The notes under the pieces were generated by a model. It saw only the letters and a program-made list of their open reading frames with translations. It was not told where the DNA came from and searched no databases. This document shows, piece by piece, positions 1 through 62,789 of a stretch of 62,789 bases of DNA (position 1 is the stretch's first letter; every line of letters begins with the position of its first letter). Source of the DNA: Tortispora ganteri (taxonomy: Eukaryota); assembly GCA_003707115.1 (NCBI GenBank), contig PPNB01000034.1, positions 1-62,789 on the forward strand, written 5' to 3'. The position numbers and the translations under genes are program-made.

Positions 1-144
1 GCTACGGGAATTCCTACGGCAATTATTATTGGCAAACAATATGCCGATACAGGGTTGATCGAAATAGAAAAACGATCCGACGGATCAAAATTGAGCTCTA
101 CACTTGACGACCTCGCCTCGGTCGTACGGTCAAGTCTTGCTTGA
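1..144 (+). CDS. 3' end of a class IIa aminoacyl-tRNA synthetase (anticodon-binding domain), probably mitochondrial prolyl-tRNA synthetase; 5'-truncated
   Basis: Frame 1 reads ATGIPTAIIIGKQYADTGLIEIEKRSDGSKLSSTLDDLASVVRSSLA* (TGA 142-144). The GIP-x-IIIGK...G-x-IEI-x-x-R pattern is typical of the HGTP anticodon-binding domain. Confidence 0.6.
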   Translation, partial: ATGIPTAIIIGKQYADTGLIEIEKRSDGSKLSSTLDDLASVVRSSLA

Positions 145-250
145 AATATATGCTCTACACTAGTTGTACATTGTACCGGTTTTGCGTTTGCTTGAGTTAC
201 ATTACATCATTTAATTGTAATTCATGATAGGCTAAGCGATATTGACTCGG

Positions 251-1210
251 TTATGTGGCTCTACGCACGAGCTCTTCGTATATACACCATGCTATGCCAC
301 TCGATAGCATTTTACGGCCCATTCTGAGACCGAGTCCATCAAAGAATGACCGTACACCGTCCTCTTTTAGCATGAGCACTGCTGACTGAAAGAAATGAGA
401 ATACTTATTCGGTTCAAGCTGTATGCGTGTCTTTATAGCGTCGAAAGGATTGGCGAATGTGGTAGCCAGTGCTGCCGCCAGCGCAGCGGCAGTATAATTG
501 ACAAACGCCGCAGTCTTTGGAGGCAGCAGCGTATCTGTTTCAGTCTCTGGTAATGGCTGTGCGCCGTACATAACAGCGGGGATCAATGTCTTGAGCTTCT
601 CATAGAACATGATATATAGGCCGGCATTTGGCGCGTCTCTTACTGTTGTGACACCGTATCCTTTGTAGAAGCCGCTGATGCCGTTTGTATTGTAAATATG
701 GACAATACAGTCAGAAATAGATTTGTATGTGAAAAGTGAGGACTCAAAGTGAACTTTTACTACTGTGATAGGCATAGTAAGCAGTCCTGCTACGGACCGC
801 GCAAACGCGCCTGCGACGAGATTGGCCTGACTAGATAGTTTTGGCAAAACCGAAGATGATTTGTCTGTGCTTATTTCGTTGGATGTATTTACAATGGGCG
901 TCTTTAGCATGTGGTCACGGATAGAGCTTAGACAAGCAAAGTAGAAACCTGCACCAATAGATGTACGGGCAGCAGAAGGAATTGTACCACGCCACAGCTC
1001 TATTGGTGAGCTCATTTTGCATATTTCAGCCCTTATTGATGACTTATTACCCTGTTGAAGTCTAGTTTTAAGCAGATCAAGCGGTTGCAAGGTTACCGCA
1101 GATAACAGACCCGATGTGAAGCCTGCAGTCATATGTGCCATCGGCGAGGGTCGTTTTGCCACCGGGCCTCTAGAAGGACATCCTACTGATGCTCTATCAG
1201 GATTAGACAT
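251..1210 (-). CDS. HEM25: Mitochondrial carrier, glycine transporter (SLC25A38/Hem25-like)
   Basis: Three carrier signatures (QPLDLLKTRLQ, MPITVVKVHFES, NPFDAIKTRIQ) plus LWRGTIPS and RDAP motifs; first ATG at 1210. Confidence 0.85.
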   Translation of the reverse strand: MSNPDRASVGCPSRGPVAKRPSPMAHMTAGFTSGLLSAVTLQPLDLLKTRLQQGNKSSIRAEICKMSSPIELWRGTIPSAARTSIGAGFYFACLSSIRDHMLKTPIVNTSNEISTDKSSSVLPKLSSQANLVAGAFARSVAGLLTMPITVVKVHFESSLFTYKSISDCIVHIYNTNGISGFYKGYGVTTVRDAPNAGLYIMFYEKLKTLIPAVMYGAQPLPETETDTLLPPKTAAFVNYTAAALAAALATTFANPFDAIKTRIQLEPNKYSHFFQSAVLMLKEDGVRSFFDGLGLRMGRKMLSSGIAWCIYEELVRRAT

Positions 1211-1533
1211 GATAAAAGAGCAGCGCGGAGACAGCGCATGCAGTTCAATCGGGGGCAAGTGTGATGGGTGGGGTTAGGTGAAGGAAGGAGCATTGTACAG
1301 AGATAAATACAAATACGACAATTAGTAGTAAGAAAATGACATTATTGCATTATGTCAGGGCGTTAAAGTAACAACGACACCCCAGTCGTTGAAGGATAAT
1401 CGGAGTGGAATTGAACGTTACAAGGCTAGTTGTGTTGTTGAGGCGTCGAAGAGAGAAATATTCGTAGAAACAAAGAGAAAGGAGAGAAATTAAGATCGAA
1501 ATTCCTCAGACAGTCTCTTCGGAGCTAAGAAAT

Positions 1534-2103
1534 CTATTCATCAACAACAACATTAGTTCGCTCAGAGACGTAGATACCGTCAAGGAACTTACGGATATCC
1601 TTGTTGCGGACACGGCAAATTTGCTGAATATCAGCAGCGGACTGAGAGACATCCTCGAGGGAGTTTCCGGAGAGTATCAACTCGTCCTTTTGAGCAGTAG
1701 AAGTTTCGACCTTTACGCCGTCGCGAATAGGGATGCGGAGAACAACTTTTTGACCCAAGAAGTTGCGGATTTCAACGACTTTTCCACCGTCAACCATGTT
1801 CACGTTAATGGGGAAATGGGCGTAGACATAACGCATCTTGTAGAGGTAACCCTTGGTGACACCAGTGATCAAGTTGTCAATAAGAGACTTGACTGTTCTA
1901 AGTGTGGCAACGTGCTTCTTGTCACCGTGGAAAACGGTGATGCGAATAGCTGAATCGCTAATTTTGTAGAAGGAGACATTAATGTGTCCAAGGTTCTTGG
2001 TGAGAGAACCGCGGGGTCCAGTAACGGTAACAGTGCGCGACTTAATGGACACAGTGACACCTTCGGGAATTTGGAGTATTTGATCGGCCTGGATAAACTT
2101 CAT
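1534..2103 (-). CDS. RPL9: 60S ribosomal protein L9 (uL6)
   Basis: Reads MKFIQADQILQIPEGV...YKMRYVYAHFPINVN...KDIRKFLDGIYVSE; ATG at 2103, 189 aa. Confidence 0.97.
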   Translation of the reverse strand: MKFIQADQILQIPEGVTVSIKSRTVTVTGPRGSLTKNLGHINVSFYKISDSAIRITVFHGDKKHVATLRTVKSLIDNLITGVTKGYLYKMRYVYAHFPINVNMVDGGKVVEIRNFLGQKVVLRIPIRDGVKVETSTAQKDELILSGNSLEDVSQSAADIQQICRVRNKDIRKFLDGIYVSERTNVVVDE

Positions 2104-2412
2104 TGTTGTTTGTGAAGGATATGAAGTAAGGTGAAAGACAGAGTATTCCTTAGACTGGGTAGAGATATGTGCCTGTTGGTTTGGGAGTAGTGTTTGCGTA
2201 CTTTCCAATAAAACAGTCACGGTAGGGTTTGAAATTATTCTCAATAAGCTTATGTTGCTGTTGTTGTTATAACAACCATTATCCAATCAAAATCTTGGGA
2301 ATCCAAGCATATGTGCCTAACCAGGAATCCACCAAGCGAACAAATTGATTGCTTACTTTACTTGGCTGTTTCTTCTTAAGAGCTAATATTATTTAAAGCA
2401 AAGCTCAAAGAA

Positions 2413-3144
2413 ATGAGACGATTTATCAGCTATGGAAGCCATATTACCGCTACTGGTAGCCGCACCAAATGCCGGTGGCTCACTACTAGTTCTGCGATTA
2501 GAGCTGCTGCATCGACTCATGGTAGCAGCAGCAGCGGTTCTCCTGGTTTCCAGAAATTCAATCTCATCAGAGAATTAGAGCTCCGAAAGCGACTTGATGC
2601 CTTTCCTTCGGGATCAGAGCTGTTCTACGATGCTGAAGGTCACATGAAACAACCTGACGACGCGCAATTGAAGGAAGCTGCTGAACTAGCAGTTATATCG
2701 CGAGAGTCTCGCGTTACGATATGGGATTTCTTGAAACTTACTGACGAACAACGAGAACTGTATTTTCGTAACAGCCAAGACCTGCAGCAGTACTACAATT
2801 CCGGTCGCGAGGTTCTGGACAAGATCCCAACTGTTGATCCTGATACCGGTGCAGTTACATGGCGGGTCGTTAGAAAGGGAGATAAAGAGTCGTGGGAGAA
2901 GTTATGGTACTACGGATACGTTCCTATTGTTGCATTTATGGCGTTGATTTACATGTTTAAGGAAGATTCATCTGTTGGACAATGGGCAGTGGATGAGCTT
3001 CGTCTTCGCGCTGCTGAGAATACCGCAGAGAACGACGAGGCTTTGGCTTCGATGACGGATGCCGAGCGCAAACGCCGAGACGCATTGGTAGTCGAAAGAA
3101 TCTTGAGTGGTGATTACGAAAAACTAACGGGAACGAAGTATTAA
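2413..3144 (+). CDS. Complex I accessory subunit ESSS/NDUFB11 (NESM-like)
   Basis: Arg/Ser/Thr-rich mitochondrial presequence. The C-terminal WEKLWYYGY-TM-FKEDSSVGQWAVDELRLR matches the ESSS pattern WE..W..G-TM-KPD.S...WA..E...R. Confidence 0.7.
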   Translation: MRRFISYGSHITATGSRTKCRWLTTSSAIRAAASTHGSSSSGSPGFQKFNLIRELELRKRLDAFPSGSELFYDAEGHMKQPDDAQLKEAAELAVISRESRVTIWDFLKLTDEQRELYFRNSQDLQQYYNSGREVLDKIPTVDPDTGAVTWRVVRKGDKESWEKLWYYGYVPIVAFMALIYMFKEDSSVGQWAVDELRLRAAENTAENDEALASMTDAERKRRDALVVERILSGDYEKLTGTKY

Positions 3145-3476
3145 AGCCGAAACCAAGCGCGTACCCAAAGAGTGGCCTCTTAATAGACGCCGTAGAGAAC
3201 AAAGAGGCAGATAGCTGACTGAAAGTTTCGTACTACACTTGTTCCCTGCGATGCTCGCCACATTACGATTAGACTGACATAAATGTGTGCATATGTTCCA
3301 TATAGCCGGTTCTCAATAATATTATTATAACAATAGTTTGGTGAACTCTTTAACCGCAAGGAAGTGTCACTAACCGAAAAATAGAGTTTAAAAATGTTAC
3401 CTAAATTTCTCTCCGGCTAACGGCACACCCCCCTCGATCTTTTCCTGGTCTATTTTTCCGCCTTCTGCCGCAAGAG

Positions 3477-3484
3477 TGACTCAT
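3477..3484 (+). promoter_or_regulatory. Gcn4/AP-1 site TGACTCAT upstream of BAT1
   Basis: Exact TGACTCAT about 65 bp upstream of the BAT1 ATG, followed by TATA-like TATTTATAAA at 3491-3500. Confidence 0.6.
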
Positions 3485-3547
3485 AACGTCTATTTATAAA
3501 GACGATCACCTTGTAGATCATTTAGTTGATATTCTTACAAGTTCACA

Positions 3548-4714
3548 ATGTTCAGATTTAAAACTAATAGCTTATGTTCAAGTAGTCTTGGAAAACGCGG
3601 TCTTGCCGATCTTTCGGCCGCGGCTCTCCAGATCACCCGCACAAAGTCGCCAAAGAAGAAACTACCAAAAGACCAGCTCGATTTCGGCCGTACTTTTATC
3701 GATCATATGCTCAAAATTAACTGGAACTCTACTGACGGTTGGCAGGCTCCACAAATAGAACCACACGGTCCGCTCGTCCTCGACCCTTCTGCGGCAGTGT
3801 TCCACTATGCTTTCGAATGCTTTGAAGGATTAAAGGCCTATCGCGCCATTGATGGATCGCTGCGTCTTTTCCGCCCAGACAAAAACATGGCCCGTCTTAA
3901 TAAATCGTCTACGCGCATCGCCCTACCCTCTTTCAACGGTCAAGAACTCATCAAGCTCATCGGTGAGCTCGTCAAACTCGACCAGGATTGGATACCCGAA
4001 GGACAGGGGTACTCGCTTTATCTGCGGCCCAACATGATTGGTACTGAGGCCGCTCTTGGTGTCCACAAGCCCAACGACGCTATGCTTTACGTGATCGCCT
4101 CGCCTGTAGGACCCTACTATAAGACAGGTTTCAAAGCGGTCCGTCTCGAAGCCACCGACAACGTCGTGCGAGCCTGGCCAGGGGGTGTCGGCGACAAGAA
4201 ATTGGGCGCTAACTATGCCCCCTGTATTGTTCCCCAGGCTGACGCAGAGAAACGCGGATTTCAACAAAACCTGTGGATTTTTGGTCCAGAGAAACATATC
4301 ACTGAAGTCGGCACTATGAATGCCTTCTTTGTCGTCAAAGACAAGTCTACAGGCAAGAACGAGCTCATCACTGCCCCGCTCGACGGCACTATCCTTGAAG
4401 GTGTCACTAGAGATTCTATCCTTGCTCTCGCCCGCGAACGACTGAGCGCCGACGAATGGATCGTTTCAGAGCGTTACGCCAGCATCCTAGACATTGCAGA
4501 AGCTGCCCAAGAGGGACGATTGGTTGAAGCCTTTGGTGCAGGCACTGCTGCAGTTGTTTCTCCTATCAAGTATATTGAGTACCACGGCCAGGGCATTAAT
4601 ATCCCCCTGCAAGAAGGAAAAGAAGCGGGAAAATTGACTGAAACTATCCTCAAATGGATCACTGACATCCAATACGGCATCGAAGAGCACCCTTGGTCTG
4701 TTCGCATTAACTAG
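3548..4714 (+). CDS. BAT1: Branched-chain amino acid aminotransferase, mitochondrial
   Basis: FHYAFECFEGLKAY, KLGANYAP (PLP lysine), TEVGTMN, ILEGVTRDS and EAFGAGTAAVVSP motifs; N-terminal presequence. Confidence 0.95.
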   Translation: MFRFKTNSLCSSSLGKRGLADLSAAALQITRTKSPKKKLPKDQLDFGRTFIDHMLKINWNSTDGWQAPQIEPHGPLVLDPSAAVFHYAFECFEGLKAYRAIDGSLRLFRPDKNMARLNKSSTRIALPSFNGQELIKLIGELVKLDQDWIPEGQGYSLYLRPNMIGTEAALGVHKPNDAMLYVIASPVGPYYKTGFKAVRLEATDNVVRAWPGGVGDKKLGANYAPCIVPQADAEKRGFQQNLWIFGPEKHITEVGTMNAFFVVKDKSTGKNELITAPLDGTILEGVTRDSILALARERLSADEWIVSERYASILDIAEAAQEGRLVEAFGAGTAAVVSPIKYIEYHGQGINIPLQEGKEAGKLTETILKWITDIQYGIEEHPWSVRIN

Positions 4715-4858
4715 GATGCAAAGACATCAGACCAAAAGAAAAAAAAAATAAAATAAGAAAAAATAAAATACGACCAAAATGTCTCGAATTACATTAGTGG
4801 GTAGTATACCTAAAAAAGCAGATATAGCTATTTATATATTCATTCTCGTATAACGGGT

Positions 4859-5998
4859 CTAAGGCACGGTTATCGTATATAGCACAAAAGGCTCGTAATC
4901 AGAGTCAGCAAGTGCAGCAAAGTCGTTCAAGCCCTGATCAGAACGAATTTTACCCTTTTTGTCCCATGCAAACGCGTTACCGCCAAGATAGCCATACTGT
5001 GTAATCAAGGTGTTTCTGATTTTACCCTCGTTCTTAGACGGAACAGGGATTATGAATGTAGAGAAATCTGGCGGGAGGCCGTAGCGCAGGACCGCTTCAA
5101 CAAAAGTACGCAATACTTTTAAATGAATCCAGCTGACGAACATGTCAGAGTAGGCAGATCTAGCAAGAAGCGCCACTTCGTTCCACAAGCTGCGTTCGGT
5201 GTCAATAGCGGCAGAAAGCTCCTGACGTTCTCTCTCTGCGGCATCAGGCGTGTATCTGTATTCTCTAGGAGTCCATTTGGCCTGTCGGGCCGCATTAATG
5301 AACTGCGGTAAGAACTTACGGAAAACGGTGACTGAGTATAGGACGAAATCGGAGTCTTTAGCTATCTCAATAGCGCTTCTAGGAACAACCATTTCAGAGA
5401 TAGTTTCGTATTCTGCCTCAAAGTCCTTTTGCAGGGACACAGGCACTGCAACGAGCGTGGACACGAGATACTCGGTATCGACTACGTGTTCAGGTTTGAT
5501 GAGGTCGTAGAGCGACTTAGTAGAGAGGTTACCCTGTTCTCTTCTTTCGACAGCCTGCAATGCAGATTTAGCAGATGAGTATGAAGAGGTGAGTTGTTTG
5601 AGCTCAGAGTCAAGCGATTGAATATCATGAGATATGTTCGCGGCGAGCTGTGCGATAGCGAGGTCGGTTCTGTATTTTGCATTCCATTTAAAACTAAGGA
5701 GGAATTTTTCCGGGGTACGATCATCTACGCGTTTCGTAGACTCGAGTTCTGACTCACTGTAAACCATTCTTAATGCATCTGCAGCTTTTTGAACGGAGTT
5801 AAAGGCAGCTGTGTCAAATTTTGCTATATCTTCACTCTGTTGTACCAGTGTATCTAGAGCGCCGATCGGGAACGTGGGCACTGTCACCGGTACGGGGCTC
5901 CTAGAAGTGAGCGGTTCAAGTTGCCGCTTCAATTGCGCATCAATTTCTGATGAATCGCCAACTGACGACGGTAGCGACACCAGTACATAAGATGTCAT
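4859..5998 (-). CDS. VMA5: V-ATPase V1 subunit C
   Basis: IGALDTLV, GNLSTKSL, MVVPRSA and FVEAVLRYGLPPDF motifs. Confidence 0.95.
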   Translation of the reverse strand: MTSYVLVSLPSSVGDSSEIDAQLKRQLEPLTSRSPVPVTVPTFPIGALDTLVQQSEDIAKFDTAAFNSVQKAADALRMVYSESELESTKRVDDRTPEKFLLSFKWNAKYRTDLAIAQLAANISHDIQSLDSELKQLTSSYSSAKSALQAVERREQGNLSTKSLYDLIKPEHVVDTEYLVSTLVAVPVSLQKDFEAEYETISEMVVPRSAIEIAKDSDFVLYSVTVFRKFLPQFINAARQAKWTPREYRYTPDAAERERQELSAAIDTERSLWNEVALLARSAYSDMFVSWIHLKVLRTFVEAVLRYGLPPDFSTFIIPVPSKNEGKIRNTLITQYGYLGGNAFAWDKKGKIRSDQGLNDFAALADSDYEPFVLYTITVP

Positions 5999-6114
5999 AG
6001 TTGTTGTATCTTCGCACGATTCGTGGCCTTCTATCTGCCGCTGGTGGGAGGAGAATATGGGTGCCAGGTTGGGTAAAACAACATTAGGGGGGAAAGTTGT
6101 TGCGCCAGTAATTA

Positions 6115-6123
6115 GTCACGTGA
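6115..6123. promoter_or_regulatory. bHLH E-box GTCACGTGA (Cbf1-type) upstream of VMA5
   Basis: Palindromic TCACGTGA about 120 bp upstream of the VMA5 ATG. Confidence 0.4.
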
Positions 6124-6940
6124 TACAGGTCAAACTTGTACAGACTATGATGGTCAAAGAGACCGCACGTTTAGCTGCTGAATGTTGGAACGTTTGGTTA
6201 AATATTATCATAATGGTGTTGGTAGTAAAAGAGTTGTTTTAAGCGAATTGCAGGCAAGGGACATGTGATTTTGCCAGGTGACGGCGAGTGGGTCGCAACC
6301 TTGTGATCATGTGGTGTTCGAGCTATTGTCAGGGGGTATATGTCAATGTGGGTAGCTAGAGCGGCAGTTATGTGAAGTATAAGTAGATCATTATTGGATT
6401 TTAGCTTGAATAGTGTTTAAAATGTCATTGATATGGTTTGGTGGTGATAAAAAACGTATGGTAGTGAGATAGCGCAGAACTGTGCGAATGAAGATAAAAC
6501 AATATGAAAAGTTTATTTCTTGATTAGGAAAGCCGTTGGAACGTACTCTTTATTTAGGGCTGTGTCAGATACGCCAAGTTTGGTTTGTAGAAGCAAAACG
6601 GCAAGAATAGTCTGAGATAATTGGCCTACTAGAATAATAATAAGTATACAAAAAGATAAGAAAGGATTGACAGATAAGTAGTTGTGTATAGTTTTACTTG
6701 AGGTTGTGAAGGGGCTTAATTGTAGGAACGAGTGGTATTCGTTTAAGGGTGTATGGATGATTACACATTACTACTAATTAATGTGCTACATATGATTGAT
6801 ATTTGATAAATAAAATATAATATATTATTTAAAAATATAATAATTGTCCTTCTACGATATCTGATTATTGAGAAGAAGGTCAGATTAAGAAGATAGATAG
6901 CGCGTTACAGGCTGGGAAAGTGGGGCCGCGCTAAGGTTAT

Positions 6941-6946
6941 GAGGCT
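6941..6946 (+). promoter_or_regulatory. Candidate calcineurin-dependent response element (GAGGCT) upstream of PMC1
   Basis: GAGGCT about 230 bp upstream of the PMC1 ATG and just before TATATAAA (6963-6970). PMC1 is a known Crz1/Prz1 target in other fungi. Confidence 0.35.
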
Positions 6947-7174
6947 TAGCTCTTTTTGATGCTATATAAATTTTAAATATATTGCTCGCAATAAAAAGCG
7001 GGCGTTATACGAAGAATATATCTTTTAATAAATTGTTCAGATAGTAGGTGTTTTTAGTATAAACAAAATATTTACGTGATTGAAAAGGATATGCACCTAT
7101 TGCACTTGAAAGATCGATTTGTTTGATCCAATATAAAACTACTTTTAGCAGATTTGCAAAAGATTTAGAAAAAA

Positions 7175-10100
7175 ATGGCACGAAATTTGCCAAAAATTAC
7201 TGTCGAAACAGGTTTCGTAGAATTAGAAACCGAAACTGAAAATAATGATACTTTATATGACTATTCCTCTTCAGCTAGTGCTACTGGTCCATCAGAGAAA
7301 TCGCCCTCTTTCGCTTCATCTTCCTCAAACTCACCCTTAGACCTACACCATTTACATTCCCCTAAAGAACTCCTGACTCTTGATGGTAACAACCCTGCTG
7401 TTCGGGTAATTCACTCTAGTGGTGTTCTTGATACTATAGAAGGGAAATCTGCAAAGAAGAAATTAAAGAAACGCAAGAAATCAAGCAAACACAATGCAAC
7501 TGATGAATCTGGACCATCTACCGACGAAATCGCTCACATAGCTCAACAACAACTAGACGATTCGCCATTTGCTCTGCACCCGTACCAGCTACGCAACCTT
7601 TTCGACCCAAAAAATGTCCATTTACTTGCATGTATCGGCATGCAAGGTCTTGCTACCGCTTTACGTACGGACCTAACATCCGGCCTCAAAACCGACGAAC
7701 TACTCAATGGCAAGGCTGACATGGTGATCCAGTCAGATGAAACAGTGCAGTGCACTATTAACAATAATCAAACATCTAGGGAGACTGTTGATTCATTCGA
7801 TGCCCGTAAACAGCTATACAGCTCAAACATACTGCCTGAAAGAAAACGCAAAACACTATTCAATTTTATGTGCTCTGCAATGGAAGACCCAATTTTGATC
7901 CTGCTTTCTGTAGTGGCGCTCATCTCTCTTGCACTTGGTCTCTACACCACTTTTGGCACACCTGACGAGTTCACAGAAGATGGCGTAAAGATCGCTAAAG
8001 TTGACTGGGTTGAAGGCGTTGCTATTATGGTCGCTGTCGTCATTGTAGTTCTCGTTACTTCTATCAATGACTTCCAGCGCGAAAGACAGTTTGTTAAGCT
8101 TAACCGCAAGAAGGAAGATAGGGTAATAAACGTGATCCGCAACGGCGCCGCCTGCCAGATAGGTATTGCTGAGCTGCTCGTCGGAGACATTATGTTGATC
8201 GAGCCCGGCGATCTTATTACTGCTGATGGTGTTATAATTTCTGGCCAGAATTTGCGGTTTGACGAGTCTTCCGCCACTGGTGAAAGCAACGCAGTCAAGA
8301 AAGTCACTGCAGATCATGCTATTGCATGTTATAGGGAAACCACTAAGCTCGGCTCATACAATAATAGTCTTGCTAAAATTGATCCCTTTGTTCTGTCTGG
8401 CTCCAAAAGCATACAAGGTACCGGACAGTTCTTAGTTACAGCTGTAGGCGTCAACTCGCTGCACGGCCAAACAATGATGTCTCTGCACGAAGACACCGAC
8501 CCCACTCCTTTGCAGAACAAACTCGTCAGGATTGCTGAAACAATAGCTAAATTTGGTTCTGCCGCGGCTATCTTGCTATTCATGGTCACATTCATCCGCT
8601 TTCTGGCGAACCTGCCCAACGACCACCGGCCGCCGTACCAGAAGGGCATGAACTTCATAGACATCGTCATCACAGCTATCACGTTAGTCGTCGTCGCCGT
8701 GCCTGAAGGTTTGCCGCTAGCGGTCACACTTGCTCTTGCATTTGCCACAGTTCGCATGCTTAAAGATAATAATCTAGTTAGGCAATTAAAAGCCTGCGAG
8801 ACAATGGGAAACGCTTCGGCTGTGTGCTCAGACAAGACAGGAACACTTACCCAGAATCAAATGACGGTAACTGCAGGATTGATCGGGTCAAAATTTAGTA
8901 TCGGCAAATCATGGGCCACCGATGCCGCCGTACCTTTAACAGAATTTGCAGACCGATTGAATAAAGCTGTTCGTGACCTGCTGTTTGTCTCAATTGTCTC
9001 TAACTGTTCGGCATTTGAAGAGGAAGGCGCAGATTCCGGATTTGTAGGCTCTAAGACCGAAACAGCACTGTTGTGCCTTGCACGCGATCATATGGGTATG
9101 TCGTCATTATCGGGTGAGAAAAGCAAGCTGGATATTGTTCAAATTTTGCCGTTTGACTCAGTACTGAAGTACATGGCTGTTGTTATTAAAACAGCGCCAA
9201 ACACATATCGTCTGTTTGTTAAAGGCGCTTCCGAAATTGTTCTGGACATGTGTAAGGATGTACTCTGCGACCCCGCCAATTCTTCAGATATTACATCTCT
9301 GTCTGACACTGATTATGCACTTGTCAGAGAGAAGATCAACGAATATTCGTCGAACTCGTTACGCACGATTTGCATAGGGTACAAAGACATCTTATCGAGG
9401 TCGTGGCCACCAGTTGGGTTCCCTGTTTCATCTGACGACAGCAGCAACGCCAACCTTGTCAGCTATCTTGCGTCTAAGCCATGCACGCTGATCGGACTTG
9501 TCGGAATTGAGGACCCGCTGCGTCCTGGTGTTGCCGAGTCAGTGGCCGCCTGCAAGCGCGCTGGTGTCACTGTCCGAATGGTCACGGGCGACTTTGTAAT
9601 GACAGCACGAGCGATTGCTAAAGATTGTGGTATATATGATCCTGTAAAAGACGCAGATAGCAGGTATTCTGTCATGGAAGGTCCAGTGTTTCGTGCGTTG
9701 CCGCAGGAGGAGTTACAAGAAGCAGTCAGGGAACTGCGAGTACTAGCACGTTCGAGCCCCTCAGACAAGCGAAAACTCGTAAAGACTCTGAAGGAGCAGC
9801 ACAATATTGTTGCCGTCACAGGAGATGGAACCAACGATGCACCTGCACTCAAGCTTGCAGATGTGGGTTTCTCTATGGGTATTGCAGGCACAGACGTTGC
9901 GAAAGAGGCCAGTGATATTATTTTGATGGACGACAACTTCTCGTCTATTGTCAAGGCGCTTTTATGGGGCCGTGCTGTGAATGATGCAGTGAAGAAGTTT
10001 CTACAGTTTCAACTAACAGTGAATATTACAGCAGTTATTTTGACTTTTGTTACTGCTGTAGCGTCGGCAGATGGCAAATCTGTTCTCACTGCAGTACAAC

Positions 10101-11308
10101 TTTTATGGGTAAACTTGATTATGGATACATTTGCCGCACTAGCTCTTGCGACTGACCCACCTTCCGAATCTATGTTGGACCGTCAGCCTGAACTTCGCAA
10201 TCAGTCTCTGATCTCTGTGAATATGTGGAAAATGATTATTGGCCAAGCTATTTACCAAGTCACAGTGACATTAGTTTTTCATTTCATCTCTTACGATGTA
10301 TGGGATGCTGACACCGGCCGCGAGAAGGCGACTCTGGATGCGATGGTGTTCAATATATTCGTGTGGATGCAGATTTTCAACATGCTCAATTCCCGCAGGT
10401 TGGACAGCAAATTGAACATTTTTGAGAACATAACTAAGAATAAGTACTTCTGGGCGATCTTACTTATAATTATTGGCGGTCAAATTCTGATTATGTTTGT
10501 AGGCGGTGCTGCTTTCTCTGTGCACCGCCAGACAGGCGCCGAATGGGGTGCGGCGATTATCTGCGGCGTGATCAGTATTCCAATTGGCGCGCTAATTCGT
10601 TTGTTCCCGAACAAATGGATTCCCACGACATTCATTGGTCACACTATGCATGGTATAATCAAAGTATTCCGCGCAATTTGCAGTGCTTTATCATTCTGGA
10701 AATGGTTCAAACGAGAACGGGATGATCCCTTAAATGGCGACATGGAGCATTTGGCTGAGAATAATAACGACGTTTACACTTCGGCTCAGGTATACAATCC
10801 TCTGGAGAACGTGCGTGAACAGCTTCTAATTCAGAAGATCCGTGGTGGGCGTCTGCGTGGACTTAATTTCAAAGAGAGAAGCCGGGTTATCTACTCACGA
10901 ATGAGATCAATGTCCAGCTTTTCGGGTTCTAGGTCATCTGTTTCGTCGCACGACGTCGGTTACAGCCCCAATGAGAAGATCGCACCGAAACTGTTCCAGG
11001 AAGGAGAGATGTTGTCACCTGCTACTGCGAAAAACATAAGTCTGTCGCCGACGTCGCCAAATACACAAACCTCTTGGCGATCTACGAACAACTCACCTGA
11101 TCAGCCGCCACTAAGCCCGAGGTCGCGCAGCCGCGACAATATCGGCAGCCGCAGGTCCTCAATAACGGCATCACTTGTACTCCCTGGTATTGTTGCTGGA
11201 TCGGTAGCAGGCTGGTCGCCCGAACTGCAGTCTGGGTCGCGTGCACGCAGCAGATCCAGTACTCGAGTGCAAACTGAGTCCTCCGACGACATACATGGCA
11301 ACAGCTGA
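7175..11308 (+). CDS. PMC1: P2B-type Ca2+-ATPase (vacuolar)
   Basis: DESSATGES, VPEGLPLAVT, CSDKTGTLT, VAVTGDGTNDAPAL and QLLWVNLIMDTFAALALATDPP motifs. Confidence 0.95.
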   Translation: MARNLPKITVETGFVELETETENNDTLYDYSSSASATGPSEKSPSFASSSSNSPLDLHHLHSPKELLTLDGNNPAVRVIHSSGVLDTIEGKSAKKKLKKRKKSSKHNATDESGPSTDEIAHIAQQQLDDSPFALHPYQLRNLFDPKNVHLLACIGMQGLATALRTDLTSGLKTDELLNGKADMVIQSDETVQCTINNNQTSRETVDSFDARKQLYSSNILPERKRKTLFNFMCSAMEDPILILLSVVALISLALGLYTTFGTPDEFTEDGVKIAKVDWVEGVAIMVAVVIVVLVTSINDFQRERQFVKLNRKKEDRVINVIRNGAACQIGIAELLVGDIMLIEPGDLITADGVIISGQNLRFDESSATGESNAVKKVTADHAIACYRETTKLGSYNNSLAKIDPFVLSGSKSIQGTGQFLVTAVGVNSLHGQTMMSLHEDTDPTPLQNKLVRIAETIAKFGSAAAILLFMVTFIRFLANLPNDHRPPYQKGMNFIDIVITAITLVVVAVPEGLPLAVTLALAFATVRMLKDNNLVRQLKACETMGNASAVCSDKTGTLTQNQMTVTAGLIGSKFSIGKSWATDAAVPLTEFADRLNKAVRDLLFVSIVSNCSAFEEEGADSGFVGSKTETALLCLARDHMGMSSLSGEKSKLDIVQILPFDSVLKYMAVVIKTAPNTYRLFVKGASEIVLDMCKDVLCDPANSSDITSLSDTDYALVREKINEYSSNSLRTICIGYKDILSRSWPPVGFPVSSDDSSNANLVSYLASKPCTLIGLVGIEDPLRPGVAESVAACKRAGVTVRMVTGDFVMTARAIAKDCGIYDPVKDADSRYSVMEGPVFRALPQEELQEAVRELRVLARSSPSDKRKLVKTLKEQHNIVAVTGDGTNDAPALKLADVGFSMGIAGTDVAKEASDIILMDDNFSSIVKALLWGRAVNDAVKKFLQFQLTVNITAVILTFVTAVASADGKSVLTAVQLLWVNLIMDTFAALALATDPPSESMLDRQPELRNQSLISVNMWKMIIGQAIYQVTVTLVFHFISYDVWDADTGREKATLDAMVFNIFVWMQIFNMLNSRRLDSKLNIFENITKNKYFWAILLIIIGGQILIMFVGGAAFSVHRQTGAEWGAAIICGVISIPIGALIRLFPNKWIPTTFIGHTMHGIIKVFRAICSALSFWKWFKRERDDPLNGDMEHLAENNNDVYTSAQVYNPLENVREQLLIQKIRGGRLRGLNFKERSRVIYSRMRSMSSFSGSRSSVSSHDVGYSPNEKIAPKLFQEGEMLSPATAKNISLSPTSPNTQTSWRSTNNSPDQPPLSPRSRSRDNIGSRRSSITASLVLPGIVAGSVAGWSPELQSGSRARSRSSTRVQTESSDDIHGNS

Positions 11309-11621
11309 AAGAAAACGAACAAAGAGGGTAGCTTAATAATATTTATATAATATATAAATTGTACGAGATATTGATTAGGGTTGGGGTTTAGTCTACTCAC
11401 AAAAGCAACCTGCGAAGTGCGAAAATATTTCTTTCTTTAACTATAAGTGTCAATAGGCACCAAGAGTCACGGGGAATCAGCTCAAAATTGGTTCTCGAAG
11501 CGTTCCTTCTACGTGCTCACGGTAGCCTTAGAAGAAACCGATTTGGCGATAGTGTGCCACTGTTATGAGAGCAGCGTGCTGGTCGGCAGTTCGAATATAA
11601 ATTTCATATGGAAACATTTGA

Positions 11622-11897
11622 TTAGGATTTGTGTAATTTCGCCTGTAGTTCTTTCTTACGAGCAGCAAGAATTTCCGATTCCGGACATGATGGTGTTTCA
11701 GCAGACGCGCCGTTTTTTTCGTAGAATGATGTGCAGCACTCGTAGAGCGCCATTATGTCTGCCAGACAGTACGATTCTTTGCCCGTGCGGGTGATACAGT
11801 CTAACCGGGTGGCGTTAGCGTCGAGTCAAACGCTGAAAACAGCATATAATGGCTTACCTTGAATGCGGCAGGCGTATGAATGACAAGGATGTGCCAT
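11622..11897 (-). CDS. CMC4: Twin CX9C mitochondrial intermembrane-space protein Cmc4 (MTCP1 family), 2 exons, 72 aa
   Basis: Exon 1 11897-11858, intron 11857-11801 (GTAAGC...GCTAAC...TAG), exon 2 11800-11622. Spliced product MAHPCHSYACRIQDCITRTGKESYCLADIMALYECCTSFYEKNGASAETPSCPESEILAARKKELQAKLHKS*. Confidence 0.9.
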
Positions 11898-12017
11898 GCC
11901 GGTAGTGATATTATGCAGTCTGGCGAGGTTCAAGGCAGGTGATACCCAGAAACCCAAGCACCCTTCCTGTAGTTATTAGATCACTCTAACTTCGACACCA
12001 ACCAACCTCCGAACGCG

Positions 12018-12305
12018 ATGGAAGAAAATAATACGCCAGTAAAATCAGACCCTGAGGCCAAAGTCGAACAAATTAACGTCAAAGTTACAGACGGAAATAA
12101 CGAGTTGTTCTTTAAGATTAAAAGAACTACACAGTTCCGTAAACTTATCGAAAAGTACTGTGAACGGCAGGGTCAAAGCAGATCTTCTCTTAGATTCCTG
12201 TATGAAGGTGAACGCGTAAACGACAATGACACTCCTGTCGAATTGGATATGCGCGACGGCGATACCATCGAAGTTCATCAGGAACAAATAGGCGGCGCCT
12301 ACTAG
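12018..12305 (+). CDS. SMT3: SUMO precursor
   Basis: FFKIKRTT, LRFLYEGERV and C-terminal EQIGG-AY. Confidence 0.97.
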   Translation: MEENNTPVKSDPEAKVEQINVKVTDGNNELFFKIKRTTQFRKLIEKYCERQGQSRSSLRFLYEGERVNDNDTPVELDMRDGDTIEVHQEQIGGAY

Positions 12306-12350
12306 ATACATTACTCTCTATATACTAATAATGTAAGCAATTGGTGCTAT

Positions 12351-14495
12351 TCAGACGGCCCCAACCTCCAGCCCTTGTAGATATGTCTCGGCACACAACT
12401 GTAAGTAAGGCTCTAACCGGTCTTCTTTCTGTAAAAATTCTGACACCTCGTCTGACAAGGCGGTATATGTGATGCACTCCACTGCTAGCTCGATAAGTGA
12501 ACTATCCATCTTCACAGCTTCACTCATTATTAAAAGCAATCGCAATGCCACATAGGATGTGTTCGTTCGTCTAATATCTTGAAACATCGTTTGTGTCTCT
12601 ACATCAGACGTTTCTTCTATGTTATCCTTTAAGAACAGATCTAGCACAGTCAAGCTCGTTTCAAAAGCGCGATGCGCTAATGTCGTTCCTTCGCCAATTA
12701 AACCCTTGAGTTGCGCATCAGGAGCGTCACTATTCTGGTTCCATAATTCAAAGTGAACTTGACAGGCATCTAGCGCATTGCATGCCTCGCACAATGTTCC
12801 GTAATGCTTAAATTCTTGACATTGCTTCATCAGTTCGTCGTCACTAGTATCGTCGACATACGAAAGAATTTCAAGCACTTGAATAGCGTTGCAGAACTTC
12901 TGCGCTGACTCTGCACGTCCTGCTAATAAAAACCTTCGAAGTAAAATATTGCCGCCATATACAGCATCCTCCCACATACTCGCTTCAATATACCACTCGA
13001 CAGCCTTTATGAGACTGGCGTCCGCAATCTGGAACTCCTTTTCTGATACGGGTTTTGCCGTTGACTCGTACACCGATGCGTACCGGTCAAACACGCGCTC
13101 TACTGCTCTGCGCAACGCATTTTCTATATCAATGTCCAATTTTCGTGAGAGCGTTAGTTGTTCGTGCCTGTTGACAGGATCTGTCAGATCAGCTAGTAGA
13201 ACAGAATAGAGTTCCACAATATCACCAGCTTCCAGTTGAGTCATGTATATAGGAACAATCGCAAACAGGGATTTCGAAGTCAGATAGTCAATATAGTATC
13301 CCAGTAGAGAAAGCAACGTGGCGTGATTCTCTGATGAGAGCGATTCGCCTTCGAGCTGAGCAGTAACAAGGGCGAGATGTGTCAATACTCTGAGAACTTC
13401 AGGGCTGTCTGTAGCTATTGAAAATTGTGTAACACCAGCAGATACGTTATTCATATCTTTGACGGTGTTAGTAAATAGTTCCCAAAGGTTGTTGTTTATT
13501 ATGGCACCTTGTATGATTCGTAGAGGGTTATTAGATTCGTTTGCAATGCGCACCGGGGTGTAGGACTCATCGGCGAGAATTTCAAGGATTTGTTCCATGG
13601 ATTGCACTGAAGGGTCTGTAAATTCGGTTCTTCTTTTACATGCAGCAAGGTAATTTTCAGAATTGCATATAGCAAGATGGTTTACGTATGCGAGAAAACT
13701 TGATTCCCAGGAATCAGAAACGGCAAGAAGGGGTTCAAGCTCACCTGATAGGAACGCGTAACATGCTTTCTCAAAGGCGCTTAAAGCCGGATGCGATGCG
13801 TTCGCCAGTTGAGCACACATTGCGCGCCAAAGACCTTTCCTGGTTGTGCCGGTAGGCTGCGAATCCATATCGTAATCTGTATCTGCGGTATTTTCTAGAG
13901 CGCTATCTCTGTATTCTATTAAGCCATTTAATGAGATCGAGAACTGGAAATTACCTGTTTTCGAGCAGACGTCGTGTATCTGCTGAAACTGGCCGGATTG
14001 CAGCAGGTGGTACACGTACTTAAAGAAAGAAGAGTCTACTGCACGGTCTTCTGAGGGGAGTGTCAGATCATCGCGTAGTGGTGCATCTGGGTCTAAGACA
14101 GATCGTTTAGTCTTTTTAATAGTAGCAGAAGGCCATTTTGCGTCGTGTAACTGTGGGATATCAGAAGTCGGGAAATTGTTCTGAAGCCATTGTCGCACTA
14201 TAACAATTTCGCGGGCTTTTGGGTTGACTCTATAGAGGTTCTCTTCAATGAGCGCGTTTGAGGATGTGCTAGACACGGCTAATTGGTTCGGTTTCTGTAT
14301 GTACCTAAATGAAAAGAGAAGTTCAGCTATTTCCCATGTTTTGGCTTCTAGTTCGAAGAGTTCGCTAGTGTGTAACGGTACTGTTTTGTCTTGAGCAGCA
14401 TCTATAGCGAGTTTTGCTGCGACACTTCGAAACTCATTCAGTTTACTTGAAGTATGGTTATACAATACATTCGCGAACAGTTCTTCGGCGCTCAT
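12351..14495 (-). CDS. NUP84: Nucleoporin Nup84/Nup107
   Basis: ELEAKTWE, LDPDAPLRD, LWRAMC, FEKACYAFLSG and SWES motifs; helical, 714 aa. Confidence 0.88.
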   Translation of the reverse strand: MSAEELFANVLYNHTSSKLNEFRSVAAKLAIDAAQDKTVPLHTSELFELEAKTWEIAELLFSFRYIQKPNQLAVSSTSSNALIEENLYRVNPKAREIVIVRQWLQNNFPTSDIPQLHDAKWPSATIKKTKRSVLDPDAPLRDDLTLPSEDRAVDSSFFKYVYHLLQSGQFQQIHDVCSKTGNFQFSISLNGLIEYRDSALENTADTDYDMDSQPTGTTRKGLWRAMCAQLANASHPALSAFEKACYAFLSGELEPLLAVSDSWESSFLAYVNHLAICNSENYLAACKRRTEFTDPSVQSMEQILEILADESYTPVRIANESNNPLRIIQGAIINNNLWELFTNTVKDMNNVSAGVTQFSIATDSPEVLRVLTHLALVTAQLEGESLSSENHATLLSLLGYYIDYLTSKSLFAIVPIYMTQLEAGDIVELYSVLLADLTDPVNRHEQLTLSRKLDIDIENALRRAVERVFDRYASVYESTAKPVSEKEFQIADASLIKAVEWYIEASMWEDAVYGGNILLRRFLLAGRAESAQKFCNAIQVLEILSYVDDTSDDELMKQCQEFKHYGTLCEACNALDACQVHFELWNQNSDAPDAQLKGLIGEGTTLAHRAFETSLTVLDLFLKDNIEETSDVETQTMFQDIRRTNTSYVALRLLLIMSEAVKMDSSLIELAVECITYTALSDEVSEFLQKEDRLEPYLQLCAETYLQGLEVGAV

Positions 14496-15012
14496 TTAGT
14501 GTAGTGGCGATTAACTTTTTGTTTACGTTGAGTTTGACGAGGTCAAATAGAAGATTTGTATTTTCTTAATTAGCAAAAAGAGAAGCTATTGCTGTGAAAT
14601 TGACTAGGTCAAATTTGGGACGAAACGTTTATATAGCAAATCAGCTGAAACGGCTGTTCAATTATGTAATTGTACGGACAAACGACAAAAAATAAAATAA
14701 ATTCTGAATTTCTAAGCATTTTAATTTAAAGATATTTGATCTGCAGTTTTATTTAGGCAAGAGATATTACATCAATTGCGCTACTTCCAGGTCAAAAATT
14801 GGTTAGCAACTCGCTCTACTCGGCTAGATGAGAACTCTAATTGGACAGTCTAGAAATGGAGGTAGAAATCCGTTCAAGCGATTAAGTGTATTAGCGAATC
14901 GCAGCGATTTAAAATAAATCACTAAAAAGGCAAAAAATTTCACAAAGTAGTGATTGATTATAAATAAATAGTTTTAACCGACGTGCCGAGCTAATGGACT
15001 GTTAGATCGTTC

Positions 15013-15067
15013 CCCCGCGATAGAAATATACAGTTTTCCTTTCCCCACTAATGGAGCCAATGTGGGG
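15013..15067. promoter_or_regulatory. Cluster of three Mig1/CreA-type GC boxes (SYGGGG)
   Basis: CCCCGC 15013-15018, CCCCAC 15043-15048 and GTGGGG 15062-15067, upstream of the MFS transporter. Confidence 0.4.
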
Positions 15068-15230
15068 TAATAACGTGGATCTATACAATATGGCTAACTT
15101 CTAAGCTTTAAACAAACCTAATTGCATATACACAATAAAACTTAACTGAAAAAAAGACCATATTACTCCGCCGGAGCAGCTTCGGATAGATAATTGACAT
15201 GCAAACTTATTGTTCGTCTTGTATTTACGA

Positions 15231-16694
15231 ATGACGAATACTGATACCGATACCGAAAAGAGTAATGCTGTGCACCATGAGACTAGAAGTCCCTATGAAT
15301 TGTCAGAAGAGGCGATTGTACCAGGAGAGATTGAAATTGATTCGTTGCCTCCATGTGATGACAGCTGTAGCGAGTCATCAACACCGCATGAAAGACAAGA
15401 ACTTGAACGCGATGGCGGATACGGCTGGATCACTGTTATATGTGCATTGTTGTGTCATGGATTAACTTGGGGTGTATTGACGAGTTTCGGCATCTATTTA
15501 GCAGAATACCTTGCTGCTGACACATTCCCTGGTACAACTGATCTGCAGTACGCGTTCGTGATGGGAATCAGTCTGGCTTCGCCTCTAATGACTACGGCTT
15601 TGTCAAACATCATTATATCATCAAAATGGGGTGGACCCAGAATATCCATATACATAGGCTGCGCGCTCTATTTTGCAGGCCTATTTGGTGCTTCATATGC
15701 AACCAAAATATGGCAATTATTCCTTTCACAAGGGCTTGCGTACGGCTGTGGTACTGGACTGATCTTCAATGTATCGATGACTGTGCCACCAAAATGGTTC
15801 TTTAAGCATCGCGGTATAGCAGTTGGCATATCGACTGCCGGTACAGGCGTTGGAGGCGTCGCCTTCGCAATCGGAACTGCCTCTATGATCACCAACCTTG
15901 GAATCGGATGGAGTTTCCGTATCACTGCCATCATCGCCACAACGTTGCTCATCATCTGTGGGTCGTTCCTCAAGTATCCGCCAGAACAAACCCACCACCT
16001 GTTCAAGCCGTTCCAGTTCGATATCCTCAAGAAACCTGAGTACCTCTGTACAGTGCTCTATTGTCTGCTAGGGCTCATGGGCTATATGGGTTGCGTTTTC
16101 TCCATCCCGACATTCGCAATGTCTGGTCTTGGTTTCAATCGCAGCCAAGGTGGCATGGGTACCGCACTATTCAATGTCGGTATGCTCTTTGGACGGCCAA
16201 TTGTAGGTCAGGTGCTCGATATCGTCGGCGTAATTAATGGCTCACTTTTCTCAGGATTCGTCACTGTAATCCTAGCGCTTGCCTTCTGGGTAACACTCTC
16301 GACATACCCACAGTTCCTTGTCTGGGCGTTGCTCATGGGAAGTATCTGTGGCAGCGTTTGGACTACTGCTGCACCTCTAGTCGCAGAAGTCGTACCTATT
16401 ATGGACCTCGGTACTGCACTTTCAATGTTCTGGGTTCTCGTCGCACCTGGAGCATTAGTCGCAATGCCTATTGCGCTTACCCTTCGCACTGCAGACCCAA
16501 CACGTGCAGATTTCCGAAACGTTGCTATTTATTGCGCTTGCTGCTACCTCGGCTCTAATATCGCCTTAATGTATACCCGCTGGTGGGTCGTCAATGTACG
16601 GCTTTCCGAAGAGGAACGTATCAAACGGCTACCACCACAGCGTAAATGGTTCCACTTCTTCTATGGCAAATGGTACGGCTGGATACGTGCATAA
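15231..16694 (+). CDS. MFS monocarboxylate-transporter-like protein (Mch family)
   Basis: DGGYGW motif, WQLFLSQG, KWFFKHRGIAVGISTAGTGVGG and about 12 hydrophobic segments; first ATG at 15231. Confidence 0.88.
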   Translation: MTNTDTDTEKSNAVHHETRSPYELSEEAIVPGEIEIDSLPPCDDSCSESSTPHERQELERDGGYGWITVICALLCHGLTWGVLTSFGIYLAEYLAADTFPGTTDLQYAFVMGISLASPLMTTALSNIIISSKWGGPRISIYIGCALYFAGLFGASYATKIWQLFLSQGLAYGCGTGLIFNVSMTVPPKWFFKHRGIAVGISTAGTGVGGVAFAIGTASMITNLGIGWSFRITAIIATTLLIICGSFLKYPPEQTHHLFKPFQFDILKKPEYLCTVLYCLLGLMGYMGCVFSIPTFAMSGLGFNRSQGGMGTALFNVGMLFGRPIVGQVLDIVGVINGSLFSGFVTVILALAFWVTLSTYPQFLVWALLMGSICGSVWTTAAPLVAEVVPIMDLGTALSMFWVLVAPGALVAMPIALTLRTADPTRADFRNVAIYCACCYLGSNIALMYTRWWVVNVRLSEEERIKRLPPQRKWFHFFYGKWYGWIRA

Positions 16695-16894
16695 TAATGA
16701 CACAATGGTATATTTTCTTTCCTCTACCTAGATGCGCTTCTTTTTTTCGCTGATTCTTTTACCGCTCGTATTGTGCCCTAATTGGCCGCAAATTATGAAC
16801 TCAGGACCCCTATATGTCCAAAGCCCAATACCATTCCCCCATCCTACTCCACCCAATCATTATCCTGCATCTACTAGACATCCGATTTTTTTCA

Positions 16895-18224
16895 ATGTAC
16901 AAAGCAGCACTTGACTGTCCAGTTTTTGACGCCTGTTTCACTACAGAAAAAGAATTTATAGTTGTCGGTGGTGGCGGGCCTGGCGGACATGGTGTCCCCA
17001 ATTCCATAGTAAGTAGTACCCCACACTCATATTCATATGTGCGAATTCTAACCATTCTAGACTGCTATGCAGTTTGATGAAACCCTCACCCAGACGGCTT
17101 TATACAAACTCGAGGGTAATACACAGGCTCCTTCATCCGTAGATGTATCGCGATCTGGTGTTCTAGCTCTTGGTTGTACGCGCGACGACAACGACAGCGA
17201 TAATGGCGGCCACCTGAAACTGTTCGATTACGACCTTAGCGCTAAATCGATCCAATTCACCAAATCGGTCAATGTGTTTGCTTCCGCCAAAAGCGAAGAA
17301 GATCTCTACCAAAAATATACAAAATTTGGCGCCAATGATCAGCTGATCGCTGTAGGATCTTCGCTCGGCGATATCGCTATCCTCGACGCCGATACACTAA
17401 AAGTTGTATTCACAAAGAAATTGCCTGACAGGCTCGAGTCTATGGACTTCAAGGGCCTCTCGGTAGTTGCATGCACAGAATCAAATCTTTACGTATGGGA
17501 TCTATCGAACAAACTCAAGTCTTACAATGTTGATTACGATTCAGACACGGAAGGTGATTTAGACGACGAAGTCGCTGACGCGATCGAGTCGGCTGCGGCT
17601 AATATCGCCACAAATGGCGTCAACGACGCCGTTAGACGACGTCTACAGCGCGTTTCCTCTTTATCGCGAGGTACTGCAATCGCAACACGCCACTCTTACT
17701 CTGTCACAATAACTACGCCAGACCGCTTCCGCTGCGTCGCTTTCTCTGACGCTCAAATGGTCTACGCCGCTATTAACATATCGCCGAGAAAAGGCGCATA
17801 TATAGTGTCATATTCTATTGATTCAGAGTCACCCACTCTCAAAATGACCGCAACTCATAGCCTCAAAACTACCGCAGTTACTGCACTCGCTGCCTCCTCA
17901 AAATACGTCGCCGTCGGTAACGCTGACTACAGCATCACGCTGCTGGATTTGAACCTAAGAGCACTCAAATCTATTAAAAAGGCGCATACGTTCTCCATTA
18001 CCAATCTCAACTTCTCACCTTCTGGAACACATTTGGTCTCTACGTCCGTTGACGCCACCGTGGCGTATGCAGAACTCCCTACAACGTACAGTAGCCCCTA
18101 TATGACCGCTCTGTGGCTGCTGTTGAGCGTTCTTGTGCTTATTGCATCGACTTTGGTTATGACTATGGTACTCCAAATCAACCTGCCTGTCACTTTCTCC
18201 ATATCCAGGCATCTTTCGCTATAG
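16895..18224 (+). CDS. SEC12: Sec12/PREB-like WD40 GEF for Sar1 with C-terminal TM, 2 exons, 425 aa
   Basis: Exon 1 16895-17008 carries VGGGGPGGHGVPNSI (Sec12 K-loop-like). Intron 17009-17060 (GTAAGT...CTAAC...TAG) joins it in frame to the 17067 ORF. AHTFSITNLNFSP WD repeat and C-terminal TM. Confidence 0.82.
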
Positions 18225-18240
18225 TGACAGACGTTGTCGA

Positions 18241-19113
18241 CTAGAGATAAAACTGTTTCTTGTCGACGTCCATCTTCGCTGTGCGTTCCCACTCCAATTC
18301 CTGTTTGATCCCCTGTTGAACGCGCTTCAGTTTGAGCGTGAACTGCGGACCGAGTTCTTGTAAGCCTACTTTTTCTTCATTGCGAAATATATATCGGTGT
18401 CTTCGAAAGAAGACATAATCTCTTTGATTGTGTAACGTGACGACTTGACGACCGAAGAAGTTGGGCTGCTGTGGGAACAGACTCTGAAACATACGGCCGA
18501 CTGTTTTGCCTAACCTTGTTGAAAAATTATTCATAATTAGTTCTGGTACGTGGCTAGTTGCGCGGCCATGGTTTCTGATCTCTTCAGTGAGCTTCAAAGA
18601 GGTCAAATTGAAGTACATTGTGGGTCCTTCTGGTAAGTGTATGAATGTGACCCCGTTGACTTTCTTCTTATCCTCGTTCAACACCAAAATATCTGTATAA
18701 TTTTGTTTAGTAGCAGATTTCGCAATATCTTTGATTTCATATTTAAGACTTCTTTTCATAAATTCACTGTTCGGTAGCACATCCACCAGCTGTTCCCCCA
18801 ACTGGTACCCTTCCTTCTTCGCTTTCTTACTCGTCGTTATCAAAACTTTAGGCGGCCGACCGTCAAAGTAACTTGAAAATGTGTCCAGTTCGTCTTCTAT
18901 TGGTTCATCCATAGTTTCATCAAATATTCGCTTACTTTCGATCGTTTCGGGCACATTGTTCGCTAACCGCTCCGCTTTTGCTTCAGGATGATCCAGCTCG
19001 TATTTTGTCCGTGCAGCACGCATTTTGTGCTTACTACTACTCTTCTCTATCTTCGCCTTCAAATACTCTTTCTGCCGCTTCTCCTTATTGGCTATCTTGT
19101 CTGTTTTGCCCAT
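18241..19113 (-). CDS. RPF1: Brix-domain ribosome production factor
   Basis: HLPEGPT, PELIMNNFSTRLG, TLHNQRDYVFFRRHRY and LQELGPQFTLKL motifs. Confidence 0.95.
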   Translation of the reverse strand: MGKTDKIANKEKRQKEYLKAKIEKSSSKHKMRAARTKYELDHPEAKAERLANNVPETIESKRIFDETMDEPIEDELDTFSSYFDGRPPKVLITTSKKAKKEGYQLGEQLVDVLPNSEFMKRSLKYEIKDIAKSATKQNYTDILVLNEDKKKVNGVTFIHLPEGPTMYFNLTSLKLTEEIRNHGRATSHVPELIMNNFSTRLGKTVGRMFQSLFPQQPNFFGRQVVTLHNQRDYVFFRRHRYIFRNEEKVGLQELGPQFTLKLKRVQQGIKQELEWERTAKMDVDKKQFYL

Positions 19114-19235
19114 TTTCGCTCTTTCAAAGGTATGCCAGAAAAAAAAAAATGGGTTGCTCTAAAACTACAATCTAACTACTACTCCCAAACTTTAATCTCC
19201 AAAGAAAGCAAAGCATGCCATATGTAAGCACACAA

Positions 19236-20789
19236 TTAATTGTCATCAAATCCCTGTCTAGTATAGAAAGTTTCCCAAATTTCAATCGCTTCCTTTTGTG
19301 CTTCCACAGCAGATTCCAAAAATGTCTCGATAGATTGATGGAAATCGCTCTTACGCGCAGAATCCAGCCGCTTAAATTCCTTTTTGATCACCCCGCCGAT
19401 CTCCTCGAACGCCACCTTCGCCTGTGTCGCCTTTGCTTCAGCGTTGGTCACCTCCATCTGTTGCTGCGCAAGCTTGTCCTGCTGCGTGCGGCCCTGGCGG
19501 CGGATCTTGTCTAGAACCGACCGTTTGCGGTTCAGCTCGGTGTCTAACTGCTGCCAGTTTAGAAACAGTTTCTGTCGCTGGTCCAGTGTATGCCTAAACG
19601 ATCCAATGTAGCAGATATACTCCTCTATAGTCGCGCCAATCGTCATCATATCTTGCATGCTCTGGCGCTCGTACACCGCTTTGATGCGATCCTCCACCAT
19701 TCCCAGATTCGCAATCAGCTCCGATAGCGATCGTGAAATCTCCACGCCCGCCAGTTCATGCAAACTTTCCGACAAGTTAGACGTTGCTTGCGCGAGCTCT
19801 TTGCGCTGTGCGACTATCGCATCTACGGATTTTGACATCACTCCGAGCTGAGCTGCAAGGTCCTCAGCGTATACTTTAGTATCCGTAAACCACTCGTCGC
19901 TTTCGACAAACTTAGGAGCAAACCCAAATCCAAGCGAGTTCATGAATCCGCCAGAGCTTGTTGGCACATCGTTCTCTCTGACAATATGTTTTGCGTCAAC
20001 TGCAAATGTCTCTGACTGCAAGAAAAGTCTGAAACTGGGGTCCAGCTGCAAGGAAGGATGCTCAGCAATTCTCTGCAGCATCTTCTCAAGAGCGATCCTT
20101 CGCGTTTCAATAAAGTCGTCTTCGAACCTACCCACAAACTGTTTTTCCGGGGGCGGTGGTACAATCACGCCCGGATTATTATCTTCAAGTGCATGGTACA
20201 GCCACCTGAAATCTTTATACCGTCTAGATACTGAACTCTCTGTAGCAAACTCAGGAGCGTTCGTGGACGTATGCACTAGGTACACTATATGTGCACTGGT
20301 TATATCTGATATTCGGGTAGGGTCGCCCACGTTGATATCAAACTTATGCAGTTTTTGCGCGACATTTGTATCGGCATTCTGCTCGGAATTAACTGTGTTT
20401 GTAGGACGTGAAGTTTCAGGCACGCTGGAGAAGGCGCGTACAGCCGGCGTAGCAGAATCGCTCAGCGACACTGACTCCAAGTCCTTTTCGAGGTCGTTTA
20501 GTTGGTCGTCGTCTTCTCCGCCGTCATCTTCGCCGTCCACTAGCGGACCAAGAGGGTTAGAGCCTTCTGATAATACCTCGACGTCCATAGATTTCGGTTG
20601 TTGCACCTTTTTGCCATTAGAGGCGGTATTAATGGCGCTGCTATTGCCTTCGTGAGCCGCGGATGTCTCCGAAAGAGTAGGGTCCACGTGGTCATGCTCG
20701 GTTTCACCACCAGACATCAGTTCCGATTGAGCACGCGAAAGAGATACAGCATCTTCCCAGGGTGATTTCAAACTCTCGTCTTCTGTCAT
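19236..20789 (-). CDS. VPS5: Retromer PX-BAR sorting nexin
   Basis: PX domain (VSRRYKDFRWLY, PPPPEKQ, FIETRR) plus BAR domain ending QKEAIEIWETF. Confidence 0.92.
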   Translation of the reverse strand: MTEDESLKSPWEDAVSLSRAQSELMSGGETEHDHVDPTLSETSAAHEGNSSAINTASNGKKVQQPKSMDVEVLSEGSNPLGPLVDGEDDGGEDDDQLNDLEKDLESVSLSDSATPAVRAFSSVPETSRPTNTVNSEQNADTNVAQKLHKFDINVGDPTRISDITSAHIVYLVHTSTNAPEFATESSVSRRYKDFRWLYHALEDNNPGVIVPPPPEKQFVGRFEDDFIETRRIALEKMLQRIAEHPSLQLDPSFRLFLQSETFAVDAKHIVRENDVPTSSGGFMNSLGFGFAPKFVESDEWFTDTKVYAEDLAAQLGVMSKSVDAIVAQRKELAQATSNLSESLHELAGVEISRSLSELIANLGMVEDRIKAVYERQSMQDMMTIGATIEEYICYIGSFRHTLDQRQKLFLNWQQLDTELNRKRSVLDKIRRQGRTQQDKLAQQQMEVTNAEAKATQAKVAFEEIGGVIKKEFKRLDSARKSDFHQSIETFLESAVEAQKEAIEIWETFYTRQGFDDN

Positions 20790-21130
20790 TGTTCACGCAA
20801 TTCTCCTCGATGTGTGGGTTGATGGATAAACTGATGCAGTTCGCTCAGTCCGACGTCAGTAATAACTTTCTACATATATGTAGTCATAGCAACGAGGCGA
20901 TTGTATTACCTGTTATGTCCGAATGCTGCAGTACTCAAGACGACCGATTTGATATATTTAGATATTGATTCACTAGATAGTGTTCTTTTTTATAACATTA
21001 CTTAACATTAGTTACATCTTTGGTACGTTGTACAGTAGAATGCATTTATTTGCCTATATAGGGTAATGTTACCGGTACGATATATATATATAAGTAGTCC
21101 CAAATTTCAAGACTAGGGAATTGATCGAAG

Positions 21131-21994
21131 ATGACCGGCAAATTCGAAATTTCGAGCGAGATTGCATCTTTTGGAGGTAAGATCCTCAAATTGACGCACG
21201 AGAGTGCAGTTTTACATTGTAAAATGGCGGTTAATTTGTATTTGCCACCAAATCAAGGCAAAGTTCCTGTACTCTTCTACTTGTCGGGGTTGACCTGCAC
21301 AGGCGACAATTGTCTAGAGAAAGGTTTTCTACAGGCACATGCCTCTAAACTCGGTATTGCAATTGTGTATCCGGATACTTCACCACGTGGGCTAGGTATT
21401 GCTGGCGAAGATGATTCATGGGATTTTGGAACAGGTGCTGGCTTTTACATTGACGCACTAAAGGAACCATTCAAGGGCAGCTACAATATGTACACCTACA
21501 TCAATGACGAGCTGCAGCAACAGCTGTTCAGCGAGTTTGACCAGCTCGACAGCTCTCGTATCTCAATTTCTGGTCACTCCATGGGTGGTCATGGTGCATT
21601 GACTATATTCCTTAAGAACCCGGGTAAGTACAAGTCTGTATCTGCATTTGCCCCGATCTCTAACCCGATGAACTGTCCCTGGGGCCAAAAGGCGTTTTCT
21701 GGATACCTAGGAGATGACAAGCAGGAATGGGCTAAACACGACGCAACTGAACTTATTAAAAAATACTCCGGTCCGAAACCGACTATTCTGATTGACGTCG
21801 GCACCGGCGACAATTTCTACAAGCAGAAACAATTGCTTCCTGAAAACTTCGAAGACGCCGCCAGATCAGTTGGCTGGGACCTTCAGGTACGGTACCAGCC
21901 AAATTATGACCATTCGTACTTCTTCATCTCAACTTTTGGTGCAGACCATATCGCGCATGCTGCGAAGTTTCTTGGCACCAATTCGACTTTGTAG
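21131..21994 (+). CDS. S-formylglutathione hydrolase (esterase D)
   Basis: YLSGLTCT, PDTSPRG, WDFGTGAGFY, GHSMGGHGA and YDHSYFFISTF motifs. Confidence 0.95.
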   Translation: MTGKFEISSEIASFGGKILKLTHESAVLHCKMAVNLYLPPNQGKVPVLFYLSGLTCTGDNCLEKGFLQAHASKLGIAIVYPDTSPRGLGIAGEDDSWDFGTGAGFYIDALKEPFKGSYNMYTYINDELQQQLFSEFDQLDSSRISISGHSMGGHGALTIFLKNPGKYKSVSAFAPISNPMNCPWGQKAFSGYLGDDKQEWAKHDATELIKKYSGPKPTILIDVGTGDNFYKQKQLLPENFEDAARSVGWDLQVRYQPNYDHSYFFISTFGADHIAHAAKFLGTNSTL

Positions 21995-22136
21995 TTATTT
22001 TTTTTTTCTTATTTTTTTTTTCCCGCATCTGTAAGTGTAACCGTTGCCAGCCGCGAAGGTGTCGTGTGCACCACCACATCGTACCTTCCCGCATCCTCTT
22101 TACCCACTTAATTGCTTTAACATACAATATAAAGCC

Positions 22137-23816
22137 ATGCTGCTGCGCAGATACCACATTAAGAGGCTTGCACCTTTGGTGTTTCTTTGTTTTCTGTTAC
22201 TTTTTTACTACAGAAAGGCGATCTCTAACCTCTCAAACAGCCATGGGCTGCACGCGAACCAAACACCGGCAACGCACCCGCTCCAGGATATTCAGCTTCA
22301 GTCCTGTCGTATGTCCTGTCCTGATCCTGTACAGCCATGGTTCTCCATAAACAAAGACGCATATCTGGGACAGAGCTGGTCTATTCTACGTATGAACGCT
22401 ATAAGACTGCGCAAGGAGTACCAGCCAGAAGACGTCATCATAACTGACATCTTTGTAGGTCAGTCTCCTGAAGGCGTTCCAGGCTTGATCCCTCCTAAAT
22501 GGGAAAAACGGGGCAACAATCTTTGGATAGCTAGAGCAACAATTAAGAAACTCATGGAAGAGCTTTCTGTAACCGAAAGCGAGCTCTTTGATCTTGTAGT
22601 CACTGATATAACGTTCCTTTATGGTGATGACGCAGTTGATCCTCGACCCTCTTGGAACCTCAGCACGTCGCATATATCACATTCAAGTGCCCGCGTTTCT
22701 GTGCGACGAGGCTCTCCAGTATCTCCAGAACCGCTCGTGCTGCGCGCTAACCCGCACCAACCGTTCAAGATCCTACAAGCCGCAGATTTGCATTACAGCA
22801 CTCTCGAGGGCAAATGCCGCGATCCTGTCCCGTTGGCTCCTGGCGAGCATTGCAAGGCTGATCCGCGAACAAATGCTTTCTTTGAGCGCATTTTAGATGA
22901 CGAGAAACCCGATCTCGTAGCTTTTACAGGAGACCAGATCGGAACTGGCACACCAAAAGACCTTCCCGATCCAGAAACCGCTCTATTCAAGGTCCTCAAT
23001 CCTGTTATTAAACGGAAAATACCCTTCATATTTATTGAAGGAAATCATGATGACGAATCCGTCATGTCACGTGAGCAAATAATGAATATAGTTTCTGAAA
23101 TGCCTTACTCTCTGGCCTCACCCGGACCTGAAAATGTCGACGGGTTTGGCAATTACGTGGTACCTGTGCTGGCGCCTAAAAACGATCACGTTGCCATCTC
23201 CCTTTACGCCCTCGATAGTCATGCATACTCTAGAGACTCTTCTGTCTCCGGATATGACTACATCCACGAAAACCAGTTCGAGTTCCTGTTTAACAAATCT
23301 CATGAACTTCGGGAAGCTTCTGAAGCATACACACATATCCATCTTAGCATGGCATTCTTGCATATACCTCCTGCTGAAACTCTAGATACTGCTATTCCGC
23401 GACTTGGCGCCTATCTCGAACCGAGCACTGCTTCACCGATTAACCCAGGAACTGCTAAAATGCTTGCTTCCATCGGCGTGAGCGTTGTCGCTTTCGGACA
23501 TGACCATGCTAATGACTTCTGTGGTTACTCCGCCAAGGACTTTCACCTCAATACTGTGCTATCGCCTATGATTCCGAAAACTCCCAGAACTCCAATATGG
23601 CTCTGCTACGGCGGTGGATCAGGTCTGGGTGGTTATGGCGGTTACGGCGGATACGTACGAAGAATGCGCATCTTTGAAGTCAACCCGAATGTGGGCATGA
23701 TCAAGTCTTGGAAACGGCTTGAAGCTGGAAACATAAATGAAAGAATCGACGAACAGGTACTGGTCGAGAACGGCCAACTCGTCAAATCGTACTCTGAAGA
23801 TCTTTCGCTGGAATAG
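22137..23816 (+). CDS. DCR2: Calcineurin-like metallophosphoesterase, Dcr2 family, with N-terminal TM
   Basis: FKILQAADLH, FTGDQ, GNHD, AFLHIP, GHDHAND and GGYGGYGGYVRRMR motifs; ATG at 22137. Confidence 0.85.
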   Translation: MLLRRYHIKRLAPLVFLCFLLLFYYRKAISNLSNSHGLHANQTPATHPLQDIQLQSCRMSCPDPVQPWFSINKDAYLGQSWSILRMNAIRLRKEYQPEDVIITDIFVGQSPEGVPGLIPPKWEKRGNNLWIARATIKKLMEELSVTESELFDLVVTDITFLYGDDAVDPRPSWNLSTSHISHSSARVSVRRGSPVSPEPLVLRANPHQPFKILQAADLHYSTLEGKCRDPVPLAPGEHCKADPRTNAFFERILDDEKPDLVAFTGDQIGTGTPKDLPDPETALFKVLNPVIKRKIPFIFIEGNHDDESVMSREQIMNIVSEMPYSLASPGPENVDGFGNYVVPVLAPKNDHVAISLYALDSHAYSRDSSVSGYDYIHENQFEFLFNKSHELREASEAYTHIHLSMAFLHIPPAETLDTAIPRLGAYLEPSTASPINPGTAKMLASIGVSVVAFGHDHANDFCGYSAKDFHLNTVLSPMIPKTPRTPIWLCYGGGSGLGGYGGYGGYVRRMRIFEVNPNVGMIKSWKRLEAGNINERIDEQVLVENGQLVKSYSEDLSLE

Positions 23817-23944
23817 CCGTGAGGCAACCATCAACGTCTTGCTTTCCACTATATGTGGTTACGAACTACGTACATGTTACATTACTGCACAAAAATTGGA
23901 CATTGAAAAATCATTACATTCTCTAACTTATATAGACTAAATGC

Positions 23945-25609
23945 TTAAACTTTCTGACGCTTGGATGACGGCTCGTCATCTCCTGACTCATCCATTTCCG
24001 CATCATCGTCATCGCCTTCGGTCTGCGCGTCTTCCTCCTCACTTCCAGAAGAAGACATAGGCGCGTTTTCATCGTATTCTTCTGCCACATCGCCGTCAGA
24101 CGAATCAGCATCAAAATCCTCATCTACCGACTCGTCATCATCAGCAGCAGATCCGCGATCGTAGTCTTCGTCATCGCTATCGCTCTCCTCTGCTAGTACC
24201 GCTGCAAGTCGTTCTTGATCGTCTACCAAGTCGTTCTTGACCCTAATGTTCTTTGACGTCAAGAATGTCTCTAGCGAAGCAAGCTCATCACGTAAAATGT
24301 TGGAGAACTGATGGTTCGGCCCCGAAATGAGAGTAATAGTAAGGTCAAATGTTCTAGACGATGTAGACGATGTGCCTACTCGTGACACAGTCACAAACTG
24401 AATGTTTCCATACGGAATAAACACAGTGGGTTTCGGAACAAACAAAAAACTCTTTTCTAGAGGATACAGGTATCCTTCAGAAGCCTTCAATGAACACTTC
24501 AAGCCAGGTTGGCCGTGTAGTGACCTAAACGCACCAGGAACAAGCATGCGCTTATCGGAAAGGCCACGGAAGACTTGGGCAACGACCTCATAGGCGGCTT
24601 GATCGTAATGTGGTTTGAGTCGGTCTTTAAATTTGCTCTGGAGCTCATCGTCTTCCAAATTCAAGTCAATCTCTAGCTCGTCATCGCGCAAAAATTGCAT
24701 GACCAAAAATGGATATCTAGTCTGGCCTTGCCGTAGTGGAGGATCGATATGGATAATCAGTAAGTTATGTAGATCATCAGGCTTGGGAAGAAGAAACATG
24801 CGTTGAATTGCAGAATATTGAACTTTGTAGTCGTACGTTTTGCCACGTAAACGGAACGCATCGGCAAACATCTCGATGTCAAAGCGGCCTCTAGGCGTAA
24901 GGAAAAGAATTTCTGAGAAAGATGCAATTGCCTGGGTATTAGCATCGCTGATATCGGCTTTCTCTTTAAGCGTCTCATAGAAAGCTTCAGCTGCAGTCAT
25001 GTCGTCAGCAACATCCACGTCCTGCTCTTCGTCCTCGACAGCAGTGGTTCCAGGAATGTAAAATCTCATGTCCACAATCTCGTCACCGGCAGTGGCGCGT
25101 CGTTTGCCAGGAACAGTGTTTTCAAGGTTGAATTCGACCGCGACCTCGTTTTTGCCTACAAGATTGGAATTTCCCACAAAAGAATACGGAATTTCAAACA
25201 CCGGTTTCCCCGCCACTTGCATTACAAGTTCGTTGCGTTCAAAGTCCATACGACCCCAATTCCATCCGCGAACTGAGTGCTCGCGTACTTCTAAGGTCAC
25301 TGCCAGCTGTTGGCGAAGCGTAGACTTCAGCTCCTCCAAGTCTTCCACCTCAAAACCATCAAGCATCACAACTCCCCGATTGTTTGTCTGCAGGCGGCAT
25401 TCGTATCCGCGAGCCGCACGCGACCATGTCGCCGCCAGTATCTCTGAAGAAGGCAGCAAGAAGGGCTCTGTCAGCGACTGCGGGAACTGGTCTGGACTCA
25501 CTCCAGATGGTAGTATCGCCTTCCATCCAAGTCCAGAATTAGCGATTCTCACACTACCAGCATATCTCGACTGATTCAAGTAGATATCGTCAAATTGTGC
25601 CGTGGACAT
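23945..25609 (-). CDS. POB3: FACT complex subunit (SSRP1)
   Basis: RGWNWG, LTPRGRFDI, RLRGKTYDYK and PPLRQGQTRYPFLV motifs; acidic tail. ACGCGT (MCB) at 25652-25657 upstream. Confidence 0.97.
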   Translation of the reverse strand: MSTAQFDDIYLNQSRYAGSVRIANSGLGWKAILPSGVSPDQFPQSLTEPFLLPSSEILAATWSRAARGYECRLQTNNRGVVMLDGFEVEDLEELKSTLRQQLAVTLEVREHSVRGWNWGRMDFERNELVMQVAGKPVFEIPYSFVGNSNLVGKNEVAVEFNLENTVPGKRRATAGDEIVDMRFYIPGTTAVEDEEQDVDVADDMTAAEAFYETLKEKADISDANTQAIASFSEILFLTPRGRFDIEMFADAFRLRGKTYDYKVQYSAIQRMFLLPKPDDLHNLLIIHIDPPLRQGQTRYPFLVMQFLRDDELEIDLNLEDDELQSKFKDRLKPHYDQAAYEVVAQVFRGLSDKRMLVPGAFRSLHGQPGLKCSLKASEGYLYPLEKSFLFVPKPTVFIPYGNIQFVTVSRVGTSSTSSRTFDLTITLISGPNHQFSNILRDELASLETFLTSKNIRVKNDLVDDQERLAAVLAEESDSDDEDYDRGSAADDDESVDEDFDADSSDGDVAEEYDENAPMSSSGSEEEDAQTEGDDDDAEMDESGDDEPSSKRQKV

Positions 25610-25792
25610 CGCGCTGTTGTGCTGACTTCTGTGAAGGTAAAAGGCGAATAGACGCGTTGGTGAATTTAAAAGTAACTTACCCGGCTTGTACTACTACCAC
25701 TCCACCACCGCGGCCTGTCTTGCTGTCGCATTTTAATGCTCCATTTCACACATTAATCATTATATTAATTACCTTACCATTATATGTTGCTA

Positions 25793-27469
25793 TTAAACCA
25801 AAGCCTCCCATCCGCCGCCTAGCAGGTACAGCATCCTCCAGCTGCCCAGTAGACATCCAGTGATAGCTGATGCTCCTACCAATGTCCCTATCAGCCGCCA
25901 TCCCAAGGTCTCCGCATTGAGAAGTATATCCTCCAAATTCAGGGGATCTCGGCAATGGACTGCAGGTGGCGGCAATGTCGTGTACTGTTGTATCGTTTTG
26001 CATTCGTTATTGAACTCCGCAGAATCAACAACGTAGATTTTGCCATCTGGCCTCACTATCATCGGCATTTCCTCCGATTTGTTAATTGAGTAGTTCGCCG
26101 TCAACATTCGAAGATCATTGGGGTCCAAGCTGTTTGAGGAGTTCCTTCTACGCTCAAGACGAACCGATTGCTCTAATTGACGCACCCATTGTGCTAACTC
26201 TGCCTGCATGAGTTTCTGCTGTAATCGCGATCGATCAACGATCGAATCAAGGTATGGGGACGTATGTGTTCCATGACTGAGAACAAGTTGCGCTGAACAC
26301 AGCGTACCAGAAATAATCCTATCGCTCCTCCACTCTAAAAACCTCTGTGCCGATATATGTCTAAACCATGATGCTGTATCTTCCAGGAACATTCTGTTGT
26401 AGAACTCGTCTAGGTCAGAGTCAACTAAACGAGTAGCTGCGTCAAGTGGATTGTACCCGGACGCCATCAAGACGCTAGCGTCCATCTCGATCAATGGATC
26501 TACCATGGCCGAGACAGCAAAAGGCAGGGACCCTTTAGGGCCATTACCTTTCAATTTCTGAAGCACAGTAGAAGGACTGTCATTAAACCAAAAGACTGGT
26601 GCGTCATCCAGCGCATGTACTAGTGTGCATTTTGCATCCAAGAGAGATTCCTCTGAGTCATAAGTATCGGATTTAGTTAAAATAGGGACAACAGGCACAA
26701 ATTTCGACAAGGACGAAATAATTTCGGCATCTGAATCAGTCGGGGAATCTGCAAAGGCGTATAGACATAGATCAACATGGGGCAAACCAGGAGCAGCAAG
26801 AACTGTCATTGCATTAGAGACTAAAGAAGGATCAATGTTTACAGCAGCGGCAGTTCTTTCAAATTGGAAATTGAGATAAGACAGAATGTCGTCAATTGTG
26901 CAGGACGAAGAAGGATCGACAAGACATAAGTTGCGATCCAGCACGGGCTTGTTATCGGTGTCCACCGTGCTATCAGAGCTATATGATTGATTGTTGTACC
27001 CGCAAGACCACCAGGACGGATAAGGTCTCGTTGAAGCGTGAACTTCCAAGAGGCTAGCTCCCTTTACGGTTGATCGAAGATCGGAGGGGTCAAAGTAGAC
27101 AATATGCGGGGAGGTACGAAGTATGGCATGCACAATTGCAGTTTTGCCTGAACACGGAGCACCGACAACAAGGACCTTGAGTTTGGTCAAGTTTCTTCCT
27201 AGTTCTGTGAATGGCTTGAGAGATGCAGACTGCACAGGCAGAGTGGGCATAACGAGATCAGGGGTTGATCCAGAATGGACTGGGGCCAAATCAACCGACC
27301 CTTCAGAATCGCCGGGCACGGAAACTAATGCAAACGACCAGCCCAGCGAATCAGAGCAGTCGGAAAAAGACGGAAAAGAGGAAGGAACTGGAGAAGCGGA
27401 AGGACTTGGCGATGAAGGAGAGCGCGAGGAGTTGAAAGAGGTGGCGGTGTGTGGTCTCTGCGTGTACAT
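25793..27469 (-). CDS. Septin-like P-loop protein with C-terminal hydrophobic anchor
   Basis: G1 GAPCSGKT, VDLCLY, G4 ILTKSD and LPFAVS; G3 is degenerate (LVDPSS). C-terminal DPLNL followed by a TM-like segment. Confidence 0.65.
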   Translation of the reverse strand: MYTQRPHTATSFNSSRSPSSPSPSASPVPSSFPSFSDCSDSLGWSFALVSVPGDSEGSVDLAPVHSGSTPDLVMPTLPVQSASLKPFTELGRNLTKLKVLVVGAPCSGKTAIVHAILRTSPHIVYFDPSDLRSTVKGASLLEVHASTRPYPSWWSCGYNNQSYSSDSTVDTDNKPVLDRNLCLVDPSSSCTIDDILSYLNFQFERTAAAVNIDPSLVSNAMTVLAAPGLPHVDLCLYAFADSPTDSDAEIISSLSKFVPVVPILTKSDTYDSEESLLDAKCTLVHALDDAPVFWFNDSPSTVLQKLKGNGPKGSLPFAVSAMVDPLIEMDASVLMASGYNPLDAATRLVDSDLDEFYNRMFLEDTASWFRHISAQRFLEWRSDRIISGTLCSAQLVLSHGTHTSPYLDSIVDRSRLQQKLMQAELAQWVRQLEQSVRLERRRNSSNSLDPNDLRMLTANYSINKSEEMPMIVRPDGKIYVVDSAEFNNECKTIQQYTTLPPPAVHCRDPLNLEDILLNAETLGWRLIGTLVGASAITGCLLGSWRMLYLLGGGWEALV

Positions 27470-28075
27470 TCGGGTAGACAAGATCTGACGTGACTTTGAA
27501 GTAAAAGCGTAACTCGCGTAACAGGAGCTGAGAGCAGAGCCAAACCAATGATTAAAAAAAACCAGTAATTAGAACACGGTTAGTAACGTTTGATTCAGTT
27601 AATGAGTAAGTAGTAGGCACTCAGAAAAGTGACTTGAAGAGGGGTAGGAGGGGCACGTATTAGATAAGGATGACTATATATGGAGTGGGAGGTGGGAGTG
27701 TATTGGGAGGGCATGGGCATTTGTGATTGGCTGGGTGGATTCGCTGAACACCCCACCATCAACAGAGCCGTTAAGAAACTAACTGTTTCGAAATTAAGAG
27801 CGATGGTCGTCAAGTTGCTGGTTTAGATGGACAATGAAAGACGTCGTTATGGGTTAGATAATTCAGCTGCGTCCTTTTGCGTGCTGCACCAATAGATCTG
27901 TGCAATGTGCTCCAGGCGCATAAGTGCTGAGAAAGCGAAGGCACTGCTAGCGCTAATGGAGGGCAAACAAGCTTGCTTTGTAGTGAACAGTTGCAATACA
28001 AATGCGATCCTCCTTCGCTTTTAGAGCTTACAGGTTTCAGTAAATAGCATCACTTCATAAACATCTCTAGCGCGT

Positions 28076-28336
28076 TTAAGCTGATTTTTTCTTCTTTTCC
28101 TTAGCAGCGGTGCGGACCATAACCATACCGATGAAACTGCCAATAGCGGTGAGTCCGACAAGCAACAAAGCCAAAGGAATTCTAACTGCCCATTCACGAG
28201 CTGGGAAAAATTGGTGTATAGGATTGGGTTCGTCGACAAATGGCAAGATGAGGGCCCAGATTGTGTAGTATACAAACACGACGGTGGCTACTGTGATCAT
28301 TGCCAACCCAACTAACTTGTCAAGAATCGAGTGCAT
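28076..28336 (-). CDS. DPM2: Dolichol-phosphate mannose synthase regulatory subunit
   Basis: LDKLVG...VFVYYTIW...PFVD...FFP..WAVRIP with two TMs and a C-terminal KKKKSA ER-retrieval tail. Confidence 0.9.
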   Translation of the reverse strand: MHSILDKLVGLAMITVATVVFVYYTIWALILPFVDEPNPIHQFFPAREWAVRIPLALLLVGLTAIGSFIGMVMVRTAAKEKKKKSA

Positions 28337-28652
28337 TGTACTTATACTTTGTCAAGATTGCCTACAGACAAAACGTATCCACTAAATGTAGTAAAGCGCA
28401 CGTTCAATTGCTGCAGCGTGTTGGCTTGCGAAAGGAAGAAAAGCGTTGGTCGGTAGAAAATGGAAACCGTGGCGTTTCCGTTGCTATGGGGAATAGCCTA
28501 TGCGTCGCCCCCAAATAGTCTTTCCCCCTCCCTCATATGATCCACGTTGCGTGCGATTAGCTAGCAAACATCTTATCAGCCACCTTAAACGGGCTGGTTT
28601 GCTTACAGATCACATCCAATTCTTTGAATTTATCCTCTTCCTGCTATCTGAT

Positions 28653-30599
28653 ATGCAATTCCCTGCAATATATATACCGTAAGTGTTGATTTGCCTTTGC
28701 AATTCCTAGAAATCGCCTTCTAACACCTATACCAGCCCTGTGCCAGATCGCGAAAGCTTCCTAATCAGATCCGCTAAACGCCTCTTAGGGAATTCCACTA
28801 ATGACAATTCTTCTGATAACGCGCTCAATTCCGTTCAAAATGCTCCTACACGTCCATATGACTCTCCTATAATCGCTGTCAAGTTCGACGCGCGACCTTC
28901 CCTCATTATGCTGGTTTATCGTTTTACTATCGAGATATGGCAATTTAATTCCATGCAACTCAATCTTCTCGCGTGTATATCGGACATCGAAAGCGAAATA
29001 TCTGACGCTTTTTTCATCAATACAGCTGTTGATTGTCCTGATATACGCGTTCTGGTCCAATTCACGCCTTCCTCCACGGACTGTGCGCCTTTCTTCTCGA
29101 CCATTTTTGTCCAGGCGTCCACGCGCATCATAGAAGTCATGCCTGTTGATAAATTATCGCTAGGCAAAAATGTGTTTTTTCCGACACGCAGCCATAAATA
29201 TCATGTTATAGGTACTGATCTCCGCCATATTATAGTTGACGAGTCTGGTGCAATGGCCCAGATCCAACTAGCAATGCCTAGCGAAACTTCAGAGTCTCAT
29301 TTTCATCCATCAGAATACAAGAAACTACCCCTAAATGCACGGTTTGCCGCAGATCACCCACTGATTTCTCTTGCGAAGTCACGGCTTGTTCTTTCCGTGC
29401 CGCCAGATCAGGTATCCAGCATACTCAATGCGTATCCCATGGACAAATGTGCTGATCGCATGGACGTCAAAGGCTCGTCGACAGATTCTATTATGACCCG
29501 AATATTTTCTCATGTAACATGTGCCGCTGCAGACAGCTTTCGACAGGCATCTGGTGCTGGAATTGCTGGCCTGAAGTCATACTGGACTAATAACGCGCCT
29601 GCACCCGATTCTACGGCTATTCTGATACTGGACATTGACAAATCTCAGACATTAGCCATATTCTATCCTCCTGAACCTGTTTCTTATATTTCTCTTGCGC
29701 CTAACGGCTTGTCTCTAGCGACCGCGTCTGCTAGAGGTAACCACGTCTATATTTGGAACCTTCTCTACCTGCCACGATATATTTTGCTTGACCATAAATG
29801 CACAAGAGGCTTTTCCTCGGCCTCTGTTCATCGAATATCGTGGGACTTAGCAAACTCTTTAGTTGCTGTCATGACATCGGCAGGATCTATTCACATGTTT
29901 GGGTTTGGCCGAGAGGCAGTGTCTAAAAGGACAACGTCACCTTTTGGATTAAATCGCGACTCCACGAAACTATGGTCTGTCTCTATGGGTTATACTGACG
30001 GCACATTTAACTTGGCTTCTAATATGTTTGTCGGTTTACGTTCAGGCTGGATCCTGGACTTTTACGACTCGCTCTGCCCATCTGGTCTCCCGGTACGGTC
30101 TGTACAGCTTCCACATGTGAGACTTTCGCGTTCTTTGGATAATATTGCTGCTTCATTTGACCTATATGTACCTGAAACTACTGGCAAAAGCGACACAAGA
30201 GTGGAAGGAATGCTGAACGAAGCGGAACTCGATCCCTCAGGCCCACATGCTCCAATATATTTTGACCGCAACTTCACATTTGGGAAGCTTGCGTGTCCAT
30301 ACAAAAACGGTCAATCTTCTGAGCTTGCGTCATTTGGAATAGGCGAGCACTACCTTAGCACAACTATATACAGTTCTGCCATTACTGATCGTCGATCTGT
30401 GGATGGAGAGGCTCTGACGGCTGCGCTCGACGATTATCTCAATTTTGTGGACGAAACGGAAGTCATGAAGTATACATCCAACACAGCTAACGCTCCAACG
30501 GAGCTGTCAGATGATGTGATCAGCGTTGCAATTACTGCAGAGAATATGACGAAGACGGAATCGTCTGAAACTGTACAATCTGCTGCTATTATTGCCTAA
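28653..30599 (+). CDS. BCAS3/PROPPIN-like WD40 protein, 2 exons, 629 aa
   Basis: Exon 1 28653-28678 and intron 28679-28735 (GTAAGT...CTAAC...CAG) join in frame to the GTG-started ORF. Core VSYISLAPNGLSLATASARG...TRG...VHRISW...TSAGSIHMF resembles Atg18/BCAS3 blades. Confidence 0.65.
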
Positions 30600-30782
30600 A
30601 ATTTTTCTTTCAATTGCTGCGTGGGATCATGTTTGTTTTTCTAGTAATTATGACACTATATAATCATTTAATACTAATAATATAAAAGATGCTGTCGAAG
30701 ACGTTATAGAAGTTACCCGGCTTTCCGAGAGCGAGACCAACTTACCAACCACGTTTGTGTTTCTGCACCAAAGACGCGAAAA

Positions 30783-31280
30783 ATGACTGAATATTCATCG
30801 CTAAAAGTGACTGAATTGAAGGATTTATTGAAAGAGCGAGGACTTTCTGTAAATGGGAACAAACAGGAGCTTGTTTCGCGACTGGAAGAGGCTGATGACG
30901 CATTGAAAGACGGTCCTGCAAAGGCCAGCGAGCCCCAGGCCGACACCGATGCCAAAGTAGAGGAAACAGAAACGAAAGAAGATATAACGGAAGAACCCGG
31001 TAAAGTAGGTGAATCTGGTGAAACAAAAGAACCTATTAAGGAACTCAGCAAGGAAGAAAAAGAGAAAGTGGCAATTGAAGAGCTTGAGAAGCAAATTGCG
31101 CGATCGAAGAGGTTCGGTACCGATGACTGGAAGGAAGCCGAGAAACAGATTGCTAGGATCAAGAAATTTGGGTTAGTTGAGTACAAGCCTACGCGCGAAG
31201 AGGTCAAACTGTCGAAACGCGGTGCAAATCGACGCGGAAAGAGCCATCGTGCGCATCCTTACGAAAGAACTCAAGCCTAG
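30783..31280 (+). CDS. THO1: SAP-domain RNA-binding protein Tho1/SARNP
   Basis: N-terminal SAP domain (YSSLKVTELKDLLKERGLSVNGNKQELVSRL) and repeated R-x-K-[RK]-FG motifs. Confidence 0.85.
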   Translation: MTEYSSLKVTELKDLLKERGLSVNGNKQELVSRLEEADDALKDGPAKASEPQADTDAKVEETETKEDITEEPGKVGESGETKEPIKELSKEEKEKVAIEELEKQIARSKRFGTDDWKEAEKQIARIKKFGLVEYKPTREEVKLSKRGANRRGKSHRAHPYERTQA

Positions 31281-32648
31281 ATATGTGTTGTCGTTTATGT
31301 GCACTAACGAAAAGTTCACCAATCAGAATCGATAATCCTGAGAAAGGTATTATGATTTTGTGGTTTTGCAAAAGATGTGTACCTGCGAGTTGTGTAGTTC
31401 CAGATTGACTATCTACTACTATTTGTGCAGATTAAAACTGCGCAGCGCGATTGCTAACTTCTCGGCTCTCCTTTGCTCTTTTTAAAGCGAAAATGTGGTT
31501 CGAACATTACGGCAATCAAGGTTGTATAACTAATTGTAAAAAAATTGTAAAGATTGTAGATTATAGTTGCGATATATGCGGGACTGCTATTAAATTCGTG
31601 GCGAGATGTTACGATATTTTAGTTCATTTTCGCATATTAAAACTTGTACTGTAATTACTTGGATTCCGTTAGACGCGATATTTTAAAGCAAACACACCTA
31701 CTTTTCAGAAATACGCGTTTAGTTATAAATGAATAACCATTATTTTTTGCAATTTTACTTGTTTTAGCAAGGTATAATGCCAAGATCGGTATTTTGCTAT
31801 TATGACTACACTGGCACATTTTCAACGAAATAGACATAGTACTATGATTCGTTGAAGCTTATTACAATGTCTTGGCATAATAGAATTTGAAAGTTCTTTT
31901 ATAACTGTTCATTAATAACTGTATTTAATGTCCATGCTCCACCAAATTTGGTACTATTTTAAAATAACTTTTGTCAACAATTAACAATTATTTGTATCGC
32001 AGTATAACCTGTACAACTGCTTATTCAAGAAAATTTGTTAACAATCTAAGCCTTATGGTGTTGTAATTCTTGCAAAGTTTATTCTAAATATAGCTTTAGG
32101 GCTAATATCATTGATTAAACCTTAATAAAATTTACAGGTTGGTATAAGCCAATAGACTGTGGGTTCTATTGTTACCACATGCCAAACACTTATGAATTTC
32201 TATGTGTTTGGAATAATGTCGTTACAAGCAAACACGCCACAATATCAAACAAAAATAGCACATATAGACATGTTATGAAGATTAAGACTTTTGAACGCAT
32301 ACTCGTGCAATTTCTAGCTGCTATTCTGCCAGCATGACTCTAGATATCTGATAACTTTATTTTAACTTTTTGTCCACCTCCGGACACAAATAGAAATAAA
32401 GTGCACCAATTGAAGAAACATATAACAACGTACTGACTGGTACACCTCGACAGACCGAACAATAAATAAAATAAAATAAAGACATCAACAGGAAATACCG
32501 AAACGAAGTGTAGTGAACGCGTGCTTATTCTTCAGCTTCTGTTCGCGCTTGTCTTTATTTCTGCTGTAATAGCTAGATAATCCATCGGTTCATCTTCCTG
32601 TACAGCTTTCTTAGTTAACTGTTAATCTCAAACTTGCTTTTGTTTTTA

Positions 32649-34076
32649 ATGAGTTTACTTGAAAATACATTCACTATGCTTCCGTTACACGACGATAACC
32701 TTTCACGTGAGTCATACGAAAACTACAATTCACAACACCTTCTTACTGCCGTATACGCACATCGTACATCGCTCTCGTACGACTCCGCCTACGCGGCCCT
32801 ACATAATGTTTATGGCATACAATCTAGTTCAAAATCACTGAATATCTCTGCACCTAACTGCTTTTTCGTTGACAAAAATTCCCCTTACACCACTTCGAGC
32901 CCCGACTTGCCGTACTTTAACGCATTTGCAATGCCAATATCTAATGTTTACCCGCTGCATATATCTGCACATATGTCCACAGCTATAACTCCGACTGCTT
33001 CCTACGCCTTGAACACGTCTTCGGCACATAGTTTCAAATTACTTACAGCACCACCAGGCCCGCAATACTGTCCGTACCCTCAAATATTCCTGGTACCTTC
33101 GGACAGTCCATATATTACGTCACAATTCTGCGAACCATGTGAACCACTACTGCGACTCGATGCTGCAGTACTTAAAAGCATTCCTGTGAATTCGGATTAT
33201 GTGTACAGCCATACGAATGTGCCGCGGTTGGTGCTAAACTCCGATCAGGACATCGTGTCGTTCTTCGAAGAGTTCACTGTGCATGTGACGAATTTGGCTT
33301 TCCGCACAAAATGGCAAGACCTTAAAGATCTAGTGAAAAAATATATTGATATCTCTCTGTGCAGCTACTGTTCGGTCACCTTTAGGAGTCCAGGTGACGG
33401 CAACAAGATCGGCGCAATACGGATCCACGGCTACAATGCCACTAAAACTCTTGCTTCTGCGCTCGACAGATTAAAATTTATGGGCCGCGAACTGCGAGCC
33501 GCTGTTAGCTATACTTTTCCAGTGGCATGTGATACTTCCTGGAAAGTTGTCGCCTTTGGTGCACAGCTTTTGCCGTCATTGTACTCTCCAGCGTATCCGT
33601 ACAACCCAAAAGATGCAATTTTAGTGCGAATGGCCCGCGAAAAGGCACAGACAGATGGACTTATGCCGCTATCATCACCTCACGTCCGGTTTGAATGCCA
33701 GAAGAACGGCGAAACCTGTGTTGTCGATCCTTGTCAGGTATTCATTGGCAACGTCTCTTATACAGTCGCGGAAGTATATCTCGAATACTTCTTTAATTAC
33801 ATGACTGGCATAGTCCCGGAGAAATTTACGATCATGAAAACTGCAAGTGGCGACAGTCGAGGTTTTGCCATTGCGCGCTACTACACCCCAGAGCATGCGC
33901 TCAGTGTAGTGATCAAAATGCATAACCTGGTACTTCAGTCGCGGAAGTTGGAGGTCCGCTATGATATCTATTCAGAAATAAACAAGCGATTAAGCGAGGC
34001 TTTACGGAAGACGACCGATATTACTAAAACAAAAGCTTGCGCTGCAAATGTTGCAAGCAACGATAGTACATTATGA
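32649..34076 (+). CDS. RNA-binding protein with two divergent RRM domains
   Basis: RRM1 VHVTNLAFRTKWQDLKDL...FMGRELRA; RRM2 VFIGNVSY...SRGFAIARY...LQSRKLEVRYD; low-complexity S/P/Y-rich N-terminus. Start codon uncertain. Confidence 0.7.
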   Translation: MSLLENTFTMLPLHDDNLSRESYENYNSQHLLTAVYAHRTSLSYDSAYAALHNVYGIQSSSKSLNISAPNCFFVDKNSPYTTSSPDLPYFNAFAMPISNVYPLHISAHMSTAITPTASYALNTSSAHSFKLLTAPPGPQYCPYPQIFLVPSDSPYITSQFCEPCEPLLRLDAAVLKSIPVNSDYVYSHTNVPRLVLNSDQDIVSFFEEFTVHVTNLAFRTKWQDLKDLVKKYIDISLCSYCSVTFRSPGDGNKIGAIRIHGYNATKTLASALDRLKFMGRELRAAVSYTFPVACDTSWKVVAFGAQLLPSLYSPAYPYNPKDAILVRMAREKAQTDGLMPLSSPHVRFECQKNGETCVVDPCQVFIGNVSYTVAEVYLEYFFNYMTGIVPEKFTIMKTASGDSRGFAIARYYTPEHALSVVIKMHNLVLQSRKLEVRYDIYSEINKRLSEALRKTTDITKTKACAANVASNDSTL

Positions 34077-34194
34077 CCGGAATGATTTGCTACTACAAAG
34101 GAATATCTTGGTAATTTATTGTCTGTCAAAAAATTATTCGGATATATTATTATATTAGTATTATTATTAGTATGGAATATACATGAAGCTAGGC

Positions 34195-35064
34195 TTAAAC
34201 GTGAGTAGCGGTTTCAGCAGAAAGACGTGCATCTGCGACTGGTTCTTTTTCAACGCTCTTCGCAGGTGAGTCCGTAGCAAGACCAAGTCGACTGTATGTG
34301 ACATGACGTGCTGCGTACAGAACGTATGTGTTCACACCAGCAAGTGCTAATATGTCGAGTACACCGTAGAAGACACCTTCAGATGTTGGCGAAATGACGT
34401 TACCACCTTCGGAAACACCCCAACAGATCGGGTAGAGCAGGAAAAGTACTAAGAACGATCCGATAGCAATATCAAAATGTTTTGCGATATCTGCACCAAG
34501 TTCTTTAGCGCTAGGTCGACAGACAAAGATCAGCTGGTATGTGAGCAGCAGACCAGAAGCGACACCGAATGTAAAGTAGCCCCACTTGTAAGAGCTAGAT
34601 ACAAGTGTGCCGATCAAAGCGCAGATGACTGTCATCCATGCGGTTGCAACTGAGAACATTGTTGTTACCCAATAAACACCAGCAAAGAAGTGTAATATTA
34701 TAAAGAAGAGCGAAGAGACAATGAACCAGCCAATATAGCGGGCATAGAATACCTGACGGTCGCCGGGCATGTAGTGACTGAATTCAACAGCAGTGTAAGT
34801 ATATCCAAGATTTGATGCAAGTGTGAAATAGGTGACGGCTGCAACCATTGCTGAGAAGATCGACAGGTAGTGCAGCGATCGTTCCTTACGAGGAACGTAC
34901 CATCCCCAGACAGTATATCCAACTGCCAGTGCACCAAATATGCAAAATACTGTCCAGTACCAATTGGATCCGTTTGTTGTCAAGTTGATCTGTGTAGGCA
35001 GACTAGGTGGATTGACTTCCAGGGCCTGGTTACCTCCTGATGCGCTCGAGACAACTACGGTCAT
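34195..35064 (-). CDS. Fungal opsin-related 7-TM protein (Hsp30/Yro2/Mrh1 family)
   Basis: GSNWYW, YFTLASNLG, FYARYIGW, SYKWGYF, LYPICWGVSEGGNVI and FYGVLD motifs; no retinal lysine in helix 7. Confidence 0.9.
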   Translation of the reverse strand: MTVVVSSASGGNQALEVNPPSLPTQINLTTNGSNWYWTVFCIFGALAVGYTVWGWYVPRKERSLHYLSIFSAMVAAVTYFTLASNLGYTYTAVEFSHYMPGDRQVFYARYIGWFIVSSLFFIILHFFAGVYWVTTMFSVATAWMTVICALIGTLVSSSYKWGYFTFGVASGLLLTYQLIFVCRPSAKELGADIAKHFDIAIGSFLVLFLLYPICWGVSEGGNVISPTSEGVFYGVLDILALAGVNTYVLYAARHVTYSRLGLATDSPAKSVEKEPVADARLSAETATHV

Positions 35065-36180
35065 AATAGCTTAAGTGATGATTGCTTTGATTTAAATGTC
35101 TTTGATTGATTGTAGTGAAACTATACAAATTATCTGAGATACAAACAAGTAAAGGCGCAATTTCATATCCTTATATAGACAAAAATAAATGGCCGTGATG
35201 CCGAAAAAGCAATCAAATATATTTCATGTCGAATTTTCTCGCAAATCTGTGCAAACCTTATTAGACTTAAATGAATTTTAAGGTTGGAAACGGAACCTGC
35301 AACTATTGTTCGTGGTATGGTGTAATCAAAGACATGAAGCAGTACAAGACACTAAAAATTATATCATATATAAATATAGATAATACTATTAAATATTCTT
35401 GCATTGAGAGTGCTGCTATATCATGTTAAATGATCATTTTATGGTATCTGTAAGCGTATTAGTGAATAATCTCGTGAAGATAATTAAACTTCAGTAAATT
35501 ACTTAAACGAACATCACCCGGTACTTTCGGAATATTACTATTCCGTTTAATTCTGGTATTCACTGCATATTCACGAAACTTGCATAAAAATTTTTGCACT
35601 GAAACTATCGAATATATTTAATATAATTGAACCAATTTCCATATGCTAGCGTACAATGTAAAAGTAGTATAAAACTGATGTTACTAGATGGCCATCGACG
35701 TCAAGCAAGTCACTCTCAAACCTTATTTCTCCAGATTATCGAAATGCCGATGCATCCGCCAAATCGCTGACGTAAATGAATGCCACGGCTTTTTTCATTA
35801 CAAAGAATATTAAAATTCGGATATGTTCGCTAAAATGCGGTGTTTAACTGCTTCTTTATCGGGAAATGGTGCCGGTCTACATGAACAGTAGCGACCTGCG
35901 GAACCGCCAAGGTACACTTAACTCCCTTGTGTGTAAGCTGCACCATAAATACTCTACTTCTACTCTACTTCTACTATTCCTATACTTCTATACAATACTA
36001 GTCACAGTTAACCAGCTGTTTAATTGACCATTATGGATTATACTGAATCATAGATAACCATTATTAAAAGAAAATGGTACGGTTGCTATCCGCGGGGACG
36101 CCCCCTCTCCTCACCCCACGAATTCTACTTGACTGAAGCCATAGTGATAAAATTTCTCCACTTTTCACATACAACAAACA

Positions 36181-37260
36181 ATGGTATATCCTGACACTTT
36201 TGAAGGATTTTTTGTCGAATCCCCTGAAACTTGGACTAAACCCAAACGCCGCGAGTTCACCCCCAAGAAATTCGGCGACAGCGACATAGATATCGAAATC
36301 GAAGTCTGCGGTATCTGCGGTTCAGATGTCCATACTGTCTCTGGCGGATGGGGTAAGGGCACCTATCCTATATGTGTTGGCCACGAAATCGTCGGAAGGG
36401 CATTGCGCGTTGGTCCCGCCGTCAAATCGATAAAGGTCGGTGACCGCGTCGGCGTGGGTGCACAAATTCTCTCCTGCCTTGAATGCGATGACTGCAAGAA
36501 CGACAACGAGCAGTACTGCGCCAATTGGATCAACACCTATGGTGGTGTTTATGAGGATGGAACTATTGCTCAGGGTGGTTATTCTTCGCATATTCGCGCC
36601 CACGAACTCTACGTGTTCCCTATCCCTGAACAGATTGAATCCAAGCACGCATGTGTCATGCTGTGCGCCGGTATTACCACCTATAGCCCCCTAGTCCGCA
36701 ACGGCTGCGGTCCAGGCATTAAAGTCGGTGTCGTTGGTATCGGCGGTCTCGGTCACTTCGCTATCCTCTGGGCGAAGGCATTGGGTGCTGAAGTCACTGT
36801 CTTCTCGCGCAGCGACAAAAAGAAAGAGGATGCCTTCAAGCTCGGTGCCGACCATTTTGTCGCCACTGAGAAACCTGACTGGGCTACCGCCAATGCCCGC
36901 TCACTTAGTCTCATTATCAACACTGCCAACTCATCTACTGGGTTCAACCTTGACGACTATATCAAGACCTTGAAGGTTGGTGGCCGTTTCATTTCCGTCG
37001 GTTTGCCCGAAGGTGGTGGTTTCTCTTTATCTGCCAAGAACTTTATTAAGAATTCCGCCCTTTTCGGCTCCTCACATATTGGTTCCAAGAAGGAAATCCT
37101 CGAAATGCTCGATTTGGCTGTCAAGAAAAATGTCACTCCCTGGGTCGAATGCATCCCTGTTTCTGAATCTGGCTGCGGTGAAGGTCTTGAGCGCTGCCAC
37201 AACAACCAATGTCGCTACAGAATCGTGCTTACTGACTACGACAAGGCTTTTGCCAAATAA
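36181..37260 (+). CDS. NADPH-dependent zinc alcohol dehydrogenase (CAD/Adh6-Adh7 family)
   Basis: CGICGSD, GHEIVG, structural zinc site CLECDDC..C, LCAGITTYSPL and GIGGLGH motifs. Confidence 0.92.
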   Translation: MVYPDTFEGFFVESPETWTKPKRREFTPKKFGDSDIDIEIEVCGICGSDVHTVSGGWGKGTYPICVGHEIVGRALRVGPAVKSIKVGDRVGVGAQILSCLECDDCKNDNEQYCANWINTYGGVYEDGTIAQGGYSSHIRAHELYVFPIPEQIESKHACVMLCAGITTYSPLVRNGCGPGIKVGVVGIGGLGHFAILWAKALGAEVTVFSRSDKKKEDAFKLGADHFVATEKPDWATANARSLSLIINTANSSTGFNLDDYIKTLKVGGRFISVGLPEGGGFSLSAKNFIKNSALFGSSHIGSKKEILEMLDLAVKKNVTPWVECIPVSESGCGEGLERCHNNQCRYRIVLTDYDKAFAK

Positions 37261-37358
37261 TATAGGCTGTTGTGCAGAGATGATTATTATGGAATTATTT
37301 CGTTCTCCATTAAACTGTATGTAGACAGGGCGACCTAATGTATTGCGTTATTAACAAT

Positions 37359-38249
37359 TTAGACATCCTGGTTGAACTCTTTAAACCATTCGTGTGCAAG
37401 CGCAGCCCGTGCAGATATCCTCTGGTCGGGACGCAGCTGCAAAATCATGCTGAGAAGATAGAGACAAACCAGATCGATGTTCGGGAAAACAGTTCGCAGG
37501 TCCTGCGCTTGGTAATGCGGGAAGTTCGTGTGCCAATTAGGCAGATCAACCACTTGAGGCCAGGTCCGCTCGTCAGGCGTTCCCAACAGCTTAAAAATCA
37601 GCTGTAGTTGGTCTTCGTTGTTCGCTCCGGGAAATAGTGGTTTACCCGTAAACATTTCAGCCATAATGCAACCTGCAGACCACATGTCGATCGATGTCGA
37701 ATAAGTTCTGGAACCCAACAGAACGTCAGGTGCTCTATACCAAAGCGTGACAACTTCATTAGAGAAAGTATTCACAGGTATACCAAACGCCCTGGCAAGA
37801 CCGAAATCGGCCAACTTCAAGCGACCCTTTGAGTCTATCAGCAGGTTCTGCGGTTTCAGGTCGCGATGGAGCACGCGGTTGTCGTGACAAAACTTGATCC
37901 CACGCAACAATTGAAACATAAAACTTTTAGTAGTATTATAGTCGAGTGCACCGTTGTTGCCGTTAGCATCCATGTACTTTTTCAGATCGCGATCCATATG
38001 CTCAAAGACGAGATTGAGTTTGTTGTCGGTATGGATGACGTCGTAGAGCGCGACAATGTTCTCGTGTTTGAGCTCTTTCATGAGTGATATCTCACGAATA
38101 GCAGTTGAAGGAGTTCCCTCTTCGGCATCCAGGTTTATTTCCTTCAAGGCGACCAGTTCGCCGGTTGCCCTGTTGCGGCCCTTATAAACTGTGGCATAGG
38201 TTCCCTCGCCGAGTTTTTCTAATTGTTGAAATTGCGTGGTTGATCCCAT
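37359..38249 (-). CDS. PHO85: Cyclin-dependent kinase Pho85
   Basis: [58 protein letters not shown] at 38249. Confidence 0.96.
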
Positions 38250-38644
38250 AATAACTAAAGGCTTTGGCGGTAGAGGATTCTCACCTCGTAGGAGAGTCGA
38301 TACTTGGTACACCTGATCCAGGGCTGAATCAAGATGTGGGTTACGGATGTTGTTTTTAGTCTTTTGTCCAGCGAACTTGTACTGAACCGCCTCCTTTTCT
38401 AGCAGTCAAAGAAAGCAAAAAGAAGAAGTTATAATTCTTCTAAAATGTTCTAAAGTACGATTGTACCGGCAAAAGTGACCTCTTTGAAATACTTTTAGTT
38501 TGTTATTACAGTAATTTCTGCAAAGACAAAGCTAAAACAGAGTGGATAGTACATAAAGCCGCAGGGTGGGGGTGGTGTTTTAGATTAGAGCCTTCTTTCC
38601 CCTACCACCAGTTTCCTTAACTGTGATCTCTCTTAATTGAACCT

Positions 38645-39889
38645 TTAAATAGGTAAATCATGCCCTAAAATATCGTCTAATTTATTCGACTTCAATGTTC
38701 TAGACACTTTGTAACGGAAATACTCAGACATGCTCCCATAAAGTGCAGATTGAAGCTTCTTCACATTGTCTGCGGCTACTTGCCTGCGAAACTCCACCAG
38801 GCAAGTCCGTCTAGCTGTCAGTTCGTCTCTGCGGCTACACAACTCGGCAAACGCGTCAGCAACTGATTCTGACGCAACATTCCAGGTACATTCAATTGGC
38901 AAAAACTTGTATGTCTCTAACAACCTGGGCGTTGCGATCAGAGGCACAGCTACTATCAGACTGGTAGCGATGGTCGATGATACTTTTGTCGAGTAGTACG
39001 CTTCTGTATTAAATGCCGGTAGCAGCGCCATTGACTCACCAAGAAATTGATAATAGTCCATATATGACGAATCAATACTCCACTCAATCTTCTCACTTGT
39101 TCGCGGCTGTGTTTCTAATTCGACCCCGCTGCCTGCGATCCGAAGCTTAATATCCGACGTACCGCTGACTGCATCGAATACTTCCTCATAATTCCGTTTC
39201 CGTTCATCTATTAATCCTTGCATAGCCACAATTGTATATTCAGTCTCCTCAGTATTGCTTGCATAAGGAACTGGGAATACTGGCACGATATAGTCTACAG
39301 GCACCTTTTTGAACCGCGCTTCCCAGGTCGATATGCTGATCCTGAGCAACGTGTGTTTGACATGCTCACCGAGCGTGAAGATTCTGACCCGTTTCGCCTC
39401 AAGCCACGGCTTTAAATACCGGTACAGTTGTCTATCCTTTGACCAGACATCAGCGTAATGTACGATACAGATCAATTTGGCCCCGTTGTTTAAGGCTCTT
39501 TGAAACAACTCCGGTTCTTGCAACAAATCGACATCGCATGTCACAGCAACGACTGTCTGGTGGTCTCGCCTGAAGAACCGGCCAATAGATGCCACCCTAT
39601 GGATTTTATGGCTGTCAAAAGAGTGCAATATATCTTCCATCTGGTACCTGGACTTCTCGTAGTACTGGTACACTTCTACATCAGTCAACCGCGACAGTGC
39701 GTACACAATTGATGCGGCTACTTCATCGTGAGACCGCCCAGTTTCCACAACAGCTACATTGTATGAATTATACCTATTAACCACGAATAAAACAAAACAC
39801 ACATATATAGCACCTATACCGACGCCCTGAATAAGTCTGTTCACGGCCTTCATTGTTATATGGAAAGTTGACTTGATCGATATCGACAT
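38645..39889 (-). CDS. Uncharacterised type II membrane protein, possible GT-B glycosyltransferase
   Basis: Single N-terminal TM. C-terminal VAMQG...RKRNYE, LRIAGSG, YMDYY...ALLPAF...K.SS.I..SL...VPLIA resembles a GT-B nucleotide-sugar-binding domain. Confidence 0.5.
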   Translation of the reverse strand: MSISIKSTFHITMKAVNRLIQGVGIGAIYVCFVLFVVNRYNSYNVAVVETGRSHDEVAASIVYALSRLTDVEVYQYYEKSRYQMEDILHSFDSHKIHRVASIGRFFRRDHQTVVAVTCDVDLLQEPELFQRALNNGAKLICIVHYADVWSKDRQLYRYLKPWLEAKRVRIFTLGEHVKHTLLRISISTWEARFKKVPVDYIVPVFPVPYASNTEETEYTIVAMQGLIDERKRNYEEVFDAVSGTSDIKLRIAGSGVELETQPRTSEKIEWSIDSSYMDYYQFLGESMALLPAFNTEAYYSTKVSSTIATSLIVAVPLIATPRLLETYKFLPIECTWNVASESVADAFAELCSRRDELTARRTCLVEFRRQVAADNVKKLQSALYGSMSEYFRYKVSRTLKSNKLDDILGHDLPI

Positions 39890-40155
39890 AAGTCAATTTA
39901 GATAAGGTTAATGTCGCAAACTTTAAACAGAACTGCAGCAACAATATTAATACATTATGTATATTATACTCTATAGATGAACATGCAGAGTGTTAGCAGG
40001 TGTAGGATATGTTCGTACAGTAGACATAGTCCGCGTACGAACAGGTGGTGTAGCCCTATATGCCATGCAAAAAAAAAAAAAATGAAGAGGTCAGGACGGC
40101 AACTTGATTAGCATGCAGCTCGCATCTCGTTTGGAATATCCGCACAGCAGGTATT

Positions 40156-40932
40156 TTATACTGATTTCCAAGTTTTGCGCTGAATAGAGACACCCTCCAC
40201 TGCAGCTTCATCCACAAACCAAGATACTTTAGATCCGCCGCCGGTAGTCACAAGAGAAGCGGGCAATGTACTCTCTGAGTCTTCCAAAGCCGATTTAAGG
40301 ATAACGGCTTTAGACGATCCAGTTGCAACGAATGCAATTCGCGCCCCATGAGTGAGCACAGGAAGTGTCAGCGTAATGCGGCGTGGAGGTGGTTTCGGCG
40401 AGTCTTCGACCGGCGTGACCCATGCAATGCTCTCTCTTAGTGCTTCGTGACCAGGGAATAACGATGCGGTATGGCCGTCGGGACCACAGCCCAGCAGCAG
40501 CAAGTCAAATTGTGGATGCTTGACGGAATCTTTGGCAGCAAAAGTCTTCACTAAATTTTTTTCATAACTATCGGCGACTTCCTGTGCATCATCCAACAAC
40601 GATTCGTCAATGTGGAATACTTTCAGCTCCTTCTTATCGCGAGGGATGTGGTCAAGCAGATACTTTTTAACTTGAAAATAGTTACTTTCTGGATCAGTTA
40701 AAGGAACCAGTCTTTCGTCAACGAAAAACAAATCCCAGACGTTGAAATTTATGTTTTTGTTTTTCAGTAGCCCTTTTGCCACTACTTCTACTAGTGAACC
40801 ACCAGATATACCAATTCTGAACCTACCGTGGTGCTCAACTGATGCTTTTTGCGCACTCGCAATGTACTGCGACAACGCCGTCGACATGTCTTCATGTCCA
40901 ATAGGAAAAACATACACTGTAGGAATAGACAT
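40156..40932 (-). CDS. SOL1: 6-phosphogluconolactonase family protein (Sol1/Sol2-like)
   Basis: ISGGSL, FVDERLVP, FAAKDSVK, LLGCGPDGHTASLFP and SPKPPPRRITLT motifs. Confidence 0.85.
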   Translation of the reverse strand: MSIPTVYVFPIGHEDMSTALSQYIASAQKASVEHHGRFRIGISGGSLVEVVAKGLLKNKNINFNVWDLFFVDERLVPLTDPESNYFQVKKYLLDHIPRDKKELKVFHIDESLLDDAQEVADSYEKNLVKTFAAKDSVKHPQFDLLLLGCGPDGHTASLFPGHEALRESIAWVTPVEDSPKPPPRRITLTLPVLTHGARIAFVATGSSKAVILKSALEDSESTLPASLVTTGGGSKVSWFVDEAAVEGVSIQRKTWKSV

Positions 40933-41404
40933 TTCTTTCTTGATTCTTGAACTTCTTCACTTCTTTCTCGTTTCAATTGCTAGTCTTCTTTGCTTGCAAG
41001 TCTGTACTTGTCAGTTTAGCCGCTCGCTAAGTAACTTCAATGACGCTATTTAACTTAGATATAGAAGATTACAAATAAAGCCCTAATTCGTTCTCAATTT
41101 GCTTCTAAAATGTTCGTCAATGCTGTCGGTATCTCTCGCTCGTATACTCACAAGTATTAGGTTGTCGTGGTATAGTCTTTACTTATAGAAATATATATAT
41201 ATACCTTCGTATATGTTATATCAGTAATGCTCCTATCTATCATCCCTTTTTTCTCCCGTTTTCCGTGGTCGTTACCCTAACCCTATAGGATAGTTGCCCG
41301 CAACCAATACTCTGCGATCTTGATAGCGTCCGGATAGCTCGAGGTACGACTTGAACCTATTTCGTCATATAACTTGAGGCGTTATTGCATTCGATCGACA
41401 CACA

Positions 41405-42064
41405 ATGATGTCAAGATCTACCGCGCTGCTGTTTGTGCACACATCATCCGCTGCGGCCTTCATTATGGCATTTTACTGGATGTTCACTCATCCCAGTCCT
41501 GTCAGCGTAGCCTACGGCGGAATACTCCAATTCCTCACCAATATCACTCTCATCGTTACGCTCGTTACATGCTGTATTGGTATAGTCGCGGATATCACGA
41601 AGTCGCCACTAATCACTTCGCTTAAAGACAAACTCGCTTCCTCCATTTTCTCGATAGAAGTCGTCGTAGCGTGTGTGTATTGGCCATTGAAGTTCTATGA
41701 CCAGTCGCTTATAGTTAATAGCGTCGTCAGAATGATCCCGATTCCGCTCGATCTCACAATCCACGCGCTGCCTGTTCTCGCACTGCTCATCGACATCGCT
41801 CTGTCGCAGTCTCCCAGCCCAATCTCCTCTACCGACGCTCTAATATTTTACGTCGTTTACGGGCTCGCATATTGGATCTGGATCCACCATACGCGTTCAG
41901 TGAATAATTTCTTTCCGTATCCTTTTCTCAACAAACTTAGTCACTTCCAGCGCACGCTCATGCTCGTTTCCTGCGTCTTGCTCGCGTTCGTCTCCCATCT
42001 CCTCGTTTCGGCGTTCAGAAGGAAATTGTTGCGAGCACCAGCTCCGAAAAGTAAGGCGGCATAG
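41405..42064 (+). CDS. FAR-17a/AIG1-like integral membrane protein
   Basis: YGG.LQFLTN, E..V...YWPL, DL.IH.LP, YW.WI and N.FFPYPFL motifs. Confidence 0.85.
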   Translation: MMSRSTALLFVHTSSAAAFIMAFYWMFTHPSPVSVAYGGILQFLTNITLIVTLVTCCIGIVADITKSPLITSLKDKLASSIFSIEVVVACVYWPLKFYDQSLIVNSVVRMIPIPLDLTIHALPVLALLIDIALSQSPSPISSTDALIFYVVYGLAYWIWIHHTRSVNNFFPYPFLNKLSHFQRTLMLVSCVLLAFVSHLLVSAFRRKLLRAPAPKSKAA

Positions 42065-42078
42065 CAGCGCCAAAATGC

Positions 42079-42528
42079 TTAACTCTCATCATGGCGTCTG
42101 ATATACAATCCCTTCTTAGCTTTATATACGCGATCTTCATTAGAAATTCTGCACACGTCTCTGTGCGTACCTAAACACCCCAGCTCGTCCGGCTGATCTG
42201 TAGATTCAACTCTAACGTATCGACCTGCATTATGCAGCTTCCCGTCCATGAACAGTCGCTCGTACTCAATCACAATCTTTTCGAAGCTCGTCTGTACAGG
42301 GTAACTTGGTTTTGTTCTTTCACGATCAACCAGGTCGATGTCCTCTTCAGCCCAAGCCTTCGACGGTTTCAACGAACTTAAGTGGCCATTGTCAATGATA
42401 ATTTTACCACTCAAAACATCGATCACGTCACTTACGTCTTCAAAATTTTGACTGTATCGTCTTTCTATATCCTCCCATTTCTTTTTCAATCGGTTTAGGG
42501 ACTCAACCGACGCATCTGCATCGGACAT
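42079..42528 (-). CDS. SCM3: Scm3/HJURP-domain centromeric histone (CENP-A) chaperone
   Basis: RLKKKWEDIERRYSQNFEDVSDVIDVLSGKIIIDNGHLSSL matches the Scm3 motif. First ATG at 42528 (149 aa). MCB ACGCGT at 42640-42645. Confidence 0.8.
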   Translation of the reverse strand: MSDADASVESLNRLKKKWEDIERRYSQNFEDVSDVIDVLSGKIIIDNGHLSSLKPSKAWAEEDIDLVDRERTKPSYPVQTSFEKIVIEYERLFMDGKLHNAGRYVRVESTDQPDELGCLGTHRDVCRISNEDRVYKAKKGLYIRRHDES

Positions 42529-42770
42529 TTTGTCTGAAATCAAACCCTCCAATTAAGGATTCTATTAGTTTTCAATGAATTAGGCCGTTATACATGGCTC
42601 GGCAAAGCACACTATCTCTGACTGAGTCGCTATATCTTTACGCGTGGATTCGTACAAATTTCACGTAAGGTAAAAGAATGTGAGTACATGCCATTATACA
42701 GCACAAATTTAATCACTGGTATGCTGATCTTGGACTTAAAATTTACAGTAGATGAAAATTTACTATTAAA

Positions 42771-42862
42771 GGCGAGTTGGCCGAGTGGTTTAAGGCGGCA
42801 GACTTAAGCTTTAAAGCAATCTGCTGGATGTTTCCGCGCGAGTTCGAACCTCGCACTCGTCA
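42771..42862 (+). tRNA. tRNA-Leu(UAA) with a 10-nt intron (42809-42818)
   Basis: Acceptor stem GGCGAGT/ACTCGTC plus discriminator A; A box TGGCCGAGTGG; anticodon stem GCAGA/TCTGC with CT-TAA-G; variable arm GGA-TGTT-TCC; T loop GTTCGAAC. Confidence 0.95.
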
Positions 42863-42868
42863 ATATTA

Positions 42869-42878
42869 TTTTTTTTTT
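42869..42878 (+). terminator. RNA polymerase III poly(T) terminator
   Basis: Run of 10 T starting 7 nt after the tRNA 3' end. Confidence 0.8.
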
Positions 42879-43391
42879 ACTAGTTATTACCCGCAGTGTA
42901 GTTCAGTTTAATTTTTTTATCTCTATTTTTATCTAGTATTTTAGATTATGTGGATCCCTTGAACCGACGTCGGAATTCTGGAACCTTAGTTCCAGATAAT
43001 CTACCGATCGCTCTTTTTAAAGGGATAACAATTGTTCCGGTAACATATAAAGCCGTTAGACGAACGCACATGCAAGAGGTAAAAACTGTCTTTTAAAAGC
43101 AATAAACATGTTGCAGCGCGAAGCGTGTCCTGTAGCAATATATCGTAGATTCAAATGTATGATCATAGCCTCGTTGATTTTACCTCGGATAATTGATACT
43201 AGAACTTTATTTTTGACCAATAGAAAGCGTTTAAGAGGGTCACCCCGCACAGTTTTGAAGTCTAATGAAGGAGGAGTGCATTCTTGGGTTAATAAGTATA
43301 AAGACTTTAGCAGCTGAACCGAACTTTTCTAGAGTCTTTATACTAAGATAGATTAAAAATCACCGAGATTTTAACAATATCGACTGACATT

Positions 43392-45059
43392 ATGCCTGAA
43401 ATCATCTATGAGTCTCCAGAATATTCTTTGCTTCCGCCCAAGATTAACTTAGCAGAGACAATTCTTCATCGCAGTCTTGCAACTCCGGGGCAACCTCTTT
43501 TTATCGATCCTAACACTGAAAAGTCTTACGATATCGTAGCTTTGCGCCATATTACCGGCAGAGTCGCACATCTCTTGCGAAGTGAGTATGGTATTAATAA
43601 AGGCGATGTAGTCGGTATATACAGTATGAATCAGGCGCTCATGACTGCAATGTACCTTGGATGTGTGTCGATTGGCGCGATCGTCAGTCCACTCGCTATG
43701 ACATATGTAGCTGGCGAAGTGAGACATGCATTGATCACTGCAGGAATCAAGAAGCTATTTACACAGAAGCATCTTCTTTCCAATGTGGAAGGCGCTCTGT
43801 CGATGGGCCCCGCAGATGCCGAGGAAGAGACCGATAGGCTGACCGTCACCATGAAAGACGTGATAGACATCGATCAGTTCCTTCTTGCTGCCGATACTCC
43901 GGGTCCTACTGTGTTTCCGATCACTATGACTATCGATGAGCTTGAAAACAAACCTTCTTTCCTGTGTTTTTCTTCCGGAACCACGGGCAAGTTTAAGGCA
44001 GTCATGCTTTCTCAGATGAACGTTGGATCTGATGTGATGATGTGTATAGGAAGCGCGTCGTTTATGTACAATCAGCAGACTCAGCTCATGATGTTGCCTC
44101 AATCGCATATTTTCGGACTGGTTATGGTGCTGATGTGTGCTCCATACGCTGGATGCAAAGTAATTGTCATGCAGAAGTTTGCGCTTGAGACCTATGTCGA
44201 TTATATTATCAAGTATAAAGTGACAAGCCTGATGACTGTTCCGCCTGTGCTTGTGCTTCTTGCAAAACACCCGTACGTTGTGGGCAAGCGCGACGAGATC
44301 TGCAAGACTTTGCGTAGTATATTTAGTGGAGCAGCGCCGTTGTCGCGTGAGCTGTCTGATGCCGTCAAGAGGAACCTGCCGACTATGACTATCGTTCAGG
44401 GCTACGGTCTGACAGAGACTGCACCTACCAGCCATATCGCTAAGCTAAACCGTCCTGACGAAAAAGTGAGCAAAGTCGGATTCCTTCTTGCGCACCAACA
44501 GGCACGTCTTGTTGACGAAGACGGCAATGACGTTCCAAAAGGCAAGGCGGGTGAGCTATGTATTCGCGGACCGAACGTATTCTTAGGGTATTATCGTAAC
44601 CCGAAGGCAAACCAGGCGGCGTTCTTACCTGGCCGCTGGTTCCGTACAGGCGATATTGCAATGATCGATGAAGACAATTACTGGTCAATTGTAGACCGAG
44701 CGAAAGAATTGATCAAGTCGAAAGGCCATCAGGTGGCACCTGCCGAGTTAGAGGATCTGCTCCTTTCGCACCCAGACGTGAACGACTCGGCAGTGATCGG
44801 CATCTATAACGAAGATGAGGCCACCGAGTACCCTCGGGCATACGTTGTACTGAAACCTGGGTCGCCTGCCGCTGCTAACCCATCGATTATCTGTGATTTT
44901 GTCGCATCCAAGGTAGCTAGACACAAGCAATTGTGGGGTGGTGTGGTTATTATTGACGCGATTCCTAAATCTGTCTCTGGAAAGATTCTCCGTCGTCAGC
45001 TCAGAGAGCGTAAAAACGACAAAGCGTTCTATTCAGCCAAAACGAAGTCCAAATTGTAG
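43392..45059 (+). CDS. Peroxisomal 4-coumarate-CoA-ligase-like acyl-CoA synthetase, copy 1
   Basis: FSSGTTG, QGYGLTET, GELCIRGP, WFRTGD, DRAKELIK and IPKSVSGKILRR motifs; PTS1 -SKL. Confidence 0.9.
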   Translation: MPEIIYESPEYSLLPPKINLAETILHRSLATPGQPLFIDPNTEKSYDIVALRHITGRVAHLLRSEYGINKGDVVGIYSMNQALMTAMYLGCVSIGAIVSPLAMTYVAGEVRHALITAGIKKLFTQKHLLSNVEGALSMGPADAEEETDRLTVTMKDVIDIDQFLLAADTPGPTVFPITMTIDELENKPSFLCFSSGTTGKFKAVMLSQMNVGSDVMMCIGSASFMYNQQTQLMMLPQSHIFGLVMVLMCAPYAGCKVIVMQKFALETYVDYIIKYKVTSLMTVPPVLVLLAKHPYVVGKRDEICKTLRSIFSGAAPLSRELSDAVKRNLPTMTIVQGYGLTETAPTSHIAKLNRPDEKVSKVGFLLAHQQARLVDEDGNDVPKGKAGELCIRGPNVFLGYYRNPKANQAAFLPGRWFRTGDIAMIDEDNYWSIVDRAKELIKSKGHQVAPAELEDLLLSHPDVNDSAVIGIYNEDEATEYPRAYVVLKPGSPAAANPSIICDFVASKVARHKQLWGGVVIIDAIPKSVSGKILRRQLRERKNDKAFYSAKTKSKL

Positions 45060-45325
45060 TTGCTGATTAAGACTAATAAATATAAATATACACTGCATAA
45101 TTAGAAAAATTTTTAAGCAATTTCTCGTCCTATATAACTGCCCACTTTCCCCCTTTTTTTAAGCTCCCTCGAATTTGTTATCTGCTACGGAAATGTCCCC
45201 CGCAGCGTGGGGGAACCTTATTATCAACGATTCCGTCCACCCCCCCTCCCCCACACATTTCACATATATATACCAGCATTTGAACCCCCACAAAAATATC
45301 ACTCATCTTATAGCGGTATCACATA

Positions 45326-46993
45326 ATGCCAGAAATTATCTACGAATCCCCCGAGTACGCTCTATTGCCACCTAAGATCAATCTTGCCGAGCTTATCCTG
45401 CACAGAGGTGTAGCAACACCTGGTGAGCCAATTTTCGTTGATCCATATACAGACAAGTCATATGATATTATCGCACTTCGAAATGTTGCAGGAAGAATTG
45501 CACACATACTTCGCTCAGAATACGGTATAAACAAAGGCGACGTTGTCGGTATCTACAGCATGAACCAGGCGTTGATGACATCCATGTACCTGGGCTGTAT
45601 GTCGCTGGGTGCAATTGTGAGCCCGCTCTCAATGACTTACGTCGCTGGCGAAGTGCGTCACGCTCTTATCACTTCTGGAATTAAGAAACTGTTTGCACAA
45701 AAACCATTGTACGCAAATGTCCAGGAGGCGCTGTCTATGGGCCCCGCAGATGCCGAGGAAGAGACCGACAGGCTGATCCTGACCATGAAGGATGTGATCG
45801 ACATTGACCAATTCCTTGCAATAGCAGATACCCCGGGCCCCACCGTTTACCCGATCAAGCTGACCGAAGAGGAGATTACTAAAAAACCCGCATACTTGTG
45901 CTTTTCATCGGGTACGACAGGTAAATTCAAAGCGGTAATGCTATCACAGTACAACATAGCGGCAGATGTGTTAATGTCTGTCTCAATTGCACCGTTTATG
46001 TACTCACAGCAGACTCAGGTAATGATGCTGCCACAATCCCATAGTTTCGGGCTTGTTATGGTGCTGATGTCTGCACCATACGCGGGCTGTAAGGTGGTAG
46101 TGATGAAGAAGTTCGCACTTGAGACATATATCGACTTCATTATCAAGTACAAGGCGACCGCGATTATGACAGTACCGCCAGTACTTGTACTACTGGCTAA
46201 GCATCCATACGTAATTCAAAAGCGGGATGAGATTTGCAAGACGCTCCGCGCGATCAATAGCGGTGCCGCGCCACTCTCGAAGGAGCTGTCGGACGCAGTC
46301 AAACGGAATCTGCCCAGCACTTCAATTGTGCAAGGTTATGGACTGACAGAGACTGGACCAACGAGTCATCTTACTAAACTTAACCGGCCCGAAAGCAAGG
46401 TTGGCAAAGTTGGGTTTCTGATGGCGAACCAACAGGCGCGGCTAATTGACGAGGATCTGAATGATGTGCCGCGTGGCCAGCCTGGAGAGATATGTATCCG
46501 GGGACCAAATATCTGCCTCGGGTATTACCGAAACCCAAAAGCTAACGAAATTGCGTTCCTTCCAGGTGGTTGGTTTCGCACGGGCGATATCGGTATGATC
46601 GACGAAGACAACTACTGGTCGATTGTGGACCGCGCCAAAGAACTTATTAAGTCAAAAGGCCACCAAGTCGCTCCTGCAGAGTTAGAAGACATTTTATTAT
46701 CACATCCTGACGTTATAGACTCAGCAGTTATTGGTGTCTACAACGAAAACGAAGCTACTGAGTACCCTCGTGCTTTTGTAGTGCTGAAACCTGGATCTGC
46801 AGCAGCAGCTAATCCCTCACTAATTTGCGACTTTATCGCCTCCAAAGTTGCCAAACATAAACAATTATGGGGTGGTGTTGTCGTAATAGACGCAATACCA
46901 AAATCTGTATCTGGAAAGATCCTTAGACGACAACTCCGAGAACGCAAGGGAGATAAGGCATTCTATTCAGCTAATGTCAAGGCTAAACTGTGA
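45326..46993 (+). CDS. Peroxisomal 4-coumarate-CoA-ligase-like acyl-CoA synthetase, copy 2 (tandem paralogue)
   Basis: Same length (555 aa) and colinear with copy 1; GEICIRG motif; PTS1 -AKL. Confidence 0.9.
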   Translation: MPEIIYESPEYALLPPKINLAELILHRGVATPGEPIFVDPYTDKSYDIIALRNVAGRIAHILRSEYGINKGDVVGIYSMNQALMTSMYLGCMSLGAIVSPLSMTYVAGEVRHALITSGIKKLFAQKPLYANVQEALSMGPADAEEETDRLILTMKDVIDIDQFLAIADTPGPTVYPIKLTEEEITKKPAYLCFSSGTTGKFKAVMLSQYNIAADVLMSVSIAPFMYSQQTQVMMLPQSHSFGLVMVLMSAPYAGCKVVVMKKFALETYIDFIIKYKATAIMTVPPVLVLLAKHPYVIQKRDEICKTLRAINSGAAPLSKELSDAVKRNLPSTSIVQGYGLTETGPTSHLTKLNRPESKVGKVGFLMANQQARLIDEDLNDVPRGQPGEICIRGPNICLGYYRNPKANEIAFLPGGWFRTGDIGMIDEDNYWSIVDRAKELIKSKGHQVAPAELEDILLSHPDVIDSAVIGVYNENEATEYPRAFVVLKPGSAAAANPSLICDFIASKVAKHKQLWGGVVVIDAIPKSVSGKILRRQLRERKGDKAFYSANVKAKL

Positions 46994-47134
46994 TCACCGT
47001 TGGTTTACTTTTCCACCTTACTCTCTCCCAACTTCCGACTTCACCCCCTTTTTTCTCTTTTTCTGCACCATTTTTTTATCTCCTAGTCTCTTTCCGTATT
47101 CAGACATTTATATAAATTTATATATATATATATA

Positions 47135-47296
47135 GTAAGTATCTAGTCTTTGTTGAAATGATGAACAAAGCTACCCCTCTCCGACTAATGTCATGATACG
47201 GATAAAAAGGCCATTGGTAACTTAGAAAAATTTTATCTGAATCAACCTACAACTCGCTCTACGCGCGACCCGCGACCAGCAACTAACCTTCACCAG
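47135..47296 (+). other. Putative spliceosomal intron in non-coding sequence upstream of the MMT gene (snoRNA host)
   Basis: GTAAGT at 47135-47140, branch site ACTAAC at 47282-47287, CAG at 47294-47296; same signal spacing as the coding introns in this window. Confidence 0.65.
47152..47246 (+). ncRNA. Candidate intronic box C/D snoRNA (target unassigned)
   Basis: Box C ATGATGA 47158-47164, box D CTGA 47237-47240, terminal stem GTTGA/TCAAC; possible D' CCGA 47181-47184 and C' ATGATAC 47193-47199. Confidence 0.7.
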
Positions 47297-47320
47297 CCCG
47301 AATAGAATGAGAAAATTGCA

Positions 47321-48406
47321 ATGATTACATTAAAATCGCTAAATAGAACACTCAGAACCCAACATATACTCTCCAATGCTTACTTCTTGCGCGCTAAACC
47401 CACAGTACGCTATCACGGTTCGCATGATCACGATCATACCCACAAAGAAGGCGCGAAACTCCTGCTAGGCCCGCCATCTGACCCGCGTTCCCGCATAACA
47501 CAAGTCGGTCTTGCATCGAACATCTTTATTGCAGGCGTAAAGGCAATTGGCGGCTGGATTTTCTCCTCTCAGGCTTTACTAGCAGACGCCGCTCACGCTG
47601 CTGTCGATGTCGCGGCAGATGTCACTACCCTCGCAGCCGTATCGGCTTCAAACAAACCGAAGTCAAACATCTATCCACTTGGAAGAGGCAAAGTCGAGGC
47701 ACTAGCATCACTCGCTGTATCTGGCCTCCTAATTTCCGCCGCTGTAGGTATCGCAACGCCCATCTTTTCCCTCTCCCTCTCCTTCATAGGCGAACACTTT
47801 AATATACCACTACTTCTACAACTCCCTCATGTCCACTCTCATTCGCATCAGATAGTAAGTCCCAATGCTGCATGGCTAGCATTGGGTTCTCTCGTCATAA
47901 AGGAGTGGGTTTTTAGAGCTACTATGAAAGTAGCCCATCAGACCAAATCCTCTGTCCTGGTCGCCAACGCCTGGCATCATAGGGCTGACGCCCTCACTTC
48001 AGGTGTTGCTTTAGCCGCAATAGTGTTAGCGCAATTTGTGCCCAATCAGGAAATAGCTTCTCTTATCGATCCTGCTGCCGGCGGCGCCGTCGCTCTCATC
48101 ATCCTGAAGGCTTCTATCGGCACAACCAAACAGGCCATATGGGAACTTACCGACAATTCGAAAGCAGTCAGTTCTGAAACTCGCCACTCTATTGAATCTT
48201 CTGTTAAAACAGCCTTGGAGAATTACCCCGATACTTCTCTTTCTAAACTCGATGTCCTCAAAGCCGGCTCTGAGGTAAATGCTTTCATTGACATTAAAAC
48301 TGACCCTAACTCGCCTCTTAAAGATTTCCAGGAACTAGCTCACACCGTTGAGCATTCCGTGACTCATACCGACTCTGAAGTCAAAGTCAGGATCAGATCA
48401 ATATGA
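47321..48406 (+). CDS. Mitochondrial cation diffusion facilitator (Mmt1/Mmt2-like iron transporter)
   Basis: Presequence, His-rich HGSHDHDHTH, SQALLADAAH, YPLGRGKVE and ANAWHHRADALTS motifs. Confidence 0.88.
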   Translation: MITLKSLNRTLRTQHILSNAYFLRAKPTVRYHGSHDHDHTHKEGAKLLLGPPSDPRSRITQVGLASNIFIAGVKAIGGWIFSSQALLADAAHAAVDVAADVTTLAAVSASNKPKSNIYPLGRGKVEALASLAVSGLLISAAVGIATPIFSLSLSFIGEHFNIPLLLQLPHVHSHSHQIVSPNAAWLALGSLVIKEWVFRATMKVAHQTKSSVLVANAWHHRADALTSGVALAAIVLAQFVPNQEIASLIDPAAGGAVALIILKASIGTTKQAIWELTDNSKAVSSETRHSIESSVKTALENYPDTSLSKLDVLKAGSEVNAFIDIKTDPNSPLKDFQELAHTVEHSVTHTDSEVKVRIRSI

Positions 48407-48518
48407 AATCTTAACCATTTCTCATACATATTATTATCAATGACTACTCACTCGTTTATCGTCAAGCATTCGCATAACTACTTTTACGTTATAATATGGT
48501 TTATTTTATAATAATTCA

Positions 48519-50792
48519 TTAAATTCCAAAACTTGGTTCAAACGCACCAGCGGCAAAACATAAATTCCTTCTCGTGAATTTCAACTTGTAAACTGGCGTC
48601 TTCTTCGTATAATACACCGCTAAATGATCTGGTCTAGCAACTAGTTCTTTTCCGTGTCCAAACTTCTGTGCTGAATCAACAGCCATTCCATACTGACCTT
48701 CCCTCTTAGCATTACTTGATGAATTTTCACTTTGGCCTTCTGCACCCGTAGCAGACTGCACTGGGTTGAATGCAACAGGTTCAGGTCCATTATCCGGCGT
48801 ACCTTTCCTCACATCCCACACCCTAACGCTGCCATCTCCGCCTCCAGATACCAAAACAGATCCTTCAAGCGAGAATGCCAAAGAGTATACGCTGGAATTT
48901 CCGTGGCCCGTCATAGACTTAAGACGCCGGCCAGAACCGATATCCCATACATTGATAACAGCATCATCTCCTCCAGAAGCTAGCCATCTGCCATCGGGGC
49001 TGACAGCTAAGCTAGTCACAGGAGCAGTATGTCCGTTCATCACACGAACACTAGACCCCCTAGCAATATCCCACATTCGAATGGTTTTATCTGACGATCC
49101 AGTGAACACATATGTCGAGTTTGGGTGGAAGATAGCCGTCTCAACATCAGACAAGTGCCCGGCAAATATCCTTAAAGGATATATATGGTCGCAACTCCAT
49201 AGCCGAGCAGTTTGGTCATGAGATGCAGTAACGAAATAATGTCCAAATGGGCTAAATTGTACATCCCATACAGGTCTTGTATGACCTTTGTAAGCGACCA
49301 GCGCAGTGCCGGTTTCGACAGACCATAGTCGAACTGTTTTGTCTTCAGATGCAGAAGCAACATATTTGCCATCTGGAGAAAAGTTGACTCCATAAACAGG
49401 TCCGCTGTGGCCAATAAAGCGCCATGTACTGGTGCTTTCTGCATCACGCGGTTTATATAATGAGCGCAAATTTTCTCCCTTCAGATTCCACAATTGCACA
49501 TAGCTATCGGCGAAACCACCAGCAGCAAGTGCAGAGTCAGGCGAAAAATCAAACGTATGAAGTTTCCCGTAAGTGTTATGTAGCGTGAATAAGCATATTG
49601 ATGGCAATGATGTCTGTACAGTGCCAACTTTGACGCGCGAACGGTAATCTTTGACTTTTTCTATCTCTGCCTTAACATCGATTCCTTTATAGGGCGGTAA
49701 TGGCAGTGCTTCCCTAGCAGGTGACATCATGTGTGGTTCATCCTGAGGAGGCGGCTGGTGCATTTCCTTAAACTCGTCAACTAAAGAACGATGGGGTTTG
49801 CCGAGAGCAGATGCGCTTTCCTTCTCATCTTCTTCCTTGAGTTGCATTTCTACGTCATGCTCCATATCGGTATCCATTGGCAGAGGACCTAGTTTCACCT
49901 CCTGAGAGTTAAATTTGTCCACTTGAAACTCGTTTGTGTCCATTCCCGGTATTCCTTCGTCGTTGTGTATTTCAGCTTCTAGAGTATTGTTGCTGGGACG
50001 GCCTGGAGTCTGGATAATTTCAAAGTAATCGTTCAGTAGTCTGAGAATAATGCTGCCACCGGTTCGTTCGTTATCATGACAGAAATAGAGAAGCAGATCC
50101 CAAGTAGTTTTAGACAAGTAAACCCTATAACGCGAAGAACGGTATCTTGAGGCCAATTCGTTTTCCTTTATGTGGTCAGGAGAACTGAGTCCGGCAAATT
50201 GGTGCAATTCATCTTCATGCATCATAGTGTGGTCTTTTGAGTACTCATCAAAGAATTGACGAGCTAATTGTACCTTGTCCCGAAGAATAAGATCGAAATA
50301 CAAGTGTAAAAAGATAGGGAAAAGCAGTTTGTGCAACTGCGGTTTATACAAGTCAAGAGAAGAGTCGATCCAGGATCGTAGAACCGAGTAGGCTCTTGCA
50401 TAAAGCTTAGCGTCCTCGACTATATTTGCATCTAAAGATTTTGCGTTTGCGGTTGGAGGTAGCGTGACCGCCTGGCCCTGTTGATTCGTTTGTACAGTTT
50501 GGTACTGCGCCTGTAGGTTGTTTTGCATCGCGGGTGATGGAGCAGGAGTACGCGACGATTCAAGTCGTAACATCGCTTCAGTTCTATGATAGCCTTTTTT
50601 CGACAGATATTCCATGACAATTTTATTCAAGTCTGATTGAGAGAATGACTGTTGTTGTTGTTGTTGCTGATGCTGAGGAGTAGCAGACCCTCCGGGAGTT
50701 TGCGAGGAGGCACCCGAGACGGAGGATGTTCTTGCAGCTTCATTCTGCGACATATGCGAACCGCCTTGATTGCCCTGTGGTGTTGAAGTCAT
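48519..50792 (-). CDS. TAF5: TFIID/SAGA subunit Taf5
   Basis: LisH-like DLNKIVMEYLSKKGYHRTE, NTD2 region, WD40 repeats (IYPLRIFAGH) and TKKTPVYKLKFTRRNL; first ATG at 50792. Confidence 0.96.
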   Translation of the reverse strand: MTSTPQGNQGGSHMSQNEAARTSSVSGASSQTPGGSATPQHQQQQQQQSFSQSDLNKIVMEYLSKKGYHRTEAMLRLESSRTPAPSPAMQNNLQAQYQTVQTNQQGQAVTLPPTANAKSLDANIVEDAKLYARAYSVLRSWIDSSLDLYKPQLHKLLFPIFLHLYFDLILRDKVQLARQFFDEYSKDHTMMHEDELHQFAGLSSPDHIKENELASRYRSSRYRVYLSKTTWDLLLYFCHDNERTGGSIILRLLNDYFEIIQTPGRPSNNTLEAEIHNDEGIPGMDTNEFQVDKFNSQEVKLGPLPMDTDMEHDVEMQLKEEDEKESASALGKPHRSLVDEFKEMHQPPPQDEPHMMSPAREALPLPPYKGIDVKAEIEKVKDYRSRVKVGTVQTSLPSICLFTLHNTYGKLHTFDFSPDSALAAGGFADSYVQLWNLKGENLRSLYKPRDAESTSTWRFIGHSGPVYGVNFSPDGKYVASASEDKTVRLWSVETGTALVAYKGHTRPVWDVQFSPFGHYFVTASHDQTARLWSCDHIYPLRIFAGHLSDVETAIFHPNSTYVFTGSSDKTIRMWDIARGSSVRVMNGHTAPVTSLAVSPDGRWLASGGDDAVINVWDIGSGRRLKSMTGHGNSSVYSLAFSLEGSVLVSGGGDGSVRVWDVRKGTPDNGPEPVAFNPVQSATGAEGQSENSSSNAKREGQYGMAVDSAQKFGHGKELVARPDHLAVYYTKKTPVYKLKFTRRNLCFAAGAFEPSFGI

Positions 50793-50982
50793 TCGCGATA
50801 TTCTGTTCAGGCGATGCACCGATTAAAAAGTGGTGAAGATAGGGGGAGAGGAGTCTTATAGGTGGTGCAGTTTTCCACCGAGTGTGAATGTTAGCGATTG
50901 CATAGCAACGGGAATGAGTAGTGCGAAATCTTCTTCATCGATACGACAATACGTTGAGGATCTAGTATAGACCAATAAGAGA

Positions 50983-51714
50983 ATGGGATCTAGACTTGAC
51001 GTGGCAAAAAAACAACACAGAGAGAGGTCTCAGCCTGCTAATCGACAGAAGTATGGTCTTCTTGAGAAACACAAGGACTATGTGAAGAGATCAAAGGATT
51101 TTCACCAAAAAGAAGAAAGATTGAGGATTCTAAGAAAGAAGGCTAGTGAACGTAATCCTGACGAATACTATCATGGCATGACTAGCGCTAAAAGCAAGAA
51201 GGGCGCCTTAATAAGTGATCAGACACGTGAGCGGCTTTCTAACGATGCAGCGAAGCTGCTGAAAACGCAAGACAGTGGTTACATCAGGACAGTCAAGGCT
51301 CATGAAGCGAACAAAATCGAGAAACTGAAGAATACTTTGGGTGTTAATATAGCAAGTGCGACTAGATCGAAAAGAAATCATATAGTTTTTCTTGAAGAGG
51401 ATCAGGATGTGAAAAAGTTTGATGTTATTGAGCATTTCGATACCCCCAAAGAACTACTTTACGAGTCTACGAACCGTCTTAAGAACTCGCAGTTGGATAA
51501 TTTGCAGATTGATAAGCTTGCAGATGAAGCTTTTCAGGCGAAGGAAATAACAGCTCGAGAAATAGAAGCACGACGTATGCGCAAAAAGGAACTGGATGCA
51601 GTAGAAAATGAAATGAATTTACAGCGGGAACTCATGAAGAAAGGTGCTAAAAAGAAAATTGTTAAAGCGGATGGATCAATCACTTGGAAATGGAAACCAC
51701 AGAGAAAAAGGTAA
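50983..51714 (+). CDS. UTP11: U3 snoRNP-associated protein Utp11
   Basis: HRERSQP, GLLEKHKDY, RNPDEYYHGM, LLKTQD.GY and WKWK.QRKR motifs. Confidence 0.95.
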   Translation: MGSRLDVAKKQHRERSQPANRQKYGLLEKHKDYVKRSKDFHQKEERLRILRKKASERNPDEYYHGMTSAKSKKGALISDQTRERLSNDAAKLLKTQDSGYIRTVKAHEANKIEKLKNTLGVNIASATRSKRNHIVFLEEDQDVKKFDVIEHFDTPKELLYESTNRLKNSQLDNLQIDKLADEAFQAKEITAREIEARRMRKKELDAVENEMNLQRELMKKGAKKKIVKADGSITWKWKPQRKR

Positions 51715-51757
51715 ACCAGGATAGAGCAGAGCTAGAAAAAGAGTATGTCTTTGGCAC

Positions 51758-52948
51758 TTAATCCTCCATTGGCGAGCCCACATCTTCGGGGTTTTCATTG
51801 TCTTCTGGTTCGAAGTATATTCTAACGCATTGGACGCTCATGCACTCATTAGGACAATAGGGGCACTTGAATCTGTGCCTGCTGTTGTTATGTGAGAGGC
51901 TTGCTAAGCTTTCCTTTGCGACGACGTGTCCGCACGGAAGCAACATTGGAGGGTTGCGAATGGTCGTCTGTTCTTTAGAGACAGGACAAACGAAGATATT
52001 ATGGAAGATATAGTCCTTTGGTAAGTCTATTTCAACGGGTATCTCGTTCAAAGAAGTCCATTCTGCGTGTTTTTGTGACGATATTGTGGACATTTTTACG
52101 AAATCAGGCAAGGCAAGCGAACCGGCGCTTACTGCGACATATAGAGGAGAGAGAGGAGTCAGGCTCATAATTGAACAAAACTCTTTTATGAAGAGCTGCT
52201 CCAAATTGTCCCAAGTTTTCTCTGATGTGAAAAGATCGTGGTAAGGCGAAGAATTAAGTCTGTTACGGTACATAAAAGCACCAGTAAGTTTTGATATTTC
52301 AGGCATACAGTCTGCAGCGAATCTAGGAAAATTTTTGCGGGCGTAATCTAATGCAGGTTCAGAACCGTCAGGACGAGGAGGTTGATTTAATAAATTCACG
52401 AACTGCATAGCATGAAGTTCGAATTCAAGCCTAGAGTAGAGTTCTTGTAATTTCCCTTTATTAGCAGTAGCCCATTCAACAGCAGAGTCTACTTTGTGCT
52501 GCCTTATATCGTTAACAATGAGGTACATTGTTTTGAATGAGTCGATTGTAGAATTCGGAATATTAATATGAGCTTCTTTGCAGAGGATTTGTGCAGTGTC
52601 AAAATCACCTTGACGGATCAGATGCAATGCAACAGCTTTGTCGATATCAGGCAATTTACCTTCAAAGACAGAAGGATCATAAGCTTTTGACAAGTCAACT
52701 TTGAAAGTTCTCTCAACACTTTTAGTTGCCTTGTTTATACCCTTGTATACTGTCTTCTGTGCCACAGATACAGATCTCGTATAGTCGTCTATTGCAGTTT
52801 TCACTTGTGCAATCCCTTCAGTCTTCGCTTTTGCAGCGTTCGGTGCATTAAAAAGATTCTGTCTAATATTATTAAGCTTTCCAAGCAAATCATCTACGGA
52901 TTCAATGCATGGATCAATATTTATTGGATCCTTTAGAGAATCATCCAT
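51758..52948 (-). CDS. RMD5: GID complex RING subunit Rmd5/Gid2
   Basis: LisH/CTLH/CRA region plus FHNIFVCPVSKEQTT..NPPMLLPCGHV...FKCPYCP. Confidence 0.92.
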   Translation of the reverse strand: MDDSLKDPINIDPCIESVDDLLGKLNNIRQNLFNAPNAAKAKTEGIAQVKTAIDDYTRSVSVAQKTVYKGINKATKSVERTFKVDLSKAYDPSVFEGKLPDIDKAVALHLIRQGDFDTAQILCKEAHINIPNSTIDSFKTMYLIVNDIRQHKVDSAVEWATANKGKLQELYSRLEFELHAMQFVNLLNQPPRPDGSEPALDYARKNFPRFAADCMPEISKLTGAFMYRNRLNSSPYHDLFTSEKTWDNLEQLFIKEFCSIMSLTPLSPLYVAVSAGSLALPDFVKMSTISSQKHAEWTSLNEIPVEIDLPKDYIFHNIFVCPVSKEQTTIRNPPMLLPCGHVVAKESLASLSHNNSRHRFKCPYCPNECMSVQCVRIYFEPEDNENPEDVGSPMED

Positions 52949-53067
52949 CTTCGTAGCTCTTTGTCACTTTAAGGAAGGAAGTACTAACTTACCCGCTATA
53001 TAGTCCCAACCCACCCATTCCCCCCGCTTACCTATTCAGCAACTAAAATCGCCCTTTATCACACCTA

Positions 53068-55209
53068 ATGGCTGCGCCTGCTACCATTAGGTACGCAATA
53101 CCTGATCTGGTGATTCTTGAAGTACTCAAGGATTGCCCTCAGTGCACAATAATTGCAGAATCTGTCCAACTGGAAGGTTACGAGTGCTACCTCGTTCAAG
53201 AATGGTTATTAGATCGAGCTTCTAGATCCTCGGTTATCTCGTACACCGGTGATTTCCGCAATATACTCTATGTCGCACTTGTAGATGTGCCTAAAGATAC
53301 TAATTTACATGATCCTGAGCTTGTATCTGTATTTGAACAACTGCAAGAATACGCTACAGTCAGGGAAACGCCAATTGGACTTATTCATGTGGCTTCCATC
53401 GAAACATTCCCTCCACGAACAAACCTCGTCCCTATCAAATCTTTATCACCTGTCAATGCTCGTGTCATGTTCTCTGTCAAAATAAATCTCCGCAGAATGA
53501 ACTGTGCTGGCAGATCGGCGCTCTCGCTAGATAGCCCTACAGACGCTTCAAAAGCTAAGTTCTTCCAACTGTTTCGCACTTTTGACAGGTTACCTATAGA
53601 ATTCTCTGTATTAGAACTCGTTATTCTCGTTCAAACTGCGCTCTTCTACTTTGGCATGCTTGAAGGATGTTATGTAGATGGCTTGCTATGTGACAAAACG
53701 CTTGAAGCAATAGAAAAATGGTGGACTGAGATAGGCACACCCAAATTCAATATCACTTCTCCTTCGAGCTCTTACCTTACTGCTACTACAGTATCCGCTT
53801 TACTCGGTTTAATTTTATCTGCACACATGCGTCTCAGTTTAGTACGCGCTCCAGTCCCCAAAGATGCTTTTGATATACGTCTTTTTGTCCATGCCATTGG
53901 TGTGTTCCAGAAGCAAAACCGTCTGCCACGTACCAGGAAACTCGACCCTGCAACCTCCGATAAACTCTTGCAGTTAACTGTCAAGTCTAATTCATCTGAT
54001 TTCTTTAACGGATTTCTCACTAAAGTCGTTAAGTCCAGAGTCAACGACTTGAAGGGCTCAACTACCGCTCAAAACCCCGCCGAATTCGAAACTTTCGCTA
54101 TATCGCAGTTAGTAACTATCCTTTCTGGAGCCCGTCTGCGCTATCTATGGCGCGGAAAGCGTCCGAGAGGCAACGATGGATCGTCCACATTCAAGGAATC
54201 TATACGTCGAGCGACATCTGGAATCTCAGCGGTGACAGGTCGCATCTACAGCGCTAACTGTTCTGCCCCCAGTTCTATTGCGTTCCAGCTCAATCTTGCC
54301 GATGATCTAGCTTCACAAAAAGGCAGTTCCTCAACGCGCAATGATTTGGCCTCGAGACTTGGCGTGAACAAGCTGAGAGAACTGGGTAACTCGAGAAAAT
54401 CTGGCAAGGGCACATATCTGCCTGACACCGTTGACCCTATAGTTAAAAAAGCTACACCCTCATTTGACAAGCCTATGCACGGACAACAACCGTCGCTTTC
54501 AGATATAGGCATTATCAACGAATCTGCGCCTGCTAACTGCACAGGAACCGAACTGGACGACTCTTTGACATCGTGCTCATCAGACGACGATTTGGAACCA
54601 ATTCAGACAGCCAAGGAGATCATTGACGACGAGTTGTCCTCCTTCTTGGAGCGCTCACACTCACAGGACTGTCTGAAAGATGTAACTGGAATGAACGACT
54701 TTCTAGATCGGCGTCGGTGTTTGAGTTTCTCGTACGTGGAGTCTGCAGTGCTACGGTGGACTGCGTCCCCGAATACGTTCGGCGTAGTCGCCAGCAGGGC
54801 AGAGAACAAGCTGCTACCGACGGTGTACACGGCCAAAGAATATATGGAAGACTTAAAGAAAGCAGTCGACAGAGTACCGCAGGTTTCGCGCGAGTTTGAT
54901 ACAGCGTACTGGGAATACCTGTCGAAAGTACAGGATATGGGAGACCGGTACGATTCTGTAGCGAAAGATCACCATATTCTAATATCTGCATTAAACGAAC
55001 TCGACATGATGACAGCTAAGTTATTATATGAGGCGCGTGCGGTTAGCGCGAGACTCAATGACCTGGACTACTCGGTAAAATCGTTTGAGGGCAAGGTTGA
55101 TCTCGTGCGAGAACGAATCGAAAAGCTAACACGAAAGGAAACATCAAAGACGACGATATGGACAACACTATTGCGTGGTATAGGATATGACAACAGCACC
55201 ACTTCTTAA
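53068..55209 (+). CDS. Sin3-binding Stb2/Stb6 family protein
   Basis: LEGYECYLVQEW, NLRRMNCAGRS, LVQTALFYF, DGLLCDKT and C-terminal coiled coil LLYE...L. Confidence 0.8.
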   Translation: MAAPATIRYAIPDLVILEVLKDCPQCTIIAESVQLEGYECYLVQEWLLDRASRSSVISYTGDFRNILYVALVDVPKDTNLHDPELVSVFEQLQEYATVRETPIGLIHVASIETFPPRTNLVPIKSLSPVNARVMFSVKINLRRMNCAGRSALSLDSPTDASKAKFFQLFRTFDRLPIEFSVLELVILVQTALFYFGMLEGCYVDGLLCDKTLEAIEKWWTEIGTPKFNITSPSSSYLTATTVSALLGLILSAHMRLSLVRAPVPKDAFDIRLFVHAIGVFQKQNRLPRTRKLDPATSDKLLQLTVKSNSSDFFNGFLTKVVKSRVNDLKGSTTAQNPAEFETFAISQLVTILSGARLRYLWRGKRPRGNDGSSTFKESIRRATSGISAVTGRIYSANCSAPSSIAFQLNLADDLASQKGSSSTRNDLASRLGVNKLRELGNSRKSGKGTYLPDTVDPIVKKATPSFDKPMHGQQPSLSDIGIINESAPANCTGTELDDSLTSCSSDDDLEPIQTAKEIIDDELSSFLERSHSQDCLKDVTGMNDFLDRRRCLSFSYVESAVLRWTASPNTFGVVASRAENKLLPTVYTAKEYMEDLKKAVDRVPQVSREFDTAYWEYLSKVQDMGDRYDSVAKDHHILISALNELDMMTAKLLYEARAVSARLNDLDYSVKSFEGKVDLVRERIEKLTRKETSKTTIWTTLLRGIGYDNSTTS

Positions 55210-55313
55210 TGACTAATATTGGGCTGGATGAATGACTACTATTTTAATAATATTTTTGTATTTCGAAAAGACCCGGTGAGTTGGTTTTATATACATGTGT
55301 ATGCGGAGACTTC

Positions 55314-55595
55314 TTACATACCAGGCAGTTTACCACCACCCGGAGGACCCATTTTCTGTAGATGCTCGCCCATTTGAACATTTACTTGAAAATATTTAGC
55401 GACACACCGGTCAATACAAACAGATTCACCTTTAGATAGCTCACCCTCGGCATATTTGGGCGTGATGCACTTTTGATGACAAACATCGACTAATCGGTTA
55501 AACATATCGGTAACCATATCCAATTCAGCTTCAGCTGCCATGATCTTATTCTGATCAACGGCTCCAGAGCCGCCACCCATTCCAAATAATGACAT
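55314..55595 (-). CDS. TIM10: Small Tim chaperone Tim10
   Basis: [16 protein letters not shown] and twin CX3C (CHQKC, CIDRC) followed by VAKYF. Confidence 0.96.
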
Positions 55596-55761
55596 TTGTT
55601 AATAATAAATTCCAATTACGCTGGTAGAATCGAAATTTGCGAAGGAGGTTTTGCAGTTTAGAGTTTATTCTTTGAAAGTTACCCGGATTTAAAGTATCGA
55701 CAAAAATACCTTTTTCACCATCGTATGAACATACACACATACCTTTTTTCTTCCATAACAC

Positions 55762-57465
55762 ATGCTCAAAGGTAAGTCATAATTCTTTGTTTGCTATATG
55801 ATGAGTATCTAAGGCTGTGGTTCAGATAATATAATGATCTAGAAAACCCCTAATCGCTAATCTTCTCTCTGAAAGCAATGCTCTTTTGCAGCAATACTAA
55901 CTTCTCGGCAAGCGTTTTCGCGGCCCTCTGTTCGAGCCTATTCTGTACTCCACACTAAGCCAATTAAGTCTCAAACTGTTTCACGATCTTATCCACCGTC
56001 CTTAGATGTCAAAAATTTCTATCCTCGCTTCCCACGAGCGCCCTACAAAACGATAAACGAGATCCTCAACAGCTGGGATAGTCTCGCAGCAACCGCAGAC
56101 ACAATCAAAACTTACGGAAGAGTCGCTAGGGTTCGCGACAATGGCGGTCTTATCTTTATAGACATATACCACTTGAATGCATCAATTCAGGTCATGTTGA
56201 GTGTTCGCGATCTCGAAAACTCTCCCGATCCAGCATCACTTAATGCAAAATATCTAAAGCCAGGAGACTCAATTGAAGTTGAAGGTCATCTGGTTTGTTC
56301 AAGTACGTCTGTACTGTCAATTAAACCCTCAAGAGATATTCGATTCTTGTCGGTAGCACAGAATATTCCTTCTATAGGACGGTTGAAGAAAGATCAGCTG
56401 GTATCCAACAGGGTTCTCGAGTTCAAACTGCGACCTGAACTTAAAGACCATCTAGTAGCACGAGCCTTGATTATTAAGCAAATTAGAAACTTTCTTGATT
56501 CAAAAAGCTTTATTGAAGTCAATACTCCTATACTGAGCTCCGCAGCTTCAGGTGCCGTCGCCTCACCGTTCATCACTACAAGCAGGTTTATCCGCAAGAA
56601 GAATAAGCAACTACAGCTCCGAATTGCTCCTGAATTGTGGCTTAAGCGTCTTATAACTTCTGGTCTTGATAGAATATATGAACTCGGTCCCTGCTTTCGC
56701 AATGAAGGTATCGATCCTGCACATAATCCGGAGTTCACAACGTGCGAGTTCTATACCTCTTTCTCTAGTATACACGACTTAGTTCAGCTTACACAGAGTC
56801 TATTGACTTCGTTTTTTAATGTTCCAGAACTTGAGCCTTATTTAAAAGAAGCTCCAGAGTCTTTAAGAACTAATGAATTTCAGATTATTGATTTCGTGCC
56901 TTATATTGAACAGAAAATTGGAACAAGTTTGCCTAAACTGTCCTCTGATAATCCTACCCTTGTTACTGATATAATTTCCATCTTTGAACGACAAAACATC
57001 GCTCTACCGGCTTCTAAGACTGCTCCATCTTTGTTAGAAACTTTAGCTGAAGTTTATATTGAACCCGCTTGTATCAAACCTACCTTTGTCATGAACCATC
57101 CAGAGATTTTATCGCCTCTTGCGAAATCGTTCGTTACTCCTGAAGGTCATGTATTGTCGCCTAGGTTTGAACTGTACATAAATGGCAGAGAACTATGCAA
57201 TGCTTATGAGGAAGAGAATTCACCGGACGAACAGTTGCGGAAGTTTCAAGAGCAGTTGGATAACAAACTCACCGAATATGACTTACCTGTCATTGACCAG
57301 GATTACATACAATGTTTGCGATTAGGAATGCCACCTACAGCGGGCTGGGGTATAGGTATTGATCGTCTATGTATGCAACTTCTTGGTCTGCAGAATATCC
57401 ACGATGTTCTTCCCTTTGGAGGACTCAACCAGACATTGTCACTTAATAACTCATTTAACGAGTAA
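55762..57465 (+). CDS. MSK1: Mitochondrial lysyl-tRNA synthetase, 2 exons
   Basis: Exon 1 ATGCTCAAAG (55762-55771), GTAAGT donor, TACTAAC 55895-55901, acceptor 55912 (or 55891). Splicing yields presequence MLKAFSRPSVRAYSV... in frame with LRIAPELWLKRL, FRNEGID..HNPEFT and GMPPTAGWGIGIDRL. Confidence 0.9.
55791..55878 (+). ncRNA. Intronic box C/D snoRNA, mgU6-47-like (U6 snRNA 2'-O-methylation guide)
   Basis: Box C ATGATGA 55798-55804, D' CAGA 55823-55826, C' ATGATCT 55834-55840, box D CTGA 55869-55872, terminal stem TTGCT/AGCAA. The D-adjacent GCTAATCTTCTCT is the reverse complement of U6 AGAGAAGAUUAGC. Confidence 0.85.
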
Positions 57466-57528
57466 AATTACTTTTATGACTAATATTATTATTCTTTCTG
57501 CATTTATTATGCTATGCTAATTTGTTAT

Positions 57529-60267
57529 TTATCCACTCTCTTCTTGAGAGGGCAAAATATCGTCATCCTTATCTCTGTCTCTCTTCCAATGGCTTAAATT
57601 CATAATATTGAACTTAGGAGCAGACATTCGGCGACTGATAGTAAAAGACCTTTTGTTTTTTGGACTTTTTATGTCTTTGCTATGACCAGAGTCTTCACTT
57701 ATCTCGCCGGTGGACGAATTTAGGCCAGAAACTTGCTCATCCGTAGAACCTGTTCTATGAGAAATACTGTCACCGGGCGTTTTGCCATCAAAACTCTGTA
57801 GTTCTTCCTTAGATTGCTTGGCATGGTTGTCAGTCTCTGTCTCAGCGTCCTTACGTGTAGAGCTGTGACTACCTAAATGGTGCAACGCTTCAAAGATATC
57901 ATGCTTGGAGTTGCTGCTTTCGTGACTTCCTATGCTATGTGCAACCGAATTCTGACTCCGTGTATGCCCCTGAAATCGCGGAATCCATGAGAATTCAGAT
58001 GATTCCTTTCCACTTAGAGGCGTGCTATTCGGTTCAACAATACTCTTATCCACAGAGAACGCCCAATTAGAGCCGCCGCTCCATACTTTACCGTCGAGTT
58101 CATTCACGCTGCCACGACGAGAGTCTATGGCCGCAGGTCTCATAGGTGGGGTCCCCATGGGAATAGCAGTCAATGCTTCCGTAGAAGAGTTCCAGTTTCT
58201 GCTGACTTCATCTAGCAGTATACTAGCTACCCTATTTCCTTTATCGTCATGACTGTGTAAACTGGCAGCAACTTTTGGTGATTGATTTTTTAATCCGTCG
58301 AGATCATTTGAACTCATTCTTTTAGCAATTCCGGAAAAAACATCATCAAAGCGACTATGCTCTTGATTCAAACTCTCTAAACTTCCATTGGCTGCTCTAA
58401 AATTCATCACGGATCTTCCAAGTTTCAAGCTCCAATTGTCAGTATCAGGTGCTGGCGGTAGCACAGAAAATATAGACCTGTCGGTACTCCAAACACTGCT
58501 TTGACTAGCACTGCGGTTACGCTGAGTGGTCGGAAAATTAAGTAACGAATCTGGGGCCTCTCCTGCAGCTACTGACTGCGGTAAAGGCAATTGTAGGCTG
58601 CTATTGTTGTCGGAACTGTCGGTTTGTGTGCTCTGTCGGCCAAACCAGAACAGATTTGAGAATTTTCTAGAGGCCGACAAGTTCATTGATCTTTGATCAG
58701 ATTTAGTTTCGGACAAAGGTGGAGTGGCATAACTTATAGTTTCAGAAGCGACTCGGTCCTTGCTGCTTTTCAGTGAAGTGTAAATGCTGTTGATAGTGGA
58801 AGCATCCGGAAATCTAGGGTCATTCAGCGGGTAGGAAGCCACCGGACTAGATGCCTGTATCTTCGAAGTTCTTCTAGTTGATTTCTTCGGTGAGATTTTT
58901 TCAGGAGATTTAGTCTGCGGTTTAGTCTGGAAATGATTGTTGTACTGTTCCAGAGCCTGCGAGTACACGGTACATGCAGCTTGATACCTTTCAAAAACGG
59001 AAATATACCGCAGTTCCAGTTCCTTTTGGGCATTTTTCCATTCCTTTTCAGCTTTGTCCTTGTCCAAAAGCAGTTTTTGGCGGTCAGCTTTGATTGTATT
59101 GAGTTCCGAAGCGCCGTCTGCGTATGTATTTTTCGCAGCCGAAAGACTTGCTAACTTGAACTCTATATCTGCATTTTCCTGGGATATAGAATCGATTTTA
59201 GCTGATATTTCATATTTTTCAAGGGCAAATTTGTCTCTTATAGCGGTTATTTCTGTCTCGAGATTCATTTGGCGAACCAGCAGGAGTTCGTAGTCACGTT
59301 CAGATTTTGATAGGCTTAACTTAATTTTTTCAAGCTCGTCTTTTTTTGCAAGGATAGCTTTCTCTTTCTTTAATTTTTGAGATTCTAAAGAGCGCTTTGC
59401 AGACTCTAAAGAGCGTATTTCTGCCTTAAGAGCGGCTTTAGCTCTGTCGTCATGTTTCTTCAGCGCTCGAAGTGATGAGAGTTCGGACATGAGCGCTTCT
59501 TTTGATGTATTGAATTCTGAGTCCATTGCTCTGATCTGGTTTGTGACATCGTCAATTTCAAGTCGAGCCTGTTCGAGTTCAGCGGTGAGCGCCTCCATAC
59601 TGTAGTGGCTATGCTGGTCAGACTGTTTTGGAGCTGGTTTAGAGCGGGAGGATTTGCGGGTAGTGCTATAGGATTTCTTTGTGGGTGTTGTCGAGGTGAT
59701 TACAGCGTTCTCTGCAGAGTCATGCAACGGTGTAAATCGTCTGAGAGAATTTTGTTCCGAAAAACGCATGCCAGGGTCGATGCTTGAGTCCGAGAGTCTG
59801 GGAAATTTGAGCGATTTGAGGTTTGGACGATTGAGCTTAGGAGGTTCAAGGATAGAAGAGATAATCGATGAGCGTACATTGAGCTGAGAGTTGTGTGGAG
59901 TTCTGAAAAAAACGTAACGACTAGCAGACAGGAAATTATTGGCGTTGATAGTAATGACTCTGACAGCGTAGGGAGTACGAGGCTGGAGGCCAGTGATGGC
60001 TATAGAAGTGCGGGACTTGTCGGTTTCGCCGGAATTGCGGTTATTTATTTGGATCACATATTTTGTAATGTATGTGGATTTTTCCGGGCTGTCCCAGTGT
60101 ATGTAAACCTCTTCAGCGGTCAGAGAATGCACTATTGGCAAAACAGGCGCCGGAATCTCAAATCCGAGAGTACGAATGAGGCTGGTTCGAGGGATTAACG
60201 CTAGCTGGCTCGCGCGATATAAAAGATATATCAGCGCTACAATGCCACATATAATTTGTATGTACAT
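57529..60267 (-). CDS. Membrane-anchored fibronectin type III and coiled-coil protein (uncharacterised)
   Basis: N-terminal TM; FN3 signature (YIHWD...YVIQIN...ITGLQPRTPYAVRVITIN); long heptad region; Ser-rich disordered tail. Confidence 0.7.
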   Translation of the reverse strand: MYIQIICGIVALIYLLYRASQLALIPRTSLIRTLGFEIPAPVLPIVHSLTAEEVYIHWDSPEKSTYITKYVIQINNRNSGETDKSRTSIAITGLQPRTPYAVRVITINANNFLSASRYVFFRTPHNSQLNVRSSIISSILEPPKLNRPNLKSLKFPRLSDSSIDPGMRFSEQNSLRRFTPLHDSAENAVITSTTPTKKSYSTTRKSSRSKPAPKQSDQHSHYSMEALTAELEQARLEIDDVTNQIRAMDSEFNTSKEALMSELSSLRALKKHDDRAKAALKAEIRSLESAKRSLESQKLKKEKAILAKKDELEKIKLSLSKSERDYELLLVRQMNLETEITAIRDKFALEKYEISAKIDSISQENADIEFKLASLSAAKNTYADGASELNTIKADRQKLLLDKDKAEKEWKNAQKELELRYISVFERYQAACTVYSQALEQYNNHFQTKPQTKSPEKISPKKSTRRTSKIQASSPVASYPLNDPRFPDASTINSIYTSLKSSKDRVASETISYATPPLSETKSDQRSMNLSASRKFSNLFWFGRQSTQTDSSDNNSSLQLPLPQSVAAGEAPDSLLNFPTTQRNRSASQSSVWSTDRSIFSVLPPAPDTDNWSLKLGRSVMNFRAANGSLESLNQEHSRFDDVFSGIAKRMSSNDLDGLKNQSPKVAASLHSHDDKGNRVASILLDEVSRNWNSSTEALTAIPMGTPPMRPAAIDSRRGSVNELDGKVWSGGSNWAFSVDKSIVEPNSTPLSGKESSEFSWIPRFQGHTRSQNSVAHSIGSHESSNSKHDIFEALHHLGSHSSTRKDAETETDNHAKQSKEELQSFDGKTPGDSISHRTGSTDEQVSGLNSSTGEISEDSGHSKDIKSPKNKRSFTISRRMSAPKFNIMNLSHWKRDRDKDDDILPSQEESG

Positions 60268-60843
60268 TGCAAGAGCAAGATGCAGGCCGTTAACCGACTA
60301 CTGTGCATGTGGAGGTTACTGTTTGTTGGTGTGTGTGTGCGCCCGTATTGGGATGGTCACTGACCTACTGGCTAGCACTGACTGGGGCTCATTTTGCCAA
60401 CACTGTGCGTATCAGGTGATTACCGGCCTTGCATCAGGTAAATAGAAATGCGTGTTTCTGCATATAGCCGCACTAAGCAATCTGGTCTCAGAACCCTCAT
60501 TCCTGTAATGCTGCTCGGATAATGCATTTCTAAACGATCTTCATCAAATAAGGTTTTCGACCTTCAATAACTGTTAGACAATACCTGCTTACATCGCTGC
60601 TAAGCTACCAAATAGAACACCAACTTAACGAAAACCAGCATTACTTTGCATGAAATTTATTGTTTTTTTTTTCGCATTGGTTTCAATTGTTGATACATAA
60701 TCTTACTTTCTTTTTTGTTCCTACTACTGGTACGATGCGCTATAAGTTCATGTGACTTATAGCCCATTAAGGTTTATCTCAAGCCCCCAATCGCGTGGCC
60801 CATACCACCCCACGACGGCTCCACTTCTATTCTCTACTAAATA

Positions 60844-62789
60844 ATGCAATACGTCGGAAAAGCTATCGGTTCTGTTTCGAAAACATGGAACTCAATAAAC
60901 CCTGCTACACTATCTGGCGCTATTGATGTAATTGTCGTAGATCAGCCGAATGGTGAACTAGCATCCAGCCCCTTCCATGTCCGTTTTGGCAAGTTTTCCA
61001 CCCTTCGTCCATCGCAGAAGCGCGTAGATTTCTCGGTCAATGGGAAAAAGGCAGACCTTTCAATGAAACTGGGTGACGAAGGTGAGGCTTTTTTTGTTTT
61101 CCAGACTGACTACCAAGTTCCTGAAGAACTCATGACATCCCCACTAGTGTCCCCTTCTAGCTCGCCTTCCAGCACAGTCTCCGCTCCTTCTGACGAACCT
61201 GATCTTTTGCGGCTCGACTCCTCCAATTCTAGGGACTCCTCTCCTTTACGCAACTCTACCTCGTCAGATGACGCTGTATCCAATGTCACCGTGCCTATCG
61301 CCTCTATACCGCGCTCCTCGCGCACATCCGCGACCGCATCCATCCCCGACCTCGAGCATCCTAAGTACGCTGAATCACAGCGGGACCCATCGCCTGTTTC
61401 GTTTCCAGGCTCAGTTTCTACTATTTCTGGCGTCCAAATCACTGCTGCTGCTTCATCTTCACAGAAACCTCCTACAACGCCGCAAGGTTCTCCTTCGTCA
61501 AAGCCACAAGCTGCGCCAAAACCTCCCGCACCCAGTAGCCCGCTCCCTGCTCTTACTGCACAAGAACGCGAACTCGTACTCAAATCTGCAGATAAGCTAT
61601 CAGAGAAATTTGCTAAATCTGAATTGCCCGTTGTAATTACCGACTCGGGAGACATTATTCTCGACGCTCAAGGCTACAAATTTGACGACGGTTACGCAGA
61701 TGAAACTGAAGCCCAAATGCGTCAAATACTCAGCGATGTGCTTCGGTCTGCCTCAGAATCTGAAATTAACGATCTTATATCTTCAAACGCACCGCTCCAT
61801 AGTAGTTGGACTGATGAGAACTCATCAGAAACTAACGAGTCAAATTCTTATCTGTCGGCTAGCGGCGCCGAAACATATCCGCCAACTGACTCGTCCACCC
61901 CCGGCACTATAGAGTTCGATGCTGTATCGCTGCCTACGACTTCTACCGTTGACTTAGACTCGGAAAAAACTGCTTCAACTACAACTGCGTCAGAAGAAAA
62001 ATACTACGTCAAAACTCTGCGTCTTACTAGCGACCAGCTTAAAAGCTTAGACCTCAAACCTGGCCGCAACGATTGCACATTCTCCGTTAACAAAGGCAAA
62101 GCAACGTGTCAAGCCCGGATTTTCTACTGGTCTGGTACAGAGAAAGTAGTCATATCAGATATCGATGGTACTATCACGAAATCGGACGCATTAGGCCATG
62201 TACTGACTATGATTGGGCGCGACTGGACACATGTCGGCGTGGCTAAACTATATTCAGACATTGCCGCCAACGGCTACAAGTTGATGTACTTGACATCGCG
62301 ATCTATTGGCCAGTCTGACTCAACACGATCGTACCTAAATGGAATTATCCAGGAGGGTGGGTACCAACTGCCTGAAGGTCCAGTTATTCTGTCACCTGAT
62401 CGAACTATAACTGCTCTGCGGCGAGAAGTGATTTACCGTAAGCCTGAGATTTTCAAGATGGCTACTCTGCGAGATCTTAAATCTTTATTCTCCGATGACC
62501 CGAACTACACGCCGTTCTATGCTGGATTTGGCAATAGAATCGCAGACGCTTTGTCGTATAGGTCTGTATCGGTTCCTTCATCGAGAATTTTCACTATCAA
62601 TTCCAATGGAGAGGTGCATATGGAATTGCTTGAACTTGCCGGGTATAGATCGTCGTACGTGTTTTTGAACGATTTGGTAGATCAGTTTTTCCCGCCTGTT
62701 ACTGCTGGTTTGTTTGGCGAAGAGGCATATACTGACCTGAACTACTGGCGGGAACCGATTCCCGAACTAAGCGATCTCGAGTCCGAAAC
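60844..62789 (+). CDS. PAH1: Lipin / Mg2+-dependent phosphatidate phosphatase; 3'-truncated
   Basis: N-LIP MQYVGKAIGSVSKTWNSINPATLSGAIDVIVV...SPFHVRFGKF; catalytic DIDGT at 62158-62172 in the same frame; open to the window end, so absent from the ORF track. Confidence 0.96.
   Translation, partial: MQYVGKAIGSVSKTWNSINPATLSGAIDVIVVDQPNGELASSPFHVRFGKFSTLRPSQKRVDFSVNGKKADLSMKLGDEGEAFFVFQTDYQVPEELMTSPLVSPSSSPSSTVSAPSDEPDLLRLDSSNSRDSSPLRNSTSSDDAVSNVTVPIASIPRSSRTSATASIPDLEHPKYAESQRDPSPVSFPGSVSTISGVQITAAASSSQKPPTTPQGSPSSKPQAAPKPPAPSSPLPALTAQERELVLKSADKLSEKFAKSELPVVITDSGDIILDAQGYKFDDGYADETEAQMRQILSDVLRSASESEINDLISSNAPLHSSWTDENSSETNESNSYLSASGAETYPPTDSSTPGTIEFDAVSLPTTSTVDLDSEKTASTTTASEEKYYVKTLRLTSDQLKSLDLKPGRNDCTFSVNKGKATCQARIFYWSGTEKVVISDIDGTITKSDALGHVLTMIGRDWTHVGVAKLYSDIAANGYKLMYLTSRSIGQSDSTRSYLNGIIQEGGYQLPEGPVILSPDRTITALRREVIYRKPEIFKMATLRDLKSLFSDDPNYTPFYAGFGNRIADALSYRSVSVPSSRIFTINSNGEVHMELLELAGYRSSYVFLNDLVDQFFPPVTAGLFGEEAYTDLNYWREPIPELSDLESE

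What the first reader, a model, noticed from the sequence alone, without database searches (positions are those of the whole stretch)
55791..55878. U6-targeting (mgU6-47-like) C/D snoRNA hidden in the MSK1 intron
Seen: complete C, D', C' and D boxes with a closing stem inside a GT-AG intron. The 13 nt just before box D (GCTAATCTTCTCT, 55856-55868) are perfectly complementary to the U6 segment AGAGAAGAUUAGC found in metazoans and fission yeast. By the D+5 rule the target is the last A of the ACAGAGA box. Known: that site is human U6 Am47 / S. pombe Am41, guided by mgU6-47, and S. cerevisiae U6 is not known to be 2'-O-methylated. Inference: this yeast retains snoRNA-guided U6 methylation, with the guide hosted by a mitochondrial aaRS gene. 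It may also retain LARP7/Pof8- and Bmc1-type cofactors.
Basis: partly seen in the sequence, partly recalled or inferred. Interest (0 to 1): 0.9.

Follow-up and report, generated by a model that had tools for sequence, protein, structure and literature searches.

The report
U6-guiding snoRNA in yeast intron
A small guide RNA of a well-known type, predicted to direct methylation of one adenosine in the catalytic ACAGAGA box of the spliceosome's U6 RNA, sits in the first intron of a mitochondrial lysyl-tRNA synthetase gene of an early-branching budding yeast; it looks real, but it is a new member of a known family, not a new kind of thing.

Summary
At 55791-55878 (+) there is a canonical box C/D snoRNA: a 5-bp closing stem, C box AUGAUGA, D box CUGA and weaker internal D'/C' boxes. 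It lies in a 141-nt GT-AG intron after the tenth base of a mitochondrial-type lysyl-tRNA synthetase gene. The 13 nt before box D are exactly complementary to the canonical U6 segment. The fifth-nucleotide rule puts the methyl group on the last A of ACAGAGA. Three Rfam mgU6-47-type families match guide plus D box exactly, but all score far below their thresholds. In one coded congener the snoRNA shows 3 changes in 88 nt, against 22 in the next 189 nt, and none in boxes, stem or guide. The host protein is 92% identical to a Tortispora caseinolytica protein, so this yeast lies far from Saccharomyces.

Not shown: this genome's own U6 (no genome held), any RNA evidence (no RNA run listed), and the methylation itself. 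The cofactor inference is weak: in S. pombe this site does not need Bmc1/Pof8.

Verdict: a new member of a known kind (mgU6-47/Z30/SNORD7). U6 targeting outside Saccharomycetaceae was already predicted through another snoRNA (snR53). Interest is moderate, about 0.4.

The parts
55762..55771 (+). Exon 1 of the host gene (ATG CTC AAA G; M L K plus the first base of a split codon)
   Evidence: The T. caseinolytica homologue P0002 starts MLKVFSRPS, and the window gives MLK + A + FSRPS.
55772..55912 (+). Intron, 141 nt: GTAAGT 5' splice site (55772-55777), TACTAAC branch sequence (55895-55901), AG 3' splice site (55911-55912)
   Evidence: The exon junction agrees with the relative's protein model.
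55791..55878 (+). Box C/D snoRNA, 88 nt, same strand as the host gene
   Evidence: Full-length but sub-threshold Rfam snoZ30 alignment over 55791-55878. 3 changes in 88 nt in coded relative B.
55791..55795 (+). 5' half of the closing stem (TTGCT)
   Evidence: It forms in the minimum-energy fold. No change listed in relative B.
55798..55804 (+). C box ATGATGA
   Evidence: Aligned to the C box of the Rfam snoZ30 consensus.
55813..55822 (+). Core of the possible D' guide (GGCTGTGGTT); target not identified
   Evidence: No significant pairing to U6. No change listed in relative B.
55823..55826 (+). D' box, degenerate (CAGA)
55834..55839 (+). C' box, degenerate (ATGATC)
55856..55868 (+). U6 guide, 13 nt (GCTAATCTTCTCT); T 55864 lies opposite the nucleotide to be methylated
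   Evidence: 16 of 16 letters identical to Rfam snoU6-47 consensus positions 112-127, counting the D box. No change listed in relative B.
55869..55872 (+). D box CTGA
55874..55878 (+). 3' half of the closing stem (AGCAA)
55913..57465 (+). Exon 2 of the host gene: class II lysyl-tRNA synthetase of mitochondrial type (stop codon included)
   Evidence: Pfam tRNA-synt_2 at 2.1e-71 and the OB anticodon-binding domain. 92% identity to a T. caseinolytica protein; other hits are named lysyl-tRNA synthetase, some of them mitochondrial.

Best explanation
This is an intron-encoded box C/D snoRNA, the functional counterpart of mgU6-47 (SNORD7/Z30, S. pombe snoZ30). It is transcribed as part of the pre-mRNA of the mitochondrial lysyl-tRNA synthetase gene and released from the spliced intron. 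The C/D core proteins bound at the C/D kink-turn and closing stem protect it while the flanks are trimmed. Its 13-nt guide upstream of box D then pairs with U6 snRNA just 3' of and into the ACAGAGA box. Fibrillarin (Nop1) methylates the 2'-OH of the last A of that box, equivalent to human A47 and S. pombe A41. Shown here: the architecture, the exact guide and register, the intronic sense-strand position, and low divergence in a congener. Inferred: expression and processing, that this yeast's U6 has the canonical target sequence, and the methylation itself. The D' guide may serve a second, unidentified target.
For: All boxes, the stem and the guide are at the stated coordinates. The guide plus D box are identical to the consensus of three Rfam mgU6-47-type families: snoU6-47 at 16 of 16 letters, snoZ30 as a full-length alignment over 55791-55878, and snoZ30a. 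There is a 13-bp perfect duplex with the Rfam U6 consensus and with an ascomycete-type metagenomic U6 (L090), at -20.4 kcal/mol against -8.1 (sd 2.0) for 1000 shuffles. The target is the last A of ACAGAGA. The snoRNA lies on the sense strand in a GT-AG intron whose junction matches the gene model of T. caseinolytica. In coded relative B there are 3 changes in 88 nt of snoRNA (55810, 55829, 55873) and none in the 54 positions of boxes, stem, U6 guide and D' guide core. This compares with 22 changes in the following 189 nt of intron flank and exon 2 (Fisher p = 0.025). The lineage is Trigonopsidales, far from Saccharomycetaceae. Canzler et al. report predicted U6 pairing by another snoRNA in all fungal lineages holding it except Saccharomycetaceae (PMC5824354, section 27).
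Against: All Rfam scores are far below gathering: 14.8 against 50, 17.2 against 54, and 12.8 against 80. The gathering-threshold scan finds no snoRNA here. This genome's own U6 was not seen. The internal D' and C' boxes are degenerate. The fold is no more stable than shuffles (z = 0.91), which is usual for C/D RNAs but gives no support. Conservation rests on one relative about 10% diverged. For relatives C and D, only rows shared with B were printed, because 107 rows of table 3 were not shown. My reading that B's rows are complete over 55789-56067 is an inference from the order of the table. Run X1 may be the source of the window and is not independent.
Confidence: 0.8

Rival explanations
1. 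It is a real, expressed C/D snoRNA, but U6 is not its working target in this yeast. Either this lineage's U6 differs at the site, or the RNA works mainly through its D' guide on another RNA such as rRNA, and the U6 guide is a leftover.
For: The genome's own U6 was never seen. The D' guide core 55813-55822 also shows no change in relative B, so a second target is possible. S. cerevisiae U6 carries no 2'-O-methyl groups (PMC5855946).
Against: A 13-nt guide identical to mgU6-47-type guides of animals would decay quickly without a target, yet it shows no change in a relative that is about 10% diverged. The ACAGA box is reported as invariant in 240 species, including 230 Saccharomycotina (bioRxiv 10.1101/2023.05.04.539401, passage), though that covers only 3 of the 13 target letters. 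The D' guide shows no pairing to U6 beyond shuffles, and I could test no rRNA.
Confidence: 0.1
2. It is a decaying relic or an unexpressed snoRNA-like sequence in the intron, kept only because little time has passed since the congeners split.
For: No RNA evidence could be obtained. The relatives are only about 10% diverged, so conservation has limited power. The internal boxes are degenerate.
Against: All core elements are intact, and the three changes in relative B avoid all 54 functional positions. The neighbouring 189 nt carry 22 changes. At about 10% divergence, zero hits in 54 positions is expected less than 1% of the time (my arithmetic).
Confidence: 0.07
3. It is a chance assembly of short motifs with no function.
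For: Generic C/D-like architecture arises by chance: 0.74 hits per simulated window, and 4 hits at 3 places in the real one.
Against: A chance architecture would also need an exact 13-mer against a known modified site in the exact register (about 1 in 6.7e7 per candidate, my arithmetic). It would further need a sense-strand position in an intron, identity to Rfam family consensus guides, and reduced divergence.
Confidence: 0.02

Closest known systems
mgU6-47 = SNORD7 / Z30 (Rfam RF00288), Drosophila snoU6-47 (RF01221), snoZ30a (RF01196), S. pombe snoZ30 / mgU6-47
   Same: It is a box C/D RNA. The guide lies directly upstream of box D, with the same letters (UAAUCUUCUCU + CUGA) and the same register, so the target is the same nucleotide: the last A of ACAGAGA (human A47, S. 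pombe A41). The C box context AUGAUGAGU is shared with the Z30 consensus.
   Different: Outside the boxes, guide and stem there is no detectable sequence similarity, and all covariance-model scores are far below gathering. The D' half differs. The host is a mitochondrial lysyl-tRNA synthetase gene. The organism is a budding yeast (Trigonopsidales). For that subphylum, my searches listed no Z30-type guide.
snR53 / N. crassa CD11 family (snoStrip CD_11)
   Same: It is a fungal, often intronic, C/D snoRNA predicted to pair with the same part of U6: U6-Am47 in N. crassa (PMC2780460). The pairing is predicted in all lineages holding it except Saccharomycetaceae (PMC5824354, section 27).
   Different: There the U6 pairing is a secondary use of the D' guide, whose main target is 18S rRNA (Sc 18S-796), with 11 bp. 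Here a dedicated 13-bp guide sits upstream of box D, and the D' region has no such complementarity. So this is not a member of that family.
Intron-encoded box C/D snoRNAs of budding yeasts in general
   Same: It is on the sense strand in a short spliceosomal intron with a TACTAAC branch site. A review notes that such introns are preserved because they carry snoRNAs (PMC5499181, passage).
   Different: The known S. cerevisiae examples guide rRNA, not U6 (recalled, not from a call).

Membership tests
mgU6-47 / SNORD7 / snoZ30 (U6 A47-type methylation guides) | Box C/D architecture: C box, D box and closing stem | tested here: met
   ATGATGA at 55798-804, CTGA at 55869-72, and the 5-bp stem 55791-95 / 55874-78.
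mgU6-47 / SNORD7 / snoZ30 (U6 A47-type methylation guides) | Guide directly upstream of box D, complementary to U6, with the fifth position opposite the last A of ACAGAGA | tested here: met
   13 of 13 bp against the Rfam U6 consensus and a metagenomic ascomycete-type U6. The guide and D box equal the family consensus.
mgU6-47 / SNORD7 / snoZ30 (U6 A47-type methylation guides) | The same pairing with the U6 of the organism itself | not testable with these tools
   No genome is held.
mgU6-47 / SNORD7 / snoZ30 (U6 A47-type methylation guides) | Rfam covariance-model score at or above gathering | tested here: not met
   snoZ30 scores 14.8 against 50, snoU6-47 17.2 against 54, and snoZ30a 12.8 against 80. 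Common descent by sequence is therefore not shown; only the functional elements match.
mgU6-47 / SNORD7 / snoZ30 (U6 A47-type methylation guides) | A stable RNA is made, and the U6 adenosine is 2'-O-methylated in dependence on it | not testable with these tools
   This needs RNA data or bench work, and no RNA run was available to lay.
mgU6-47 / SNORD7 / snoZ30 (U6 A47-type methylation guides) | Conservation of boxes and guide in related species | tested here: met
   Relative B has 3 changes in 88 nt, none in boxes, stem or guides. Relatives C and D are only partly visible.
snR53 / Nc CD11 | D' guide complementary to 18S rRNA (Sc 18S-796) that also pairs with U6 | tested here: not met
   The D' region 55805-55822 pairs with U6 no better than shuffles: -10.7 against a mean of -11.2 kcal/mol. 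The 18S pairing itself could not be tested because no rRNA was on hand.

The most novel reading that the evidence does not exclude
A dedicated Z30-type guide for the catalytic-site adenosine of U6 survives in Trigonopsidales. If so, 2'-O-methylation of U6 was not lost at the base of the budding yeasts but later. The loss may have gone together with the U6 sequence change seen in the Saccharomyces lineage, which would break this duplex at two positions. This small-genome yeast would then be a budding-yeast system in which the role of this methyl group, and the order of loss of guide, target sequence and cofactors, can be tested.
Probability: 0.7. Interest if true: 0.45.

Novelty: new member of a known kind. 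Interest (0 to 1): 0.4.

Why it matters
S. cerevisiae, the main model for spliceosome mechanics, has no ribose methylation on U6, while humans and fission yeast do. A clear mgU6-47-type guide in an early-branching budding yeast shows that the subphylum started out with this modification. It also gives a marker (guide plus D box) to date the loss across the many sequenced budding yeasts and to compare it with changes in U6 itself. [quoted passage not shown] U6 targeting outside Saccharomycetaceae was already predicted computationally, so this refines the picture and does not change it.

Tried and rejected
- **Own genome:** not held. Records behind metagenome loci cannot be searched either, so U6, rRNA, Pof8/LARP7 and Bmc1 of this yeast could not be looked for.
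- **RNA evidence:** no RNA holder was listed by the look-up of sequencing runs.
- **Laying the runs on a heterologous U6 gene:** I considered this as a way to read this yeast's U6 and left it out. Only one read-laying run exists. A U6 stretch also shares a long identical core with human U6, which the tool says it turns away or filters.
- **Metagenome scan:** It gave 117 occurrences in 116 loci: 77 U6-like, 0 snoRNA-like and 40 other. So no further family members were gained, and this is no evidence of absence.
- **Rfam on six of those loci:** U6 was found in 5 of 6.
- **Read-laying table 3:** 107 rows were not printed, so relatives C and D cannot be scored over the snoRNA.
- **Thermodynamic fold:** not better than shuffles.
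- **D' guide against U6:** nothing. I recall that its complement resembles a conserved stretch of large-subunit rRNA, but I had no rRNA from any tool and did not test it.
- **Earlier findings of the scan:** nothing relevant.
- **Papers:** They hold the per-species snoRNA and target tables and may bear on whether a relative of this RNA was catalogued. Zhou et al. 2002 is not held. The distribution of Bin3 and Pof8 in fungi is shown only in a figure and supplement of PMC8917221.

Full report
**What is in the sequence.** On the + strand at 55791-55878 lies an 88-nt unit with the textbook layout of a box C/D snoRNA.
- The closing stem is TTGCT (55791-55795) paired with AGCAA (55874-55878).
- The C box ATGATGA (55798-55804) lies two bases inside the stem.
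- The D box CTGA (55869-55872) lies one base inside the stem.
- The internal boxes are recognisable but degenerate: D' is CAGA (55823-55826) and C' is ATGATC (55834-55839).
- Their reverse complement is AGAGAAGATTAGC.
- The fifth base upstream of box D (T 55864) faces the fifth letter of that string.

**Host gene and intron.**
- An ATG at 55762 opens a 10-base exon (M L K plus one base).
- It is followed by GTAAGT (55772), a TACTAAC branch sequence (55895-55901) and AG (55911-55912).
- Reading on from 55913 gives a 516-residue frame with Pfam tRNA-synt_2 (2.1e-71) and the OB anticodon-binding domain.
- One search scored 7998 candidates and listed the best 120. The best is a Tortispora caseinolytica protein at 92% identity.
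- The next hits are about 41% identical. Many are named lysyl-tRNA synthetase, and some mitochondrial.
- The Tortispora protein starts MLKVFSRPS. The window gives MLK-A-FSRPS across the proposed junction, so the relative's gene model uses the same intron and the distal AG.
- All three coded relatives read T at 55913, which turns the split codon into valine as in that protein.
- The window therefore comes from a Tortispora congener (Trigonopsidales, Saccharomycotina). This lineage is described as intron-rich with a 9.2-Mb genome (PMC5499181, passages).
- The snoRNA is on the sense strand of the intron. It lies 19 nt after the 5' splice site and 16 nt before the branch sequence.

**Is it more than chance?**
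- The architecture alone is not. A simple scan (RTGATGA, CTGA 45-120 nt on, stem of 5 or more pairs) finds 4 hits at 3 places in the window. It finds 0.74 per window in 100 first-order Markov simulations.
- The fold is no more stable than shuffles (z = 0.91), as is usual for this RNA class.
- What is not chance is the guide. The 15-letter pattern occurs once exactly in the window.
- The duplex with a U6 RNA is 13 perfect pairs at -20.4 kcal/mol. For 1000 shuffled guides the mean is -8.1, the sd 2.0 and the best -16.0.
- The guide also sits in exactly the register that puts a known modified nucleotide at the fifth position.

**Rfam.**
- At gathering thresholds the window holds only a tRNA.
- With permissive thresholds on the intron, three families of U6-47 guides appear among the weak hits.
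- snoU6-47 matches 16 of 16 letters of its consensus, CUAAUCUUCUCUCUGA, at 17.2 bits against a gathering score of 54.
- snoZ30 aligns end to end over 55791-55878 at 14.8 bits against 50. It shares the stem, AUGAUGAGU, and UAAUCUUCUCUCUGA.
- snoZ30a matches locally at 12.8 bits against 80.
- Other C/D families score similarly through the boxes alone.
- So the functional elements are those of mgU6-47, but sequence-level family membership is not shown.

**The target.**
- No genome is held for this window, and records behind metagenome loci cannot be searched. I could not read this yeast's U6.
This gave 117 occurrences in 116 loci: 77 in U6-like context, 0 followed by a D box, and 40 other.
- Of 6 loci given to Rfam, 5 hold U6 above threshold.
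- The Rfam consensus and these genes read ACAGAGAAGAUUAGCAUGG.
- In the ascomycete-like U6 of L090 the guide pairs with nt 37-49, and the fifth position is nt 41, the last A of ACAGAGA.
- This selection is circular as to how common the site is. It shows only that the guide fits canonical U6 exactly.
- The D' region pairs with U6 no better than shuffles.

**Relatives.**
- The look-up of sequencing runs listed DNA contig sets only.
- I laid X1 (organism A, possibly the source), X3 (B), X4 (C) and X8 (D) on 55450-56350 at 80% likeness.
- X1 is identical except for 56098.
- B carries 75 substitutions. C and D carry about 108 each over 863 nt.
- Table 3 printed 40 rows and withheld 107. The printed rows are one for X1 and 39 for X3 in order of place up to 56067.
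- I therefore take B to be fully listed over 55789-56067. This is an inference. For C and D only the rows shared with B are visible.
- In B the snoRNA has three changes: 55810 T>C (also in C and D), 55829 A>C and 55873 A>C.
- These three changes lie between the C box and the D' guide core, in the D'-C' loop, and between the D box and the stem.
- None falls in the 54 positions of boxes, stem, U6 guide or D' guide core.
- The next 189 nt (3' intron flank and exon 2 up to 56067) carry 22 changes. The comparison of 3 in 88 against 22 in 189 gives Fisher p = 0.025.
- No insertion or deletion is listed inside the intron, though 2 rows were not shown.

**Literature.**
- Passages of the U6 review PMC5855946 state four things. 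Human U6 has eight ribose methylations including A47, guided by mgU6-47. [quoted passage not shown] S. cerevisiae U6 is not 2'-O-methylated.
- PMC10484740 (passages) names snoZ30 as the guide for S. pombe A41. It reports that deleting Bmc1, Pof8 or Thc1 leaves A41 methylation unchanged, and that several fungi including S. cerevisiae lack both LARP7 and MePCE homologues.
- PMC2780460 (passages) predicts U6-Am47 for the D' guide of N. crassa CD11, an snR53 homologue.
- PMC5824354 (abstract, sections 5, 22, 26 and 27, and passages) extends that prediction to all lineages with snR53 except Saccharomycetaceae.
- Its text contains neither 'Z30' nor 'mgU6', and its S. pombe seed set was taken from Li et al. 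2005. In section 22 the families from that source are H/ACA.
- A preprint (10.1101/2023.05.04.539401, passages) reports the ACAGA box as invariant in 240 species, 230 of them Saccharomycotina. This covers only three letters of the target.
- Five searches listed no paper describing a Z30-type guide in a budding yeast: 'mgU6-47' (19 papers), 'snoZ30' (6), snoRNA + U6 snRNA + Saccharomycotina + methylation (3), Tortispora + snoRNA (1), and U6 snRNA + snoRNA + Candida albicans + O-methylation (3). I judged most of these by title and abstract start only.

**Mechanism.**
- Most likely (0.8) the RNA is released from the spliced host intron, assembles with the C/D core proteins, pairs through 55856-55868 with U6, and directs fibrillarin to methylate the last A of ACAGAGA.
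- Shown: the anatomy, the register, identity of the guide with known U6-47 guides, the intronic sense position, and reduced divergence in one congener.
- Inferred: expression, the sequence of this yeast's U6, and the modification.
- The rivals are a real snoRNA whose U6 guide is idle (0.1), a relic (0.07) and chance (0.02).

**Verdict.** The claim that U6 is methylated here remains a strong inference. The cofactor idea is not implied by this site. It is a new member of a known kind in a lineage where it had not been listed, and it is of moderate interest (0.4).

Noticed in passing
window 47152-47246 (+): A second C/D-like unit lies in an intergenic gap: AATGATGA, CTGA and a 5-bp closing stem. 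Rfam hits are weak (snR71 at 18.8 bits against gathering 60, TtnuCD17 at 19.9). It could be an independently transcribed snoRNA or chance, since 0.74 such hits are expected per window.
   Followed up: partly
window 47990-48111 (-): Two overlapping C/D-like architecture hits lie antisense inside the ORF 47321-48406. They are most likely chance.
   Followed up: no
window 55888-55891: A second AG (GCAG) lies 21 nt upstream of the 3' splice site and is also in frame. It lies before the TACTAAC branch sequence, so it is unlikely to be used. Relatives B, C and D have T at 55889 and keep the AG.
   Followed up: partly
window 55850-55862: CTAATC occurs twice in tandem, one base apart (55850-55855 and 55857-55862). 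The second copy is part of the U6 guide. The meaning is unknown.
   Followed up: no
window 55314-55595 (-): A Tim10/DDP small-Tim gene (Pfam 1.7e-23) is transcribed divergently from the host gene, with 166 bp between the two start codons. Two mitochondrial-function genes thus share a promoter region.
   Followed up: partly
window 55691-55757: In coded relative B, 65 nt of the intergenic region just upstream of the host ATG are replaced by 71 other letters (table 5). Relatives C and D show several 1-2 nt insertions and deletions there.
   Followed up: no
window 42771-42862 (+): A tRNA-Leu (anticodon UAA) has a 13-nt insertion after the anticodon, which looks like an intron, and a long variable arm.
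   Followed up: no
window 56098: The contig of run X1, otherwise identical to the window over 901 nt, reads A where the window has G.
   Followed up: no
L024 (metagenome locus): The U6-like site has the 3' half of U6 displaced about 50 nt away, and Rfam finds no U6 at gathering. It may be a U6 gene interrupted by an intron near the catalytic region.
   Followed up: no
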